NCBI GenBank assembly: GCA_963706955.1
Contig: CAVPOC010000006.1
Span: 1 to 64,000, forward strand
DNA length: 64,000 bases
From: an uncultured Verrucomicrobiae bacterium
GTDB lineage: Bacteria > Verrucomicrobiota > Verrucomicrobiia > Chthoniobacterales > Terrimicrobiaceae
Reading direction: 5' to 3'
In this document: positions 1 to 64,000 of the stretch, one piece after another
Layout: each line of letters opens with the position of its first letter
Position numbering within the stretch: position 1 is the first letter of the stretch
Translations under genes and position numbers: made by a program
Notes under the pieces: generated by a model
What the model saw: the letters and a program-made list of their open reading frames with translations, nothing else
Database searches by the model: none
Told to the model about the DNA's origin: nothing

Positions 1-1179
1 GCGCAACGAAGGGTTATGCAGAATCTCGTGGGTCTGCTCAACGACTTCGTTGGTGACGAGCATCGACATCTCGATTGTCTTGAATCCGAGCGGATCGATG
101 TCTCGAGCATAGACGGCGTAGGTATTGACGACGACTGGCTTTCGAAAATAGACCGCTTCGAGGAAGGCATTTCCGAAGCCTTCGTAGTAGCTCGGATAGG
201 TGACAAGATCAGCGTGAGGGTAGATGTCAAATAGAGTGTAGACCTTCTGGCCTGCGGCGTTAAAACCTCTGGTCTCCCCAATCCGGTCCGCCACAAAGAG
301 CGCGTCAATGCCGGCATCCGCGATGCGGTCGTGCAACAGCCTGGCATAGGAATCGCCTTCGTCACCGCTTGGATGTGAAAGCACCAGCTTGATTTTCGGC
401 TCCTTCAAGCGGCGGAGGAGCTCGATGGCGTGCTCGATCCCCTTTCGCGGGACGATGCGGGTTGGCTGCAGCACGAGAATATCGTCATCGCGAAGTCCGA
501 TCTCCTGGCGAAAATCTCGCGAGTATTCATCCAGCTGGGGCGGCGGCGTTTCGAAATCGATAACGTTCGGGATAATCGTGGAAGCTTGTCCATATCGACG
601 CGCCAGGTCCTTTTGCTGCATGGAATTGATCACCACATGCACCAGCGACGGCAGCGTGGGAGGGAATGCGGCCGCCAGATAATCCGCACCGGCGGTAATC
701 GTGAATCGCTCGCGTTCCCACGTGAAGTCATGATGGTGCGCGATCGAAGCAAGTCCTGTTTCGGCCATCACTTCGGTCATTGCCAGCCCCAGGGGGACAT
801 GCATTGGAATCGCCAGGATATTTTGAGGGATGAGAAGCTCGAGATCGAAGCGTTCGATGAATTGGTAAATGGACGTTTTTAGTCCGGTCTTCAGTTCGTG
901 CACACGATCGGAGATATTGCGCGGCCGGGTTGTCTTCCCGAAGAGATAGCCTTGCACATCGAGAATGGCTGGATGATTGAAGAAGGCGAGCGGATCGAGG
1001 TAGCTCACCGACTCGGGCTTATCGAGCAGTCCGGCCATCCAGAAGCAATCGGCGCCCTCCGATTCCAGGATATGCGCCCATTTGGCCGCTTCCAAGGTCA
1101 CGCCGTCGGTACCGTGAAAACGCGTCGAGATAAATCCGATTCGCTTGGGAAAATGAGCAAGTGACGAACGTAACTTCAT
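1..1179 (-). CDS. GT4-family glycosyltransferase, mannosylglucosylglycerate synthase (MggS)-like; runs off the left edge
   Basis: Translated by hand because it has no stop in the window and is missing from the ORF track. ATG at 1179 gives MKLRSSLAHFPKRIGFISTRFHGTDGVTLEAAKW..., with internal IAHHHDFTWERER, and reads ...LVTNEVVEQTHEILHNPSLR at the edge. The DGVxLExxKW and HHHD motifs match MggS-like GT4 enzymes. Confidence 0.75.
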   Translation of the reverse strand, partial: MKLRSSLAHFPKRIGFISTRFHGTDGVTLEAAKWAHILESEGADCFWMAGLLDKPESVSYLDPLAFFNHPAILDVQGYLFGKTTRPRNISDRVHELKTGLKTSIYQFIERFDLELLIPQNILAIPMHVPLGLAMTEVMAETGLASIAHHHDFTWERERFTITAGADYLAAAFPPTLPSLVHVVINSMQQKDLARRYGQASTIIPNVIDFETPPPQLDEYSRDFRQEIGLRDDDILVLQPTRIVPRKGIEHAIELLRRLKEPKIKLVLSHPSGDEGDSYARLLHDRIADAGIDALFVADRIGETRGFNAAGQKVYTLFDIYPHADLVTYPSYYEGFGNAFLEAVYFRKPVVVNTYAVYARDIDPLGFKTIEMSMLVTNEVVEQTHEILHNPSLR

Positions 1180-1215
1180 GGACTTTTTCGATTGGTTTGT
1201 GAGTAAAATGTGTCG

Positions 1216-2922
1216 ATGAAGGAAACTGTAAAGCACCATCTGGCCTTCCTCTATGGAGAGGCGGCAGCACCTGAACTCGAGGAGGCGATCGAAATGCTGG
1301 CCAGAAAATCGCGCCAAAACCGTTCTTCGGCGGTGTCCGCCAAGGAAAACGAGCTGACCGAAGCAGACTGCATGTTGATCACCTACGGTGATCAGGTGCG
1401 GTCAATTGGCGAATCTCCATTGGCCACGTTGACGAATTTTCTCTCCAAGCGCGTCGCCAGGACGATAAGCGCCGTCCACATCTTGCCTTTCTACCCCAGT
1501 TCGTCGGACGACGGATTTTCCGTAATGGATTACTATTCGATCGATCCAGCTTTGGGGACGTGGGATGATATTGAGTCGCTCGGCCGCAACTTCGACATGA
1601 TGTTTGACGCCGTCTTTAATCACGCCTCTGCCCAAGGCGTATGGTTTCAGAAATTCCTGAGGCAGGAGGCAGGCTGGGAGTCGGCCTTCTTTACGGTTTC
1701 CGGCGAGCCCGACCTTTCCAAGGTGGTGCGTCCGCGAACTCTCCCGCTGCTGACGGAATTTGAAACGGCTGCCGGCAGGAAACGAGTCTGGACGACATTT
1801 AGTGCCGACCAGGCAGACATTGATTTTTCGGATCCGCGCATGCTGCTTCGGATTCTCGAGGTGCTGCTCTTTTATGTCAGCAAGGGTGCCCGCTACATCA
1901 GACTGGATGCGATCGCATTTCTTTGGAAGATCCCAGGGACCTCGTGTATCCACTTGGAACAGACGCATCGCGCGATTCAACTGATGCGAGCCGTGCTCGA
2001 TGAAGCCGCTCCGGAAGTCCAGCTGATCACGGAGACGAATGTCCCGCACTCCGATAATGTCTCCTACTTCGGCGACGGATCAAATGAGGCCCAGTTGGTC
2101 TACAATTTCGCCCTGCCCCCATTGGTCTTTCACACCATGCGGACTGGGGATGCCACGCGGCTTCGCCGATGGGCGCAAGCCCTCGTGCTTCCTTCAGAGC
2201 GTGTCACCTTCTTCAATTTCCTCGCTTCGCATGACGGGATCGGATTGAACCCCGCGCGAGGGATCCTCGATCCAGGAGAGATCGATGCTTTGGTGCAGAC
2301 GGCCGTTGATCACAACGGCTTTGTCTCCTACAAAAACAATCCCGATGGGACGAAGAGCCCGTACGAGCTTAATATTAGCTTTTTCGACGCACTTTCGAGT
2401 CCGACTGCCGGGGAATCTCTGCACACGCAGGCCGCTCGTTTTCTCGCCGCGCACTCAATCGTCTTGGCGCTACGGGGACTTCCAGGGATATACTTCCATT
2501 CGCTCTTCGGATCTCGAGGGGATCGCAAAGGAGCCGAGGAGAGTGGAATTCCACGCCGGATCAATCGAAAGAAGCTGGAAGTCGGTGCGCTCGACGCTGA
2601 GCTCGATCAGCCTGACAGTCTGCGCGCTCAGGTATTCGCGGGCATGCAAGACATGCTGAAGGCTCGCGCCTCGCATCCCGCCTTTAATCCTTTTGCCGAG
2701 CAGGAGATCCCCGATGCCCCGCCTGACCTCTTCTTGATCACGAGAAAGGCAGCCAACGGAACGCGGGTGATTTGTGCAACGAATGTGACACCCAGCGCCA
2801 TTTCCTTTCCGTTGCCGGCGGATAGTTCAGGCTGGAAGCCGCTTACTGGATCCGCTGAATCTTCAGCCGACAAGCAGGTGTTTCTGCCTCCCTACGGTGT
2901 GGCCTGGTTTCAGAATTCCTGA
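1216..2922 (+). CDS. GH13_18 sugar phosphorylase, probably glucosylglycerate phosphorylase
   Basis: Motifs LITYGDQ, HILPFYPSSSDDGF, WTTFSADQ, RLDAIAFLWK, ETNVPH, FLASHDGIG and PYELNI; lies in a cluster with a GpgS-like gene. Confidence 0.8.
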   Translation: MKETVKHHLAFLYGEAAAPELEEAIEMLARKSRQNRSSAVSAKENELTEADCMLITYGDQVRSIGESPLATLTNFLSKRVARTISAVHILPFYPSSSDDGFSVMDYYSIDPALGTWDDIESLGRNFDMMFDAVFNHASAQGVWFQKFLRQEAGWESAFFTVSGEPDLSKVVRPRTLPLLTEFETAAGRKRVWTTFSADQADIDFSDPRMLLRILEVLLFYVSKGARYIRLDAIAFLWKIPGTSCIHLEQTHRAIQLMRAVLDEAAPEVQLITETNVPHSDNVSYFGDGSNEAQLVYNFALPPLVFHTMRTGDATRLRRWAQALVLPSERVTFFNFLASHDGIGLNPARGILDPGEIDALVQTAVDHNGFVSYKNNPDGTKSPYELNISFFDALSSPTAGESLHTQAARFLAAHSIVLALRGLPGIYFHSLFGSRGDRKGAEESGIPRRINRKKLEVGALDAELDQPDSLRAQVFAGMQDMLKARASHPAFNPFAEQEIPDAPPDLFLITRKAANGTRVICATNVTPSAISFPLPADSSGWKPLTGSAESSADKQVFLPPYGVAWFQNS

Positions 2923-2945
2923 GCAAATCGACTTTTTAGAGGAGC

Positions 2946-3683
2946 TCATTTGGTCGACGCCTTTGCCTCGAAGAGGAAGCGGGCCAGAGCTTCCCAATTT
3001 CCACGGTTGGCGTTTTCTGAGTCCTGTGAGAATTGCCATATTCGCCAACCTACGGTCTCAGCCGGCAAGAGGTCGTTGTCTTCCCGGTCACCGACCATGA
3101 GCGTTTCCGCGCTCGCGATTCGGCGATTTAGCAAGCGAGCACGAAGAGTCTGAAAAACATAGGGGTCCGGTTTGCTGAAACCATGCTGGAACGACCAAAA
3201 TGTCAGATCTGCTTGGAAGATCGCCAGATCGAGACGCGCCTTTTTCAAGGCGACCTGCAGCTCGCGGAGCGTATAGGCCTGGGCATTTGAAGCGATACCC
3301 AGCAGAATCCCACTTTCTACGCACCGACGAAGAAGCGAGCCGCATGAAGGCGTTAGCGTGAGAGTTCGGGAAAGCTGCGCGTGCTGAAAGATAAAGTTCG
3401 CCAGCTTGGCTTCAGACAAAGAATCGAGGATAGGCAATGCCCGCTTCATCACCGTCGGCCAATTGACCTCCGGATGATCGATTCCGCGCCGGCGAGCTTC
3501 ACTGTGATCTTCGTCGACGATGCCTGCGCATCGATTGGCGAGCTCGTCGAGGCCGACGTCGAGGGGGCTTCCGAACGTCTGGATAAGGAGATTGCCCCAG
3601 CGCTTCTCGGCATCCAAGGGTGCCTCGGCCACGTCCAGAATGGTCTTATAGACGTCGAAGATGATAGCGCGAACAGGGTTCAT
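2946..3683 (-). CDS. HAD-superfamily hydrolase (candidate sugar-phosphoglycerate phosphatase)
   Basis: Motif I IIFDVYKT, SNAQ, KPDP and VGDREDND. ATG at 3683 overlaps the stop of the upstream glycosyltransferase (ATGA). Confidence 0.8.
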   Translation of the reverse strand: MNPVRAIIFDVYKTILDVAEAPLDAEKRWGNLLIQTFGSPLDVGLDELANRCAGIVDEDHSEARRRGIDHPEVNWPTVMKRALPILDSLSEAKLANFIFQHAQLSRTLTLTPSCGSLLRRCVESGILLGIASNAQAYTLRELQVALKKARLDLAIFQADLTFWSFQHGFSKPDPYVFQTLRARLLNRRIASAETLMVGDREDNDLLPAETVGWRIWQFSQDSENANRGNWEALARFLFEAKASTK

Positions 3684-5265
3684 TCCTCGCCGAAAAGGAT
3701 GGGGTAGAGGAAATTCGTTTTCAGCCGCTGCGCGATTGAATCGTGTTGTGCCCGTTCTACGGCGCGCGCTCTTACCGGCCGCTGCGGGATGCTGGCGACG
3801 GCATCCCAAAAGCGGGAGGCGTAGGCGCGGCCGCCCACCTGTTTTTCCGCATCTCTGGGCCATCGCATCGCCTCCAGTCGTTTCGTCTCGCCGCGAGCGC
3901 GCCAGTCGCGCAGGAATGGGTTTGCCAGCACGCATGCTTCCCACGATTGCTCGGGCGCGATCGCCAGCACCTCGAGCTGACCCGTAAGGGTTAGACGGCT
4001 GAACGGGATTGGTTCGCCGGGCGCAAGATTCAGGAGGACAGGGCGCTTGGCAAGGCGGCGGCACAGCGACGGCATCGCCGCCTTCCATTCACGCCACAGC
4101 CTTTGCTGGCGGCTGCGCTCCCTCTTCAGATCCAGAAGATCCGGAGCAATCAAGATTTCCTCGTAGAGGTGCGGAAATGAGAACCCCAACTCTAATAGAT
4201 CGGGAACAACGTTCGGGAGGTGACGAGCGATGAGCGGCTTTTCGAAAGCAGCCGCCTCCAAGTAAGGAAGGCCGAATCCTTCCTGGGCGGATGTTAGCAA
4301 CATGACTTCTGAGGCCATGACGACATCTTCAATCGGTGGCCCGGAGTTCTTCGAATCAAGGACGCGGAACCGAGTTTTCCATTTTTCGCGCAGCGCCATG
4401 CTCTCGAGTCGCTGCGCATAGTTTTGCTCCTCGCGTGAACTGACCCCGGCGGTGGTAACGAACCATCCCTCCGGACGAAGCCATCGCGCCAACAAGACTG
4501 CCTCCGCCAGGTTTTTCCTCCGCAGAAATCGCGTCGGAAAAATCCAAATCGGGCAATCATTCCCCAGGTGAGATTTCAACCAACCGCGCGCGGCGCGAAT
4601 CCGCGTGCGAGATGGTCGTCCGCCGCGTTCGGAAAGATTCGGCAGGTATCTCGCCTGTCCACCGAGATGTTTGCTCAAGACGGCATGGTCGAGCTTGTTG
4701 ATGGTAACATGGCAGACACGCGCCTTCGCCGCAAAGGAGGCCCTTGCGACCGCAGCGAGCGAACGAAATCCGCACGCGCGCATTTCGCTCCAACGCGCCC
4801 ACCGATTTTCGAACCATAGGTCGTGATGATGCGAGAGAAGCGCCAGACCGTCCGCGCCGAAAACTTGGCGAGTTCATCGGAAAGAATCAAATTGCGCCCG
4901 AGTCCCAGATTTTGCGCCCAAAAGAGTGTCTCAGCGGGTGAAAAGGTTCGCGCCAACTTGTCGAGAGCCGAACGCACTTTTCCGCGAATCACCTCGTGGG
5001 ATGATCGCTGCTCCGACAAATAGCGAAAAGCGGGTTCCCAAAAGAAGTGCACCGGCGTCCCAGGCAGGCTTCGCGTCAGGATTTCGCGCCAATTGGGCTC
5101 CGGCTTCTCGCCCGTGGCCAGAACAATCGCGGCGAGGGGATTGGGAGTGGCCAACGCGATATGCCGCAGGGCGAGTTCGATGATTCGCCGGACGCCACCG
5201 GGACGCAGATGATAGTGGACAACGACAAGGTTACGATAAATCGGAGCGGGCGTCGGCAAGCCCAT
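3680..5265 (-). pseudogene. GT4-family glycosyltransferase (MggA-like) interrupted by a 1-nt frameshift near 4848; pseudogene or sequencing error
   Basis: The N-terminal half (VVHYHLRPGGVRRII...NLGLGRN) and C-terminal half (GLALLSHHHDLWFENRW...PTRFLRRKN...EGFGLPYLEA) are in different frames. They join if one G is added at ACG-G(G)T. Confidence 0.7.
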
Positions 5266-5323
5266 GAGACTAGCAGATTTCTTGGGTTGCTCAATTGGAT
5301 CGGTCAACGGAGTATTGGCCTTC

Positions 5324-6532
5324 ATGGCGGATTTCTATCAGGACGGATCGATGGCCACCTTGCATCGGCTGGGCAAACCCAACCTGGAACATCTCGAGCA
5401 GGAGCTTCTTGAATTTTCGGCCCAAGCGCCCATAGCCCTGACGCTTCCCTGTCACGTCAAAGAGTTGGGCACTTCAGCGCTGCGCGGAATTATAAAGGAA
5501 TTGAAGTCGATCCAATACATCAAACAGATCGTCGTCGGCATCGATGGGGCCAACGCTGCCAATTGGCAGCGCGCGAGGAAAATGTTCAGCCAGCTTCCCC
5601 AAAAACCTGTCCTGATTTGGAATGATGGCCCGCGTGTGCGTCGTCTGATGGAGCAATTGATCGAGTCCGATCTCGATCCCGGTCCCACGGGCAAGGGTCG
5701 CAATCTTTGGTTGTGCTTTGGTTACGTGCTGGCGAGCGGCAAATCGCACATGGTGGCTGTGCACGACTGTGACATTCTCACTTACAACCGCGACTTGCTC
5801 GCCAGGCTTTGCTATCCGGTGGCGCATCCCAACCTTGGCTTCGATTTCTGCAAAGGTTACAGTGCGCGCTTTACTGACAAACTGAACGGCCGTGTCATGC
5901 GCCTCCTGGTGACCCCGCTGATTCGCTCCCTGCAAAGCATCATCGGCGTAAACGACTTCCTCGTCTATCTGGACACCTTCCGGTATCCGCTGAGCGGCGA
6001 AATGAGCCTCGATCATGATATCATTCGACGAGCACGGATTCCCTCCGACTGGGGTATCGAAGTCGGAATTCTGGCAGAGGTTTTCCGAGTTTCTTCCCCG
6101 AAAAGCATTTGCCAGGTGGATATCTCCGAGCGCTATGATCACAAGCATCAGGAACTCTCCTCCCGTGACGTCAGCAAAGGCCTCAACAAGATGGCGGTCG
6201 ATATCGTGAAAAGTCTCTTCCTGACCTTGGCGGGAATCGGCGTCAAGTTGGACCGGGGAATCTTCGACACCCTCCTGAGCGCCTATGTTCGCAAAGCAGA
6301 AGATACCATGCGTTTCTACGCTGCCGACGCTGAGATTAACGGACTAAAGTATGACCGGCATGAGGAGGAGTTGGCCGTCGCGACATTTGTTCGCAGCATC
6401 CGCACCGCGGGGCGTGATTATCTCAGTGATCCTTTGGGAAATCCGATGATTCCGAACTGGAACCGGGTCGAGTCGGCGTTGCCCGATTTCCTCCAGGCGT
6501 TCAACCACGCTGTCCAACTGGATAATAGATGA
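5324..6532 (+). CDS. gpgS: Glucosyl-3-phosphoglycerate synthase-like glycosyltransferase
   Basis: Starts MADFYQDGSMATLHRL; motifs GKGRNLW, HDCDI, FCKGYSAR, GRVMRL, FRYPLSGE, DWGIEVG and YDHKHQ are typical of the long GpgS type. Confidence 0.75.
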   Translation: MADFYQDGSMATLHRLGKPNLEHLEQELLEFSAQAPIALTLPCHVKELGTSALRGIIKELKSIQYIKQIVVGIDGANAANWQRARKMFSQLPQKPVLIWNDGPRVRRLMEQLIESDLDPGPTGKGRNLWLCFGYVLASGKSHMVAVHDCDILTYNRDLLARLCYPVAHPNLGFDFCKGYSARFTDKLNGRVMRLLVTPLIRSLQSIIGVNDFLVYLDTFRYPLSGEMSLDHDIIRRARIPSDWGIEVGILAEVFRVSSPKSICQVDISERYDHKHQELSSRDVSKGLNKMAVDIVKSLFLTLAGIGVKLDRGIFDTLLSAYVRKAEDTMRFYAADAEINGLKYDRHEEELAVATFVRSIRTAGRDYLSDPLGNPMIPNWNRVESALPDFLQAFNHAVQLDNR

Positions 6533-6533
6533 C

Positions 6534-7220
6534 TCAGAGGGAGTAGGTCAGAAAACACTCGTCGCCTTGGACGCGCATCTCTTTGAGGCGCCCCCGGATT
6601 GTTGCACGCAGGAATTCGTCGGAAACTCCGATGAGGGTCGGCGCTTTTAACCCGCCGAAGATGAGCGGAGTCCAGGTGAGATGCAGCTCATCGACTGCGC
6701 CGATCTCGAGAAGGTTGCGAAACAGTCTCGGTCCGCCCTCGCAAACAAGTGTTCTAACTTGGTAGTCGCTGCGCAAGATCTGGAGTGTTGCCGCGAGATC
6801 GACCTCGGGAGTATCGAAGACCCAAAGATCGGCACGTTGGGCGATTGACGCGCGCGCAGCCTCCGACATCCGTGCGCCGGAGAAAACCAGAATCGCGGCT
6901 CCGGCCGTCTGAAAGACCTTCCAAGAAATGTCGATCCTGCCGCTGTTGGTGACGATTACTCGAAGAGGTTCAGGCGGTTTGCCGAGCGAGGAACGCCGCT
7001 TCCGCAAATCTTCGGCTGTGATCCGCATGCTCATTCGATCTGTTTTGACCGTCCTGGCGCCCGCCAGCACAGCATCGCCCAGAGACCGGATCTCCAGAAG
7101 CCTTCGCTTGTCGGTCTTGCTGGTAAAACCCGTCGGTGTGAGATTGCGAGTCGAAACCTTTCCATCCGCCGTGAGAGCGAAGTTCGCGATTACGCGTGGC
7201 CGCTTGGTTGCCTTGATCAC
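6534..7220 (-). CDS. RibD C-terminal-domain (DHFR-fold) reductase
   Basis: ANFALTADGK, DAVLAGARTV and LVCEGGPRLF motifs. Confidence 0.8.
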   Translation of the reverse strand: MIKATKRPRVIANFALTADGKVSTRNLTPTGFTSKTDKRRLLEIRSLGDAVLAGARTVKTDRMSMRITAEDLRKRRSSLGKPPEPLRVIVTNSGRIDISWKVFQTAGAAILVFSGARMSEAARASIAQRADLWVFDTPEVDLAATLQILRSDYQVRTLVCEGGPRLFRNLLEIGAVDELHLTWTPLIFGGLKAPTLIGVSDEFLRATIRGRLKEMRVQGDECFLTYSL

Positions 7221-8245
7221 ACTTTGTCTTCGAGGGATCCTTCAATGGCCTGAACTTCGTCCTGGACCTCGTCAAGACGCAGCCCGCCAGTGGGACGATA
7301 AACCAGATACACGCAACCACCGACAAGGCCCCAAAAAACGACCATGAGAAAGCCGGTGATCGAAATCATCACGGCGAGGCTTTCGGGGGTTCCGTAAAGA
7401 ATCGAGAGCACTTTCTGGAACAATCCCTCGCGAACCCCGACTCCGGACAGGCTGATTGGAAGGGACGCGATGGTCAGGATCACCGGGAGCACGGCAAGGA
7501 TCTCGATCATGCCACTCAGGCCGGCGAATTGGCCAAAGGCCCGCGCGCTGAAGTAGAAGGAGAGGAAGATGCAGAAATGGGCCACGATGGAAAGGCCGAA
7601 GGTGATGGCGAGGGTTCGAGGATCACGCGCATAGGTGGAGAAAGCGGCGGACAGTTCGAGGATGGTTACCCGCATGGGCATCCGGTCTGGTAGTTTGTGC
7701 GCGAGATGGAAATGTTCTACGAAAACGCCGGCGGCGATGAGCGCCAGCGAGGCGAGCATGATGAAGACGAGGCCCGTCAACAGCGCGCGAGTTAGCGGAT
7801 GGGACCAAAGGAGGTCGAGTCGAAGAGAACAAAGAACAACCGTTATCGCTACCAGGCCAATCATGCCGACCATCCGATCGACGATCACACTGAGCAGCGC
7901 GGCACTCTTTTTGGAAGCGGTCTCCCGCATCGCATAGTAGATCTTAACGATATCTCCGCCCGTGGCGCCGAGAAGGAAGAGGTTGAAGAAGGCGCCGATT
8001 AGGTAGACGCGAAAGGTTCTCCACCACCCGAGGTTAATCTTCTGCACACTGAGCAAGCGACGCCAGCGTTCTGTCTGCAGCAGGAAAGCACAGCCCAGGC
8101 TCACCACCCCTGGAATCAGCCAAAGGTAGTCCGCAGTTTGCAGCGCTTCGATCATCTGTGTTCGCTTGGCCGGATCGCGAAAGATCCACCAGAGCAGGAA
8201 GGCGGTGATCCCAACCTGTAAAGCGGTGAAGAAGATGCGCTTCAT
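7217..8245 (-). CDS. Lysylphosphatidylglycerol synthase TM-domain (UPF0104) membrane protein
   Basis: Multi-TM protein with RW..LL, GAFFNLFLLGATGGD, DRMVG and LPISLSGVGVRE; ATGA coupling with the upstream gene. Confidence 0.8.
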   Translation of the reverse strand: MKRIFFTALQVGITAFLLWWIFRDPAKRTQMIEALQTADYLWLIPGVVSLGCAFLLQTERWRRLLSVQKINLGWWRTFRVYLIGAFFNLFLLGATGGDIVKIYYAMRETASKKSAALLSVIVDRMVGMIGLVAITVVLCSLRLDLLWSHPLTRALLTGLVFIMLASLALIAAGVFVEHFHLAHKLPDRMPMRVTILELSAAFSTYARDPRTLAITFGLSIVAHFCIFLSFYFSARAFGQFAGLSGMIEILAVLPVILTIASLPISLSGVGVREGLFQKVLSILYGTPESLAVMISITGFLMVVFWGLVGGCVYLVYRPTGGLRLDEVQDEVQAIEGSLEDKV

Positions 8246-9153
8246 GACCCAAATAGCTTTTTCCATCGCTCGGCAGCGACGAGAATTTGCTCGCGCGGAG
8301 TTCGCGGACGAAGCTCAAAAACGAACAGGCAATCTTTTGGAAGTTTGGGCACGAGCTGGGCGTAGTTGATCTCACCCGTGAAGGGCGGGCAATGATCTTT
8401 AAAGGGCCATTTGACATCGTGCACATGGCAGCCAAGGGCCCACTGTCCGATATGGTCGAGCCAATCAGCGTGGTCGAGTAACGCCATATTCTGCTTGATC
8501 TGCGCATGCCCAAAATCATGCCAGTAACCGACGCTGGGGGAGTCGAGAACCCGCAGGAAATCTTCAAACTCCCGCTCCGAAGGAACCGCTTCATAATGTT
8601 CCCGATTCTCCACCCCGATTCGGACCCCCTTTTTCGAGGCGTACTCGAGAATTTCCACGAGACATTGCAGCGCCCGACGCGCATACACTGGCCCGACGCT
8701 CTCACGCCTTTTCACGGCATCGAGTTTTTGGCGGGCAAACTTCTTGCTGAGAAAGTCGCCACCTTCAACCAAGCGGCGAAGTCGCGGGGTCAGGTTGAGC
8801 GCACGAATTCGGCCGGTATGCACAACGACAAATGGCGCTTCGAGACGTTCTGCCATGTCGATGGTTTGCAAAGTCAGGCGGATGGCCCTTTCTCGATCGC
8901 TTTCCCTCGGAGAGGTGAACTCGTAGCAGTCAGGTTGATCGACCAGCACCTCGGGAGGAAGCGGGCAGAAGTTGTGCAGGCTGGAGACCACAAAGGGCAT
9001 CTTTTTGCGCAATTCGAGGATTTCGTGAACGACGGGCGCGCTCAGGCCGTGACCGAGTTCGACGGCATCGAAACCAAGCTCTAAGATCTCCTGAACGATT
9101 GCTTTAGCTGGTTTGTTGCGCTCCGAATTCCAACTCGTCGAGAATGATAACAT
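8242..9153 (-). CDS. Sugar phosphate isomerase/epimerase family (xylose isomerase-like TIM barrel)
   Basis: GFDAVEL, SLHNFCP, VVHTG, IGVENR, WHDFGHA and HVHD motifs. Confidence 0.8.
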
Positions 9154-9348
9154 GCTAAGATTTCCCGCCGATCAGGTCATGATTCGCGACGATCGGCAGC
9201 AGGTCTGGTCTTGTTTGGACGCGCTCATCATCGCGGACTGAGCGTAGCAGGAAAGCTGTTCGCGCGGCCAGCAAGACATTCGATGGGACGATTTGCTGCT
9301 GCGAAAACCTTGGCAAAGAAACATCAGAGGTGTCATCCTATAGTCGGT

Positions 9349-10389
9349 ATGCAGTATCGCAATTTTGCCGGAACAAACCTGCGCGTTAGCGAGGTGGGAT
9401 TCGGCTTATGGACAGTTTCCACTGGTTGGTGGGGTAATTATACCGATGACGAAGCAATTGCCTTAATGCATGAGGCTTTCGATCTTGGGGTGACGCTCTT
9501 TGATGCCGCCGATACTTATGGAAACGGGCGGAGCGAGGAGCTCATCGCCAAAGCTTTTCGGGGCCGGCGCGACCGGATCGTCATTGCGACGAAAGTCGGC
9601 TACGATTTCAAGAACTACGGGGATGAACGTCGCGGCCAGCGTGAGATTCCACAAGATTTTCGCCCGGATGCGATCCGTGCCGCCACGGAAGCCGCGCTCA
9701 GACGTCTCTCGACCGACTGCATCGATCTTCTTCAGTTACATAACATTCGGTTGGAGCAGGTCGACCAAGACGACCTTTGGCGGACACTTGAAGACCTTCA
9801 CAACGAGGGGAAGGTGAACCGATACGGCGTCGCTCTCGGCCCGGCCATCGGCTGGCTCGGCGAAGCGGTCAGAACGATTCGCAAGCGTAATCCCGCCGTG
9901 GTCCAGCACATTTACAACCTGCTTGAGCAGTATCCCGGCCGAAGGATACACGATGTCGCTCGCGAGTGTGGCGCCCGGACGATGTTCTTGATCAGAGTGC
10001 CGCACTCCTCAGGAATGCTTGAGGGGAAATACACCGCCGAAACGGTGTTCCCTCCTGGTGATCATCGGAGCCATCGTCCGCGCTCATGGCTTCTCAATGG
10101 CGTTAAGAAAGTCGAACAATTGAGATTTTTGGAAACCGGGGAGAGGCGAACGCTCGGGCAAGCGGCCATTCTCTGGCTCCTCGCGGATGGTCGAGTCGCC
10201 TCCGTGCTGCCGAATATCTACAATTCTGCGCAGCTTCGCGAATTCGCCGACGCGCCGGATAAGCCTGCCTTGACAACCGATGAGATGGACCACGTGGCCT
10301 CCTTGGTGTCGGGCAATTTCGGACTGTCGCCCGAGGAACCAAAATTCAAAGGCACAATGGAATTGGGCGAGGAGCTTGTGACAACGTGA
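9349..10389 (+). CDS. Aldo/keto reductase
   Basis: [38 protein letters not shown] and DLLQLHN. Confidence 0.9.
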
Positions 10390-11264
10390 GACGCTTCGCT
10401 CGGTATGTTTTAAAGCGTAGCCGCTTGAGGCGCCGGAGACAGCGGGCTCAACCAACTGGCCCGCCGAAGCTGGTGATTTTCGACTTCGATGGCACGATTG
10501 CAGACACCTTTGATGCCGGCGTGAGGATCTTGAATAAACTCGCGGGGGAGTTTGGCTTTCGCCCCTTGGATCCAAGAGACCTCGAAAAAGCCAGAGATAT
10601 GCGCACGCATCAGCTCGTCAGATTTCTGGGTGTTCCAGCGCGCAAGATGAGTCGCATCGCGCGGCGCGGAAGTGAAGAACTGCAGAGCTGCATTGACGCC
10701 ATCCAGCCACTCCGCGGGATGCCGGAAGCTTTGCACGAACTCCGTCGGCTCGGCTATTCACTCGGAATTATAACGTCTAATACCGAGCTTAACGTGCAGA
10801 TCTTTCTGCGAAATCACGGGCTCGAATTATTCGACTTTATTCGTTGTTCTTCGAAGCTGCTCGGCAAGGCACGCATGATTCGAAGCGTCATCCGAAGACA
10901 GCATGTTCACGCTGTGGATATTCTCTTCGTGGGCGACGAAACGCGCGATATTGAAGCTTGTCAAAAGGTGGGGATTCGCATTGCGGCGGTGACGTGGGGT
11001 TACAACAGCCGGCGGTCGCTTGTCGCCATGAAACCTGACTTCGTTTTCGATGATCCTCAGGAACTTGTCTCCCTGATCGTCCGCCAAGCCGCCCCGGAAC
11101 AGGAGATGACCTCAACGCAAACGGGAATAGCGGCGACTGGCACGACGAAACCTGCGTCCGCAGCTGCAACGGAGAACGCTCCATCTACCCCTGCCGGGCT
11201 CGCCCACGACGCTCAGGAATCGACCCCCAGTTTCCAGCTTCAGCGTGAGGGGCGGGCGTCCTGA
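10386..11264 (+). CDS. HAD hydrolase (phosphoglycolate phosphatase-like) with low-complexity C-terminal tail
   Basis: [22 protein letters not shown] and VTWGYN; start uncertain (GTG overlapping the upstream stop). Confidence 0.8.
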
Positions 11265-11271
11265 TTCGCGA

Positions 11272-13728
11272 CTAGACCTTGACAGGGTCTACCTTCCAAA
11301 TATCTCGCGCGTAGGCACGGATTGCCCGGTCGCTCGAAAATTTCCCCATCCGGGCGGTATTAAGAATGGCCATTCTGGCCCAGTGCGCTTTGTCGCGGAA
11401 GGCAGCATCCACTTTTTTCTGGCATTCGCTGTAGGATTCGAAGTCCGCCAAGCAGAGGAACGGGTCGCTATAGTAGAGGTTATCGCGAAGCATGCTAAGG
11501 ACGTTGGGCGGTTCGTCGGGCGTGAAATAGTTTGATCCTACCCAGTCGACAACGGCGTGCAGTTCGTCGTTCTTTTGAAGATATTCCTGCGGATTATAGC
11601 CTTTCGCAACGAGGGCATTTACTTTCTCAACCGTCAGTCCAAAGATGAAGATATTTTCCTCGCCGACCTCCTCTTTTATCTCGACGTTGGCTCCGTCGAG
11701 CGTGCCGATGGTTAAAGCGCCGTTGAGCGCGAGTTTCATATTCCCGGTGCCTGAGGCTTCTTTGCCAGCGGTCGAGATTTGTTCGGACAAGTCGCCTGCC
11801 GGGACGATGCGCTGCGCCAGCGAAACGCGGTAATTGGGCAGAAAGACAACCTTGATCCGGTCTTCGATGCGCTTGTCATTGTTGATGCTTTTCGCCACGG
11901 CATTGATTGCCTTGATGATGCATTTGGCCATGTCGTAGCCAGGAGCGGCTTTGGCGGAAAAAACGAATACCCGCGGGGTAATCTCAAGTTCAGGGTTCTG
12001 TAGCAACCGACGATAGAGGGCAAGAATGTGCAGCAAATTCAAGTGCTGACGCTTGTATTCGTGCAAGCGCTTGACCTGCACGTCGAAGAGGGCCGCCGGA
12101 TTCACTTCGACTGCGCAATCTCTCTTGATGATTCGGGCAAGATCAAGTTTGTTGGCCTGCTTGACATTCATGAAATCTGCTTGGAACTGCGGGTCGTCGG
12201 CGAAGCTTTCCAAGGCGCGAAGCTTGTCGAGATTGGTCTCCCAACCATGGCCGATTCTGGAGGTGATCAGCGCGCTGAGGCGCGGATTACAGGCCAGCAG
12301 CCAGCGGCGCGGGGTTATCCCGTTCGTCTTGTTGTTGAACTTGCCGGGATAAAGAATGTCAAACTGCGGGAAAAGCTGCTTTTTGAGAAGTTTGGTGTGA
12401 AGCTCGGCCACGCCATTCACCGAGTGGCTGCCGACGACGGATAGATTCGCCATCCGCACCATCTGCATCCCACCCTCTTCGATCAGCGAGAGGGTCTGCT
12501 TCATCACGGTATCCCCGGGCCACTTCGCTTCCACTTGCTCGAGAAAGCGTTTGTTGATCTCGAAGATGATCTGAAGGTGGCGGGGAAGGACCTTTTGAAA
12601 TAGGCCGACGCTCCATTTCTCCAACGCCTCGGGCAGCAGCGTATGGTTGGTGTAAGAAAACGTGCGCGTGACGATTGACCATGCCTCGTCCCAAGGCATG
12701 CCATATTCGTCATGGAGGATGCGCTGGAGTTCGACCACCGCGATCGCCGGATGGGTATCGTTGAGTTGGATCGCGACCTTCTCAGGGAAGTCCTGCCAAT
12801 CCTCGTTTGCTCGCCGGAAGCGGCGGATGATGTCCTTGAGCGAACAGGCGACAAAGAAATACTGCTGCAGCAAGCGCAATTCCTTTCCGCTGTCCGTCTT
12901 GTCGTTTGGGTAGAGGACCTTCGAGATGGTTTCGCTATTGTTCTTTTCCCGGACGGCTTCCTCGTAGCCGCCGCGGTTAAACGCTTCGAAATTGAATTCC
13001 TCCGGCGCTCGCGATTCCCAGAGCCGCAGAAAATTGACTGTGTTTGTTCCGTAGCCGGGCACCGGAATGTCGTAGGGAATGCCAACGAGCTTTTTCCATC
13101 CCATCCAGCGTGGAACGTAGTTTCCACGGTCATCGAATACGTTTTCGACGTAGCCATAGACCTGGATCTCGGTGGCGTGTTCGGGTCGGACTATTTCCCA
13201 GGGTGTTCCATAGAGCATCCAGGCGTCGGGGAGTTCGACCTGATAGCCATTGCGGAATTCCTGCCTGAAGAGGCCATATTGGTAATGAATCCCGTAGCCG
13301 ATTGCCGGATAATCCAAGGTTGCCAGGGAGTCCAGGAAGCAGGCGGCGAGTCGGCCGAGGCCGCCATTGCCAAGACCCATATCGTACTCCTCGTGGCGAA
13401 GCTCCTCGTAATCCAACCCGAGTTCCTCGAGCGCGTCGGTCATATCTTCGTTGACTCCTGCGCTGTAAAGGCTGTTGGAAAAAAGACGCCCCATCAGAAA
13501 CTCGAGCGATAAGTAGTAGACCCGCTTGACGTTCTTGTTGTGGTGGACCGCCGCAGTAGCAATCATCCGCTCCACAATCATGCTTTGAACGGCCTTGGAG
13601 GTGGCTAGCCACCAGTCGCGCTTCGTGGCCGTGGACGCGTCTCGAGCCAATGTGAATTTCAAACTACCTTGGATCAATGCCTTAAGGCCAGGGACGGACC
13701 TGTCCAGCGCGGAATGGAACTCGCTCAT
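11272..13728 (-). CDS. glgP: Glycogen/starch phosphorylase
   Basis: [41 protein letters not shown] and the PLP motif EASGTGNMK. Confidence 0.97.
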
Positions 13729-13878
13729 GTTTGGTGTCTTTTCGTATGAATAGGCTCTCAGGAAAGAGCAAGCACGCAGAGCAATAATCGCGCCAGCAAA
13801 GGTGAGCCGGAACTTTTGCAACGACTTGCAGGGGAAGCTTGCAAAAGCGGCGGCGGCGAGACCGCCTTCTCTACACAG

Positions 13879-14142
13879 TCAAGCCCTCTTCTTGGCGGTG
13901 ATGTAGGCAGCGATGGTATTGACGCTCACGAACGCCTCGCGCGCGACTTCGGCGTTTGGTGTGGCGACGCCGAAGTTTTTCTCAATGCCGACGGCGAGTT
14001 CCAGCGCATCAATTGAGTCGAGCGCCAGGCCTTCGGGGCTAAAGAGAGGTGTGTCATCCCCGATATCTTCTGGCGCCATCTTTAGCATGAGATTCTCGAC
14101 CATCATGCTCTTGATACGGGATTTCAGTTCAGTTTCCGACAT
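13879..14142 (-). CDS. Acyl carrier protein
   Basis: 87-aa acidic protein with the phosphopantetheine site LALDSIDALEL. Confidence 0.85.
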   Translation of the reverse strand: MSETELKSRIKSMMVENLMLKMAPEDIGDDTPLFSPEGLALDSIDALELAVGIEKNFGVATPNAEVAREAFVSVNTIAAYITAKKRA

Positions 14143-14201
14143 GATCCGGGAAGGAACTAAACCGGATTTTCAAGATGAACAGGATTTTTTATGCTCGAAG
14201 G

Positions 14202-14933
14202 ATGACCGACAAAACGCGGATCGATCAGCTTCTGGTGATGAGAGGCTTCTGCGAATCCCGCGAGCAGGCGCAACGAGCCATTATGGCGGGGCGGGTGTTC
14301 GTTGGCGGTCAAAAGGCAGACAAGGCGAGTCTGTTGGTTTCTCGGGAAGCTGCCATAGAAGTCCAGAGTTCGGAAAAGTATGTCGGACGTGGTGGTTTCA
14401 AGCTGGAGGCCGCCCTCGAGCATTTCAAGGTGCCGGTGGAAGGTAAGACCTGCCTCGATGTGGGATCCTCGACTGGCGGGTTCACCGATTGCCTTCTGCA
14501 GCGCGGCGCAGCAAAGGTCTATGCGATTGATGTCGGACGCGGGCAGCTCGCTTGGAGACTGAGGAACGACCCGCGCGTGGTCGTTCGCGAAGGCATAAAC
14601 GCCCGGTATTTGAGGGCTGCCGATATTGGAGAGCAGGTTGAGATCTGCGTGGCAGACGTGAGTTTTATTTCGTTGACGTTGATTTTGCCTGCAGTGTTTG
14701 CGTTACTGCCGAGCGCCGCCGACATGATCGTCCTGATCAAACCGCAATTCGAACTCTCACCCGGCAAGGTCGGGCGCGGGGGTATCGTTCGCGAAACCTC
14801 TTTGCACGTCGAGGCGATCGAGAGGATTCAAAGCTTTGTCGAGGGGCAAGGTAAGCACTGGTTGGGTGTGATGGAATCGCCCCTGCGAGGGCGAGAAGGG
14901 AATGTCGAATTTCTGGTGCACATCACGACATGA
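14202..14933 (+). CDS. tlyA: TlyA-family rRNA methyltransferase
   Basis: S4 domain RIDQLLV..SREQAQ, YVGRGGFKL, DVGSSTGGFTDCLLQRGA, DVSFIS and KPQFE. Confidence 0.93.
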   Translation: MTDKTRIDQLLVMRGFCESREQAQRAIMAGRVFVGGQKADKASLLVSREAAIEVQSSEKYVGRGGFKLEAALEHFKVPVEGKTCLDVGSSTGGFTDCLLQRGAAKVYAIDVGRGQLAWRLRNDPRVVVREGINARYLRAADIGEQVEICVADVSFISLTLILPAVFALLPSAADMIVLIKPQFELSPGKVGRGGIVRETSLHVEAIERIQSFVEGQGKHWLGVMESPLRGREGNVEFLVHITT

Positions 14934-15784
14934 TTGGTCTTATCGCTCATTCGCAGAAACCGGAAGCCCACGCAGCCGTCTGTGGGATGATCGAAGAACT
15001 CACGAAGAAAAAGATCGAGTTTGAGCTGGAGAAAGAAACCGCCACCCTGGCAGGGGTCGAGTCATCCCTGGATGAGGTCTCCCTCGCCCGAAAAGCGGAG
15101 TTGCTGGTGGTTATGGGGGGCGATGGGACCATTTTGCGGGTAGTTCACCGATTGGGTGCAAACATCCGCCCCATCTTGGGAGTCAATATCGGCTCGCTTG
15201 GCTTTCTGACCTGTGCTGGCCTAAGTGAAATTCCCCGAGCTGTTGAGAGCATCGTGAATCGGGATTTCATCCTAAGCGACCGAAATCTTCTCATCGCGGA
15301 GATAACGGCCTCTACTGGCGAAAAGGAACGCTTTCACGGGCTGAACGATGTTGTTATCAGTCGTGGCGAGCGTTCACAGCTGGTCAGGATTGAGGTTCGG
15401 ATTGATGGCGCCGGCCTTACGAATTATAACGCCGACGGTTTGATCATTGCCACGCCGACGGGTTCGACCGCTTATTCGCTGGCGGCCGGAGGTCCAATTC
15501 TCATGCCCGATTCGGGGGCGTTCGTCATCACTCCGATTTGCCCTCATGTTTTGACCAACCGGTCGACGGTTGTCAGCGACCGCTCGCCCATTGAAGTCCA
15601 TCCCATTGTTCCGAATCAAAAGGTGTTCGTCACCGTGGATGGCCGCTCATTGCGGCCGATGCAGGTGGGGGACGTTCTTCGCGTCGCCAAGAGCAATCGC
15701 AAATTGCCTCTCGTCATGCTTCCGGAGCGTTCATTCCCCGAGGTCCTTCGCCAGAAGCTCAAATGGAGTGGGAGCAATGTATGA
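14930..15784 (+). CDS. nadK: NAD(+) kinase
   Basis: GGDGT, GSLGFL, LNDV and DGLIIATPTGSTAYSLAAGGP. Confidence 0.95.
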   Translation: MIGLIAHSQKPEAHAAVCGMIEELTKKKIEFELEKETATLAGVESSLDEVSLARKAELLVVMGGDGTILRVVHRLGANIRPILGVNIGSLGFLTCAGLSEIPRAVESIVNRDFILSDRNLLIAEITASTGEKERFHGLNDVVISRGERSQLVRIEVRIDGAGLTNYNADGLIIATPTGSTAYSLAAGGPILMPDSGAFVITPICPHVLTNRSTVVSDRSPIEVHPIVPNQKVFVTVDGRSLRPMQVGDVLRVAKSNRKLPLVMLPERSFPEVLRQKLKWSGSNV

Positions 15785-16242
15785 CACCGATCGCCGATGT
15801 TCTTCAGCCCGATCACGTGCGTTTGAGATTGTCTGCGAAGGAACCGTCAGCGGCGATCGACGAGGTCATGGCCACGCTCGAGGGCGACGAGCGGGTGAGA
15901 GATTTTGCGGCGCTGCGCGCGGCCGTCTATGCGCAACCAGCCCCGGCTATCGCCGAGAACGGATGTGGCATTTGCATCGCCCATGGCCGGACTGAGTTGG
16001 TTGCTTCTCTGGTCATGTCGGCCGGACGATCCGTTGAGGGTATCGTTTTTCCGAAGCTTGCTGTCCCCGTGAAACTCGTCTTCGTGGCAGGAATTCCCGG
16101 AGCTTTTACCTCCGAGTATTTGAGGATCGTTGGCGCGATTGTTCGCATCTGCCGCAATAAACGTCAGCTCGACCGGATACTTTCGACAAAGGACCCTGAT
16201 CGTTTTGTCGCCCTCTTGAGCTCAGCTGAAGTCAAGCTTTAG
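15781..16242 (+). CDS. PTS EIIA (Ntr/fructose-type) domain protein
   Basis: GICIAHGRT with the conserved His; GRS..GI.F; ATGA coupling with nadK. Confidence 0.75.
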   Translation: MTPIADVLQPDHVRLRLSAKEPSAAIDEVMATLEGDERVRDFAALRAAVYAQPAPAIAENGCGICIAHGRTELVASLVMSAGRSVEGIVFPKLAVPVKLVFVAGIPGAFTSEYLRIVGAIVRICRNKRQLDRILSTKDPDRFVALLSSAEVKL

Positions 16243-16375
16243 CCGAGCACTACGCCGAACTCGCAACATCCGGTTGACCACGATACCCCGCCCTTCGATA
16301 CTGGACGGTGAGAAGAGACTTTCCCCGCGGATTCGGCGAGTCGTTAGTGCGTGAGTTGATGACTTGCTTAGTGAC

Positions 16376-16672
16376 ATGAGGACGGAAGCAATCGGTTGGG
16401 TGGAGACAATAGAGTTTGTCGATTCATCGGGAATTGTTGTTCGGGAGGCACGTTACTTTGCCTATCCCAAGAATCCGCCCCCGTTTCCGACTCAGATCCA
16501 CTCGCAGTGCTTCGAATTTGTCGGCCGGGCGATTCGAATAAATGGAGAGTTGCCAGAGGGCCTCTTCGTTCGCGAAAAATACTCCCAGCTATCGCGAATC
16601 ACTCGAACGGACCAGTTGGACAGATTGACTGCCTACTACGAGACGACGGAATGGCGCTGTGTCCGAGTGTGA
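16376..16672 (+). CDS. Hypothetical protein
   Basis: 98-aa ORF with protein-like composition filling an intergenic gap; no recognised motif. Confidence 0.45.
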   Translation: MRTEAIGWVETIEFVDSSGIVVREARYFAYPKNPPPFPTQIHSQCFEFVGRAIRINGELPEGLFVREKYSQLSRITRTDQLDRLTAYYETTEWRCVRV

Positions 16673-16824
16673 GCCGTTTTTCCGCGCCAAGCGAAAGCAG
16701 TAAATCTGCCGGCAATAGTTTCATCTCAGCGCCCGTTGCGATCGTCTGAGGCGTTGTCGACGAAAACCTCTTGCTCCCTGATCCCATTGGGAGATAGTTT
16801 CCGGCTCTGCAGGGCATTGTTCAT

Positions 16825-16901
16825 CGGGCCGTGGCTCAGCTTGGTAGAGCGCCTCGTTCGGGACGAGGAGGCCGCGAGTTCGAATCTCGCCGGCCCGACC
16901 A
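16825..16901 (+). tRNA. tRNA-Pro (anticodon CGG)
   Basis: CGGGCCG acceptor stem, D-arm TGGCTCAGCTTGGTAGAGC, anticodon arm CCTCG-TTCGGGA-CGAGG, T-loop GTTCGAATC and encoded CCA. Confidence 0.97.
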
Positions 16902-17234
16902 ATACCCAATGTGTTCTAGAGGCAGCGCCGGCGAGGTTCGAACTTCAGTTCGACTGCCCGGCGCGAAGCGCCCAGCCCGGCGCCAGCCAAACTAGCAGAG
17001 CTCGCCGAAGGCGAGATAATCTCGCCGGCCCGACCAATACCCAATGTGTGTCTTAGAGGCAGCGCCGGCGAGGTTCGAACTTCAGTTCGACTGCCCGGCG
17101 CGAAGCGCCCAGCCCGGCGCCAGCCAAACTAGCAGAGCTCGCCGAAGGCGAGATAATCTCGCCGGCCCGACCAATACCCATGTGTGTCTTAGAGGCAGCG
17201 CCGGCGAGGTTCGAACTTCAGTTCGACTGCCCGG
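16883..17234 (+). repeat. tRNA-linked tandem repeat, about 2.6 units of 135-137 bp
   Basis: Units start at 16883, 17018 and 17155 with AATCTCGCCGGCCCGACCA (the tRNA 3' 19 nt) and are near-identical. Confidence 0.95.
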
Positions 17235-17253
17235 TGATGGGCGCGAGCAGTTT

Positions 17254-17312
17254 CTGTAGCGGCGGCGTCCCCGCCGCTGGGGCCCTCGACGGTGAGGACA
17301 CCGTCGCTACAG
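17254..17312. repeat. GTAG-type REP doublet (inverted pair of short palindromes)
   Basis: CTGTAG-CGGCGG-CGTC-CCCGCCG on the + strand faces CTGTAG-CGACGGTG-TCCT-CACCGTCG on the - strand. Confidence 0.65.
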
Positions 17313-17393
17313 AGTTCGCCTTGATTAGGGGAACGCTGCCATAGCGCTAAATGCTTGCAGCGATGACGGGGAGGCACCACTCTGGCGCGCTTC

Positions 17394-18119
17394 ATGGAAC
17401 GTCTTGATGGCAGGGGAGCTTCGAATCTACGTGAGGTTGTGATCGAGCCTGGTGTGGCCCCGTTGGCACACGGTTCGGTTTTGATTCGGTTTGGCCGCAC
17501 GCAAGTGATCTGCGCGGCGACGCTGGAGGAGAGCGTTCCTCGCTGGATGAAGGAGCAGGGTGTTGAAGGAGGCTGGATCACGGCGGAGTATGCGATGCTT
17601 CCCTATTCGACATCACCACGCAAACCGCGCGATATCACCAAGGGACGGCCGGACGGCCGGGGAACTGAAATCCAGCGTCTGATCGGCCGTTCTCTGCGCG
17701 CAGCGGTTGATCTTGTGGCCTTGGGCCCGCGGACGCTTTGGGTCGATTGTGATGTTCTGCAAGCTGACGGAGGAACTCGGACAGCGGCGATTACCGGCGC
17801 GTGTGTAGCCATGGAGTTGGCCTGCCGCACCCTCATAGATGCAGGAAAAATCACCAGTTCTCCAATACGGCGTAAAGTTGCCGCAGTGAGCGTCGGATTG
17901 GTCGAGGACCAGCCGCTTTTGGACCTCAATTACGACGAAGACAAGGCTGCCTCCGTAGATCTGAATCTTGTGATGACGGATCAATTGGAGTTCGTGGAAC
18001 TGCAGGGCTCCGGCGAGGAAGCCGTCTTTTCCGATGAACAGCTGGCAGCGATGTTGGGACTAGGAAAGGCTGGAATTCGCCACTTGGTTGGCATTCAGCA
18101 ATCGATTCTTACGCAATGA
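17394..18119 (+). CDS. rph: Ribonuclease PH
   Basis: [23 protein letters not shown] and [19 protein letters not shown]. Confidence 0.97.
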
Positions 18120-19102
18120 AGAGAGCGCTCATCACCGGGATTACCGGACAGGACGGATCTTATCTTGCCGACCTATTGCTGAAGAAGGGCTATGAGGTCC
18201 ACGGCATCATCCGGCGCGCCAGCACATTCAATACCGATCGAATCGAGCATTTGTACCAAGACCCCCACGTTCATGGGGTGAAGCTTTTCCTTCACTATGG
18301 AGACTTGGCCGATTCCGTCCACCTGGTCAAATTGATCTACCAGCTCAAACCCGATGAGATTTACCACCTAGGGGCTCAGAGCCATGTGCGCGTGAGCTTC
18401 GATATTCCCGAATACACAGCGGATGTCACGGGCGTGGGAGCTATCCGCATCTTGGAAGCAATGCGAGAAGCAGGAGTTGGCTCTCGCTTTTATCAGGCAT
18501 CGAGCAGCGAAATGTTCGGCAAAGTGCAGGCAGTGCCTCAGAGTGAAACGACCCCCTTCTGGCCGCGTAGCCCCTATGGAGTGGCCAAGGTCTTCGCCTA
18601 CTGGGCCACCGTAAATTACCGAGAAAGCTACGGGATGCACGCGAGCAACGGGATCCTCTTCAACCATGAGAGCCCGCGACGAGGCGAAACGTTCGTAACG
18701 CGCAAGATCACGCGAGCCGTTGCGGCTATCAAATGCGGTTTGCAGAAGGAGCTCTTTTTGGGAAACCTCGACGCGAAGCGTGACTGGGGGTATGCGCCTG
18801 AATACGTCGAGGCGATGTGGCTGATGCTGCAACAGGAAAAGGCCGACGATTATGTCATCGCCACGGGAGAGACTCATAGCGTTCAGGAATTCCTGGAACA
18901 CGCCTTCGCTCGTGTCGACCTCGACTGGAAAGAGTTTGTCAGACACGACGACCGCTACGAACGACCTGCGGAAGTGGATCTGCTGGTGGGTGACGCCACT
19001 AGAGCACGACGAGTCCTCGATTGGGAGGCGAAGGTCCGTTTTCCCCAATTGGTAGAGATTATGGTCGACGCCGACCTGGCCACCCTGCAAAAACGGGCTT
19101 GA
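18116..19102 (+). CDS. gmd: GDP-mannose 4,6-dehydratase
   Basis: [31 protein letters not shown] and [16 protein letters not shown]. Confidence 0.97.
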
Positions 19103-19145
19103 CGGTCTTCTCGGTCGGTTCGAGTATTTCCGCTTTTCCAAGACC

Positions 19146-19412
19146 ATGTCTAGAAAATGTGACATCACCGGAGCACGCCCTAAGCGCGGAGGCAAGATCC
19201 ACCGTCGCGGACTCGCGAAGAAAAAGGGGGGGATCGGCATGCACGTGACTAAGGTCACTCCGCGGTGGCATCTTCCCAATCTCAAGACCAAGAAAGTATG
19301 GGTGCCTGAGCTAAAGCGGTTCGTCACGGTCAAGGCGACCGCGCGCGCCTTCAAGACTCTGTCAAAAAACGGCACATACAAAACTCTCGCCAAGGCGCGT
19401 GCCGTGCGCTAA
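19146..19412 (+). CDS. rpmB: 50S ribosomal protein L28
   Basis: MSRKCDITG...RGLAKKKGGIG...PNL; highly basic. Confidence 0.93.
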   Translation: MSRKCDITGARPKRGGKIHRRGLAKKKGGIGMHVTKVTPRWHLPNLKTKKVWVPELKRFVTVKATARAFKTLSKNGTYKTLAKARAVR

Positions 19413-19444
19413 GAAGCGATCGTCCTCCAGTTCACAATTCAGTT

Positions 19445-19645
19445 ATGGCCTTCAGTGTCGTCAGCAAAAAATCGGGCAAGACGTACTATCTTCATGCGCG
19501 TCTTCAAAAACTCCGGGGCGGGCAGGAAGTAACCCTCTACTATTTCGCCGGGCAGCCGGGCTCTGGCGCGATTGACGCTCTGCCGACCGGATACAAAGTC
19601 TCCGAAAACGAGAAGACCGGTCTGCCGCTCCTAAAGAAGGGATAG
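19445..19645 (+). CDS. Small basic hypothetical protein
   Basis: 66-aa ORF (GKTYYLH..LRGG..LYYF..LP.GY.V.EN..TGLP.LKK) directly after rpmB. Confidence 0.7.
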   Translation: MAFSVVSKKSGKTYYLHARLQKLRGGQEVTLYYFAGQPGSGAIDALPTGYKVSENEKTGLPLLKKG

Positions 19646-19665
19646 GCTCAGCACCGCCGAAATTG

Positions 19666-20598
19666 TCATGCCCTGGGATGGGCGCGCGCATAGGCGCGCT
19701 TCATTCTTTCGGTGGTGACATGGGTATAGATCTGGGTGGTTGAGAGACTGGCGTGGCCGAGAAGGGACTGGACGCTGCGCAAATCAGCACCACCGTCAAG
19801 CAGATGGGTCGCGAAACTGTGGCGCAACTTGTGTGGGCTTAGATCAGCAGAGAGACCCGCTTCACGAAGATACTTCTTCATCGCGAGCCAGATCGAGCGG
19901 GCGGAAAGCCGTCGACGCAGCTTGCTAATGAAGAGAGGTCCGGCATGCACGCCGGCTTTCTGGCGATAGCGGGAAATGGCCTCCAGGGCCGGTCGTCCAA
20001 CGGGGCAAATCCGCTCCTTCGCACCCTTTCCGAATATTCGAACCGTTTCGCTGATCGGATCGAGATCTCTGACCTCCAGTCTGACCAATTCCGAAAGCCG
20101 TAACCCGCTCGAATAGAACAGCTCAAAAATCGCCTCGTCGCGGCAAGCCAACCAGAGAGGAGCCTGCTTTTGCCTCTCGATTTTCGAAGGTTTTTCTAGC
20201 AAGCTCTCCACCTGCGAGACCGTCAGAAATCTTGGAAGCCCTTTTTCAGGTTTAGGAATGTTGACCGCCTTTAGAACGTTGGTGTCCAGGACTTTGCGAA
20301 CGACCAAGAAGTGATAAAAGCTGCGCAGGGCCGCGAAAGCCAGCCGGATGCTCGAGCGCGCTCGGCCAGACTTCATGAGCTCGAAAAGAAAAGCGCGGAA
20401 ATCGTCAGCGTTCGCATCTTTCCAGCCGAGGCCAGGCCTAAACTGCCGGAAGGCGCGAAGTGCATGACGATAGCTCGTCAGGGTATGCGGAGAAGCATTT
20501 TTTTCGCCCTCGAGATAGGTTAGGAATTGTCGCGTGAGCAGGTCCTCCGACCCAGCGTGACGCTGCCGTGACCGGGACGGAAGGAATTTCTCTTTCAG
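19666..20598 (-). CDS. xerC: Tyrosine recombinase XerC-like; start probably non-canonical
   Basis: Catalytic motifs LFYSSGLRLSEL, GKG.KER, HKLRHSFATHLL and LLGHASLSTTQIYTH. The in-frame N-terminal domain (FLTYLEGEKNASPHTLTSY) lies upstream of the first ATG (20376). Confidence 0.85.
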   Translation of the reverse strand: MKEKFLPSRSRQRHAGSEDLLTRQFLTYLEGEKNASPHTLTSYRHALRAFRQFRPGLGWKDANADDFRAFLFELMKSGRARSSIRLAFAALRSFYHFLVVRKVLDTNVLKAVNIPKPEKGLPRFLTVSQVESLLEKPSKIERQKQAPLWLACRDEAIFELFYSSGLRLSELVRLEVRDLDPISETVRIFGKGAKERICPVGRPALEAISRYRQKAGVHAGPLFISKLRRRLSARSIWLAMKKYLREAGLSADLSPHKLRHSFATHLLDGGADLRSVQSLLGHASLSTTQIYTHVTTERMKRAYARAHPRA

Positions 20599-22181
20599 GA
20601 GACCGACCCCATCGGGGGGGGCAAGGGCGGTTGCGAGGTGTCGCTGACGTTCCCCGTTTTTTGCGTCCCGCGTTCGAAGCGCAGAATGGCAGATCGTGAT
20701 TCGACGCCATCTGGGGCAACCGCAACAATGGGAATTTCGTAAACACCGTCCGGAAAGATGAAGTGATACCGAAAGGTGCCGTCCGGATTAAGAGTGATCG
20801 GCTTACCGTCAATCGTGACCTTCGCACGTGGATCGGTTCCCCCATAGAAGATCACCTCCGCGTTGACATGCATGAAGAAGCTGCGCGGAGCGCCAAAAGA
20901 ACTTACCCATTCAGAGGCGCTCGACCAGCTCGTGACGGCACTTTCTGCCCAGCTGGTAACTGCCCCCGAACCCAAGCTCGAGACGGCGGCCTGCGCCCAA
21001 CTGCTTTGCGCCCCCTGCAGCCAACTCGAGATCGCTCCCTGGGCCCAACTGCTTTCAGCGCCTTGCAGCCAGCTGGAAATGGCCGCTTGCGCCCAACTGC
21101 TTTCCCCGCCTTGCGCCCAACTGCTTTCAGCGCCTTGCAACCAGCTGGAAATGGCCGCCTGCGCCCAGCTGCCTTCGGCTCCCTTAAGCCAACTCGAGAG
21201 CGCCCCTGCACCCCAGCTCGACTGCGCTGTTTCGGACCAACTGCTGAGCGCTTCGCCGCTCCACCCGCCGGAGCTTTCGCCCGCGGACGCCCAGCTCGAC
21301 AGGACTGCGGCAGCCCAGCTTGACAGTTCCGAAGGGCTCCAGCTCGAGACGGTTTCACTGGAGATGGCGCCAAGCGCACCAAACAGGCTGCTCTCGATCG
21401 CCCGCCAGTGATCCCGAGGAAAAGAGCTGATTGAGTCTGGGCTGGTCAGCCGCTCTTCGAGATGCTGGCGAACGCGACTTTCGACCTCCTGAGAGCTAAG
21501 CCCGCCGCTGGCCATCTCCTCGAGAAATTTACGTCCCAGAAGGGCTTCCAGAACCAGCCGCTCTTCCAACGAGACGCCCGGCGCCGGGCTCGACCCGAAA
21601 AGCTTGCCCTCCATCTGAAGCCGCGAGAGAGCGGCAATCAGAGTCTCGCCGGACTTTACCGCCTCTTGTATCCTGTCCATCAGCTTCTGAAAGCTGAGGT
21701 GGAGAGGAATAGTCGCGTATTTGAATTGATCGGATTCCGAGAGCCGGTCACTCGGAGTTTCAATGGTGTAGGACCGCGCGATGACATTCCACACCGCGCC
21801 ACGGTTATAGCCGATCTCGACCGTATACTTCGAGCCGGCGTTCTTTACCGGAATATACCAATTGCGGGTTTCGAATGGGACCTCGATTTCGGCCTCAACG
21901 GTGCTTTCATTCTCATATACGCGCAGAAAGGTCTTCCCACCGGGATGCCGGGAAATATCTATATCCCAATACGTAAAAAGCCAATGAGGCTCCTGAGCGA
22001 CAAGAAATATGGTATCTGAGCCGTAACCCTGAGGCAGCTCTCCTAGTTGGTCGATATTGACCGGAGTTGTTTCAGGCGGCGGGGTCGGCGGAGGTCCTTC
22101 CGTTTCGCCTTGAGCCGCGGGTGTCTCGCGCAGTTTGAACCCAGTCTTTTTTTTGGTTCCCCCCCCATTTTTTCGGCTCAT
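20595..22181 (-). CDS. DUF4912-domain protein with Ser/Trp octad-repeat region and C-terminal Ig-like domain
   Basis: ELPQGYG..IFLVAQEPHWLFTYWD, RNWYI and the C-terminal NAEVIFYGGTDP.AKVTIDG..I.LNPDGTF, an architecture typical of DUF4912 proteins. Confidence 0.8.
   Translation of the reverse strand: MSRKNGGGTKKKTGFKLRETPAAQGETEGPPPTPPPETTPVNIDQLGELPQGYGSDTIFLVAQEPHWLFTYWDIDISRHPGGKTFLRVYENESTVEAEIEVPFETRNWYIPVKNAGSKYTVEIGYNRGAVWNVIARSYTIETPSDRLSESDQFKYATIPLHLSFQKLMDRIQEAVKSGETLIAALSRLQMEGKLFGSSPAPGVSLEERLVLEALLGRKFLEEMASGGLSSQEVESRVRQHLEERLTSPDSISSFPRDHWRAIESSLFGALGAISSETVSSWSPSELSSWAAAVLSSWASAGESSGGWSGEALSSWSETAQSSWGAGALSSWLKGAEGSWAQAAISSWLQGAESSWAQGGESSWAQAAISSWLQGAESSWAQGAISSWLQGAQSSWAQAAVSSLGSGAVTSWAESAVTSWSSASEWVSSFGAPRSFFMHVNAEVIFYGGTDPRAKVTIDGKPITLNPDGTFRYHFIFPDGVYEIPIVAVAPDGVESRSAILRFERGTQKTGNVSDTSQPPLPPPMGSVS
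20895..21350 (-). repeat. Intragenic degenerate 24-bp tandem repeat encoding (S/T)SWxxxxx
   Basis: About 18 consecutive 8-aa units, e.g. SSWAQAAI-SSWLQGAE-SSWAQGGE. Confidence 0.9.
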
Positions 22182-22296
22182 GATTGCTTGAATACTCCTT
22201 TGGGCAGATAAATCACACGACCTTATTGCTGGCAACGCTTTTTTCCCAGCGGTTCCTTAGTTGAAAATCCGTTTTGGCTTCGTAATTTCTGCGCAT

Positions 22297-23694
22297 ATGA
22301 AAATTAGGGTTTTTGCTACGGTTCTGGCCATGAGCATCGCGGGATCCGCGTTCGCACAGAATGCGGTGACGAGCAATGCGCTTGCGCACCAACTCAACGA
22401 TGCCTTCGCGGCAGTTTACGAGAAAGTGGCGCCAGCAGTGGTTATTGTTGAGGTCAAGCGTTCTTCGGATGTTTCGATGAGCGGCTTGCCAGAAGGTTTG
22501 GAGTTCTTCTTTCGAGGGCCCGATGGGGCGCCCTTGCAGACGAATCAAGGTTCAGGTTTCATCATCTCCTCAGACGGCTACATCCTGACAAACGACCACG
22601 TGGTCGGCGACAGTGCCAACGAGGGAATTAGCGTTCGCTTGAAGGATGGGCGCAAGTTTCCTGCGACGTTGGTCGGAATGGACGACAAGTCGGACCTTGC
22701 GGTGATCAAGATTGAGGCGCGGGATCTACCCACCGTGGAGTTGGGAGATAGTGATGCCGCGAAGGTCGGCCAGTTTGCCTTTGCCATCGGTGCCCCCTTT
22801 GAACTTCCCTACACGTTTACGGTAGGGGTTATTAGCGCCAAGGGACGCAACAATCTGACGAACAGCCGGTCCTACGAGGAATACATCCAGACAGACGCTT
22901 CCATCAATCCTGGCAACAGTGGAGGTCCGCTCTGCGACATTGAGGGCCGTGTTATCGGCGTAAACACTCTGATTTACAGGATGAATCGCGGGCTCGGATT
23001 CGCCATTCCGATCAACCTCGCACGTGAAGTTGGCGAGCAGTTGATCACGAACGGCCGAGTCTCCAGATCCTGGCTCGGCATTGAGATCGTGGGCATTGAG
23101 GAAAACGAAGCGTTGCAAAATTACTTTCCCGATTTGAAGAAGGGAGTTGTTGTTAATGGCATCCAACCTGGAACCCCAGCGGCGAGCAGCGATCTTCGCG
23201 CCGGGGACGTCATTTTGAAAGTTGACAACGTTCCGGTCTCATTCTCGCGCGACGTTCAACGCGAAATTCTTGGCAAGAAGGTGGGTCAAAGCGTGACACT
23301 CGAATTGTGGCGAAACGGCAAGGTGTCATCGCTGACGGTGAAGACCGGCGAGCAGCCTGATCGGATGATGCGCGCTTCAAATCGTCCGGTGCCTGCCGAG
23401 CCACCGTCGAGGTCACCTCAACCACCGTCAGCACCGGCGAATTTCGGCTTGGTCGTCGAGGACTTACCGCCCGCATCGTCGGTAGGAGGAGTCCAAGTTA
23501 CCGATATTGCCCCTGGCAGCGCTGCCGATGCGGCCGGGCTCCTGCGTGGTGACGTGATTACGGAAGTGGCGGGCAAACCGGTGAAAGGCACAGGGGAGTT
23601 CGATGCAGCCATCGCCCGCGCTGATTTAAGCCGCGGCGTGATGTTGCTTATCGATCGCGCGGGGCAGCGAACCTTCGCCATCCTTAAGCCTTAA
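22297..23694 (+). CDS. HtrA/DegP-family periplasmic serine protease with two PDZ domains
   Basis: Signal peptide (AFA), GSGFII, TNDHVV, SDLAVIK and TDASINPGNSGGPL. Confidence 0.95.
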   Translation: MKIRVFATVLAMSIAGSAFAQNAVTSNALAHQLNDAFAAVYEKVAPAVVIVEVKRSSDVSMSGLPEGLEFFFRGPDGAPLQTNQGSGFIISSDGYILTNDHVVGDSANEGISVRLKDGRKFPATLVGMDDKSDLAVIKIEARDLPTVELGDSDAAKVGQFAFAIGAPFELPYTFTVGVISAKGRNNLTNSRSYEEYIQTDASINPGNSGGPLCDIEGRVIGVNTLIYRMNRGLGFAIPINLAREVGEQLITNGRVSRSWLGIEIVGIEENEALQNYFPDLKKGVVVNGIQPGTPAASSDLRAGDVILKVDNVPVSFSRDVQREILGKKVGQSVTLELWRNGKVSSLTVKTGEQPDRMMRASNRPVPAEPPSRSPQPPSAPANFGLVVEDLPPASSVGGVQVTDIAPGSAADAAGLLRGDVITEVAGKPVKGTGEFDAAIARADLSRGVMLLIDRAGQRTFAILKP

Positions 23695-23711
23695 GAGGAG
23701 GCGCTCTTAAG
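23690..23711 (+). terminator. Hairpin at the end of the HtrA gene (possible terminator)
   Basis: CTTAAGAG-GAGGCG-CTCTTAAG is a perfect 8-bp stem, but there is no clear U-tract. Confidence 0.3.
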
Positions 23712-24009
23712 TGGGAGTTTTCGCGGTGCTCGGCCTGTAATATCTGCCGAGCACCGCAGCACGATTGCGGGAGGGGCTAGTTCCGGAGATTCACCGAGCA
23801 ATCCTCGGAAGGGAACAACCCAGCTTTTCGGAAACGATTTGGTGCGGGATGTCAAACGGGCGCTACCGGGACGCTCGTCCGAGGCGTGCAAGGCGGCCGC
23901 GAAATGATCCGCGCTTCTTTGCGCCTCTCCCAGCGTATTTTTCGCAAGTTTTTACTCGGAAAACCTCGGAAAATCTGTATCGAACGGCGGGATAGTATCC
24001 GTTCGTTTC

Positions 24010-24648
24010 ATGCAGCGTCTCATCTCCCAAATAGGCCGCAGCCAACGGCTCTCGATCGTGAACTTGCTCAAACGAAGTCAGGGGCTGACGGTGCGCGAAA
24101 TGGCCGATCGGCTTGGGATGAGTTACATGGGTGTAAAGCAGCATTGCTTGAATCTGCAGCGCGATGGATATCTTGGGACGTTCCGTAGGCATCGCGGCGT
24201 GGGTCGGCCAGAGTTGCTCTACAATCTCACCGCCAAGGCACAGGATTTGTTCCCCCAAGCGGACAATCTCCTCTCGATCTCCTTACTCGAACAGGCACGG
24301 AAGCTCTACGGCGGAACCGCTGCCGAAAAAATTCTCTTTCTTCATTTTCAGGAGAAGGCGAAGAGCTACACCCAGAAGCTACAAGGGGAGACGATTTCGG
24401 ATCGCGCAAAATCTCTGGCTCGGCTGCGGGACCGCGAAGGACACATGTCCGACTTCGAGGCGGACCCCGCCCCTCGCATTGTCGAGCGCCATCATCCGAT
24501 GCACGCGCTCTTCGAGGCGTTCCCAGAAGCGGCATCTATGGAACGCGATCTCTTTCAGCGCGTGCTCGGGGTGCCGATCCGGCGTGAGCAGCGTCAGGCT
24601 GGAGGAAGCTACGAGTACGTGTTTTTGTTGATTGGCGCCGCCGCCTGA
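24010..24648 (+). CDS. Winged-HTH transcriptional regulator, SufR-like
   Basis: LTVREMADRLGMSYMGVKQH..L.RDG, GVGRPELLY.LT and FPQ. Confidence 0.8.
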   Translation: MQRLISQIGRSQRLSIVNLLKRSQGLTVREMADRLGMSYMGVKQHCLNLQRDGYLGTFRRHRGVGRPELLYNLTAKAQDLFPQADNLLSISLLEQARKLYGGTAAEKILFLHFQEKAKSYTQKLQGETISDRAKSLARLRDREGHMSDFEADPAPRIVERHHPMHALFEAFPEAASMERDLFQRVLGVPIRREQRQAGGSYEYVFLLIGAAA

Positions 24649-25108
24649 GGTGTTTCCTGCTGCTACTCGATGCTGAGGTAGCAATCCTTTGCGGCACAAA
24701 CCGGCCTGGCGGAAATACTGCCAAGCTAGTCGATCGCATCGAGCGACCTACCGCGCGCTCGGTCAGCCAACTCAATCGTCGGCCTGTCCGCGCTTCCTTC
24801 CCGGAAGGCGTTTGCTTTTCGGGCATCGGAACACTGTCTCACCCCGAAGACGGATTGACCGCAGTCGGATTCTAATTCGACTCCCCGGACAGGCGGAGAG
24901 ACTGTTTGCTACATAAGAGTTGAAAAGGGTATGCGGGGACCTCGCCGCGGGTGGGCCGTGTCTTCTGTGAGCGCCTTCGACTTCCGCATCAGGTTTACGC
25001 TCAAGCGGGCGGAGTAATCGGTCTGCAATCGTGAAAAATGTCGCACCCGCGGCTCTAGTCTTGCCAAGCCTGGGTTAAGACGCTTCTTTCGCTCGCACCT
25101 TCACTGAT

Positions 25109-27094
25109 ATGAGTCTTGATGTTCCTGCACTCGAATTGGCCGCTCGCGACGCGCGCGGACTGGCAATGGATGCCGTGGCGAAAGCGAAATCGGGCCACCT
25201 CGGTCTACCTTTGGGAGCCACCGAGATCGGTGCGGTTCTCTACGGGCATGCCTTGAAACACAATCCCGACGATCCGCGCTGGGTCAACCGTGACCGGTTC
25301 GTTCTTTCGGCCGGCCATGGCAGCATGTTCCTTTACGGCTGGTTGCATCTTTCCGGCTATGCTTTGTCGATCGACGAGTTGAGGAACTTCCGGCAACTCC
25401 ACAGCATTACGCCCGGACACCCGGAATTTCATGAAACACCCGGAGTCGAAGCAACCACTGGTCCTCTCGGCCAGGGTGTGTCGAACGCCGTCGGCTATGC
25501 TATTTCTTCCAAAATGTGCGAAGCCCGTTTCAATACTCCCGAGCACAAGATCTTCGACCACCATATCGTCTGCCTGGCGGGGGACGGGTGTCTGCAGGAG
25601 GGCATCTCACAAGAAGCATCAGCCCTTGCCGCGCATCTTGGCTTGGACAATCTGATCATGTTTTACGATTCGAACAACGTGACGCTAGATGCCTTGGCGC
25701 CGGTGACGCAAAGCGAGGATACTGCGGCGCGCTTTGCAGCTTACGGATGGGACGTTTATTCCATCGACGCACACGATCTTCACGAAGTCCTCAGCGTGTT
25801 CGAGAAAGCGAAAGCGGCCACGAGCGGCAAACCGCAGTTCATTGTCGCAAAGACGCTCATCGGGAAAGGCATTCCAGAAATTTCCGGCACCAACAAGGCT
25901 CACGGCGAGGCTGGCGTAAAGTTTGTCGAGGCCTCTCGCAAAGCCATGGGCCTGCCGGATGAGAAATTCTATATCTCGCCCGAGACACAGTCGTACTTCG
26001 CGGGACACAAGGAAAAATTAAAGGCCGCTTATGAGGAATGGAAATCCAGCTTTGAAGCATGGAAGAAGGCGAATGGAGATCTGGCGGCGGAACTCGAAGC
26101 GGTGCTTTCGGGCACGACTCCCGATCTGCTCAGTGTGATCCCGAACTTTGATCCGGCGGCCAATATTGCGACGCGCAAGGCCGGTAGCGAGGTGCTGCAG
26201 CCGGTTGCTCAAGCGATGCCGCTCGTCATCTCCGGCAGCGCCGACCTCCATGGGTCGACGCTCAACTACATAAAAGACGGCGGGGATTTCAATGCGAAGA
26301 ATCGAGGTGGGCGCAACTTGTTCTTCGGCATACGCGAGCATGCCATGTGTGGCATTCTCAACGGGCTTGCCTACGATGGTATCTTTCGGCCCAGCGGAGC
26401 GACCTTCCTGGTATTTAGCGATTACGGTCGGCCGTCGATCCGACTGGCTGCTATTTCCAGGCTTCCCGTCGTCTACATTTTCACCCATGACTCGGTCGGT
26501 GTCGGCGAAGATGGCCCGACCCATGAGCCCGTGGAGACTGTCGCCGCATTGCGGGCAATTCCGGGACTCGATGTGATCCGGCCGGCGGATCCCGAGGAGA
26601 CAGCGGGCGCCTTTGCGGCTGCCTTCCAAAAAGCCGACGGACCAACGCTGCTGGCGCTCACCCGCCAAAACCTGCCGACCTTGAACGAAATACCGGTCGA
26701 AACGCGACGAGAGGGCGTTTGCAAAGGCGGTTATGTCGCAAGAAAAGAGACAGCCGCCTTGGACACCATCTTGCTTGCCAGTGGAAGCGAACTCCAGCAT
26801 GCCTTGAAGGCAGCGGAGGAGCTTGGTCCTGGCACGAGGGTCGTTTCTGTGCCTTGCTTCGAGCGGTTTGAACGGCAGGACGCCGCCTATAAAGAGAGCG
26901 TGCTTCCCGATGCGATCCGGCGCCGAGTCTCAATTGAAGCCGGTGTTTCCGATCCCTGGTTTCGCTACGTGGGTCTTGATGGCAAGACTGTTTCCATCGA
27001 TCGCTTTGGCATGAGCGCACCCGGCGCGAAAGTCATGGAAGCGCTCGGCATGACTCCAGCGAAGGTGGTTGAAGCTGCGCGAGCACTCGCTTAG
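25109..27094 (+). CDS. tkt: Transketolase
   Basis: [45 protein letters not shown] and [14 protein letters not shown]. Confidence 0.97.
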
Positions 27095-27247
27095 TGCAAT
27101 TCTCAAAAGCACTTCTCAAAAAAAAATCGGTCGAGCGCCAATTACAATAAGCGGCGATCATTGTAACGCGCGACAGTCGTTTACGCACACGCGGGACAGC
27201 CGCTCTGGAATTCGACCTGCAGCGATGTAGGGTGATCGCGCGCGGTC

Positions 27248-28165
27248 TTGGAAAATCCCTGGTTTACTTTCAGTCTCCCTGATTTCTCCTATGCATTCCT
27301 AAGCGTTTTGCTTGAGGGGGTGCCATTTATTTTGATTGGCACTCTCTTATCGGGAATCATTGACGAATTCCTTCCTTCCCGCGTGATGGTGCGCTTTCTT
27401 CCCAGAAACGCCTTCTTTGGAATTTGTCTTAGTGGAGCAATGGGTCTGGTGTTCCCCATGTGCGAATGCGGAGTAGTCCCAGTGGTTCGCCGACTTATCA
27501 ACAAGGGCCTACCTGTATCCAATGCAGTCGCATACATGCTGGGCGCGCCGATTGTAAATCTAATCGTTCTGGTTAGCACCTATGTCGCCTTTCGCGGACA
27601 GAATCCGATGGAGTTTACGCTCTTGCGTCTCGGCGTCGGTTATCTCGTTGCAGTGATAGTGGCGCTAGCTGTCCATCACCTCCCGCAGCATTTGCTTTTG
27701 CGCCGCGGCGTCCTCTCGAAGGTCGCGACTCCGAACACCGGAATCGGGACCGAGCGCTTGCCGGTTCGGGCTGGCAATGCGTTGCGCGTCGCGGTGGCCG
27801 ATTTTCTCGACGTGATGGTGTTCTTTATCCTCGGCGTGATGGTGTCGGCGCTGTTCAGCACATCGCTCAATCAGGAGTTGATCATGCCGCTGGCGCTCAA
27901 TGACTGGGTGGCAACCTTTTCGCTGATGGTGTTTGCTGCGATCCTTTCCCTCTGCAGTACTTCCGACGCGTTTATTGCCGCCACATTGATCTCATTCCCA
28001 GCGGTCGCGAAGCTCGCTTTTCTGGTCTTTGGCCCAATGTTTGATCTGAAACTTCTCTTCATTTACGGCGTCGTCTTTCGAAAGCGGTTTGTCGCTGGCT
28101 TGGGTGCTAGCCTTTTTCTCTTGATCGGAATGATTTGCGTGCGATTGAGAATCTTTGGACTATGA
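27248..28165 (+). CDS. Predicted permease (DUF318/UPF0718)
   Basis: EGVPFILIG, PMCECGVVP, SLCSTSDAF and FGPMFDLK; TTG start. Confidence 0.85.
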   Translation: MENPWFTFSLPDFSYAFLSVLLEGVPFILIGTLLSGIIDEFLPSRVMVRFLPRNAFFGICLSGAMGLVFPMCECGVVPVVRRLINKGLPVSNAVAYMLGAPIVNLIVLVSTYVAFRGQNPMEFTLLRLGVGYLVAVIVALAVHHLPQHLLLRRGVLSKVATPNTGIGTERLPVRAGNALRVAVADFLDVMVFFILGVMVSALFSTSLNQELIMPLALNDWVATFSLMVFAAILSLCSTSDAFIAATLISFPAVAKLAFLVFGPMFDLKLLFIYGVVFRKRFVAGLGASLFLLIGMICVRLRIFGL

Positions 28166-28986
28166 CAGGATCGCTCCAGCGCTTTTTCTCCGCCGGAGTG
28201 CTTACCATCTGGGGGATCACGCTCGGTTACTTCGTGATTTCTGGGCGCCTCGCATCCTATCTTCATCCCTCATTCCATGTGTGGACAGCCGTCAGTGCCG
28301 TAGTGCTTGTGCTCCTTGCCGCAGGTTTGCTTTTCCTTCCCGAACAAAGCCATCACGATTGTGAGTCGTGCTGCGATCACATGCACGATCAGCCGAGGCC
28401 CGTAAAAAGTGGCGTTACTGCGGCGGTTCTCGTCCTGCCGATCGTCTTGGCTGCGACGATCTCACCCGACCAGTTCGGCGCGGTTACGGTCAGCAACCGG
28501 GGCTACATCGGGAGCATCAGCGATCTTCCAAGCTACCAGCCGTATATTGAGCCGGCGCTGCCAGAATCGGAGGAATCACCGCCCATGGGCAATGAGGGCG
28601 ATGGCAGCTACATTTCAAAAAATGCGGCCGGCCAGATCAAGGCGCAAACGATCGATCTGCTCTACGCGGCTGAAGAACCCACCATGCGCTTGGATTTCGA
28701 GGGCAAAGAAGTGGAAGTGATCGGCCAGTTCATGCCAGCGCGTGAAAACAACACTCAAAAAGATCGCTTTAATCTGGTGCGCATGTTTATCATCTGTTGC
28801 GCTGCCGATGCACGACCTGTCGCGATTACGGTTCAAACGGACCAGCCTCATGGGGTCCCGGAGATGAGCTGGATAAGAGTCACCGGGAGAGCATCTTTTC
28901 CGATTGAAAGCGGACGCAGAGTTCCCCTCTTGGTCGCAAACAGCGTTGCTCCGTGCGACCCGCCAGAAGAAACATTCATTTACTGA
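28162..28986 (+). CDS. TIGR03943/DUF1980-family permease partner
   Basis: YLHP, a His/Cys-rich loop (HHDCESCCDHMHD), GKEVEVIGQ and RMFIICCAADA; coupled to the DUF318 gene. Confidence 0.8.
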   Translation: MTGSLQRFFSAGVLTIWGITLGYFVISGRLASYLHPSFHVWTAVSAVVLVLLAAGLLFLPEQSHHDCESCCDHMHDQPRPVKSGVTAAVLVLPIVLAATISPDQFGAVTVSNRGYIGSISDLPSYQPYIEPALPESEESPPMGNEGDGSYISKNAAGQIKAQTIDLLYAAEEPTMRLDFEGKEVEVIGQFMPARENNTQKDRFNLVRMFIICCAADARPVAITVQTDQPHGVPEMSWIRVTGRASFPIESGRRVPLLVANSVAPCDPPEETFIY

Positions 28987-30125
28987 TGAGAAAGCGATTG
29001 CTGCTTACCACTGTGCTGCTGCCGCTGTCCCTGGCCGCCGACGATTTTCGCGGCGCCTGGATCGCCAGCGTTCACAATATTAACTTTCCTTCCACCCAGG
29101 GATTATCGGGGGATGGCCAAAAGGCGCAGATCATTCGGCTTCTTGACGCCGCGAAGCGGTGCCGCCTGAACGCACTGATGGTGCAGGTGCGACCCGAAAG
29201 TGACGCGCTCTATCCCTCGCGCATTGAGCCTTGGAGTCGGTATCTAAGCGGAACTCAGGGGGTCTCGCCCGGCTATGACCCACTCGCTTTCTTTATCAGT
29301 GAGGCGAAAAACCGCGGGATCGAAGTGCACGCATGGCTTAATCCCTATCGCGGCGCGGCAAACGCCTCGCTGCCCAGAGCCGCCAACCATATCAGCAGGC
29401 GATATCCGCAGTATGCTTACCGGATCGGCACCGTTCTGTGGATGGATCCCGGTGCGCCGGCTGTGCAGGAAAACATTGTCAATGTCGTCCATGAGTTGGT
29501 CGAACGCTACGACATCGCCGGCATCCATTTCGACGACTACTTCTATCCGTATCCGACCGACAAAGGCCATGCTTATCCATTCCCCGACGATGCCACGTAT
29601 GCAGCTTATCGGGCGCGGGGCGGCACGCTCTCAAAAGCCGATTGGCGGAGGGACAACGTTAACACGCTCATTCGCCGAGTTGCCCAGGTGGTCCACTCGC
29701 AGCGAGCCGGTCTTAAGTTCGGGATCAGTCCATTCGGCATCTATATGCCAGGCGTTCCGGCGGGCATTCAGGCGGGTGTGAACCAATACGAACAACTCTA
29801 TGGGGATCCGGTCAGATGGATGCGCGAAGGGTGGATCGATTACCTCGCGCCGCAATTGTATTGGCGCGATGGCGGCCCACAGAGCTTTTCCTCGCTGCTT
29901 CGCTGGTGGCGCAGCCCTCAAGCAAACCCGCGGGGTGTGCCGGTTTGGCCGGGTATCGCCTTAGATCGTCTCAGCTCGCATGGATGGCCTTCCAGCGAGA
30001 TCGCCCGCCAGTTGCAGGTGGAGAAATCGGTGGGATCTCGGTTGAGGGGAGGCGTTATCTTTTGGAACATCAAAGCGCTCCTCAATAACACCAAGAGTGT
30101 GAATGTTGTTGTCGCCGGCAGTTGA
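28986..30125 (+). CDS. Glycosyl hydrolase-like 10 (DUF187/YddW-like) secreted protein
   Basis: FRGAWIASV.NI.FPS, QVRPESDALY, EVHAWLNPYR, GIHFDDYFYPYP, FGISPFG and DYLAPQLYW. Confidence 0.9.
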   Translation: MRKRLLLTTVLLPLSLAADDFRGAWIASVHNINFPSTQGLSGDGQKAQIIRLLDAAKRCRLNALMVQVRPESDALYPSRIEPWSRYLSGTQGVSPGYDPLAFFISEAKNRGIEVHAWLNPYRGAANASLPRAANHISRRYPQYAYRIGTVLWMDPGAPAVQENIVNVVHELVERYDIAGIHFDDYFYPYPTDKGHAYPFPDDATYAAYRARGGTLSKADWRRDNVNTLIRRVAQVVHSQRAGLKFGISPFGIYMPGVPAGIQAGVNQYEQLYGDPVRWMREGWIDYLAPQLYWRDGGPQSFSSLLRWWRSPQANPRGVPVWPGIALDRLSSHGWPSSEIARQLQVEKSVGSRLRGGVIFWNIKALLNNTKSVNVVVAGS

Positions 30126-31210
30126 TGCGTTTGCTGATCGCTTTGTGCCTCCTCGCCACCAACGTTCAAGCTGATTGGCGCTTGGCGTTGCCCGGGTGGA
30201 ACTATCAATTTCCGACAGACCACGAAAACCATCCGGAGTTCAAAACCGAGTGGTGGTATTTCACCGGCAACCTCAGTTCGGCTGACGGTCTTCATTTTGG
30301 TTATCAGCTGACGTTCTTTCGCCAGGGAGTGCTGCCCCTGGATTCTGATGTAATTCCTCTTTCGCGTTTCGTGACCAGCAGCGTGAAATTCGCGCACTTT
30401 GCCGTGAGCGACCTCTCCACCGGCGCTTTTCATTTCTTTCAAAAACTATCTCGAGGTGCATATGGCGAGGCGGGATTTGGGAGGCGACCTCGATTGGCGT
30501 GGATAGAAGACTGGTCGTGCGAGCTCGCGGATAATGGCACCTTCACCATCAAGGCGAATGCTGGTGATCTTTCCCTCCAGCTTGCTCTGACACCTGCAAA
30601 AGCCGTTGTAATTCACGGACGCGATGGGATCAGCCGGAAGGCCGAGGGTGTTGGAAGAGCCTCGCACTACTACTCCTTCACCCGGCTTTCGAGCGAGGGC
30701 GTGCTGCGAATCGGCGACCGCGAGATCCCGGTTACCGGCTTGAGTTGGTTCGACCGCGAGTGGTCCAGCAACCAACTTGCTGGCAACCAAGCTGGTTGGG
30801 ACTGGTTTAGTTTGCAGTTCGATGACGGCAGCGACTTGATGCTCTACCAAATTCGGACCAAAGATGGCGGCCGCGATCCCAATTCCTCAGGAACTTTTGT
30901 TGATCCCCAAGGCGTGGCCATTCCGCTGGAAGGATCCGAGTTCACCCTTGAACCGATTGATACTTGGATAAGCCCGCAATCCCACGGACGCTACCCGATA
31001 GCGTGGAGGATCACCATTCCACGCTTGAATATGCGCCTCGATGTAAGCGCCGCTCTCAACAACCAAGAACTGGTCCTCAAACCGATCACTTACTGGGAAG
31101 GTGCTATTCGCGCGCAGGGCACCGGCGGCGACAAGCAAATTGCCGGATCCGGCTACCTTGAGATGACCGGATATGCGGGGCCGGTGGCAGGGATTCAAGC
31201 CGAGCCTTAG
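30125..31210 (+). CDS. AttH/CrtC-like lipocalin-fold secreted protein
   Basis: FPTDH.NHP.FKTEWWYFTG, ASHYYSF, WFDREWS, GWDWF, YWEG and GYLEMTGY. Confidence 0.85.
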   Translation: MRLLIALCLLATNVQADWRLALPGWNYQFPTDHENHPEFKTEWWYFTGNLSSADGLHFGYQLTFFRQGVLPLDSDVIPLSRFVTSSVKFAHFAVSDLSTGAFHFFQKLSRGAYGEAGFGRRPRLAWIEDWSCELADNGTFTIKANAGDLSLQLALTPAKAVVIHGRDGISRKAEGVGRASHYYSFTRLSSEGVLRIGDREIPVTGLSWFDREWSSNQLAGNQAGWDWFSLQFDDGSDLMLYQIRTKDGGRDPNSSGTFVDPQGVAIPLEGSEFTLEPIDTWISPQSHGRYPIAWRITIPRLNMRLDVSAALNNQELVLKPITYWEGAIRAQGTGGDKQIAGSGYLEMTGYAGPVAGIQAEP

Positions 31211-31362
31211 CTCCCGTTCCATGAAGTGATGGTCGCTGCTGCGCGGACCATGCTTCGAAGAAATCGATGTTTCTTGCGAGCGGTGGATGTTGAACTAGCC
31301 TGTGGATCCATGAGCGCCAGATTGGTTACTCGACCGCTGGAGCTCTGCGGAAGCGATCGGAA

Positions 31363-32913
31363 ATGAGCGATCGGGCTTTCGTCTATGCAGCAATCATCGT
31401 CGGCACTTTGGCCATCTCGCTTGACTTTGCCTCGGTGGACCTCGCGCTGCCTGCACTCGAAGCGCAGTACGGACTCGATCTGGCAAGCGTCCAGTGGGTC
31501 ATCAACGGTTACGTTCTCGCGTTCGCGGTTTTGATGGTTGCGGGTGGGCGGCTCGCAGACGGCTATGGGAGAAGGAATGTTTTCCTCGTCGGCATGGCCA
31601 TCTTTGCGCTCGCGTCGCTCTTCGGCGGCATGGCCTGGAGCGGCGGCTCGGTAATCGGCTTCCGGGTCTTACAAGGCGTGGGCGCGGCGTTGCTCTGGCC
31701 GGCAATGATCGGGATGGCCACCGCGGTCGTCGGTCAGTCGAACCAGGGATTCGCCCTTGGTCTGATTTTTGGAACCTGCTCGTTGGGCAATTCCGCCGGG
31801 CCGGTCGTGGGCGGCGCTTTGACGGAATGGTTCTCGTGGCGCTGGGTGCTTTGGATCAATGTGCCGATGGCAGTATTTTCCATGCTCATCACGGCCTGGA
31901 AGGTTCCTCGGGATGAATCAAAGGGCGAGCGCCCCCACAGTGACTACCCGGGAATGATCGTCCTCACCTCCGGGCTGGTTGCTCTGATGATCGTCGTCTA
32001 CCAGGCCGAGGCTTGGGGCTGGACTAATTTGAAGACGCTTGGATTGTCTGCGCTGGCGATCGTTCTTCTCGGGCTGTTTCCCGTCGTGGAAAAGCGCGCT
32101 CGCGAGCCCCTGATCCCAAGCGACATCATGCGGAACCGTGAGATTTTGGTCCTGTGTTTCTGCGCGGTAGCAATCTGTCAATTGTTCTTCATCGTTTTGC
32201 TCTACTTCACCCAGTATGCTATGAAGTTCCTCGGCGACGATCCGATGTGGGCCGGTGCTCGGGTGGTTCAGTTCATGTTGAGCTACGGGGTGGTCTCTTA
32301 CTTCGGTGGTGTGCTCTACGGATTTTTCGGCGCGCGGAGGTTGATCCTTGGCGGCCTCGTTTGTGCGGCCGTAGCGAGTGCGCTGCTTGGAATCTTCGGC
32401 CCCGGAGCGGGATGGCTGGCCTTTAATGGATCGCTCATGCTGCTCGGCATCGGCGTCGGCGCAGTTATTCCCACGGTCACGACACGGGCGATCGAGGCCG
32501 TCGGACTGGATCGCTCAAGCCTCGTGAGTGGGATCGTCTTCATGTGCCAGCTTTCGGGCGCCGCTCTGATGCTCGCGGTGAGCACGGCAGTATTCTCTGC
32601 GGTAAGTGCCCGCAATTTGCAGGGTTCTCTCGCTCGCGACGGAATTGTTCTCGCGCCCGATCAACGTCAGGCGGTCGAAGAAATCATTTCCGGCGCCCGA
32701 ACCGTCCATACGCTTCCGCTTCGGACGGCGGCGGAAGTGGGCGATCTGGCTGAAATCGTTGAGCGGGCTTACCACTCCGGTCTGAGCGTGGTCCTTTGGC
32801 TCAGCGCCGCGCTTGTTTTGATTTCCATTGTCCTCGTCTTGCGCTTGGTGAGGCCAAGCGCTGCGCCTCAGGCGCAGGTGGCGGTGCGTGCCTCCGAATT
32901 GCCTCATCGGTGA
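31363..32913 (+). CDS. MFS transporter, DHA2 (14-TM) type
   Basis: ALP, QWVINGY.L, GGRLADGYGRR, GPVVGG.L and WRWVLWINVP. Confidence 0.9.
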   Translation: MSDRAFVYAAIIVGTLAISLDFASVDLALPALEAQYGLDLASVQWVINGYVLAFAVLMVAGGRLADGYGRRNVFLVGMAIFALASLFGGMAWSGGSVIGFRVLQGVGAALLWPAMIGMATAVVGQSNQGFALGLIFGTCSLGNSAGPVVGGALTEWFSWRWVLWINVPMAVFSMLITAWKVPRDESKGERPHSDYPGMIVLTSGLVALMIVVYQAEAWGWTNLKTLGLSALAIVLLGLFPVVEKRAREPLIPSDIMRNREILVLCFCAVAICQLFFIVLLYFTQYAMKFLGDDPMWAGARVVQFMLSYGVVSYFGGVLYGFFGARRLILGGLVCAAVASALLGIFGPGAGWLAFNGSLMLLGIGVGAVIPTVTTRAIEAVGLDRSSLVSGIVFMCQLSGAALMLAVSTAVFSAVSARNLQGSLARDGIVLAPDQRQAVEEIISGARTVHTLPLRTAAEVGDLAEIVERAYHSGLSVVLWLSAALVLISIVLVLRLVRPSAAPQAQVAVRASELPHR

Positions 32914-33427
32914 GCACACCGATGAAAGGCAAATTGCGATACCGTTGGTTGTAGTCCAGGCCATAGCCGATCACGAATTCGTTGGGAATGTCGAAGCCGA
33001 CGTAGTCGGCTTCGACGCGCCGCTCGCGGGTGACACTCTTTCGCAGGAGAACGCAGACCGCGAGGCTCAACGCACCGCCCTCCGCAGCCAGTCGCTCCCG
33101 AACGGTGTGCAGTGTCATCCCGCTGTCGAGGATGTCGTCCAAAATCAAAACATGGCGACCACGAATGTCGGCAAACTGAGTCTGGCGAATGTTTAGTCGA
33201 CCGATGCTCTTGGTGCCGTGATAACTTGAGACGCTCAAGCAATCCACTTGCAGCTGGAGCGGGATTCGCCGCAGCAGGTCCGCCATGAAGATAAAGCTGC
33301 CATTTAAGACAGCGAACACGGTGAGGTCCTTGCCTTCGTAGTCTTCCGTGATTTCGCGAGCGAGTTCATCAAGCCGGCTCAGAATAGCCGACTCATGGTA
33401 AAGAATCTTCTTGATGTCTTGTAACAT
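32801..33427 (-). CDS. hpt: Hypoxanthine phosphoribosyltransferase
   Basis: VLNGSFIFMADL, VSSY, VLILDDILDSGMTL and FVIGYGLDY..YRNLP. Confidence 0.93.
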   Translation of the reverse strand: MLQDIKKILYHESAILSRLDELAREITEDYEGKDLTVFAVLNGSFIFMADLLRRIPLQLQVDCLSVSSYHGTKSIGRLNIRQTQFADIRGRHVLILDDILDSGMTLHTVRERLAAEGGALSLAVCVLLRKSVTRERRVEADYVGFDIPNEFVIGYGLDYNQRYRNLPFIGVLTDEAIRRHAPPPAPEAQRLASPSARRGQWKSKQARR

Positions 33428-33443
33428 CGGAGGCGCTGGCACT

Positions 33444-34031
33444 TCAGCGATAGGAGCCGATCGCGGTCAGCTTTCCTTTTCGTAGCGCGAAGAGCTCCTT
33501 GCTGACCGGATACGAAGACGAGTCGTACTCAGCGATAACGATTTCCGAGAAGCGCTGAAAGGCCGGGGTCCCCCGAGGAAAAACAAAGATTCGGAAACGG
33601 TTGGGAATTGCGACCAGAATATCTGGACCCAGAGTCTCGTGAAAAAGTGTCCCGAACTCAGGCGCAAGCACTGCCGATGCCGTCAAGGGACTTGTCGACT
33701 CGAGCACTGCGCATTGGATGACTTTGTTTTCATCGCGTATGAAGCGGGGAGTCAGCGTGGCGAGCACCTCGGAAGCAGCTTTCGTCGCCGACGCCAGAAT
33801 TGTGTCTCGAGTCGCGCCGAAGGTGAGGATGTCGTCGCTCTTCAACGGAAGCATTTCGCCGCTTACGTAGCGGGCCGGCACCAGAACCGTCCTCTCGGCG
33901 CCCTCGATCGGCCAACTCGCTTCGTAGTGCATAAAAGTCGGCTCGATGAGAAGATGCCATGTCTCGGCGGCTGCGGAATGCGCCGCTGCTGTGACGATGA
34001 GAAAGCTGAGAGCGCATTTGAGTTTTCGCAT
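33444..34031 (-). CDS. Hypothetical secreted protein
   Basis: Signal-peptide-like N-terminus (MRKLKCALSFLIVTAAAHSAAA); divergent from ruvA. Confidence 0.7.
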   Translation of the reverse strand: MRKLKCALSFLIVTAAAHSAAAETWHLLIEPTFMHYEASWPIEGAERTVLVPARYVSGEMLPLKSDDILTFGATRDTILASATKAASEVLATLTPRFIRDENKVIQCAVLESTSPLTASAVLAPEFGTLFHETLGPDILVAIPNRFRIFVFPRGTPAFQRFSEIVIAEYDSSSYPVSKELFALRKGKLTAIGSYR

Positions 34032-34055
34032 TGGTCTGCTAGAGAGGGCGAGACT

Positions 34056-34661
34056 ATGATTTCTTTTCTTGAAGGCGTGCTGGAGGAAGCGCTTCCCACG
34101 CAGATCATCGTTAATGTGCACGGCGTCGGCTATCACGTGATGATCCCTCTTTCAAGTTTTGAGCGGCTTTCCGAGCCGGGTTCTCCTGTAAAAATCCTTA
34201 CCCACCTGGTGGTTCGTGAAGATTCCCACACTCTCTATGGCTTTGGCACTTTGGCAGAGCGTGACCTGTTCCGGCTCTTGTTGAATCATGTCTCTGGCGT
34301 GGGGCCGAAGCTGGGTCTGGCGATACTCAGCGGCATGGCGGTTGAAGTGTTTAAGGCCGCTGTCGTTTCCAACGATATTGCAGCGATCTCGCGCATCAAA
34401 GGCGTGGGCAAAAAGACGGCTGAAAGAGTCGTTCTTGAGCTGAAGGACAAAGTTGGGGTCGCCGCAGAGTGGGAAGCGGCGAGTGCGGCCACCGCCCCGA
34501 GTGAGCGCGATCAAGCTATGCACGACGCGGTGCTGGCCTTGATCTCTCTCGGTTACAAGCAAGTGGAAGCCCACAAGGCAATCAAGCAGTGCCTGGCCGA
34601 GGCCTCCGGGCCGCTCGGAGCCGACGAGTTGGTCAGAACGGCTTTAAAGATTTTGGCATGA
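34056..34661 (+). CDS. ruvA: Holliday junction branch migration protein RuvA
   Basis: MISFLEG, VHGVGY, VREDS.TLYGF, VSGVGPKLG, GVGKKTAER and ALISLGY. Confidence 0.97.
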   Translation: MISFLEGVLEEALPTQIIVNVHGVGYHVMIPLSSFERLSEPGSPVKILTHLVVREDSHTLYGFGTLAERDLFRLLLNHVSGVGPKLGLAILSGMAVEVFKAAVVSNDIAAISRIKGVGKKTAERVVLELKDKVGVAAEWEAASAATAPSERDQAMHDAVLALISLGYKQVEAHKAIKQCLAEASGPLGADELVRTALKILA

Positions 34662-35974
34662 ATGTGGAGAAGGCGCAGCGTGCGGAAGCCATTCACTCCG
34701 CCTTGCCGGAAGGTGGCCTCTTCCACGAAAAGTCTTGGCGGGTCTCTCCGGACGCCTTTGTAATCGGCCGGAAGTTTGCTGAAGAGCTTGGAAAGCTTGG
34801 GTATCGTCTCCTGCGATTTGTCCGCGCCTGTAATCAACTCTATCGCTTCAGTGTCAGCGGACGTCAGCCTACCTGGATTGCAGAGCTCCTAGACCGCGGC
34901 AAACCTCGCGAACTGGTAGCCATGCAGCGAGAAAGGTCTCTCGCACTCGCAATCCCCAAGGTAATTCGTCCTGATCTCATCCTCACTGACTCAGGATATG
35001 TAATCGCCGAGCTCGACAACGTTCCCGGCGGCATCGGTCTGACCGCGTGGCTGGATCAGGTCTATTCGGACAATGGTGCGAGAATACTCGGCGGTACCGA
35101 AGGCATGCTCGATGGATTTGCTTCGATCCTTCCCGGCGGCGATATCGTCGTTTCCGAAGAAGCGGCGACCTACCGTCCCGAAATGGAGTGGCTGGCGGCT
35201 CGACTCAACGAATCGCGTTCAACCCTTGGCCACTGGCGCGTGGTGGACACTTTGCCGCGCGAAGACTGGCAATCAGAAGTCTATCGTTTTTTTGAGCTCT
35301 ATGACCTCGCCAATGTTCGTTGCGCCCGACAGCTGTGGGAGAAGGAACTCGCCGGTGAGCTGTCAGTGACACCTCCCATGAAGGCTGCGTTGGAGGAGAA
35401 GATGTGGTTTGCTCTTTTCTGGCTGAAGCCCCTGGAGTCGTTTTGGAGACGAGAACTCGGTGAACGCGCAATGCTGGCTCTGCGCAAGGTTATTCCGTAC
35501 ACCTGGTTGGTGGACCCTGAACCGCTACCCAGGCATGCGGTGCTTCCTCGCTTGGAGACGCATACCTGGGCCGAGGTGGCCCACTTCAGCCAGAAACAGA
35601 GGACTCTTATTCTTAAGATTAGCGGCTTTTCGGAGCACGCCTGGGGCTCCCGTGGTGTCGTGGTGGCACAAGATATGTCGCAAACGGCGTGGAAAGCTAA
35701 ACTCGAAAGCGCGTTGGCTGAGTTCAGCACCCACCCACATATATTGCAGCAATTTCACCAGGGGCGGTTGATCGGCCATGACTACCTTGATCCCGCGGCT
35801 GGCGAGCTTCGCCGAATGCGAGGGCGCGTTCGGCTGTGCCCCTACTACTTTGTCGGAGAAAAGACCGCGGTTTGCGGTGGGGCTTTGGCCACGATTTGCC
35901 CGGACGATAAGAAGCTCTTGCACGGGATGACCGACGCCATCCTCGTTCCCGCGGCGGTTGACATTTCAACTTAA
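34658..35974 (+). CDS. Hypothetical protein, probably circularly permuted ATP-grasp / glutathionylspermidine-synthase-like fold
   Basis: VIRPDLIL...AELDNVPGG, LEEK, LILK.SG....WGSRGV, ILQQF and VRLCPY; ATGA coupling with ruvA. Confidence 0.6.
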   Translation: MNVEKAQRAEAIHSALPEGGLFHEKSWRVSPDAFVIGRKFAEELGKLGYRLLRFVRACNQLYRFSVSGRQPTWIAELLDRGKPRELVAMQRERSLALAIPKVIRPDLILTDSGYVIAELDNVPGGIGLTAWLDQVYSDNGARILGGTEGMLDGFASILPGGDIVVSEEAATYRPEMEWLAARLNESRSTLGHWRVVDTLPREDWQSEVYRFFELYDLANVRCARQLWEKELAGELSVTPPMKAALEEKMWFALFWLKPLESFWRRELGERAMLALRKVIPYTWLVDPEPLPRHAVLPRLETHTWAEVAHFSQKQRTLILKISGFSEHAWGSRGVVVAQDMSQTAWKAKLESALAEFSTHPHILQQFHQGRLIGHDYLDPAAGELRRMRGRVRLCPYYFVGEKTAVCGGALATICPDDKKLLHGMTDAILVPAAVDIST

Positions 35975-36064
35975 ACCGGGTTGATTGCTTTTTGTTGTTG
36001 ACAAACTGTCACCTCTATCTTCTTGTCACCGTTCCCTGCGACTCAGTCGCCGGGCGCGGGTGCT

Positions 36065-36283
36065 ATGAACAGCCAATTTCTTGACGAAGCTTCCAAAGTG
36101 ATTCACGAGCCTCAAGTTTTAATCAACATGGTGTCGAAGCGGGTCCGCCAATTGAGCGCGGGCAGCCGCGCAATGGTTCCCGTGGAAGGTCGCATGGGTC
36201 TCGCAGATATCGCCTTGGCCGAGATCGCTCAAGGCAAACTAGTCCTCGCCGAAACGTCCAACGGCCAGGAGCCCGAAGAGTAA
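36065..36283 (+). CDS. rpoZ: RNA polymerase omega subunit
   Basis: LINMVSKRVRQL...IALAEIAQGK. Confidence 0.85.
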   Translation: MNSQFLDEASKVIHEPQVLINMVSKRVRQLSAGSRAMVPVEGRMGLADIALAEIAQGKLVLAETSNGQEPEE

Positions 36284-36303
36284 TCCCAACGGGCGGGCGT
36301 CCG

Positions 36304-36762
36304 ATGTCCGCGGAAATCGTAACCAATCGCAAGGCGCTCCGAGATTATCATATCTTGGAAACGTTCGAGGCGGGTATCGAACTCAAGGGCACGGAGGTTA
36401 AGTCGATTCGGTCTGGACTCGTAAACTTGCAAGGTTCCTTCGCGCGCCTTGAAGGTGGAGAGGTCTTTCTCTTTGATAGCGACATCCAGCCATACTTGCG
36501 CGCGAGCCACGAACAACATGAGCCAAGACGCCGTCGAAGGCTGCTCTTGCACCGAGTGGAGATCGACAAGTTAGCCAGCGCAACGGAACAGGCTGGTTGC
36601 ACGCTCGTTCCCTTGAAAATGTATTGGAAGCAAGGGCGTGTTAAAGTTGCCCTCGGCATTGGCAAGGGCAAAGTGGCTGCAGATAAGCGAGCCGATCTCA
36701 AAAAACGCGTGCAAGAAAGGGAGGTTCAACGTGTGCTCGCTGGACTTCAGCGCAAACGCTAG
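36304..36762 (+). CDS. smpB: SsrA-binding protein
   Basis: NRKALRDY, EAGIELKGTEVKSIR, R.LLLHR.EI and GKGK..DKR. Confidence 0.97.
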   Translation: MSAEIVTNRKALRDYHILETFEAGIELKGTEVKSIRSGLVNLQGSFARLEGGEVFLFDSDIQPYLRASHEQHEPRRRRRLLLHRVEIDKLASATEQAGCTLVPLKMYWKQGRVKVALGIGKGKVAADKRADLKKRVQEREVQRVLAGLQRKR

Positions 36763-36776
36763 CGTAAGCGCACGGT

Positions 36777-36948
36777 TAACCACCGAGAACACGGAGGGAC
36801 AGAGTCTGGAAAGACAAGAGACCTCCTGAGACGATCGTCTCAAGGTCAGGGACGCGATCGTTCGAAAATCTGGCTGAATGACAGCGGAGCTTTGGACCAA
36901 GGTCATTTTATAGCATTTCCTCTGAGTTCTCTGTGTCCTCTGTGGTTA
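36777..36948. repeat. MITE-like element bounded by imperfect inverted repeats, with an internal palindrome
   Basis: Left arm TAACCACCGAGAACACGGAG and the reverse complement of the right arm TAACCACAGAGGACACAGAG match at 17/20 positions. Internal perfect palindrome TGAGACGATCGTCTCA at 36827-36842. Confidence 0.6.
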
Positions 36949-37056
36949 TTCCGAACGAAACTCACAGTTCGAAGCTCGCGTGGCTCTCTTTGACTGGGGA
37001 CGGCAAAAAAGAGATTGTTTTTGAGGGTCCGGCAGCCATATTTGCCCACCCTCAAA

Positions 37057-37130
37057 GGAGCCTTAGCTCAATTGGTTAGAGCGCTGCCCTGTCACGGCAG
37101 AGGTTGCGGGTTCGAGCCCCGTAGGCTCCG
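37057..37130 (+). tRNA. tRNA-Asp (anticodon GTC)
   Basis: GGAGCCT acceptor stem, anticodon arm CTGCC-CTGTCAC-GGCAG and T-loop GGTTCGAGCC; CCA not encoded. Confidence 0.96.
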
Positions 37131-37206
37131 CTTCATTATGTCAGCGTCGGCTCTCATTGGGACAGTGGTCCTGCGCTGCTGTGCACAGCTGGGAGTTTCT
37201 TAGTTA

Positions 37207-37797
37207 TTAAGGCAGCGGCCACCCTCCGTAGCCGGCGCTGGGATCGAGCGGCGCAGGTGCGCGCTGATGAGTTCGCTGCGCGTATGTCTCATAGCTGACC
37301 AGCAGGACGCTCGCCTGCACAAGCGCTTTCTCGACGGGAGGTGGCTTCGGTTCGGCGAAAATGAGCCACTCGCAGGCGCGCATTGGCTCGGTCTCCACAC
37401 GTCGAAAGCTCCACCAGCTTTCGGCATCTCGCGGTATGCCGTAGATCGCACCAAAACCGGAGAAGTGGAACGCGGATTCTGCATCCTCGGCGGCCGGGCG
37501 CCCCGAATGGACGTTGAGTCGATGTTTATTTCTCATTTCCGCAAAGAGCCTGAACGAACCGCCACTCTTTTCCGTGCTCAGGCCCAACCAAAATGATTCT
37601 TGATCGGCGACGGGCACACAAAAGGTTCCCTCCTGGTCGCAGGCGACCGGCAGCATCCCAAGGCTGCGTATCGGGGTGCGGTGAATGCCTTCGGCCGGGA
37701 GGCGACAACGCTGGAAACTGACGCGCATCATCCCGAATAGACGCAGCGCGCCTTCCTCCAGGCGAGCCGCGCCTGGTTCCGGTGCGTCTCCGCTCAC
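37207..37797 (-). CDS. Hypothetical protein coupled to the caspase-like gene
   Basis: 196 aa; GTG start overlaps the caspase stop (GTGA). Motifs RVSFQR..LP, LG.LP, F.VP....ESFWL and C-terminal AP.PLD...GY.GW.LP. Confidence 0.7.
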   Translation of the reverse strand: MSGDAPEPGAARLEEGALRLFGMMRVSFQRCRLPAEGIHRTPIRSLGMLPVACDQEGTFCVPVADQESFWLGLSTEKSGGSFRLFAEMRNKHRLNVHSGRPAAEDAESAFHFSGFGAIYGIPRDAESWWSFRRVETEPMRACEWLIFAEPKPPPVEKALVQASVLLVSYETYAQRTHQRAPAPLDPSAGYGGWPLP

Positions 37798-40367
37798 TCG
37801 TCAAACGAGCCCGCTTCACTCAAAAGCGATGCCAGGGCGTGCGGAGGGACTCGCAGTTGTTTCGCGAAAGTGGAAATCATTGTTCGCTGATCTCCGTCCG
37901 CGGTCGCGCTGTCAGGAGCTGCCGTGGACGCCGCGCCACCGAAAGATGCGGTGGACACGTCGAAGGGCTCGCTCGGATCGTCCGCTTTGGTGATTTGCTT
38001 GGAGGCGGTTTCCAGCCAGCTCTTTAGTTGTTTGCTGCGAGCCTGTTTCGATTTTTCATCGTAGCCCCAAACGAAATAGCCGCTTACTGGAACGACCGCG
38101 CGGACGCGCTCCCACAGCTCGATGGGCAGCAACTCGGGCTGCGTCTGGCTTGCTTCGACGATGAGCTCCCAGCTGCGGGCAAAGAGTGGCGGCTGTCGAA
38201 AAGGCTTCCTCGCCCGTAAGCTTGCCGCAGGGCAGTGCAGGGAGAGCGCCTCCACATCGGGATGGTCATCACCCACCAGCGCGCGGAGATTTGTGACCAC
38301 GCCGTCCAACAGATTGAGCTTGGACGATGGGTTGGGTCGGCGTCGTTCCTCCTGCAACAAAAGATGTCCACCTAAAATACCGGCGATCGGATTCTGAAAA
38401 TTGCGCACGAGAATCTCTTCGAGCTCCCGATTTAGAACTCGCCGCTCGTTGACCATGGCGATGCGTGCCGACTCGAGCGTTTGCTCCAATGCAACGTCGC
38501 GCTGGCTGTCGCCTACTCGTCTCATCAGTACCGTCATGCGGTTGAAACGGACATCGGCGCCAGTCTTACCGGCGGCGAGGGCCAGCAAGAATAGCTCCAC
38601 TGTCCAACCTTCCGGAACCGTAAGTGCGCCCGCTAGCATTCTATCTCGTTCGTGAGGGTAGCGCACGAAGTAGGTTCCTGCTGCGACGGGAACCTGGTCC
38701 TCTACGTAGGGGTCGCCATCGGTGGACTGTTCGGGCAAATCCTTAAGCGCACGAACGACCTGACCAGCTGAATCAAGCAACTCGGTCCCTTGCCAGGGGC
38801 GAGCTTGATAGGGAGGAGCTTGCTGACCGCTCCAGACGCGCGCCATCAGGCGAATCTCGGCCGCGAGTGGCGGATCGCCGGACGCAGAAGCGGTTGGGAC
38901 CGGTGACCCGCTTTGCCATGTCTTGAGCACGCCCCGGTGGGCTTTACTCGTCAAGCCGGTGCCAGGCAGCGGAGCGGCGGAATTGACTGCCGCCGACGCC
39001 ATCGAGAGATCAGCCAGAGGATCGGCGAGCGCCGGAAGAGCCTCGAAACCCTCCTGGAGCGTGGAGAAATCCAGATCCTGATCTAGCAAGATGATGGATT
39101 CGGTCACCGTGTGCCCCACACGGATTTTGAGTTTATACACGCCGAAGGGAAATCCCGCCGTCAAGACTCCCCGCGATTGCGCCTGTTTTCTCAGTGTTTG
39201 GTCGATCAGAAATATCTCTGCCGTGGGCTGACGTGGATTCACCATCAAGACGAAGTTGTCGTCAGGGCCGCCGGGTGCGACCGGCGCGCCTTTGCCGCTG
39301 ACCTGGACCAGATGGCTCTGCGGGCCGGTGACCTCAAAACCGTGTCGCAGGTGAAGCTCAGGTATCGCGACCACATATAACCCGTTCTCGAGCATCCGGT
39401 TCACCTCCGACTGAACGGGGAAGTTGTGCGAGGTTGCTGGCAGACCGCCCCACAACGTTGCTTGCTTTCCGACTGCATCCACGGGAAATGTCAAAGTTAC
39501 GGAGGTGCTCTGCTTCTGCCGTCCGGTCGCAAAGACTAGCGTTCGGTCGGCTTTCACCACCTCCGGCTCTTTGGCGATCGTCGGGTTTTTCAGGTCGTCC
39601 TCTGTCAGGTAAGCCGACATCCCATTGAGGAGGTAGTCAGCTAGGCTTCGCCCCGTGATCTGACCTTCGGAATCGACCGCTCCTCCCTTTAAGCCCTCCA
39701 GAAGCGCCCAGGTAAAGACCCCGTGAATCTCGTCGTCTTTTGCTTTAATCGGCCGCTCGACCGTCTTGAACTGCCGTGGAGCGGCGAATGCAATGAACGT
39801 GCCTCCCATTCGGCCGAACCGTGCCGTCTTCTTCATGATATTCTCCGGGTCGATGCCGAACTCACGGTCCATGCAACAATCCATCCAAAGAACGTATTCT
39901 TTGAAGTAGAAGTTGTCTTGAAACCACTCCAGCCAACCCGAGGCATAGGAATGCCAGCCGTTATCTGGAGTCGCATTCGCAACATAGAGAGCTCCACGAT
40001 AGCGGCTCGGCGAAAACCCGTGGCCGGACATATATATATAAAGCCGCCGTCCGAGCATCGGGTCATCCCGGGAGGCTCGCGGCTTCTCTTTACCGGCCTG
40101 CACGAGCGCGTCGAATGCGTCGCGCAATCGCTGCTGCTGTGGTTCGCCCTTCGTCGCTGTGGGCTCACCCCGAAAGTCGGAGGTGCAGATCAAATTGATG
40201 TGATCACGATCGTCCGGCAGGTCGCCACCATCCTTGGCTTTAAGCCAATTCGCGACCTCGAGCGCGTCCCGTTCGGAACCTTTTAAGTCCGCCGGGTCGT
40301 CCGGTGAAATCCCCAGGCCGGGATATTTTGTGATACCGACGACGATTGCGTAGTCGTCCGCGGCCAT
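37794..40367 (-). CDS. Caspase-like (peptidase C14) multidomain protein
   Basis: AIVVGITKYP..L.G..RDA, catalytic His in YMSGHG, Cys in WMDCC and GVFTWALLEGL; about 550 aa of uncharacterised C-terminal sequence; no signal peptide. Confidence 0.85.
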   Translation of the reverse strand: MAADDYAIVVGITKYPGLGISPDDPADLKGSERDALEVANWLKAKDGGDLPDDRDHINLICTSDFRGEPTATKGEPQQQRLRDAFDALVQAGKEKPRASRDDPMLGRRLYIYMSGHGFSPSRYRGALYVANATPDNGWHSYASGWLEWFQDNFYFKEYVLWMDCCMDREFGIDPENIMKKTARFGRMGGTFIAFAAPRQFKTVERPIKAKDDEIHGVFTWALLEGLKGGAVDSEGQITGRSLADYLLNGMSAYLTEDDLKNPTIAKEPEVVKADRTLVFATGRQKQSTSVTLTFPVDAVGKQATLWGGLPATSHNFPVQSEVNRMLENGLYVVAIPELHLRHGFEVTGPQSHLVQVSGKGAPVAPGGPDDNFVLMVNPRQPTAEIFLIDQTLRKQAQSRGVLTAGFPFGVYKLKIRVGHTVTESIILLDQDLDFSTLQEGFEALPALADPLADLSMASAAVNSAAPLPGTGLTSKAHRGVLKTWQSGSPVPTASASGDPPLAAEIRLMARVWSGQQAPPYQARPWQGTELLDSAGQVVRALKDLPEQSTDGDPYVEDQVPVAAGTYFVRYPHERDRMLAGALTVPEGWTVELFLLALAAGKTGADVRFNRMTVLMRRVGDSQRDVALEQTLESARIAMVNERRVLNRELEEILVRNFQNPIAGILGGHLLLQEERRRPNPSSKLNLLDGVVTNLRALVGDDHPDVEALSLHCPAASLRARKPFRQPPLFARSWELIVEASQTQPELLPIELWERVRAVVPVSGYFVWGYDEKSKQARSKQLKSWLETASKQITKADDPSEPFDVSTASFGGAASTAAPDSATADGDQRTMISTFAKQLRVPPHALASLLSEAGSFDE

Positions 40368-40401
40368 AGCAGCGTTACTCTCTCGCAGGAGAGCTTTTCG
40401 G

Positions 40402-41103
40402 CTACGAGTAGGCTTCCCGGACGATCTGCTTGTCCGTTTCCGTGAGATTGGTGTTGAGGCCGGCCGAGAAGCCGTCCTGCGTCCATGCGAGCGGAATGGG
40501 ATACATCATGATCGACTCGGCGTCCACTGGTGAGCTGTGAACCGAGGCGGGATCATACTTCCTGAACATGTTGTTCTCAATCGTTTCGAGATCCCAGTTG
40601 TTCGGCGGGCCTTGCAGGTCTTGAATCACGGCGTCGCGGTTCCACTGGATGGCGCGATTCGGGTTTTGGTGTTCGTGGATCAGCCCGAGCGCATGACCAA
40701 ACTCGTGCAGCACCACTCGCCGCACCTGGTCGTCGGTGGACTCGTCTGTCAACCACCCATAGTTCATTGTCGGCTCACTCGCGTCGATCTGGCGCGCGAC
40801 CGTGCCCAGGTACGACCAGGATCCCCGGCCCGGTTCGAAGGCAATCCGGATATCGGCGTCGCCCTCCTGGACGAAATCGAACCTCAGATTCGCGATGGTC
40901 GTCCAGACCAAGGCGACATTCTTCACGCGCTCCTGCAGGGCGGGGCCGCCGTCGAGGAACTTTACGGTGACGGTTGATCCGGGAGTCCATTTCAATCCGC
41001 TGAGCAGTGCGGCTTTCGTTCCTTGCGCTTTTGCACGATCTGCACCGGTTAAGCTCTCGATCCCGGGGCACATGCAGTAGTAGTTCTCTTCGTTGTTACT
41101 CAT
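40402..41103 (-). CDS. Metzincin zinc metalloprotease (astacin/matrixin-like)
   Basis: HEFGHALGLIHEHQ zinc motif, Met-turn SIMMYP and ADIRIAF..GSWSYLG; no signal peptide. Confidence 0.9.
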   Translation of the reverse strand: MSNNEENYYCMCPGIESLTGADRAKAQGTKAALLSGLKWTPGSTVTVKFLDGGPALQERVKNVALVWTTIANLRFDFVQEGDADIRIAFEPGRGSWSYLGTVARQIDASEPTMNYGWLTDESTDDQVRRVVLHEFGHALGLIHEHQNPNRAIQWNRDAVIQDLQGPPNNWDLETIENNMFRKYDPASVHSSPVDAESIMMYPIPLAWTQDGFSAGLNTNLTETDKQIVREAYS

Positions 41104-41361
41104 AGTGTTATAGATGGTATTTGTTTCGGCGGGGTAAATGGAGTCTGCCGGCTACCGGATAGGTCCGAGAGTAGACACACGTCATGAAAATGCCAAGCGG
41201 CCAACCAGAGAGGTGGCTCGCGAAACGATCGGCCTCGCCCGCATGCGGTTCAACAAGCACTCTCGGTTTCGTTGGCAACTTCCTGTATCGCTGCATAAGC
41301 GAAGTTTAGTCGAATGCCAATATTATACTTACGCGAGCCGCTTGCTTAATCGAAGCGATGA

Positions 41362-42429
41362 TCATTCGCCGGCAGCTCCGAGACAGAACGCAATCAAACC
41401 CGCTGAGACCTCACGAATGACCTCTTCTGCTTCAGACCAAGGAGGTTGAAAGCTATCACCGCATTCGACAGTGAAGCCGTAGACCTTGGTCTTTGACGGA
41501 TCGGCAAAATGGCGACTGAATGCATAGTCATCGCTCGCACCCGACGTCGGATAAAGCCCGTAAGCTTGCTCAACACCGTAGTCACTACCACGAACTGCTT
41601 TCACAGCATCGTTCATTCGAGAGCTTAGTGTTTCTAGCGTCTCAAGATCCTCCGGGGGGAGGTATTCACCATATATTCGATCGTTTACACGGCCGCGGAC
41701 TCCGTCGAAGGTGCTGTTAGTAAAAGTCTGGTCTGGCTCTGTCGTCTGATTCTGGTCACTACCCCAGCCGTGTAGAATGACCGGGACCGCGCTGTGCACG
41801 TCCAGATGCCAACGAATCCGTGGAAACGCGTCGAGTAGCCAGACGACATTTCTAACCTCTGGTTCCGAGCCCGCTGTGGGGCCTCGATATACGTTCTTAT
41901 CGCAGGGATCCTCTGAGGCACTAACTCCCGAGTCCGGAGCAAATTTCGTCAAATGGTCCCACAAGAAATCGAAGTTGCGGTTGAGATCTACACCGACACA
42001 ATTTCCACTGCTAGGATGTGGCCGACGATTCTTGCGCCAGAGGGGATCGTTGGTCTGGCTGTAGTGTCGCCCGTCGGGGTTTACACATGCGCAGACGAAG
42101 AGATTCAGAGATTCCATTACTTGCCGAATCTCATTCGCCGTGAATGTCTTACTGCCATATCCCAGGCCTGTCCCCAACTGATATGCCTCGGCGAGGTCAG
42201 CGGCCAGCGAGATGAGGGCATCGGGGGGAACCCACTCCCTGGCATGGACGCCGCCTAGGATTAGAATTCCATCGGCTTCGTCGCTGCTTTTCGTCCCGAT
42301 GCGAAGGACATGAACCTGGCGACCTTCATGACTAAGATTTGGCGCTCGGAGCAACTCTGTCGTTGCCGGATAGGCTGCGGCCAGATTCTGCAATGCTGAC
42401 TGGATCTCGCCGACGTTTAGATAAGCCAT
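41362..42429 (-). CDS. Zinc carboxypeptidase, M14 family
   Basis: HAREW, NPDG, WRKNR, GVDLNRNF, SEPE, DVHS, SGASDDY and FTVE; no signal peptide or pro-domain. Confidence 0.93.
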   Translation of the reverse strand: MAYLNVGEIQSALQNLAAAYPATTELLRAPNLSHEGRQVHVLRIGTKSSDEADGILILGGVHAREWVPPDALISLAADLAEAYQLGTGLGYGSKTFTANEIRQVMESLNLFVCACVNPDGRHYSQTNDPLWRKNRRPHPSSGNCVGVDLNRNFDFLWDHLTKFAPDSGVSASEDPCDKNVYRGPTAGSEPEVRNVVWLLDAFPRIRWHLDVHSAVPVILHGWGSDQNQTTEPDQTFTNSTFDGVRGRVNDRIYGEYLPPEDLETLETLSSRMNDAVKAVRGSDYGVEQAYGLYPTSGASDDYAFSRHFADPSKTKVYGFTVECGDSFQPPWSEAEEVIREVSAGLIAFCLGAAGE

Positions 42430-42434
42430 AGTTT

Positions 42435-42752
42435 TTACTCCTTACGCCCCAGACCTCGAGGCACTTGGCCCCTAACTGAGAAGCGGTTTGTTCCTCCCAC
42501 CTCTTTTTGGCGTTCGCGGCCCACTTCGGTTGCATTCTCGAGAACGCGAATAGAGATGCGAGATGCTGCGCGACTCCTTCGAGCGACCTCTAACTGAGTT
42601 TCGGGAAGGTAAGCATCTATGGAGAACCTACCATCTTTCTGTCGAGGAGTGGCACGACACCCTAGATCGGGCTTAAATTCATCGGCAAAGGCTCGCAGAT
42701 CGGCCAATGTCGGGCCCTCAATTTTGACACGGATTATGGATTCTTTGTTCAT
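42435..42752 (-). CDS. Hypothetical protein (possible stand-alone pro-domain or chaperone of the M14 peptidase)
   Basis: 105-aa ORF ending 5 nt before the M14 start codon on the same strand. Confidence 0.7.
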   Translation of the reverse strand: MNKESIIRVKIEGPTLADLRAFADEFKPDLGCRATPRQKDGRFSIDAYLPETQLEVARRSRAASRISIRVLENATEVGRERQKEVGGTNRFSVRGQVPRGLGRKE

Positions 42753-44657
42753 GTGGCTGATTTGACAATTAAGCGTCCATCGGCTGGAAGTCAGCGGAAC
42801 GGTGGGACCCTTCCCGATAGTTGTTCAAAGCAAACGACTTTGACTTAATGACAGAAGTCTGCGCCCGTTCACGATACGCGCGCCTGCATCTGAGCACGTG
42901 ATGGATGCCAATGGCTAAGAAGTGACCCATGGCATAGAAATGATGCCATCAAGAGGCGCTGGAATCAATCACATAGTGACGGCGAGCCCTTGAAAGGGTC
43001 CTCGGTTGCCAGAAGGTGTATCGCCTTAGATCGGCAACGTTTTTCCCAAAGGCACCTGCCGTCGGGCGCAAATTAGGTGTATCTGCTCGGGCAGCCGATG
43101 CTCTAAACCATCTGCGCCGAGTTCTCGGGAGTCGACGGTTCGATTAACAACATCAGGACCACCAGCTACCAAGTTCCAGTTCCCCAACGGCTTTTCGAAT
43201 CACCAGCTTATTCAGCGACTTTTCCACGCCGGTTCAAGAAGCATGCGCCGGGGGACAGGTTAGATAATTCTGACCCGATCGCAGATGCGCCTGGTTCGCT
43301 AAGCTTTGGTAAATCACCGAAGCGAGTTCGCACAAGAATGCTTCTCGACATGTATGGTGAAGCCAAACAATCTCCGGCGAAATCAACGTTTCCCCTGCGG
43401 TAGGCGATCATCCTCAAGGCAAGGTTTACTTCAATATCATCGATTCAAGAGATCCCCGATTACCCGCTTGTAATCGCCTGAAGATCGGCACGCGACCTGC
43501 ATTCTGTGCGACCGAGCAGTTAGATCGCCGACAACCCAAACCGGAAGCGGGCTGTCTTCCATGTTCGACCAGGATTCCGACAGCCCGCCTCGGAACGAAC
43601 GTAGGCAACTAGCTGATGCGTCACGGCTGCCTACCAGGCCACTTTCGGTGGCTTGTTGGTTTTCTATGACATGTGACCTAAAATTAGACAAGTCAGGTGT
43701 AATACTGGTTTTGCCGTACGCGTGGTGAGGGCACCGTGGCCCAAGGGTTCACATGTCGGAGAGAAGGTCCGCCGAGGAACACGACGGCTGAAAGCTCCTG
43801 ATTTAGCGAAGTATTCTTGTCATTGCTCGGAACGCGTATGACTACGAGTGGGCCCTGCCATATGTCCGAAAATGCGGGCATAGAAGGTAAAAAAGTCGTA
43901 AAAGTTTGAGAGCGAGGGCCATACGTGCCATCGATGAGGGGGGATAGCCGTAATTCGAACGAACTTGTGGGAAAAATCTAGGAGCCATAGACTTACGAAG
44001 CGGGCTTTGAACGCGCCATGAAGTCTGTCCCGGCAGCACTAGTTTCTCTTTGATTTGGTGGGAATTCCGCAAATTCCTGGCTTGTCGCGTTACTGCGTGA
44101 AGGATCTAAGGCACTTTTGAACTTGCCTACTCTACACTTCGGGGAAGTATGGCCGCCCATTGATCCAGCAAATGGTGGAAAAGGGCCGCGGCCTAGCGAC
44201 CTCCTTTCTGCTTCGCACTCTTCAGCTAAAATGTCCGCAGATTGAGATGCAGAGAATCAGGTGTATGGCAATCCGAGGGCGCGGGCGACCAAGTCGATGC
44301 AGGCGATGCTAATCCCAGGAGTAGCGGCGGGCTGCCGTTAAGCCCACCGACTTCTTTCCCCGCAGATCCTTGGGCAGCCCGCTGTTGACAGAGGCGGGCG
44401 GCTCGCCCCAAAACAATGAAGGCTTGTGGTGGAGCCGCCCTATATGTCGGTAAATAGATAACACGGCTTGCTATCGCAAGTCAGTCGGGGGATTCCTTAT
44501 TTTGCGGTCGTGGGTTCCCTGAGGAGGATTGCGACGTATGCGCTTTGGCGCTCAACAAACCGATCGAGAGGCGGCATGCTTCATATGCGACGAAGAGAAC
44601 AGGTCAGTTGCGGGCGCTGACGCGATGCAAGTCTAGCGGTGCGGTCTAAGCGCGCGC

Positions 44658-45059
44658 TTATCCGTGACGGTCTGTGCGGATCGCGCCACATTCTTTCATA
44701 ATTGTTCCAGCCTGATCGGCGCGACTGGCCTCAGTCTTCACTAGAACGAATTCGCTGTGATGCAGGGTGATCGCGTAGCCCTCGATTACGTCGGCTGGAA
44801 GATTGTAATCGGCAAGATGTGCTTTAAACGAGCGGACGATGGCGCTGTGGTCGCGCTTGGATGGCAAAACCGGTTTCGCATTGTCCCAAAAAGTCGCCGG
44901 CGTATGACCCAAGGCAAACGCGATTGGGTCCCCCTTGGGCGCGTCTTCTGCCACGATCGACTCGTCATAAACTGTTTCGTCAAAGCCAGCGCGTGCCAAT
45001 TTGTTCACGGCCTTATCCAGGTCTCGTGCATTGTCGAATATTCCGACGATTGTGATCAT
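44658..45059 (-). CDS. Hypothetical protein (general-stress-protein-like beta-alpha-beta pattern)
   Basis: TIVGIFDN..D..KAV.KL..AGF N-terminus; Y...L...VLV....A..I...G C-terminus. Confidence 0.65.
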   Translation of the reverse strand: MITIVGIFDNARDLDKAVNKLARAGFDETVYDESIVAEDAPKGDPIAFALGHTPATFWDNAKPVLPSKRDHSAIVRSFKAHLADYNLPADVIEGYAITLHHSEFVLVKTEASRADQAGTIMKECGAIRTDRHG

Positions 45060-45484
45060 TTAGTTTTGCCGGGCGAAGGTTGATTTGTACGGCTCAAAAC
45101 AGCCTCGCATCGGCTCTAAACCTGAGCAAGAGGAATAGCGCGTTTTCTTCGGTAATCTCCTGCCGCAAAAACGACGATCTAGGTGATGTTCAACAACAAT
45201 CCGAGTATCCAATCAAAGATGTGCTTGCTCTTGGAGTAGCCGTGCGGATATCAGCTTGATCGCGTAACTCGATTCGAACGAACAGAGAAGTGAGATGTGA
45301 GCGCACCGCTCGAAAGAAGCTTGAGATTCATCGAGACCGGCAGAATTTCCCCTTTCGGGCCGGCCGATTTGATGCGAGTGACCACGGTCAGCCACATTTT
45401 GAGGGGAGGGACGGTTTGCCACCACGGCTGACAGTTGCGAAATTTTAGAAAAACAAGGAAAACTACCAATAAGAACTGCACACA

Positions 45485-46048
45485 ATGAAAGCACCCAAAT
45501 TTATCCTAGCTGTCCTGCTTAGCTCGGCAGGCCTGACTGCACACGCTGACACCTTCAAGATCGATCCGGTGCATTCCTCGATCGGGTTCAGCGTGAAACA
45601 TCTGGGAGTGACTGATTTTTACGGTCGATTCAACGACGTTTCCGGACAAGTTGTCTTCGACAAGGCCGATCCTTCCAAGAGTTCAGTCGAGGTCACCATC
45701 CCGGTCGAGAGCATTGATACGCACAATGAGAAGCGTGACCAACATTTGAAGAGCCCTGACTTTTTCAACGCCAAGCAGTTTCCGACGATCGTTTTCAAGA
45801 GCAAGAGCGTCGAAGGGGGTGGCGACACTTACAAGGCGACCGGCGATCTGACCTTGCATGGTGTCACCAAGCCTTTGACGTTGGAGATCAAGAGAGGGCC
45901 GGAAGGCAAGGGCATGGAGGGCGAAATCCGTGCGGGCGGCGAGACAGAGTTCACGATAAAGCGAAGTGATTTCGGCATGAATTTCATGCAGGGAGGTCTT
46001 GGTGACGAAGTAACCGTCCTTCTCAGCCTCGAAGGCGTGAAGCAATAA
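45485..46048 (+). CDS. YceI-family periplasmic lipid/polyisoprenoid-binding protein
   Basis: Signal peptide (AHA), IDPVHSSIGF.VKHLG, RDQHLKSPDFF, GDLTLHGVTK and IKRSDFG. Confidence 0.93.
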   Translation: MKAPKFILAVLLSSAGLTAHADTFKIDPVHSSIGFSVKHLGVTDFYGRFNDVSGQVVFDKADPSKSSVEVTIPVESIDTHNEKRDQHLKSPDFFNAKQFPTIVFKSKSVEGGGDTYKATGDLTLHGVTKPLTLEIKRGPEGKGMEGEIRAGGETEFTIKRSDFGMNFMQGGLGDEVTVLLSLEGVKQ

Positions 46049-46050
46049 GC

Positions 46051-46891
46051 GTGTTTTTCGTTCGACAGTTCTTGCCAGGAATTCTGGTCGCGTTGCTGGT
46101 TTCCGGCATCTTTTCTGTTGTTGGACGCCTCTGGAAAGCAAACAGCTGGGCTGACGCAATCGCAGTTGGAGTTGGCTACGCCGCCGGTCATGCGGTAACC
46201 GCCGGTTGGCCGGCTTTCCCGCCAATCGAAGCGACACAGTGGCTCCCTTATCTTGGGATTGCGGTGACGGTCCTGGCAGTGATCGATACGCTGCTGCGGC
46301 CGCCGGGAACGCTCCGTGCCGTGTATATGGTTTCTTTGCTGCGCAGGAATCTTGTCGCTGCTGTTGACTTCTAAATTCCAGTATGGCTGGTCCCTCTTTG
46401 CAGGGGTGGTATGGATTGTGGGCCTGACAACGACCATGCTGGTACTCACCAGTTTCCTTGACAGGACGGCGCAACGCGACGCGTCAATTTCCCTTCCGCT
46501 TATTCTAGCCATAGTCGCTGGCGGGACAGGTGTTGCCTTGATGCTGTCGGGGAGCATGCTTCTGGGGCAATTGGCATTGGTTCTGGCAGGCGCATTTGGA
46601 GCCATTGTGATCGTGGGCACGCTGCTCCCGAACGCCATCAACGGGCGCGGCATTGCGCCGGTATCCGCGACCTTGCTTGCCGGTCTTTGGCTGAGCGGCT
46701 ATTTTTTCTCAGAGCTGCCGGCAGTGAGCGGATTTCTGCTTTTAGTCTCCCCGATTCCTGCTCTGATGCTCGTCCTGTTTGATGAAAGCGGAAGTCCGAG
46801 AAGGGGCCTCCTTCTGCGCGCTATCCTCGTCGCCGTGCCAGTCGCTCTGGCGGTATTCCTGGCCTTCGGAGCCTCGCCGTCACCTTATTGA
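46051..46891 (+). pseudogene. Multi-pass membrane protein interrupted by a 1-nt frameshift near 46324; pseudogene or sequencing error
   Basis: Two overlapping hydrophobic ORFs join as ...LRAV-IWFLCC... if one T is removed from GTG-T-ATA-TGG. Confidence 0.65.
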
Positions 46892-46944
46892 GAGCATAGA
46901 TAGATGCCCGAGAGGATGGCCCGGGGCTGGCGCACGAAGCCTCG

Positions 46945-47505
46945 CTATGCCGACTTCCATTTTATGGAACATCCGATGCTGGGTTTCTGGACCGTTGACG
47001 CTTCACGGCCGCTGATTACGGCATCAAGTGCGGCGCGCATTTCACGCCCGGAAATCGGGACGCCATTCCGTGGAGTGCTGTCGTCGAGACGGCCATGATA
47101 GGCGAGTCGTCGATCGGAATCGAAGACGAAGAAGTCAGGCGTGCATTGGGCATCGTATACCTTGGCCACCGATTGCGTCTCATCGTGGAGAAACGGAAAG
47201 GGAAAATCGTACTCAATGGCCATTTCGCGAAGTCTCTCCGGAGAGTCGTCGGGGTAAGCGGCAGAATCATTCGAGCAGATCGCCAGAAACGAGACGCCTT
47301 CAGGCTGGTAATGGCGCGCGATCCGCAGAATCTCGTCCCGAACGTGGACCACGTAAGGACAATGCCTGCAGATGAACATCACGACGAGCGCCTTGGCTTG
47401 CGGCACCTGAGAGAGAGAGACCGTTTCTCCAGTGACGACATTCGGTAGTGAAAATTCCTTCGCCGGCGTTCTCAGCGGGATAGAGGTGAGTGATTCTATT
47501 GCCAT
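46945..47505 (-). CDS. Thioredoxin-family (AhpC/TSA-like) protein
   Basis: VMFICRHCPYV, SND..YPDDSP, AQCTPDFF, YHGRLDD and SIGCSIKWK. Confidence 0.9.
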   Translation of the reverse strand: MAIESLTSIPLRTPAKEFSLPNVVTGETVSLSQVPQAKALVVMFICRHCPYVVHVRDEILRIARHYQPEGVSFLAICSNDSAAYPDDSPERLREMAIEYDFPFPFLHDETQSVAKVYDAQCTPDFFVFDSDRRLAYHGRLDDSTPRNGVPISGREMRAALDAVISGREASTVQKPSIGCSIKWKSA

Positions 47506-47594
47506 ATTTGCATGTTGTGCCCGCAAGTGCGCCTTGGCAACCTCAGTGCGGCGGGTTAATCCTCCCAAAAACTTCGTGTAGCCAGCGCAGGCCG

Positions 47595-48452
47595 ATGAAC
47601 AGAATTTATATCGCCCGAAATCGTCAGGCCCTTGGCCAGTTTTCTCCTGAGGAGGTGGCAGAAGGACTTGCCTCCGGAGAGTTCCTGCCAACCGACCTTG
47701 CCTGGCGCGAGCCGATGGAAACTTGGAAACCTCTTGATGAGTTCACGGATCTTCCGCCGGCAACGCGCTCGCTCGTTCCACCGGCGCTCCCGCAGCAATC
47801 GGCAGATTCGGAAATGGCAGTCGAGCCCGCCTGGGAACGTCGCAAGCAACTCGGCGCGTTTTCGGCACTCGTCGAGACCGTGCGTCAGGTCCTGGCCGCA
47901 CCTGTCGCGACCTTTAAAGCCATGAAACGCGAGGGCGGTCAGGCCACGCCATTGTTCTTTTACTTGCTAGTGACGACTTTCGCCACTTGGGCGGCCATCG
48001 CATATCAGCTCACCTTCATTATGATGAATCCTGAGGCGATACTCGGCCCCCTCGCCAAATCCCTGGATAGCGCTTCAATTATCGGGATCCACGTGTTCTT
48101 GATGGCCCTTTTTCCGATGCTTCTCATCTTAGTGGCCTATTGCGCTGCGGGAATTTTCCATCTCGTCTTTCAACTTCTTGGCAGCAGCAGCCAGCCCTTC
48201 GAAGTTACATTCCGTGCCTATTGCTACGCGGTGGCACCGGCTTCCGTATTTCGGTTGATTCCGATTTGCGGGGATGTTCTGTTTTTTGTTGCGGCCCTTG
48301 TGCTCCTGGTCTTCTCGTTTCGCGAAACATTGCGCGTTGACGGCGCACGAGCGACCATCGGTGTCATGGTGCCATCCTTGTTATGCTGCGGGTTTATCTG
48401 GGCCGCCTACACTTTAGCCGGAGGCGCTGTCGCGCAGGGCGTGCTCAAATGA
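47595..48452 (+). CDS. GYF_2 (DUF4339) plus Yip1-like membrane protein
   Basis: YIARN....GQFS...DLAWREPMETWKPL N-terminal domain; PAWE..; about 5 hydrophobic segments. Confidence 0.75.
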   Translation: MNRIYIARNRQALGQFSPEEVAEGLASGEFLPTDLAWREPMETWKPLDEFTDLPPATRSLVPPALPQQSADSEMAVEPAWERRKQLGAFSALVETVRQVLAAPVATFKAMKREGGQATPLFFYLLVTTFATWAAIAYQLTFIMMNPEAILGPLAKSLDSASIIGIHVFLMALFPMLLILVAYCAAGIFHLVFQLLGSSSQPFEVTFRAYCYAVAPASVFRLIPICGDVLFFVAALVLLVFSFRETLRVDGARATIGVMVPSLLCCGFIWAAYTLAGGAVAQGVLK

Positions 48453-49227
48453 TCCGGAGGATGGGCCCGGGAGCGTCCTGGCAAGCGCACTGAACGCTGG
48501 CTTGAGCAGCGCTTGGGGAGTTTGCCAGACCTTCCAGCGCGCAATCGAGCGCCAGGTGGGGAGAGTTACAATCGCGGCTGAGATGACCGAGAATAATATG
48601 TTGGAGTGGAGCCTCAAGCTCGGCGAGGACGCGAGCGGCGGCGGTGTTCGAAAGATGTCCGTGCCGCGAGAGGATACGTTGTTTAACCGACCAGGGGCGA
48701 CGGAAGTCATTCTGCAGAAGGGCTTCGTCGTGGTTTGTCTCGATGAGGATCGCGCGAACTCCGCGAAGTGCGTCAAAAACCAGACGGGTTGCATAACCGA
48801 GGTCCGTAAGCACCCCGAAACAAGATCCGTCGCAGGAAATTCGAAATCCGACGGGATCCACCGCGTCGTGCGGAACAGAGAATGCCCGAATGACAAAGCT
48901 TCCAATCCGAAACTCCGCTCCCGTCTGGAAGAATCTCCAGTCGCCATGCACCAAACCGAAATCTTGAAGAACTCGGCCGGTGAGCACGTTGCAAAATAAC
49001 GGCACTTGGTGACGCGTCAGCATTACCTTCAACGCGCTCGTATGGTCGCCATGTTCATGAGTCAGGAGAATGCCTGACAGTTGCTCCGGGCATAACCCCA
49101 TCGCGAGCAGGCGGGCGCTCAGTTGCTTGGCACTCAGACCCGCGTCGATGAGAAACGAGGCCGTCTCGTTGCGGACGAGAGTGGAGTTGCCTTCGCTGCC
49201 ACTCGCCAGCGTGATCACCTCGAACAT
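48445..49227 (-). CDS. MBL-fold metallo-hydrolase (YycJ/WalJ-like)
   Basis: [38 protein letters not shown] and HLS. Confidence 0.92.
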
Positions 49228-49311
49228 CTGTCACTTATGCCAGCGCTGCCCGGATTTCGCGACAAGGAAATTGCAGGCAGTTGTGGAAACTGGCAACGTC
49301 GAGGAGGGTTC

Positions 49312-50106
49312 ATGCAGCAATATCATCGCCTTCTACGTCTTGTTCTGGAGCAGGGGACTTTCAAGACCGATCGCACTGGGACTGGAACGTATTCCGTCTT
49401 TGGCGCCCAGGAGCGCTTTGATCTCGCCGATTCGTTTCCGCTGCTGACAACCAAAAAGCTTCACCTGCGTTCCATCATCCACGAACTGCTCTGGTTTCTA
49501 AAGGGGGAGACCAACGTCCGGTATCTCCAGGAAAACAACGTGACCATCTGGGATGAATGGGCCGATGAAAACGGCGATCTGGGCAGGATCTATGGCGCCC
49601 AATGGCGCGACTGGCGCCGTCCAGATGGAGGGCGCGTCGATCAAATCGCCCGCTTGCTCGAGGAGATCCAACGGACACCTGACAGCCGCCGGCTGATTGT
49701 GAGCGCATGGAATCCGGGCGAGCTCGACCGCATGGCGCTGGCGCCCTGCCACGCGATGTTTCAATTTTATGTGGTCGATGGGGGCTTGAGCTGTCAGCTC
49801 TACCAACGAAGCGCGGACTTGTTTTTGGGCGTGCCGTTCAACATCGCTTCGTATGCGCTTCTCACCTTGATGATCGCGCAAGTGTGTCAATTGCGGGCGG
49901 TGGAATTCATTCACACTTTCGGCGATCTGCATCTCTATTCGAACCACCTCGAACAAGCGCGCGAACAACTTTCGCGCGCGTGCCGTCCGCTGCCGCGCAT
50001 GAGCCTCAATCCCGCGGTGAAGTCCCTCGAGGACTTTCGCTACGAGGATTTCGTTCTGGAAGGCTACGATCCACATCCCGCCATCAGAGCGCCTATTTCG
50101 GTGTGA
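49312..50106 (+). CDS. thyA: Thymidylate synthase
   Basis: [28 protein letters not shown] and [27 protein letters not shown] upstream. Confidence 0.97.
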
Positions 50107-50588
50107 AGGCGATCGCGGCGATGTCTCTGAACCGCGTGATCGGAGCCGAGGGAAAGATTCCGTGGCACGTGCCGGAGGACCTCAGATTCTTCAAGCGAAC
50201 GACTCTAGGTCATGTCGTGGTGATGGGACGAAAGACCTATGAGTCTCTTGGCAAACCTCTGCCCAGTCGGGAAAATTGGGTGGTTTCAAACCGCCCGCTT
50301 ACGGGAGTGCGGGTCATCCATGATCTGGATGAAATCGCCGAACCGCGTGACGGCCGCGAGATCTTCGTCATCGGCGGAGCCCAGCTTTACGCGGCGCTCC
50401 TGCCAAGATGTGCGGAGCTCCTCTTGACGTTGATAAAGCGCGAGGTCTCCGGAGATGTTTTCTTTCCAGCCTTTGAGGATTCGTTTCGTTTGGAAGAAGT
50501 CGTCCAAACGTCTGATCAATTGGAAATTCGCAGATACAGGCGCAGGGCAGCGGCACCGCTGGGCGAGCGCAAGCGAGGGCTTAGCTGA
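50103..50588 (+). CDS. folA: Dihydrofolate reductase
   Basis: [34 protein letters not shown] and [12 protein letters not shown] coupling with thyA. Confidence 0.95.
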
Positions 50589-50997
50589 AGGTCAAGTTCT
50601 TGACGCCGGAAGCCGCCGCCGCGTTCAGGACGTCGATGATGCGCTCGTGTTTCGTCTGGGGGTCGGGGCGGATGATCACCGGGTCCTTGTCTCCAAATTT
50701 GGCGATGGTATCGCGGAGCCAACCGCGCAGCTCGGGAAGTTCCTTACTCCCCGGAGTATCATACACCTTGTTGTTCATCTGAACTTTGCCATCCGGAAAG
50801 ATATCGATGATGATCGGCGTGGGAGGAGGTCCGGGTTTGGTTTCGCCGCGGCCACTCGGCAGGTTAATCGTCAGTTCCTTCGGAATGATTTGCGAGCCCG
50901 CTGAGGCCATGAAAAAGAGCAGGAGAACGAAGACCACATCGACCATTGGAGCGATCTGAAAGCCGATGTCTCCGTCTTGATTCGTTCCGGCTGCCAT
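50581..50997 (-). CDS. ExbD/TolR-family biopolymer transport protein
   Basis: IAPMVDVVFVLLLFFM TM segment with the conserved Asp; VIIRPD. Confidence 0.9.
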   Translation of the reverse strand: MAAGTNQDGDIGFQIAPMVDVVFVLLLFFMASAGSQIIPKELTINLPSGRGETKPGPPPTPIIIDIFPDGKVQMNNKVYDTPGSKELPELRGWLRDTIAKFGDKDPVIIRPDPQTKHERIIDVLNAAAASGVKNLTFS

Positions 50998-51018
50998 AGA
51001 TCTGCTCTCGAGATTGAA

Positions 51019-51486
51019 TTATCTTTCCTTGTCCGCAACGGAAAACGTGACGTTGCCGACCCCGGATCTGCCAACCGCCTCGAGCAAGCCCCGCATGAAT
51101 TCGTAACGAACCTCCTTATCGGCGCGGACAAGGACTCGGACGAAAGGGTTAGCACCCACCTTCGCCTGAAGCATCGGCGCGAGTTGGCCAAGATTGATGG
51201 CCTTTTCGTCAACTTCGATCACCGTCTGATTGTTGATCGCATTGTGAAGAACATTAACAATGACTTGGCCGGGATTTTTCTTTGATTCCTTCGCTTCTCG
51301 GGCAACCGGCAAGTCCACGTCTTGATTGGACTGCAGCATTTCCGTGGAACTAATCGACATAAAGAAAACGAGCAGCACCAGCAGGATATCAATCATCGGC
51401 GCGATCTGGAACTCAGGATCGACTTCAGGCTCTGCCTTCCTAACGCGCTTCTTCCGGCCCGGTCTATGAAGTTCCCGTTCGACCAT
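51019..51486 (-). CDS. ExbD/TolR-family biopolymer transport protein
   Basis: IAPMIDILLVLLVFFM; VLVRADK. Confidence 0.9.
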   Translation of the reverse strand: MVERELHRPGRKKRVRKAEPEVDPEFQIAPMIDILLVLLVFFMSISSTEMLQSNQDVDLPVAREAKESKKNPGQVIVNVLHNAINNQTVIEVDEKAINLGQLAPMLQAKVGANPFVRVLVRADKEVRYEFMRGLLEAVGRSGVGNVTFSVADKER

Positions 51487-51507
51487 TCCTTGGCAACAGA
51501 CAAGTCC

Positions 51508-52425
51508 TTACGCCCACTCGAGCGAGGCTCCACAGTGCGGGCAGGGACTTTGTCCTGGTTGGATCGTTCCGTTGCAGATCGGGCAGTTGGTCGTCAAGGC
51601 CACAGACACCTTTCGGGACGAGCTCGACGAAGAAGGGACGCTGGCGCCGGCTTCGAAGTTTTCGCCGATCTTGATTCCCGCAAGCTCGTCAAAGGGGATG
51701 TCTTCCACCAGGTAGTTGAGCTTGTCGTCGGCATTGACGAGGACAATGGTCGAGCGGTTTCGAAAGTAGTAATAAAAAATGAACGCCGGAATGGCGATGA
51801 ACAGGCCGCTGGCTGTCGCCATGAGAACCTCGCCGATACGCAAAGCCAAAGCTCTCGGGTCCGACACACCTGAGGAGCCAAGAACGGCGAAAGCCCCCAT
51901 CATTCCAATGACCGTTCCGAGCAGACCAATCATCGGCGCCACCACGCCGACAACGGAGAGATAACTATTCTTTGTCCTGAGCACCTGGGCTTCGCGCAAG
52001 CCGTGTTCGATCAACGCATTTTCCACGGCGTCCTTCCCGCGACCGATGCGCTCAAGAGCGCCCTTAAGGACACGGGCGATATATGCTTTGTTGGCGTGGC
52101 AGATCTCCCAAGCCTCTTGGTAATTGCCGGCCCGAATAGTCGCTTGAAGGGAGTCGAGTAAAGCTTTCGGCGCAAGTTGTTCATCGCGCAGGGTGAGAAA
52201 CAGCTGAATAATGAACGTCACCATGATGACGGAGGTCGCCAGGATCGCGACCCAGATCAAGATGATGAGAGGTCCGCCATCGGCGATCGTCTCCAGAATG
52301 GTGTGCGACTCTGCGGCGGCACTGGTCTCTCCGGTGGCCTCTTGCGCGAAGGCTCCAGGCGAAAGAAGGAGCAGCCAGCAGGAGGGAACGAGGGCGCGCG
52401 ACAGCAACGAATTAACTTTCTTCAT
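51508..52425 (-). CDS. MotA/TolQ/ExbB proton channel protein with C-terminal zinc ribbon
   Basis: APMIGLLGTVIGM and ATASGLFIAIPA; C-terminal CPIC-x10-CPHC. Confidence 0.9.
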   Translation of the reverse strand: MKKVNSLLSRALVPSCWLLLLSPGAFAQEATGETSAAAESHTILETIADGGPLIILIWVAILATSVIMVTFIIQLFLTLRDEQLAPKALLDSLQATIRAGNYQEAWEICHANKAYIARVLKGALERIGRGKDAVENALIEHGLREAQVLRTKNSYLSVVGVVAPMIGLLGTVIGMMGAFAVLGSSGVSDPRALALRIGEVLMATASGLFIAIPAFIFYYYFRNRSTIVLVNADDKLNYLVEDIPFDELAGIKIGENFEAGASVPSSSSSSRKVSVALTTNCPICNGTIQPGQSPCPHCGASLEWA

Positions 52426-52435
52426 GGGCAATCAA

Positions 52436-53179
52436 TCAGGGAACAATCACCTGCTTCTCTTTGACGAGAACGTCAGCGCGGTCCTGCGCTTTGGCAACAA
52501 CGGCTCGATCGTCGTGGAAAAGAGTAACCGCGCTTAAGTAGTCGCGGAGCGCCTCGGGATAGGCTCCTTCACTTTCATGCACCATTCCCATCAAGTAGAA
52601 CGCCTGCCCGTAAGCCGCGCTTTTCCCAGCGGGCGCGGCCATCACCTTGTCAGCTTCTGAGACGATCGGCAGAAGCCTCGCCTTGGCCGTTGCAAAATCC
52701 TTCTTCGAGACAGCCAGTCTCGCCAAGCCAATATCCGAGAGCGAGGTGGCATTTGGGTAGGACTTTGTGAATTCGGCGAAAGCGCTCTCCGCACCAGGAA
52801 GTTGGCCCAGCGAAAGATAAACGTCGCCAAGCATAGCGGCAGCTCGCTCCGCCCACTCGGTGGGCAGACCGCGAAAGGCCTCCACCACAGGCTTCAAAAA
52901 GCTCAGAGTTTGGTTGGCGTTGCCCTCCTGCCAAGCCTTGATCGCGTCCTCATATGCTTTGGGGGGATCCTTGGTTACCGAGGCAATTTGATCCATCGCG
53001 ATGCTAGTCTCGGCTGGTCCGACCTTGATCTTGAGCTTGCCATTGATGACGCCGAGGATTTCTCCCTCACGACGCTGCCCATCCTTTTGGACGATAAAAT
53101 CCTGGGCAATTAGCATGCTGAGGGTCCCCCAGAGGGTCACCAGAGCCAGGCAGCAACGCCGGGACACACTTGCATTCAT
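52436..53179 (-). CDS. Secreted TPR-like protein
   Basis: Signal peptide, a beta-rich N-terminal domain (DFIVQKDGQRREGEI), then TPR-like helices. Confidence 0.75.
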   Translation of the reverse strand: MNASVSRRCCLALVTLWGTLSMLIAQDFIVQKDGQRREGEILGVINGKLKIKVGPAETSIAMDQIASVTKDPPKAYEDAIKAWQEGNANQTLSFLKPVVEAFRGLPTEWAERAAAMLGDVYLSLGQLPGAESAFAEFTKSYPNATSLSDIGLARLAVSKKDFATAKARLLPIVSEADKVMAAPAGKSAAYGQAFYLMGMVHESEGAYPEALRDYLSAVTLFHDDRAVVAKAQDRADVLVKEKQVIVP

Positions 53180-53235
53180 TTCTTATCTGCTTTAATCACA
53201 TCCGCCCGGCAAATCAACAGTTTCGCCGCTCTTTC

Positions 53236-54738
53236 ATGATTACCATTCTTCGAAAAAACCAGCGCGTGCTCATGCTGGTGGTCGCCGTCTTGACGATTAT
53301 CGCCTTTATCTGGCTCTACAATCCCGCAGATACCTATCAACTGGGGAGAGGCGCGGTCGCCACCATCTACGGGCGTAAAGTTTCCCAGGCGGATGTCGAG
53401 CGTCAGGTCAAGACTTATCAACTCGCTCTGGCGATGGGGCAATTCTCGCTGCTCGAAAACCTGGGCGGAATGAGTCAAGACGAGAATCAGGCTCTGGATG
53501 AATTTATCTGGAACCTTTTCGTCGTGCACCATCAGGCGAAAGAACTCGGTGTCGAGCCGACCGACTCGCAAATTGCTGACCGCATAAAAGCAGTTCGAAC
53601 CTTCCAGACGGGCGGGCAGTTCGATCCGTCGAAGTACAAGGTCTTCGTCCTCGAGCAACTTGGGCCGCGTGGTTTCACCGAGCTCCAGCTCGAGAACGTC
53701 ATTCGCGATGCTCTACGGGTCGAACGCATCCGAGAAATTGTCTCTTCTCCCGCCGCGGTTAGCGATCTGGATTTTCGAGACACCGCACGGGTGCTCCAGG
53801 AACTCAGCGCGCAGGTGGTTCGTTTTCCACTGGCGTCGGTTGCGAATGTCGCGAGCGTCACCGAGGAGGAAGTAGCCGACTTTTATCGGCAATATGGCCC
53901 GGCCTTATCGATCCCGGAAACACGCGCAGTCGAATATGTGAAATTCCCTCTCGTGCCGGGCGAGAAGCCGCTCGAGGGGCGCGAGAGAGTCGAAGCGCTC
54001 CAGAAGTTGGCCGACGCGGCCACGCAATTCTCCGAGCAAGCTGCGGCATCCTCCTTCGAAAACGCGGCCGCGACGCAGGGTCTGACAAGCCAAACAACCG
54101 CAGAATTTGACCGAGATGGCTCGACCACCTCGTCTAGCAATCAGGCCATCGCCGCGGATCTCAAGAACCTGGCGCCGACCGCGTTTCTTCTCACCGACAA
54201 AAATCCGGTGAGCGACGTCGTTCAGTCCGGTGACGCATTTTTCGTGCTGAAACTGGCGAAGGTAAATCCGCAGCGTCCGATGACCTTGGAGGAGGTGCGA
54301 CCCCTGGCCGAGAAACAACTGGGCGCACGCAAGGCGGAGCGTCTCCTTCGCGAAAAAGCCGAACCAGCGCTCGCTAAGATTCGCGAGGCCATGGCTGCAG
54401 GGAAGTCGTTTTCTGATGCAGCTGCGGCAGAGGGGCTGCCGGTCAAGAGCTTTGACCACCTCGACCCGAGCGGTGAAAACCTCTCCGCGGAAGAGCAGGG
54501 AATCGCTGCGGCCACGCTGCTCATGGAACCTGGACAGTTTTCCGGATTGATCTCCGATGCGGATGGTGGGTTCGCTGTCTTTCTCTTCGAACGCGCTCCC
54601 CTCGCTGCGGCTGCTCTGGAAAAGAAGCCTGAATTGACGGCGCGCATTCTGGAAAGCAAGCGTCGTTTGCTTTTTCAGACCTGGTTATCTTCGGCTCGCG
54701 ATGCCGCGAAAGTGACGCTTGCTTCCGTCCGAGAGTGA
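53236..54738 (+). CDS. SurA N-terminal domain / PpiD-like periplasmic chaperone
   Basis: N-terminal TM anchor, VATIYGRKVS, AKELGVEPTD, FQTGGQFD and VSDVV..GDAFFVLK. Confidence 0.8.
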   Translation: MITILRKNQRVLMLVVAVLTIIAFIWLYNPADTYQLGRGAVATIYGRKVSQADVERQVKTYQLALAMGQFSLLENLGGMSQDENQALDEFIWNLFVVHHQAKELGVEPTDSQIADRIKAVRTFQTGGQFDPSKYKVFVLEQLGPRGFTELQLENVIRDALRVERIREIVSSPAAVSDLDFRDTARVLQELSAQVVRFPLASVANVASVTEEEVADFYRQYGPALSIPETRAVEYVKFPLVPGEKPLEGRERVEALQKLADAATQFSEQAAASSFENAAATQGLTSQTTAEFDRDGSTTSSSNQAIAADLKNLAPTAFLLTDKNPVSDVVQSGDAFFVLKLAKVNPQRPMTLEEVRPLAEKQLGARKAERLLREKAEPALAKIREAMAAGKSFSDAAAAEGLPVKSFDHLDPSGENLSAEEQGIAAATLLMEPGQFSGLISDADGGFAVFLFERAPLAAAALEKKPELTARILESKRRLLFQTWLSSARDAAKVTLASVRE

Positions 54739-54739
54739 C

Positions 54740-55093
54740 ATGTCTCGCCATCCTCGAGCTGTCGAACTTTTCGAAGAGGCGACCGGCGATATCGCGCTGG
54801 GCGAGATCGATGCGGCTGTCGCCAAATATCGGGAGTGTGTTCGACTTGATCCGGAGTATTTCGACGCCTGGCATGCGCTGGGGATGGCTCTGATGAAGGC
54901 GGCGCGCGTCGGTGAGGCGATCGAGGCCGGACTCAAGGCGGTCGAGATCAATCCCAATGACCAGCTCGCCTGGTCGAGTCTCTCGATCTTCTATGTAAAA
55001 AACGGCCAGGTGCCCGAGGCGGAGGCGGCCGGAGCTAAGGCGAGGATCTTGTCCTGGGGAGGAAAGATTAGAAAGGACGAGACCGAGCGGTGA
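54740..55093 (+). CDS. Tetratricopeptide repeat protein
   Basis: LDPEYFDAWHALG and AVEINPNDQLAWSSLS. Confidence 0.8.
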   Translation: MSRHPRAVELFEEATGDIALGEIDAAVAKYRECVRLDPEYFDAWHALGMALMKAARVGEAIEAGLKAVEINPNDQLAWSSLSIFYVKNGQVPEAEAAGAKARILSWGGKIRKDETER

Positions 55094-56622
55094 AGGCGTT
55101 CTTCATTACGACGGCGATCGACTACACGAATGCCCCGCCGCATCTCGGCCACGCCTATGAGAAGATCCTTGCCGATGTCCTCGCCCGTTACCATCGCCTA
55201 AAGGGAGAGGCGACGTTCTTTCTCACCGGTGTGGATCAGCATGGCCAAAAGGTCCAGCAGGCCGCGCAACGAGAAGACATACCCGTCGAGAAATTCGTCG
55301 ATCAAACCACAGAGAAATTCGTGGCGCTCTGGAAGAAACTTGATCTCAGCTATGATGCTTGGGCCGCCACAACCAATCCCTTGCACAAGACCTGTGTCAG
55401 GAAAATTCTGCAGACACTCTACGAAAAGGGTGAGCTCTACAAGGCGACCTATCGGGGCTTCTATAGCGTGCGACAGGAGCAGTTTCTTACCGACAAGGAG
55501 CGCGGACCTGAGGGTGTCTTTGGCCCTGAGTGGGGCGAGGTTATCGAACTCGAGGAGGAAAATTGGTATTTCCGGCTGGCAAAATATCGCGCTTGGCTGC
55601 TGGCCTTTCTCGACACCCACCCGACCTGCGTTTCGCCAGCCTTTCGTCAGCAGGAATTACGCAATGCGGCCGAAAAGCTGAGCGGCGATTTATCGATCTC
55701 GCGCCCAAAGTCTCGTCTCGCCTGGGGGATCGAACTGCCATTTGACTCCTCATGTGTGACCTATGTCTGGTTCGATGCCTTGGTGAACTACATCAGTTTC
55801 GCCGGCTATCTTGAGGACGACATTGCTTTTCGCGAGCGTTGGCCTGCTTTGCACGTTATCGGCAAGGATATCCTCATTCCGGCGCATGGCATCTACTGGC
55901 TGGCCATGCTCAAGGCGATGGGCTTTGCCGATGACGATATGCCGACGTTTCTAGTCCATGGTTACGTCCTCGTCGATGGCGACAAGATGAGCAAATCTTT
56001 GGGCAACATTCGTGACCCAAATACGTTCGCCGATACCTTCGGCGCCGAAGCGCTTCGCTATTATCTCATGCGGGATTGTGTTGTCGGCCAGGATATGGAT
56101 TTCACCGACCAACGGTTGATTCAGCGCTTCAATAGCGAACTCGCTAACGGTCTCGGGAACCTTGTCAATCGAACACTCACCATGGCGCATCGATATCGCC
56201 ATGGCCGCTTATCACAGTCACTGCAGGATGGCTTGCGCGACCGCGCGCTCTCCGCCGCGAGCTCGTATGCGGAAGCCATGGAAGCCCAATCGATAAACCT
56301 CGCTCTGGAGAAAGTGGCGGAGCTGGTGACCGAGGCAAATCAGTTCGTGGAAAGAAGTGCGCCTTGGAAGCTCGCCCGGGAAGCAAACAATGAAGCGCGG
56401 CTCGACGCGATATTTTATCACCTGGCAGAAGTCATCAGGTTGATCGCGATCATGATCTCGCCGGTAATCCCAAAGGCCGCGGCAGACATTCTCCAACAAC
56501 TGAACTGGACTGGCCGGTGGGCGCTGACGGAAACGTCCTGGGGCATTTTGCCTGAGCGTCATCAACTCGGAGAGCCGCACCCAATTTTTCCAAGGATCGA
56601 AGCCACCGCCAAGGTGGACTAG
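55090..56622 (+). CDS. metG: Methionine--tRNA ligase
   Basis: ITTAIDY.N..PHLGH, LTGVDQHGQK, YVWFDAL, IGKDI and KMSKS. Confidence 0.97.
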   Translation: MKAFFITTAIDYTNAPPHLGHAYEKILADVLARYHRLKGEATFFLTGVDQHGQKVQQAAQREDIPVEKFVDQTTEKFVALWKKLDLSYDAWAATTNPLHKTCVRKILQTLYEKGELYKATYRGFYSVRQEQFLTDKERGPEGVFGPEWGEVIELEEENWYFRLAKYRAWLLAFLDTHPTCVSPAFRQQELRNAAEKLSGDLSISRPKSRLAWGIELPFDSSCVTYVWFDALVNYISFAGYLEDDIAFRERWPALHVIGKDILIPAHGIYWLAMLKAMGFADDDMPTFLVHGYVLVDGDKMSKSLGNIRDPNTFADTFGAEALRYYLMRDCVVGQDMDFTDQRLIQRFNSELANGLGNLVNRTLTMAHRYRHGRLSQSLQDGLRDRALSAASSYAEAMEAQSINLALEKVAELVTEANQFVERSAPWKLAREANNEARLDAIFYHLAEVIRLIAIMISPVIPKAAADILQQLNWTGRWALTETSWGILPERHQLGEPHPIFPRIEATAKVD

Positions 56623-56659
56623 CCTGAACTGCTGAATAGTCTCCACCGCAATTTGACCA

Positions 56660-57664
56660 GTGTCGGATTTCACTCCAACGTTGCGACAAAGGCTGGAATT
56701 TTGGGGACTTTCCCTCCTGGTCTGGATGGTAGGTCGCCTGCCCTATGGTTTCTTGCGACGGATGGCCGGGGTGCTTGGCGCCCTTGTCTTTGCTTTCGAC
56801 AAACGCGGAAGGGAAGTGGCTCTGGCAAACTTGGACTCCGCTTTCGGTGACGCACGCACGCGCCAAGAGAAGCGGCGAATCGCCGTGGGCAGCTATCAAA
56901 CATTTGCGCGCACGATGCTCGAGCTCTTTTGGTCCCCTAATCTTAGCGAGCGTGTCGCCCGCGGTATTGCACGGTTTGAAGGTCTCGAGCCTTGCCATAC
57001 TGATCCCCGGCAATCGGCGGTCTACCTCTGTTTGCACTACTCAAATTTCGAGTGGTTCAGCCAATTCGCCGCTTACACGGTCGGGAATGGTGCGGTGATC
57101 GCGCAGCGATTCAAGAACCCCCTCATCGGTCAGATTTTCGATCGCCTCCGAGCCAGTACCGGCCATTGGGTGATCCCGCAAGAGCGTGCCATGATTCGAA
57201 TGCTCAAACATCTCAAGAGCGGTGGCAAATTCGCGATGCTCTGTGACCTCAATCTCGATCCCAGCGAGACCAGCGTGATCATCGATACCTTCGGTGGCCT
57301 TAAGATCTGCGTGACACAGATGCAGTCCGCGCTGGCGCTCCGCACCGGCGCCAAAATCGTTCCTTGCGAATGCCGGCCGGAGGCCGACGGGACTTACCGA
57401 ATGGTGTATCACAAACCGCTAGAATTCTCAGCGGAGACCAGCGCGGCAGAGATTACCCAGCTCTGCTGGAACGTCCTGGAGCCGTCGATTCACCAACAAC
57501 CCGAATGCTGGCTTTGGGCCTACAAGCACTGGCGTTTCCTGCCATCCGACGACAAGAGCGGTCGCTATCCATTCTACGCCAACATCGCCAAGCGGTTCGA
57601 TAGAATGCAGGCGAAGCAACAGAAGGCGGCCTCTTCTACGGCTCGACAGTCTCCAGATAAGTAG
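56660..57664 (+). CDS. Lipid A biosynthesis (LpxL/HtrB-family) acyltransferase
   Basis: HYSNFE catalytic motif, KNP, LCD and E..I...PECWLW.YK.W. Confidence 0.85.
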   Translation: MSDFTPTLRQRLEFWGLSLLVWMVGRLPYGFLRRMAGVLGALVFAFDKRGREVALANLDSAFGDARTRQEKRRIAVGSYQTFARTMLELFWSPNLSERVARGIARFEGLEPCHTDPRQSAVYLCLHYSNFEWFSQFAAYTVGNGAVIAQRFKNPLIGQIFDRLRASTGHWVIPQERAMIRMLKHLKSGGKFAMLCDLNLDPSETSVIIDTFGGLKICVTQMQSALALRTGAKIVPCECRPEADGTYRMVYHKPLEFSAETSAAEITQLCWNVLEPSIHQQPECWLWAYKHWRFLPSDDKSGRYPFYANIAKRFDRMQAKQQKAASSTARQSPDK

Positions 57665-59128
57665 ACTTGCCATCTTGAATCCGGAGAATCATTCCCGGCT
57701 TTCGGGGATTTCGATCTTGATCGAATGCGATTGTTCCAGTCACGCCGGCAAAATCCTTCGTCGCGGCAAGGGCATCTCTCAGCGCAGTTGAAGTGGTGCT
57801 GCCGCCGCGTCGCAAGGCATCCGCGAGGAGCCAGACGGCGTCGTAGGTGAGCGCGGCGAGCGAAGGAGGGGCTGCTTGAAACTTGGCCCGGTAAGACTCG
57901 CTGAAGGGCTTGGCTCTATCGGAGAGGCGCTCGCTGGAAAAATGGCTTGCGAAATAACAGTTGTTCACGGCTTGGCCCGCGAACTTGAGAAGCTCGCCGG
58001 AGTCCCAACCGTCCGTTCCAAGGAATGGAACTTCGATGGCCAGCTGGCGCGCTTGCTTAATGATGACCGCAGCCTCCGCGAAGTAGCTCGGGAGGAAAAC
58101 GATGTCGGGATTTCTCAGCTTAATGGCGTTGAGCTGGGTTGCATAGTCAACGTCGCCGGCCCGGAAGGTTTGCTCCGCCACGATCGATCCCCCTTGTTTG
58201 ACAAAATCAACCTTAAAGGCATTGCCCAAGCTCGTGCCATAAGGGTTGTCCCCATCAAAAAGGATGGCCACTTTTTCTGCATCGAGGGAGCGAGCGAATT
58301 TCGTCATCATGGCAGCTTGGAACGCATCAGTGTAGCAGACGCGAAAGACATAGTCGCCGACTGCAGTGATCTTCTCGTTGGTTGCGCTCGGAGTGATCAG
58401 AGGAATGCCGCGCTCCTGCGCGACCGCCGCAGCGGCGAGCGTGCGATCCGTGGTGATCTCGCCGATCAGCGCGACGACCTTCTCCGTGTCGATCAATTCG
58501 CCGACGACCGAGGCGACCCGTTCGGTTTGTGATTCAGTATCCTTGACGATCAGGTTCACCGGATGATCAAGAACGCCGCCTTGCTCGTTGATTTCATCGA
58601 CGGCCAGCTTCGCTCCATTTAAAGCCTCGATGCCGAAAGACGCGTGCGAACCAGTCAGTGGGATAAAAAGTCCAACCCGGGTGGCCAGCGGATCTTGCGG
58701 AGATTCGGGCAGTGTCAGGGGTCCGGGCGCCGGGATAGGCTCGACACTGTTTGGCGTTAAGGCTGGCCGCAGCAACTCTGCGGTTGTGCGGCGGCAACTC
58801 TGTGGTGTGCGGTGGCGACTCTGTGGCGTGCGGCGGCGACTCAGCGGTGTGCGGCGGCGACTCTGTGGCTTCCACGGCCGGCGCGACGGCAGGCGAGGGC
58901 GAGGCCGCGGCTTCCGGCGGCGGAACGGGAGCTTGTAGTGGCCGGACCGGAGCTTGCAGCAGCACGGAGGCTTGCTGCGCCGCGACGGCTTGCTGGGGAG
59001 CCTGCTCTGCGGTTGCGCGTTGTTGGTGCGGCGACGGGCTGTTCTTCAGCAAGTGCGGCCGGCTTTTTGTTGCAGCCGGTTAAAGCGAAGGCCACGCTTA
59101 AGACCAGCAACAGAGAAGTGCGCTTCAC
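57636..59128 (-). pseudogene. ABC transporter substrate-binding lipoprotein (LivK-like) with a Pro-rich linker interrupted by two 1-nt frameshifts (near 59017 and 58785)
   Basis: The lipobox (FALTGC), the Pro/Ala linker and the LivK-like domain (GLFIPLTG..A.FG, LAVDEINEQGG, DYVFRVC, GTDGW, GVTG.I.FD) lie in three different frames. Confidence 0.7.
58774..58869 (-). repeat. Intragenic 21-bp tandem repeat (about 4.5 units) encoding ESPPHxx
   Basis: GAG TCG CCG CCG CAC ACC GCT-type units; one unit is 22 bp (extra A). Confidence 0.9.
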
Positions 59129-59302
59129 TGGGCGAAGTCTAGGGCAGCTACGGGCGGGCGCAACCGAGTTGTGCGGGGGGAGGGAGCACTGGAGCGGGCA
59201 ACGAGAGTTCACTTTCCACCGAGCAAAACTCGGTCAGTTTTGCTCACTTAATTGGAAATCCCGATATTGCTCTAAGCCAGGATTAGGAGCTAAACTCTCT
59301 TT

Positions 59303-60721
59303 ATGCCCCTCGAGTCCGAACTGAAGGTTGAGAAGAAGGCCTTTCAAATTAATATGGACCCGCGCATTTATGGCGCTTTCGCGGAGATTGGCGCCGGGCA
59401 GGATGTCGCCCGCCGGTTCTTCGCCGTCGGCGGAGCTGCGGGCACCGTGGCTAAGTCAATTTCGGCCTACGACATGACTTTTTCGGACGCGATCTATGGT
59501 GCATGCGGGCGCTATGTGAGCAGAGCCCGGCTCGATAGCATGCTGACTCACGAATACAAGTTGCTGATCGAAAGGCTCGACGAAAAGTTCGGCGGATCGC
59601 GCACCTTTTTTGCCTTTGCAGATACGGTGGCCGCCCGCAGTTTTCGTCGTCATGCGGAATCGCAAGGTTGGATGGGCATCCGTTTTCAGAAACAGCCTCG
59701 GACAGAAACCAATGAAATCATTATTCATGTTCGGATGCTCGATCCCCGCAATCTCCAGCAACAGGAAGCTCTCGGGATCGTCGGAGTAAACCTTATTCAC
59801 GGAGCCTACTTTCTCACCGAGAATCCCGAAGCTTTAGTTGAGTCCCTTGTCGACGATCTAGCTCCGGGCCGTATTGAGATCGACATGATTCGCTTTACTG
59901 GTCCCGATTTTGCGGATGTGGATGATCGCATCATGGCGCTGCAGTTGGTCACGCAGAATCTTACCAATGCGGCGCTGTTTCGGGCCACTGGCGACATTGT
60001 GAATGCCGCCGATGCGCTCTATAAAAAGCCACTGCTCGTGGAGCGGGGAAGTTTCCGCCCGGTCACGCTCCTCGCCGATGACATGTTGAATTGTGGCAAG
60101 GCAATGTTCATGCGGGAGGAGGGGGTGCAGGACTCCGAGCCGGAGATTCTCATGGAGATCACGACGAAGAACCTCCTGGCGGGCGGGGAGCTTGACCTGC
60201 GAGATTTTCTGGACAGGGTCGATATGCTCGGCGCCATGGGCCGGACGGTGTTGATTTCGAATTACGGGGCCTATTACCGATTGGTGGATTATCTGACGCG
60301 TTACACCGATCGGATGGTCGGCTTGCCACTGGGAATTCCAGCGATGGCTGAGATTCTCGAAGAGGAGTATTATAAGGATCTCGAAGGCGGGATTCTGGAA
60401 GCTCTGGGGCGTCTCTTCAAGACCGGTGTCAAACTCTACGTGTATCCGTTTATGAATCCAAACGGAGACTTGGTGACCGCCGATAACTTCGAGGTGGCGC
60501 CAAACCTTGTCCACCTGTATCGGCACCTCCTGGATAACGGGTTTATTGAGTCTATGGATGGGTACAACCCGAGCTATTTGCCGATCAAGTCATCCGGTGT
60601 TCTGGCGAAGATCCGGGCCGGAACTGCGGGCTGGGAGAACATGGTTTCACCGGAGGTCGCGAAGATCATCAAGGAACGCCAACTCTTTGGATATCCCTCA
60701 GAGCTCGTGGCCAAGAACTGA
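59303..60721 (+). CDS. CinA-like plus nucleotidyltransferase-like (NadD-like) conserved protein
   Basis: YGAFAEIGAGQ.VAR.FF.VGGAAGTVAKSISAY N-terminal domain; ERGSFRPVT; C-terminal SS.VL.KI..G...WE.MV..EVA.IIKE..LF. Confidence 0.65.
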   Translation: MPLESELKVEKKAFQINMDPRIYGAFAEIGAGQDVARRFFAVGGAAGTVAKSISAYDMTFSDAIYGACGRYVSRARLDSMLTHEYKLLIERLDEKFGGSRTFFAFADTVAARSFRRHAESQGWMGIRFQKQPRTETNEIIIHVRMLDPRNLQQQEALGIVGVNLIHGAYFLTENPEALVESLVDDLAPGRIEIDMIRFTGPDFADVDDRIMALQLVTQNLTNAALFRATGDIVNAADALYKKPLLVERGSFRPVTLLADDMLNCGKAMFMREEGVQDSEPEILMEITTKNLLAGGELDLRDFLDRVDMLGAMGRTVLISNYGAYYRLVDYLTRYTDRMVGLPLGIPAMAEILEEEYYKDLEGGILEALGRLFKTGVKLYVYPFMNPNGDLVTADNFEVAPNLVHLYRHLLDNGFIESMDGYNPSYLPIKSSGVLAKIRAGTAGWENMVSPEVAKIIKERQLFGYPSELVAKN

Positions 60722-60786
60722 GCCAAGGCGCCAGGCTCTGCCAGGGCGAGGGTTGTTTGCTCTCACCGGCCTGATATGGTGAAAGG

Positions 60787-62616
60787 ATGCCGTTGACTCA
60801 TCATACAGAATCCGAAGTTGCTCCGCGCACTGTTCCGCATCGCCCTGAAGTTGTTCCCGCTTACACCTGGGACTTGACGCCCCTTTACCGCGATGAAAAC
60901 GCGTGGGAGAATGACTTTAAGGCGCTCCAGGCAGACTACCTCCAGGTATTGAGTTTTCGCGGCAAGGTCGGGACAAGCGCGCAAGAACTGCGCGAGGCTC
61001 TTGAATTCGAGAAGAAGATCGACGTCCGAGTGGAGCGCCTCATCCAATATGCGAGTCTGCGCGTCGCTGAAGACTCCTCCAGCGACGCTTCTCTTTCCCG
61101 AGAGGCGCGGCTCGACAGCCTGCGTGTTCGCATCGGCGAAGCGTTCTCATTTCTCGGGCCGGAGATTCAGGCCATATCCGATGAGACGTTCGACCGCTAT
61201 CTCTCGCACGAAACGCTTGCTGAGTGGGTCATTCGACTTCAGAAGCTCCGGCGGTTGAAACCTCACACATTATCGGCGAGTGAGGAGCGTCTTCTGGCCC
61301 TGGGTTCGTCCGCCCTGCGCGGCCACCAGGAAACCTTTTCTCAACTAACCAACGTGGACATGAAGTTTGGCTTTGTCCGCGATGATTCGGGAAAAGAGCG
61401 CGAGTTGACGCAAAGCTCGCTCTCTTCCTTTCTTCAGCAGCGCGACCCTGACGTTCGACGGCAGGCGTTTCATCGCTTTTACGCGGAGTTCAAGGACCAT
61501 CAATTCACACTTGCATCCTCGCTCGGAAGTTCGATTCGGGCAGATGTTTTTGATTCACGCGCGCGAAATTATCCCTCGTCAATCAATGCGGCGCTGTTTG
61601 CCGACGACGTGCCTTTGCGGGTCTACGACAATCTTATCGTTACCGTTCGCAGCCGTCTGGCTCCCTTATATGACTATTTCGCATTGCGACGGCGGGTCCT
61701 CGGGTTGCCCGAGATTCATCATTACGACACGTATGTTCCCATTGTCGGCGAGATGCAGACCAATGTGGACTGGGACGCCGCCGTGGACCTTGTCCTGGCG
61801 GCGCTGACTCCTTTGGGTGCGGAATACTTGGCCACGCTGGGTCACGGGTTACGCGAGGGCCGATGGTCCGACCGTTACGAGAACAAGGGTAAGCGCAGTG
61901 GGGCCTTTAGTTACGGCACATATACAAGTCCGCCATACATCATGATGAACTACAAGACGGACGTATTTTCCGACGTCTATACGCTGGCGCATGAGGCGGG
62001 GCATTCCATGCACACCTGGTATGCCAACCGGACGCAAGAATATCAAAACGCCCACTATCCGATCTTCCTCGCGGAAGTCGCCTCCACCTTCAACGAGATT
62101 CTGCTTACCGAGCACTTGTTGGCGACGACCAATGATGAGCGGATGCGCGCCTATGTCTTGAACCGTCAGATCGACGATCTGCGGGGAACTCTCTTTCGCC
62201 AGACCATGTTTGCCGAATTCGAGCGCTCGACGCATGCGGCGGAGGAAGCTGGGGAGCCATTGACTCTCCAAGGTTTCAAGAAAGTCTATCGCGAACTATT
62301 GAATGCCTACTTTGGGCCCAGCTTTGCCATCGATCCCGAACTCGAGCTCGAAGGGCTCAGAATTCCGCATTTTTATAGCGCCTTTTATGTCTACAAGTAT
62401 GCGACCGGAATTTCCGCGGCAGTCGCGCTCGCTCGGCAGGTGCTTGAAACTGGGGACGCCACTCGTTACCTGAACTTCCTGCGAAGCGGTGGCAGCAAAT
62501 TCCCGATTGAGACGCTCGCGGAGGCGGGGGTCGACATGTCCTCTCCAGCACCGGTCGAGGCTGCGCTTGAATTGTTCGAGCGGCGTATCGAGGAACTAAG
62601 CAGGTTGCTCGCTTAG
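60787..62616 (+). CDS. pepF: Oligoendopeptidase F (M3B)
   Basis: WDLTPLY, GKRSGAFS, TLAHEAGHSMH, AEVASTFNE, FRQTMFAEFE and RIPHFY..FYVYKYATG. Confidence 0.95.
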   Translation: MPLTHHTESEVAPRTVPHRPEVVPAYTWDLTPLYRDENAWENDFKALQADYLQVLSFRGKVGTSAQELREALEFEKKIDVRVERLIQYASLRVAEDSSSDASLSREARLDSLRVRIGEAFSFLGPEIQAISDETFDRYLSHETLAEWVIRLQKLRRLKPHTLSASEERLLALGSSALRGHQETFSQLTNVDMKFGFVRDDSGKERELTQSSLSSFLQQRDPDVRRQAFHRFYAEFKDHQFTLASSLGSSIRADVFDSRARNYPSSINAALFADDVPLRVYDNLIVTVRSRLAPLYDYFALRRRVLGLPEIHHYDTYVPIVGEMQTNVDWDAAVDLVLAALTPLGAEYLATLGHGLREGRWSDRYENKGKRSGAFSYGTYTSPPYIMMNYKTDVFSDVYTLAHEAGHSMHTWYANRTQEYQNAHYPIFLAEVASTFNEILLTEHLLATTNDERMRAYVLNRQIDDLRGTLFRQTMFAEFERSTHAAEEAGEPLTLQGFKKVYRELLNAYFGPSFAIDPELELEGLRIPHFYSAFYVYKYATGISAAVALARQVLETGDATRYLNFLRSGGSKFPIETLAEAGVDMSSPAPVEAALELFERRIEELSRLLA

Positions 62617-62841
62617 GGGCGGAGCCGATTACGAGTAGCCACCGCCAGTCTCGCCTGTCCATTGAAGAAATCTCGATGAATTCGGATCCGACCGTCTGGT
62701 GGAAAGAATGCACCCTCGTCTTCTCCGACGCTGATCGAGGATTTGTGGTGCTTCGCCGCGGACGAACAAGGCGAGACAGTCGAGCGCCTGAGATGGGAAT
62801 TTTCAATGCGCAGCGCGGCAACCACTGTCCCGTGATCTGAT

Positions 62842-64000
62842 ATGAAGCGAGGATTTCTGGAAAAACTGATCGAGCGCATCGGGCTCGTCCAACCCGGCGA
62901 CGTTCAGAACTACCTCGTCGAGATCGCCCGCGAGAAAGGATTTCTCGAGACAATCTTTAACGCCATCTTGGAGGGAGTCATCGTTACAGATCCAGGCGGT
63001 CGAATCATTTACCTGAATCGTGCGGCCTGTGGATTCTTTGGGGTCGATCCGGAAAGCAGTATCGGCAAGCCACTCGGGGAGGTGGTCCGAGGTTTGGATC
63101 TGGGGCAACCCTCGGGACCAGGCGAAGTCGTCAGCCGCGATCTGGAGGTATTCTATCCGGAAAATCGATTCCTGAACTTTTATGTCGTGCCGTTGATGAG
63201 CGAGGATACACACGAAGAATTGGCCGGCCGCGCGATCATCTTACGAGATATCACTCAGAATCGCCGCGCCACCCAGGAGACGATCGAGAGCGAGCGCTTT
63301 TCGGCCTTGACCCTTCTGGCCGCCGGTGTCGCCCACGAGATCGGCAATCCTCTTAACTCCCTGGACATTCATCTGCAGTTGATACAGCGCCGAATCAAAA
63401 AACTGCCTGCGAAGACGCGTCAGGAACTCGGCGAGTCGATTCAGATCGCACGACAGGAGGTCGGCCGTCTGGACCATATCATCACGCAATTCCTTCGCGC
63501 GATTCGTCCTCAGCAACTGACCACGCGAATGGAGAACGTCAATTCGGTTCTCGAGGAGTCCGTCGCCTTTCTCGATGCCGAGCTAAAGGATCGTGACATC
63601 CTCGTCGAACTCGAGCTGGACAGGTCTCTTCCTCCGCTCGAAATCGACCGCGAACAAATCAAACAGGCGTGCTACAACATCATTCGCAACGCTCTTCAAG
63701 CCATGAAAAGCGGCGGGATCCTCAGGGTACGCTCAGGAGCCGATGAAACCCACCAGTTCGTTTCCTTCTCCGATACAGGCGGCGGAATCCCTCCCGAGGA
63801 TATCAGTCGCGTTTTCGAGCCGTATTTTACAACCAAGTCGAGCGGCTCGGGACTCGGGCTTTTGATCGTTCGCCGAATCGTGCGCGCCCATGGCGGAGAA
63901 GTTATCATTGAAAGCGAGCGCAATCGAGGACTCATCCTCACCATTCGGCTGCCACGTGTCGATCGACGCGTTCGGTTTCTCGAGCAGGGCTCTGCGACCG
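62842..64000 (+). CDS. PAS-domain sensor histidine kinase (NtrB-like); runs off the right edge
   Basis: Translated by hand: MKRGFLEKLIERIG..., PAS region (EGVIVTDPGGRIIYLNRAA), H-box AGVAHEIGNPL, N-box YNIIRNALQA, DTGGGI and FEPYFTTKSSGSGLGL. Confidence 0.92.
   Translation, partial: MKRGFLEKLIERIGLVQPGDVQNYLVEIAREKGFLETIFNAILEGVIVTDPGGRIIYLNRAACGFFGVDPESSIGKPLGEVVRGLDLGQPSGPGEVVSRDLEVFYPENRFLNFYVVPLMSEDTHEELAGRAIILRDITQNRRATQETIESERFSALTLLAAGVAHEIGNPLNSLDIHLQLIQRRIKKLPAKTRQELGESIQIARQEVGRLDHIITQFLRAIRPQQLTTRMENVNSVLEESVAFLDAELKDRDILVELELDRSLPPLEIDREQIKQACYNIIRNALQAMKSGGILRVRSGADETHQFVSFSDTGGGIPPEDISRVFEPYFTTKSSGSGLGLLIVRRIVRAHGGEVIIESERNRGLILTIRLPRVDRRVRFLEQGSAT

Follow-up and report, generated by a model that had tools for sequence, protein, structure and literature searches.

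Five co-directional genes, three of which encode proteases, run along the minus strand at positions 37,207–42,752 of the window (the whole stretch analysed, 64,000 nucleotides from an uncultured Verrucomicrobiae bacterium), converging on a plus-strand tRNA-Asp gene. Do they form a single proteolytic conflict or signalling system, as proposed in an earlier note made from the sequence alone? The analysis reported here partly supports that interpretation.

Organization of the locus and insertion at tRNA-Asp

In order of transcription, the five genes encode p105 (42,435–42,752), an M14 zinc carboxypeptidase of 355 aa (41,362–42,429), a metzincin of 233 aa (40,402–41,103), a caspase-like multidomain protein of 857 aa (37,794–40,367) and p196 (37,207–37,797); these and all domain coordinates given below refer to the minus strand. 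The p105 and M14 genes are separated by 5 nt, and a spacer of 258 nt (41,104–41,361), in which promoter and terminator signals are not above shuffled expectation, parts them from the other three genes, here called the triad. Within the triad, a gap of 34 nt separates the metzincin and caspase genes, and the caspase and p196 genes overlap by 4 nt. ORF and tRNA calls confirm the described arrangement: the tRNA-Asp (GTC) is located at 37,057–37,131 by ARAGORN (37,057–37,130 by Rfam, 70.8 bits), and 76 nt lie between its 3' end and the last stop codon of the run. The catalytic motifs of the three proteases were likewise found intact in the translations; judged by eye, no signal peptide is apparent at their N-termini. 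Homologues of each of the five genes, 25–97% identical, are present in other genomes and metagenomes, indicating that they are more than chance ORFs.

The tRNA-Asp gene is one edge of a variable site. When the window is compared by blastn with the syntenic locus of a genus relative (G017, locus L051), homology ends at 37,133 and restarts at 43,537: the block is thus an insertion of about 6.3 kb (37,132–43,536), absent at the same site of the relative and including all five genes and about 0.8 kb of non-coding DNA upstream of them. In G017, smpB and tRNA-Asp are followed by 1.26 kb and then by p133-YceI-AhpC-Yip1-MBL-thyA, in the same order as in the window. Among genus relatives the DNA beyond tRNA-Asp varies: G005 has a phage-type integrase there, G004 and G001 have transposases, and G017 lacks an insert. 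The five-gene block belongs to the accessory DNA, at a variable tRNA-Asp site that is a hot spot for mobile DNA. The suggested integration at the tRNA is supported by the empty site of G017, but neither an integrase nor an att-like direct repeat derived from the tRNA was found in the window; the GC content of the block does not differ from that of its flanks. The locus is not core: besides the block missing from G017, the caspase gene is present in 4 out of 19 genomes of the genus and in none of 22 other relatives.

Conservation and distribution of the two modules

The tight linkage of the triad genes, noticed in the window, is conserved across phyla. Of 37 genome loci from six phyla, 35 have the metzincin gene next to the caspase gene; a contig end truncates one of the two exceptions. 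A p196 gene, detected by HMM search, follows the caspase gene in 25 of the 37 loci, and in 12 of these the two genes overlap at the caspase stop codon, by 4 or 8 nt; p196 is missing from about 10 assessable loci, and is therefore not essential to the metzincin/caspase pair. Clustering of all ORFs within +/-8 kb revealed no other shared neighbour family, besides antisense shadows. In G001 and G010 the triad is found at a different locus with the same spacing, a 33-nt gap followed by a 4-nt overlap.

The caspase-like family, for which 1596 representatives match at E <= 1e-30, occurs at full length in Verrucomicrobiota, Alpha-, Beta- and Gammaproteobacteria, Actinomycetota, Chloroflexota and Eremiobacterota. 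The metzincin family is present in 3 out of 401 sampled genomes of the phylum, and metzincins of Verrucomicrobiota are about 60% identical to proteobacterial and actinobacterial copies. The triad is a conserved, tightly linked unit of patchy distribution, which moves between distant bacteria; no paper describing it was found.

p105 and M14 are an independent pair, p105 being an obligate partner of this M14 clade: it lies directly upstream of M14 in all 35 metagenome loci with at least 320 nt of upstream DNA. Where 600 nt or more are available downstream, the triad follows M14 in 4 metagenome loci out of 20, while p105-M14 occurs without it in the other 16. The four triad-bearing loci all feature M14 proteins at least 87% identical, and one relative at 87% lacks the triad. 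Conversely, M14 is missing within 8 kb, or as far as the contig reaches, from 34 of the 37 genome loci of the triad; two of the remaining three are too short to tell, and outside the close relatives of the window every genome locus of the triad lacks M14. These comparative loci split the five genes into two modules, and the single five-gene system originally put forward is not sustained: co-occurrence holds for the triad genes, but not for all five.

A cascade of all five proteins, in which M14 and p105 would trim or regulate the products of the two endopeptidases, is very unlikely on these counts and given the spacer that parts the modules. It would account for the presence of all five genes in one insert and for their adjacency in four related metagenome contigs. 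In addition, p105-M14 is found elsewhere beside other cytoplasmic endopeptidase genes (S8 subtilase in L064-L066, serpin and trypsins in L062, C11 clostripain in L060), which hints at a recruitment to endopeptidases, and M14 has an Asp at what would be the position that gives carboxypeptidase B its preference for basic C-termini, as would fit trimming after an Arg/Lys-specific cut.

The caspase-like protein and p196

The motifs YMSGHGFS and WMDCCMD are present in the translation of the caspase gene. Pfam gives no match at E <= 0.01; the best NCBIfam match is of the EACC1-associated type (caspase_w_EACC1, 38.4 bits, below the cut-off of 140), and the PADLOC "caspase" match is weak and also sub-threshold (8.4e-7). 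Despite these scores, the fold predicted by AF2 (pLDDT 78, pTM 0.81) is caspase-like: human MALT1 paracaspase provides the best Foldseek matches (7PAW, 4I1P, 3V4L and others, E 1e-7 to 1e-5, probability 1.0), with MALT1 caspase-Ig3 on top at 1e-7, and metacaspases are also matched. The model shares with MALT1 caspase-Ig3 the order of domains, an Ig-like domain directly following the caspase domain. Identity to MALT1 is 10–12%, and the window protein features neither the death nor the N-terminal Ig domains.

The caspase (C14-fold) domain (aa 1–265; 39,573–40,367) contains the catalytic His116 and Cys165, as well as Asp34, all invariant among 20 homologues (alignment A1). In a profile alignment to Arabidopsis metacaspase-4 (E 0.008), Asp34 falls on the Asp of the GCVND motif, presumably the S1-pocket Asp of metacaspases, with a role in Arg/Lys specificity. 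The loop after the catalytic Cys (aa 168–177) has pLDDT below 50. Three beta-sandwich, Ig-like domains follow (aa 269–346, 352–434 and 503–617; 38,517–39,563), delimited by AF2 secondary structure and pLDDT; the linker at aa 438–500 is modelled with low confidence. Next is a conserved alpha-helical domain (aa 625–795; 37,983–38,495; pLDDT mostly 84–95), which carries no family name and is a candidate sensor or regulatory part; it has many invariant residues in A1: E632, R642, H668-L669-L670, P703-D704, C712 and S732-W733. After a disordered linker (aa 796–819), the protein ends with C-terminal helices (37,812–37,910; alignment A1 and AF2 model) featuring the motif L-x-[LIV]-P-[PA]-x-A-L, kept with or without a downstream p196 gene. 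The helical domain and the tail have no counterpart in MALT1.

p196 is an all-beta sandwich protein. An SFQR motif lies at its N-terminus, and its C-terminal tail (GYGGWPLP here) is conserved and disordered. The family is without a name: Pfam, NCBIfam and PADLOC give no match, and none of 86 homologues has a functional name (26 have no source name) or a Pfam domain. The AF2 model (pLDDT 87.6, pTM 0.85) has no PDB match by Foldseek at E <= 1e-3, and its best VIA hit, Z 5.6, is a generic sandwich.

A zymogen-like metzincin

The metzincin features the motif HEFGHALGLIHEH, with the astacin-type signature HExxHxxGxxHE, and the Met-turn SIMMYP. It scores above the Pfam cut-offs for both Matrixin (35.3 bits, cut-off 24) and Astacin (30.3 bits, cut-off 22.5), and residues 52–232 match the NCBIfam AbsR1 model (8.9e-36; 123.6 bits, cut-off 650). 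In 21 metzincin sequences H133, E134, H137, H143, E144, M199, M200 and Y201 are invariant, including Glu144, which directly follows the third zinc His.

The first 30 residues (41,014–41,103) are a candidate pro-segment, composed of Cys10, a variable linker and Lys30, located before Ala31-Ala32. Among 29 metzincins, Cys10 is found in 28, Lys or Arg at position 30 in all, Ala31 in 23 and Ala32 in 26; 11–21 residues separate Cys10 from the basic residue. By these features, the protein looks like a zymogen. With astacin-family zymogens (MEROPS M12A) and the cysteine-switch pro-enzymes of MMPs, the metzincin has in common HExxHxxGxxHE, a Met-turn with Tyr, a short putative pro-segment at the N-terminus, a mature end that would start with Ala-Ala and a conserved Cys that could serve as blocking zinc ligand; unlike them, it appears from its sequence to be cytoplasmic, lacking a signal peptide, and its putative pro-segment is only about 30 residues long. 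A distant metzincin (G292), with no caspase gene within 1.5 kb, likewise has Ala-Ala after a basic residue, so the motif may be a general feature of the metzincin family.

These features bear on the direction of activation. In a reversed hierarchy, the metzincin would act first, as activator or regulator, and the caspase-like protein would be an executioner with many cellular targets, in parallel with the type III-B CRISPR SAVED-CHAT cascade, which ends in a prokaryotic caspase. Both enzymes are intact, and the caspase loop at aa 168–177, or the linker before the conserved C-terminal peptide, might serve as processing site. Yet the pro-segment-like features sit on the metzincin; the large, variable Ig and helical region of the caspase protein is typical of a sensing component; and conservation is much higher in the metzincin than in its partner (median pairwise identity 57% vs 36%), as expected of an effector acting on conserved targets. 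The reversed order is thus distinctly unlikely.

Relation to known systems and proposed mechanism

Canu (CanABC), a caspase-nuclease anti-phage system of Klebsiella aerogenes (Tuck et al., Science 2025, PMC12799240), is a published precedent for a protease activating a pro-enzyme. As described there, CanA and its small partner CanB activate a separately encoded pro-enzyme, in defence against phage T4, and the CanA model is likened to MALT1, its caspase domain being followed by an Ig-like fold. Canu and the triad share a MALT1-like caspase-Ig protease, a small partner of unknown family encoded beside the caspase gene, a separate gene for a latent-looking hydrolase and a location in variable accessory loci. 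They differ in the candidate pro-enzyme, an astacin-like zinc protease encoded upstream in the triad and a gated MBL nuclease encoded downstream in Canu, and in the about 590 additional residues (three sandwiches and the helical domain) of the triad caspase protein. The MBL pro-nuclease that defines Canu is absent from the operon of the window.

A Canu-like trio abuts the triad in two Arthrobacter genomes: directly upstream, and co-directional, lie a C14 gene, a small gene and an MBL gene of LmuA type (PADLOC LmuA, 1.4e-59; Avs1a and DRT MBL models also match). The small gene, in the position of CanB, has no similarity to p196. A third triad locus features an MBL homologue 1.3 kb downstream.

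Another system close to the triad is the two-gene EACC1-caspase conflict system (Kaur, Burroughs, Iyer and Aravind, eLife 2020, PMC7159879): as in the triad, a constant partner gene precedes the gene for a protein of the caspase superfamily whose C-terminal region varies, the 5' gene encoding a single-TM EACC1 protein instead of a soluble metzincin.

SCO6992 (AbsR1) of S. coelicolor, the closest metzincin relative with a name, belongs by NCBIfam model to the subfamily of the window protein (CDD cd04327, "MMP-like subfamily 3"). According to its report (PMC9705864), the protein, of 359 aa with regions additional to the 233 aa found here, binds zinc, shows no protease activity on general substrates and is reported as a beta-glucuronidase; its neighbour SCO6993 is divergently transcribed. 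Zinc binding together with inactivity on general substrates fits latency or narrow specificity.

Over-expression of SCO6992 stimulates antibiotic production (PMC9705864), which favours a role outside immunity: the triad might be an accessory module of intracellular regulated proteolysis or signalling, controlling for example stress, development or secondary metabolism. Only some copies have an immune-type setting. Genes of that kind (TIR, CHAT, patatin, NucA-trypsin, TPR-S, NYN, DUF4062 and gated-type MBL) lie no more than three ORFs from the triad in 9 out of 36 loci, while in the other 27 genes of metabolism, of transport or without annotation lie closest; these are raw counts, which do not amount to an enrichment in defence islands. 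Beyond the weak caspase match no known defence model was hit, PADLOC lacking models for the metzincin and p196. A non-immune role is nevertheless unlikely, given the very patchy spread across phyla, the insertion at a mobile-DNA hot spot and the Canu-like and other immune-type genes of the nine loci.

By analogy, the triad is best read as a variant form of Canu, itself a caspase/pro-enzyme defence system, in which a latent metalloprotease would replace the pro-nuclease. That the tRNA-Asp insert contains two unrelated mobile modules, one a self-contained, horizontally spread proteolytic conflict system of Canu type acting inside the cell and the other a separate pair, is a tentative reading, at somewhat less than an even chance. 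In the mechanism proposed, the caspase-like protein, possibly with p196, would act as sensor and activator, and the metzincin would be a latent astacin-like zymogen, blocked by its short N-terminal segment, with Cys10 as candidate zinc ligand. Once triggered, for example by phage infection, the caspase would cut after Lys/Arg30, exposing Ala31 and freeing the metalloprotease, which might then degrade conserved cell or phage proteins, leading to growth arrest or aborted infection.

The p105-M14 pair

The M14 protein carries the motif HAREW and matches PF00246 at 8.2e-55 (residues 9–340 on profile positions 1–282 of 286): it begins straight at the catalytic domain, without pro-domain or signal peptide. 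Its partner p105 has a nearly invariant C-terminus, PRGLGRKE (alignment A3), and no sequence match in Pfam, Propep_M14 included, or to any solved PDB chain. The best named look-alike in the ESM Atlas is the M14 pro-peptide family (score 0.85), to be taken as a lead only. Pro-carboxypeptidases possess activation domains, and some carboxypeptidase inhibitors insert their C-terminal tail. p105 is comparable to both, as the constant partner of a pro-domain-less M14 and by its invariant tail, but differs in being encoded by a separate gene, in a cytoplasmic setting. Working in trans, it is probably a chaperone or inhibitor of this cytoplasmic carboxypeptidase, much as a pro-domain would be.

In RNA libraries from soil and rhizosphere, short contigs match four of the five genes at 98–100% identity; for the caspase gene, all matching contigs are more divergent (about 95–97%). 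The contigs span the metzincin/caspase, caspase/p196 and p105/M14 junctions, and are a weak hint of expression, DNA carry-over being possible.

Gene content

Five genes lie on the minus strand beside tRNA-Asp(GTC) (37057-37131, plus strand). From the upstream end, they encode p105 (42435-42752), an M14 carboxypeptidase (41362-42429), a metzincin of 233 aa (40402-41103), a caspase-like protein of 857 aa (37794-40367) and p196, of 196 aa (37207-37797). All were called as open reading frames; the M14 and metzincin assignments come in addition from Pfam, and that of the caspase-like protein from an AF2 model searched with Foldseek. Since the tRNA is on the plus strand, the genes point at it, the last stop codon lying 76 nt from its 3' end. 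The description in the earlier note, of five co-directional genes by a tRNA-Asp, is thus borne out, as are the spacings reported for the metzincin, caspase and p196 genes (34 nt, then a 4-nt overlap) and the presence of three intact proteases: the C14 dyad, the metzincin zinc site with its Met-turn and the HAREW motif of M14 are all in place. p105 and p196 match no family in Pfam, NCBIfam or PADLOC.

Linkage of the genes

The same note had proposed a single protease cascade of five genes. A two-protease module with a coupled partner does emerge from the comparison of loci, but only three of the genes belong to it, M14 and p105 being separate. Thirty-seven loci were fetched from species-representative genomes with an alignment of the caspase-like protein; they span Verrucomicrobiota, Alpha-, Beta- and Gammaproteobacteria, Actinomycetota, a Limnocylindria MAG and an Eremiobacterota MAG. 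The metzincin gene adjoins the caspase gene in 35 out of 37, being upstream in 34 and downstream in one (L044); of the remaining two, L038 lacks a metzincin, while L043 ends at a contig edge. p196 was found by HMM directly after the caspase gene in 25 of the 37 loci; at two of the 12 others, the sequence stops too early for a judgement. Co-occurrence holds for metzincin and caspase, often with p196, but not for M14, which is present in L010 alone, on a contig from G007, a genome of the same genus. When the ORFs of the 37 loci were all clustered against one another, no further common family emerged besides the antisense shadows of the triad genes.

In the reverse test, where M14 was used as query against metagenome contigs, 44 loci were obtained. 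p105 is immediately upstream of M14 in all 35 loci having at least 320 nt of upstream DNA, while a metzincin follows M14 in 4 of the 20 having at least 600 nt downstream. In each of the four M14 loci with a triad, M14 identity is at least 87%; a relative at 87% (L093) is found without the triad. These counts indicate that p105-M14 and metzincin-caspase-p196 are independent units: the two adjoin only in this Terrimicrobium-like lineage, and the triad does not include M14 as a conserved member. The annotation is corrected accordingly, the carboxypeptidase being part of a separate, equally uncharacterised two-gene unit.

Insertion at tRNA-Asp

Within the genus, the caspase gene was found in 4 of 19 genomes, that of the window included, and it was found in none of 22 other relatives searched; the metzincin family matched in 3 out of 401 sampled genomes of the phylum. 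Two relatives, G001 and G010, carry the triad elsewhere in the genome, without M14. In the relative G017, the order is the same as in the window (ruvA - p461 - rpoZ - smpB - tRNA-Asp, then, after 1.26 kb, p133 - YceI - AhpC - Yip1 - MBL - thyA), and the insert is absent from the syntenic site: by blastn, the extra DNA in the window corresponds to about 37133-43537, or some 6.3 kb. An accessory locus, rather than a core and syntenic one, had been anticipated, and this is what was found. The cargo after the same tRNA-Asp differs among relatives (sites L047-L052), G009 featuring other genes; the differing cargo, together with presence and absence, marks the 3' flank of this tRNA as a hot spot in the genus. 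Confidence is high both that the genes form two modules and that the insert is accessory DNA.

Downstream of tRNA-Asp, G005 carries a phage-type integrase after 75 nt, G004 three or four transposase genes, and G001 a DDE transposase with unknown ORFs. For the window, no repeat of the tRNA 3' end (last 14-29 nt, up to 2 mismatches) was found in 37132-46000, and a scan of the five genes with 13 flanking ORFs turned up no integrase. The GC content of the insert shows no anomaly, a promoter and terminator scan did not rise above shuffles, and Rfam families in the window consist of two tRNAs.

A stretch of about 1.9 kb upstream of p105 (42753-44657) contains no ORF of 100 aa or more and no Rfam match; two short blocks, at 43537-43718 and 44326-44522, share 76-84% identity with the G017 DNA located between tRNA-Asp and the p133 gene. 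Two flanking genes encode proteins of no Pfam family: a 461-aa protein between ruvA and rpoZ/smpB (34589-35974), with 81-93% identity in 6 out of 6 relatives examined, and a 133-aa protein at the far edge of the insert (44658-45059), with 78% identity in G017, where it is beside YceI.

The caspase-like protein and p196

The catalytic dyad of the caspase-like protein, H116 (in SGHG) and C165 (in DCC), is invariant and in conserved order across 20 aligned homologues. The AF2 model (pLDDT 78, pTM 0.81) matches MALT1 (caspase-Ig3), metacaspases, caspase-3 and caspase-9 with a Foldseek probability of 1.0, MALT1 caspase-Ig3 being on top; by this model, the predicted fold is the caspase/hemoglobinase alpha-beta fold (clan CD, peptidase C14). 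As to sequence profiles, the window protein has no Pfam match at E <= 0.01, a precomputed PF00656 match is found in 17 of 120 homologues among the matches listed, and NCBIfam and PADLOC matches are all sub-threshold (caspase_w_EACC1 scores 38.4 bits, with a cut-off of 140). In a profile search of PDB sequences (E 0.008), the invariant Asp34 falls on the Asp of GCVND in Arabidopsis metacaspase-4, the S1-pocket residue in Arg/Lys-specific metacaspases.

In the model, the caspase domain (aa 1-265) is followed by three beta-sandwiches (aa 269-346, 352-434 and 503-617), by a well conserved helical domain (aa 625-795) and, after a disordered linker, by C-terminal helices, where homologues share the motif L-x-[LIV]-P-[PA]-x-A-L, kept whether a p196 gene follows or not. 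The profile of the 857-aa family retrieves 1596 cluster representatives at E <= 1e-30, a count which takes in fragments and split forms, the gene neighbourhood being examined in the 37 loci only. Coverage of the profile is near-complete for about 65 of the 150 rows listed; the others include fragments and apparent split forms, in which proteins of about 350 aa correspond to profile positions 1-350, and proteins of about 490 aa to positions 360-820. Such split members (P0285, P0300-P0302, P0293-P0298 and others) have a caspase-Ig part, then a protein with the later sandwiches and the helical domain; one example is L046:7995-10417, with 340 aa and 467 aa.

The p196 gene is translationally coupled to the caspase gene: in 12 of 25 loci, the two overlap at the caspase stop codon, by 4 or 8 nt. 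The AF2 model is a confident all-beta sandwich (pLDDT 87.6); the conserved parts are an SFQR strand and a disordered C-terminal tail, with the consensus GY-x-GW-[RL]-LP at the extreme end. None of the 86 homologues has a functional name (60 are "hypothetical" or "uncharacterized", 26 carry no source name), and none has a Pfam domain. Foldseek gave no match to the PDB at E <= 1e-3, and the ESM Atlas returned unnamed clusters alone. In a wide VIA search the best Z was 5.6 (PmoD, alpha-2-macroglobulin MG domain); as such matches reflect a generic sandwich, function may not be inferred from the fold. Complex prediction on the caspase protein beyond its protease domain (aa 270-857), together with the metzincin and, as the scored partner, p196 aa 20-196, gave no verdict (0.50, 0.00 and 0.00 in three runs, the mark being 0.32) and counts neither for nor against a complex.

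The metzincin

The metzincin scores above the cut-offs of both Matrixin and Astacin in Pfam. Across 21 sequences of the family, HEFGHALGLIHEH, the Glu after the third His and SIMMYP are invariant; H133, E134, H137, G140, H143 and M199-M200-Y201 make up the HExxHxxGxxH zinc site and the Met-turn. E144, which follows the third His, and the Met-turn Tyr, Y201, both invariant, are marks of the astacin type.

The N-terminus, compared in 29 sequences, is also conserved: Cys10 is found in 28 of 29, a Lys or Arg at position 30 in all 29, Ala31 in 23 and Ala32 in 26, while the linker between Cys10 and Lys/Arg30 varies from 11 to 21 residues and is not conserved in sequence. By its sequence, this region looks like a short candidate pro-segment, in which the Cys would block the enzyme and the basic residue would be the site of the cut. 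Mature astacin starts with Ala-Ala, like the product that a cut at Lys/Arg30 would give. The Lys/Arg-Ala-Ala junction, considered as a feature special to caspase-linked metzincins, finds no support as such, because the only unlinked relative found, in the genome G292, carries Arg-Ile-Ala-Ala.

Median pairwise identity is 57% for the metzincin, versus 36% for its caspase partner; such high conservation points to a conserved cellular target. Caspase and metzincin identities in 25 loci, compared by mirror-tree, correlate moderately at most (Pearson 0.54, Spearman 0.34), in weak agreement with co-inheritance; the pairs are not independent.

The nearest named relative of the metzincin, SCO6992/AbsR1, binds zinc, showed no proteolysis of casein or skim milk, and was reported as a beta-glucuronidase (PMC9705864). 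The window protein is a relative only, not an equivalog: it scores 123.6 bits with the NCBIfam model NF050131 ("beta-glucuronidase AbsR1"), where the cut-off is 650.

The p105-M14 pair

M14 matches PF00246 at 8.2e-55 (186.9 bits, cut-off 21.6) over profile positions 1-282 of 286, with the HxxE motif as HAREW, and begins right at the catalytic domain. Homologues of p105 are about 100-110 aa long and share a near-invariant end, ...RG-x-VPRGLGRKE; the family matched in 3 of 301 sampled genomes of the phylum, two of them marginal. A lead from the ESM Atlas, Propep_M14 with a score of 0.85, gives by analogy the idea that p105 might be a trans-acting pro-domain or a tail-inserting inhibitor; nothing relevant to an M14 pro-peptide was found in a Pfam scan (23 members, E <= 10) or in a profile search of the PDB.

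In loci with flanking sequence, genes for endopeptidases without signal peptides are located beside the pair. L060 has a C11 clostripain, L062 has a serpin together with two trypsins, and in L064-L066, which are of one lineage, an S8 subtilase lies directly upstream. The five-gene idea may hold in a weaker sense, M14 working with whichever endopeptidase adjoins it.

Neighbours of the triad

The neighbourhood scan took in as many as three called ORFs to either side of the triad, 187 of 193 by Pfam and 180 of 193 by PADLOC. Both scans omitted the six ORFs of L030, which nearly duplicates L029, and PADLOC also omitted seven from L010, L013 and L015. Immune or conflict-type neighbours are found in 9 of 36 loci, a raw count rather than a statistical enrichment. 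The other loci are flanked by metabolic, transport or unannotated genes.

The nine include L029 (NYN and an rve integrase), L031 (DUF4062), L032 (TIR, and a 1755-aa CHAT/TPR-S protein), L035 (CHAT) and L036 (patatin and TIR). Around the triads of L028 (G001:C28) and L024 (G010:C2), a region of +/-6 kb contains a NucA-endonuclease/trypsin fusion, a class-3 lipase (Lipase_3), an M43 peptidase, a 683-aa TPR-S protein and a patatin-like phospholipase, matching PADLOC phospholipase effectors; this cluster looks like a defence island. The triad reading frames of G010 are interrupted.

The last two, L037 and L039, contain an MBL gene that matches PADLOC LmuA (1.4e-59 and 4.6e-59), as well as Avs1a and DRT MBL models, with a C14 gene and a small gene directly upstream of it. 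This trio (L037:3715-7218 in Arthrobacter mangrovi, L039:3711-7214 in Arthrobacter sp. USHLN218; the small gene encodes 149 aa) sits directly upstream of the triad, in the same direction. In L021, an MBL homologue, 38% identical, is found 1.3 kb downstream (12353-13387).

Comparison with known systems

Tuck et al. (Science 2025, PMC12799240) show that gated MBL pro-nucleases are switched on by partner proteases. In their work, caspase-nuclease (canu) loci protect E. coli from T4, CanB co-purifies with CanA, and the CanAB complex makes CanC an active nuclease. The C14 - small gene - MBL order of L037 and L039 is that of CanABC, and their MBL genes belong to the LmuA/Avs/DRT-associated family treated in that paper. 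The caspase domain of the window is 27% identical to the neighbouring C14 of these loci over 255 residues (E 5e-6).

The triad resembles Canu in several respects. Its caspase has a MALT1-like caspase-Ig build, like CanA, with beta-sandwiches after the caspase domain, a likeness that is structural only; p196, translationally coupled, is in a place comparable to that of CanB, as judged by position; and a separately encoded, latent-looking hydrolase is also present. This hydrolase, however, is a metalloprotease, and not an MBL nuclease. The LmuA-type MBL of L037 retrieved nothing from the window by tblastn, and the sole nearby MBL-fold gene (48445-49227) is part of the conserved flank, being also present in G017. 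Because the defining MBL nuclease is missing from the operon, the triad is not classed as Canu; we rate it as Canu-like, a variant with a metalloprotease instead of a nuclease. Metalloproteases are not mentioned in the main text and one supplement of the Canu paper (PMC12799240).

Two further systems were considered and rejected. In the EACC1-caspase system of Kaur et al. (PMC7159879), the 5' gene encodes a single-TM protein, EACC1; that of the triad encodes a soluble metzincin, and the system is excluded for this reason. The bacterial gasdermin-protease system does not fit either: the five proteins have no gasdermin match in Pfam or PADLOC, and p196 is an all-beta sandwich. The view that the combination is not a named system agrees with the literature searched, where no paper was found tying a caspase-family gene to this metzincin family, nor describing a caspase-metzincin operon.

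Proposed mechanism

Two proteases and a coupled partner make up a module that is conserved, mobile and intracellular; as to its mechanism, the best-supported reading is that one protease activates a zymogen. The MALT1-like caspase would cut the metzincin once, after the invariant Lys/Arg30, leaving an Ala-Ala N-terminus, and a latent astacin-like metalloprotease would so be fired. The result would be a protease-to-protease zymogen cascade within bacterial cells, parallel to Canu, with a proteolytic executioner. An immune mechanism of this specific caspase-to-metzincin kind falls a little short of being probable. p105-M14, in turn, may trim the products of adjoining cytoplasmic endopeptidases (caspase, subtilase, trypsin/serpin, clostripain). 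The joint proposal, an undescribed, widespread immune system where the caspase fires the metalloprotease and p105-M14 serves as a portable finishing module, is unlikely to hold in full.

Activation of a pro-enzyme by a caspase is a principle of bacterial defence only recently shown, in Canu with a nuclease (PMC12799240). What the triad suggests is this logic with a metalloprotease armed instead; it is found in six phyla or more, and belongs to a family exceeding 1,500 clusters at E <= 1e-30, fragments and split forms included. If confirmed, it would add to the types of effector under bacterial caspase control, and provide, in two enzymes, a simple model for zymogen cascades, one where the candidate cleavage site is defined.

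Expression and environmental occurrence

Each of the five genes is matched in part by contigs from four soil and rhizosphere RNA libraries, of three studies. Among these contigs are ones that bridge the metzincin/caspase spacer (40319-40469), the caspase/p196 overlap (37712-37929) and the p105/M14 junction (42292-42523 and 42416-42896). Being unstranded, and with DNA carry-over possible, these contigs hint at transcription of the five genes; large parts of the caspase gene are without a contig in the four runs, which is not informative on expression. The DNA itself is also found in soil and rhizosphere metagenomes of six studies other than the possible source study.
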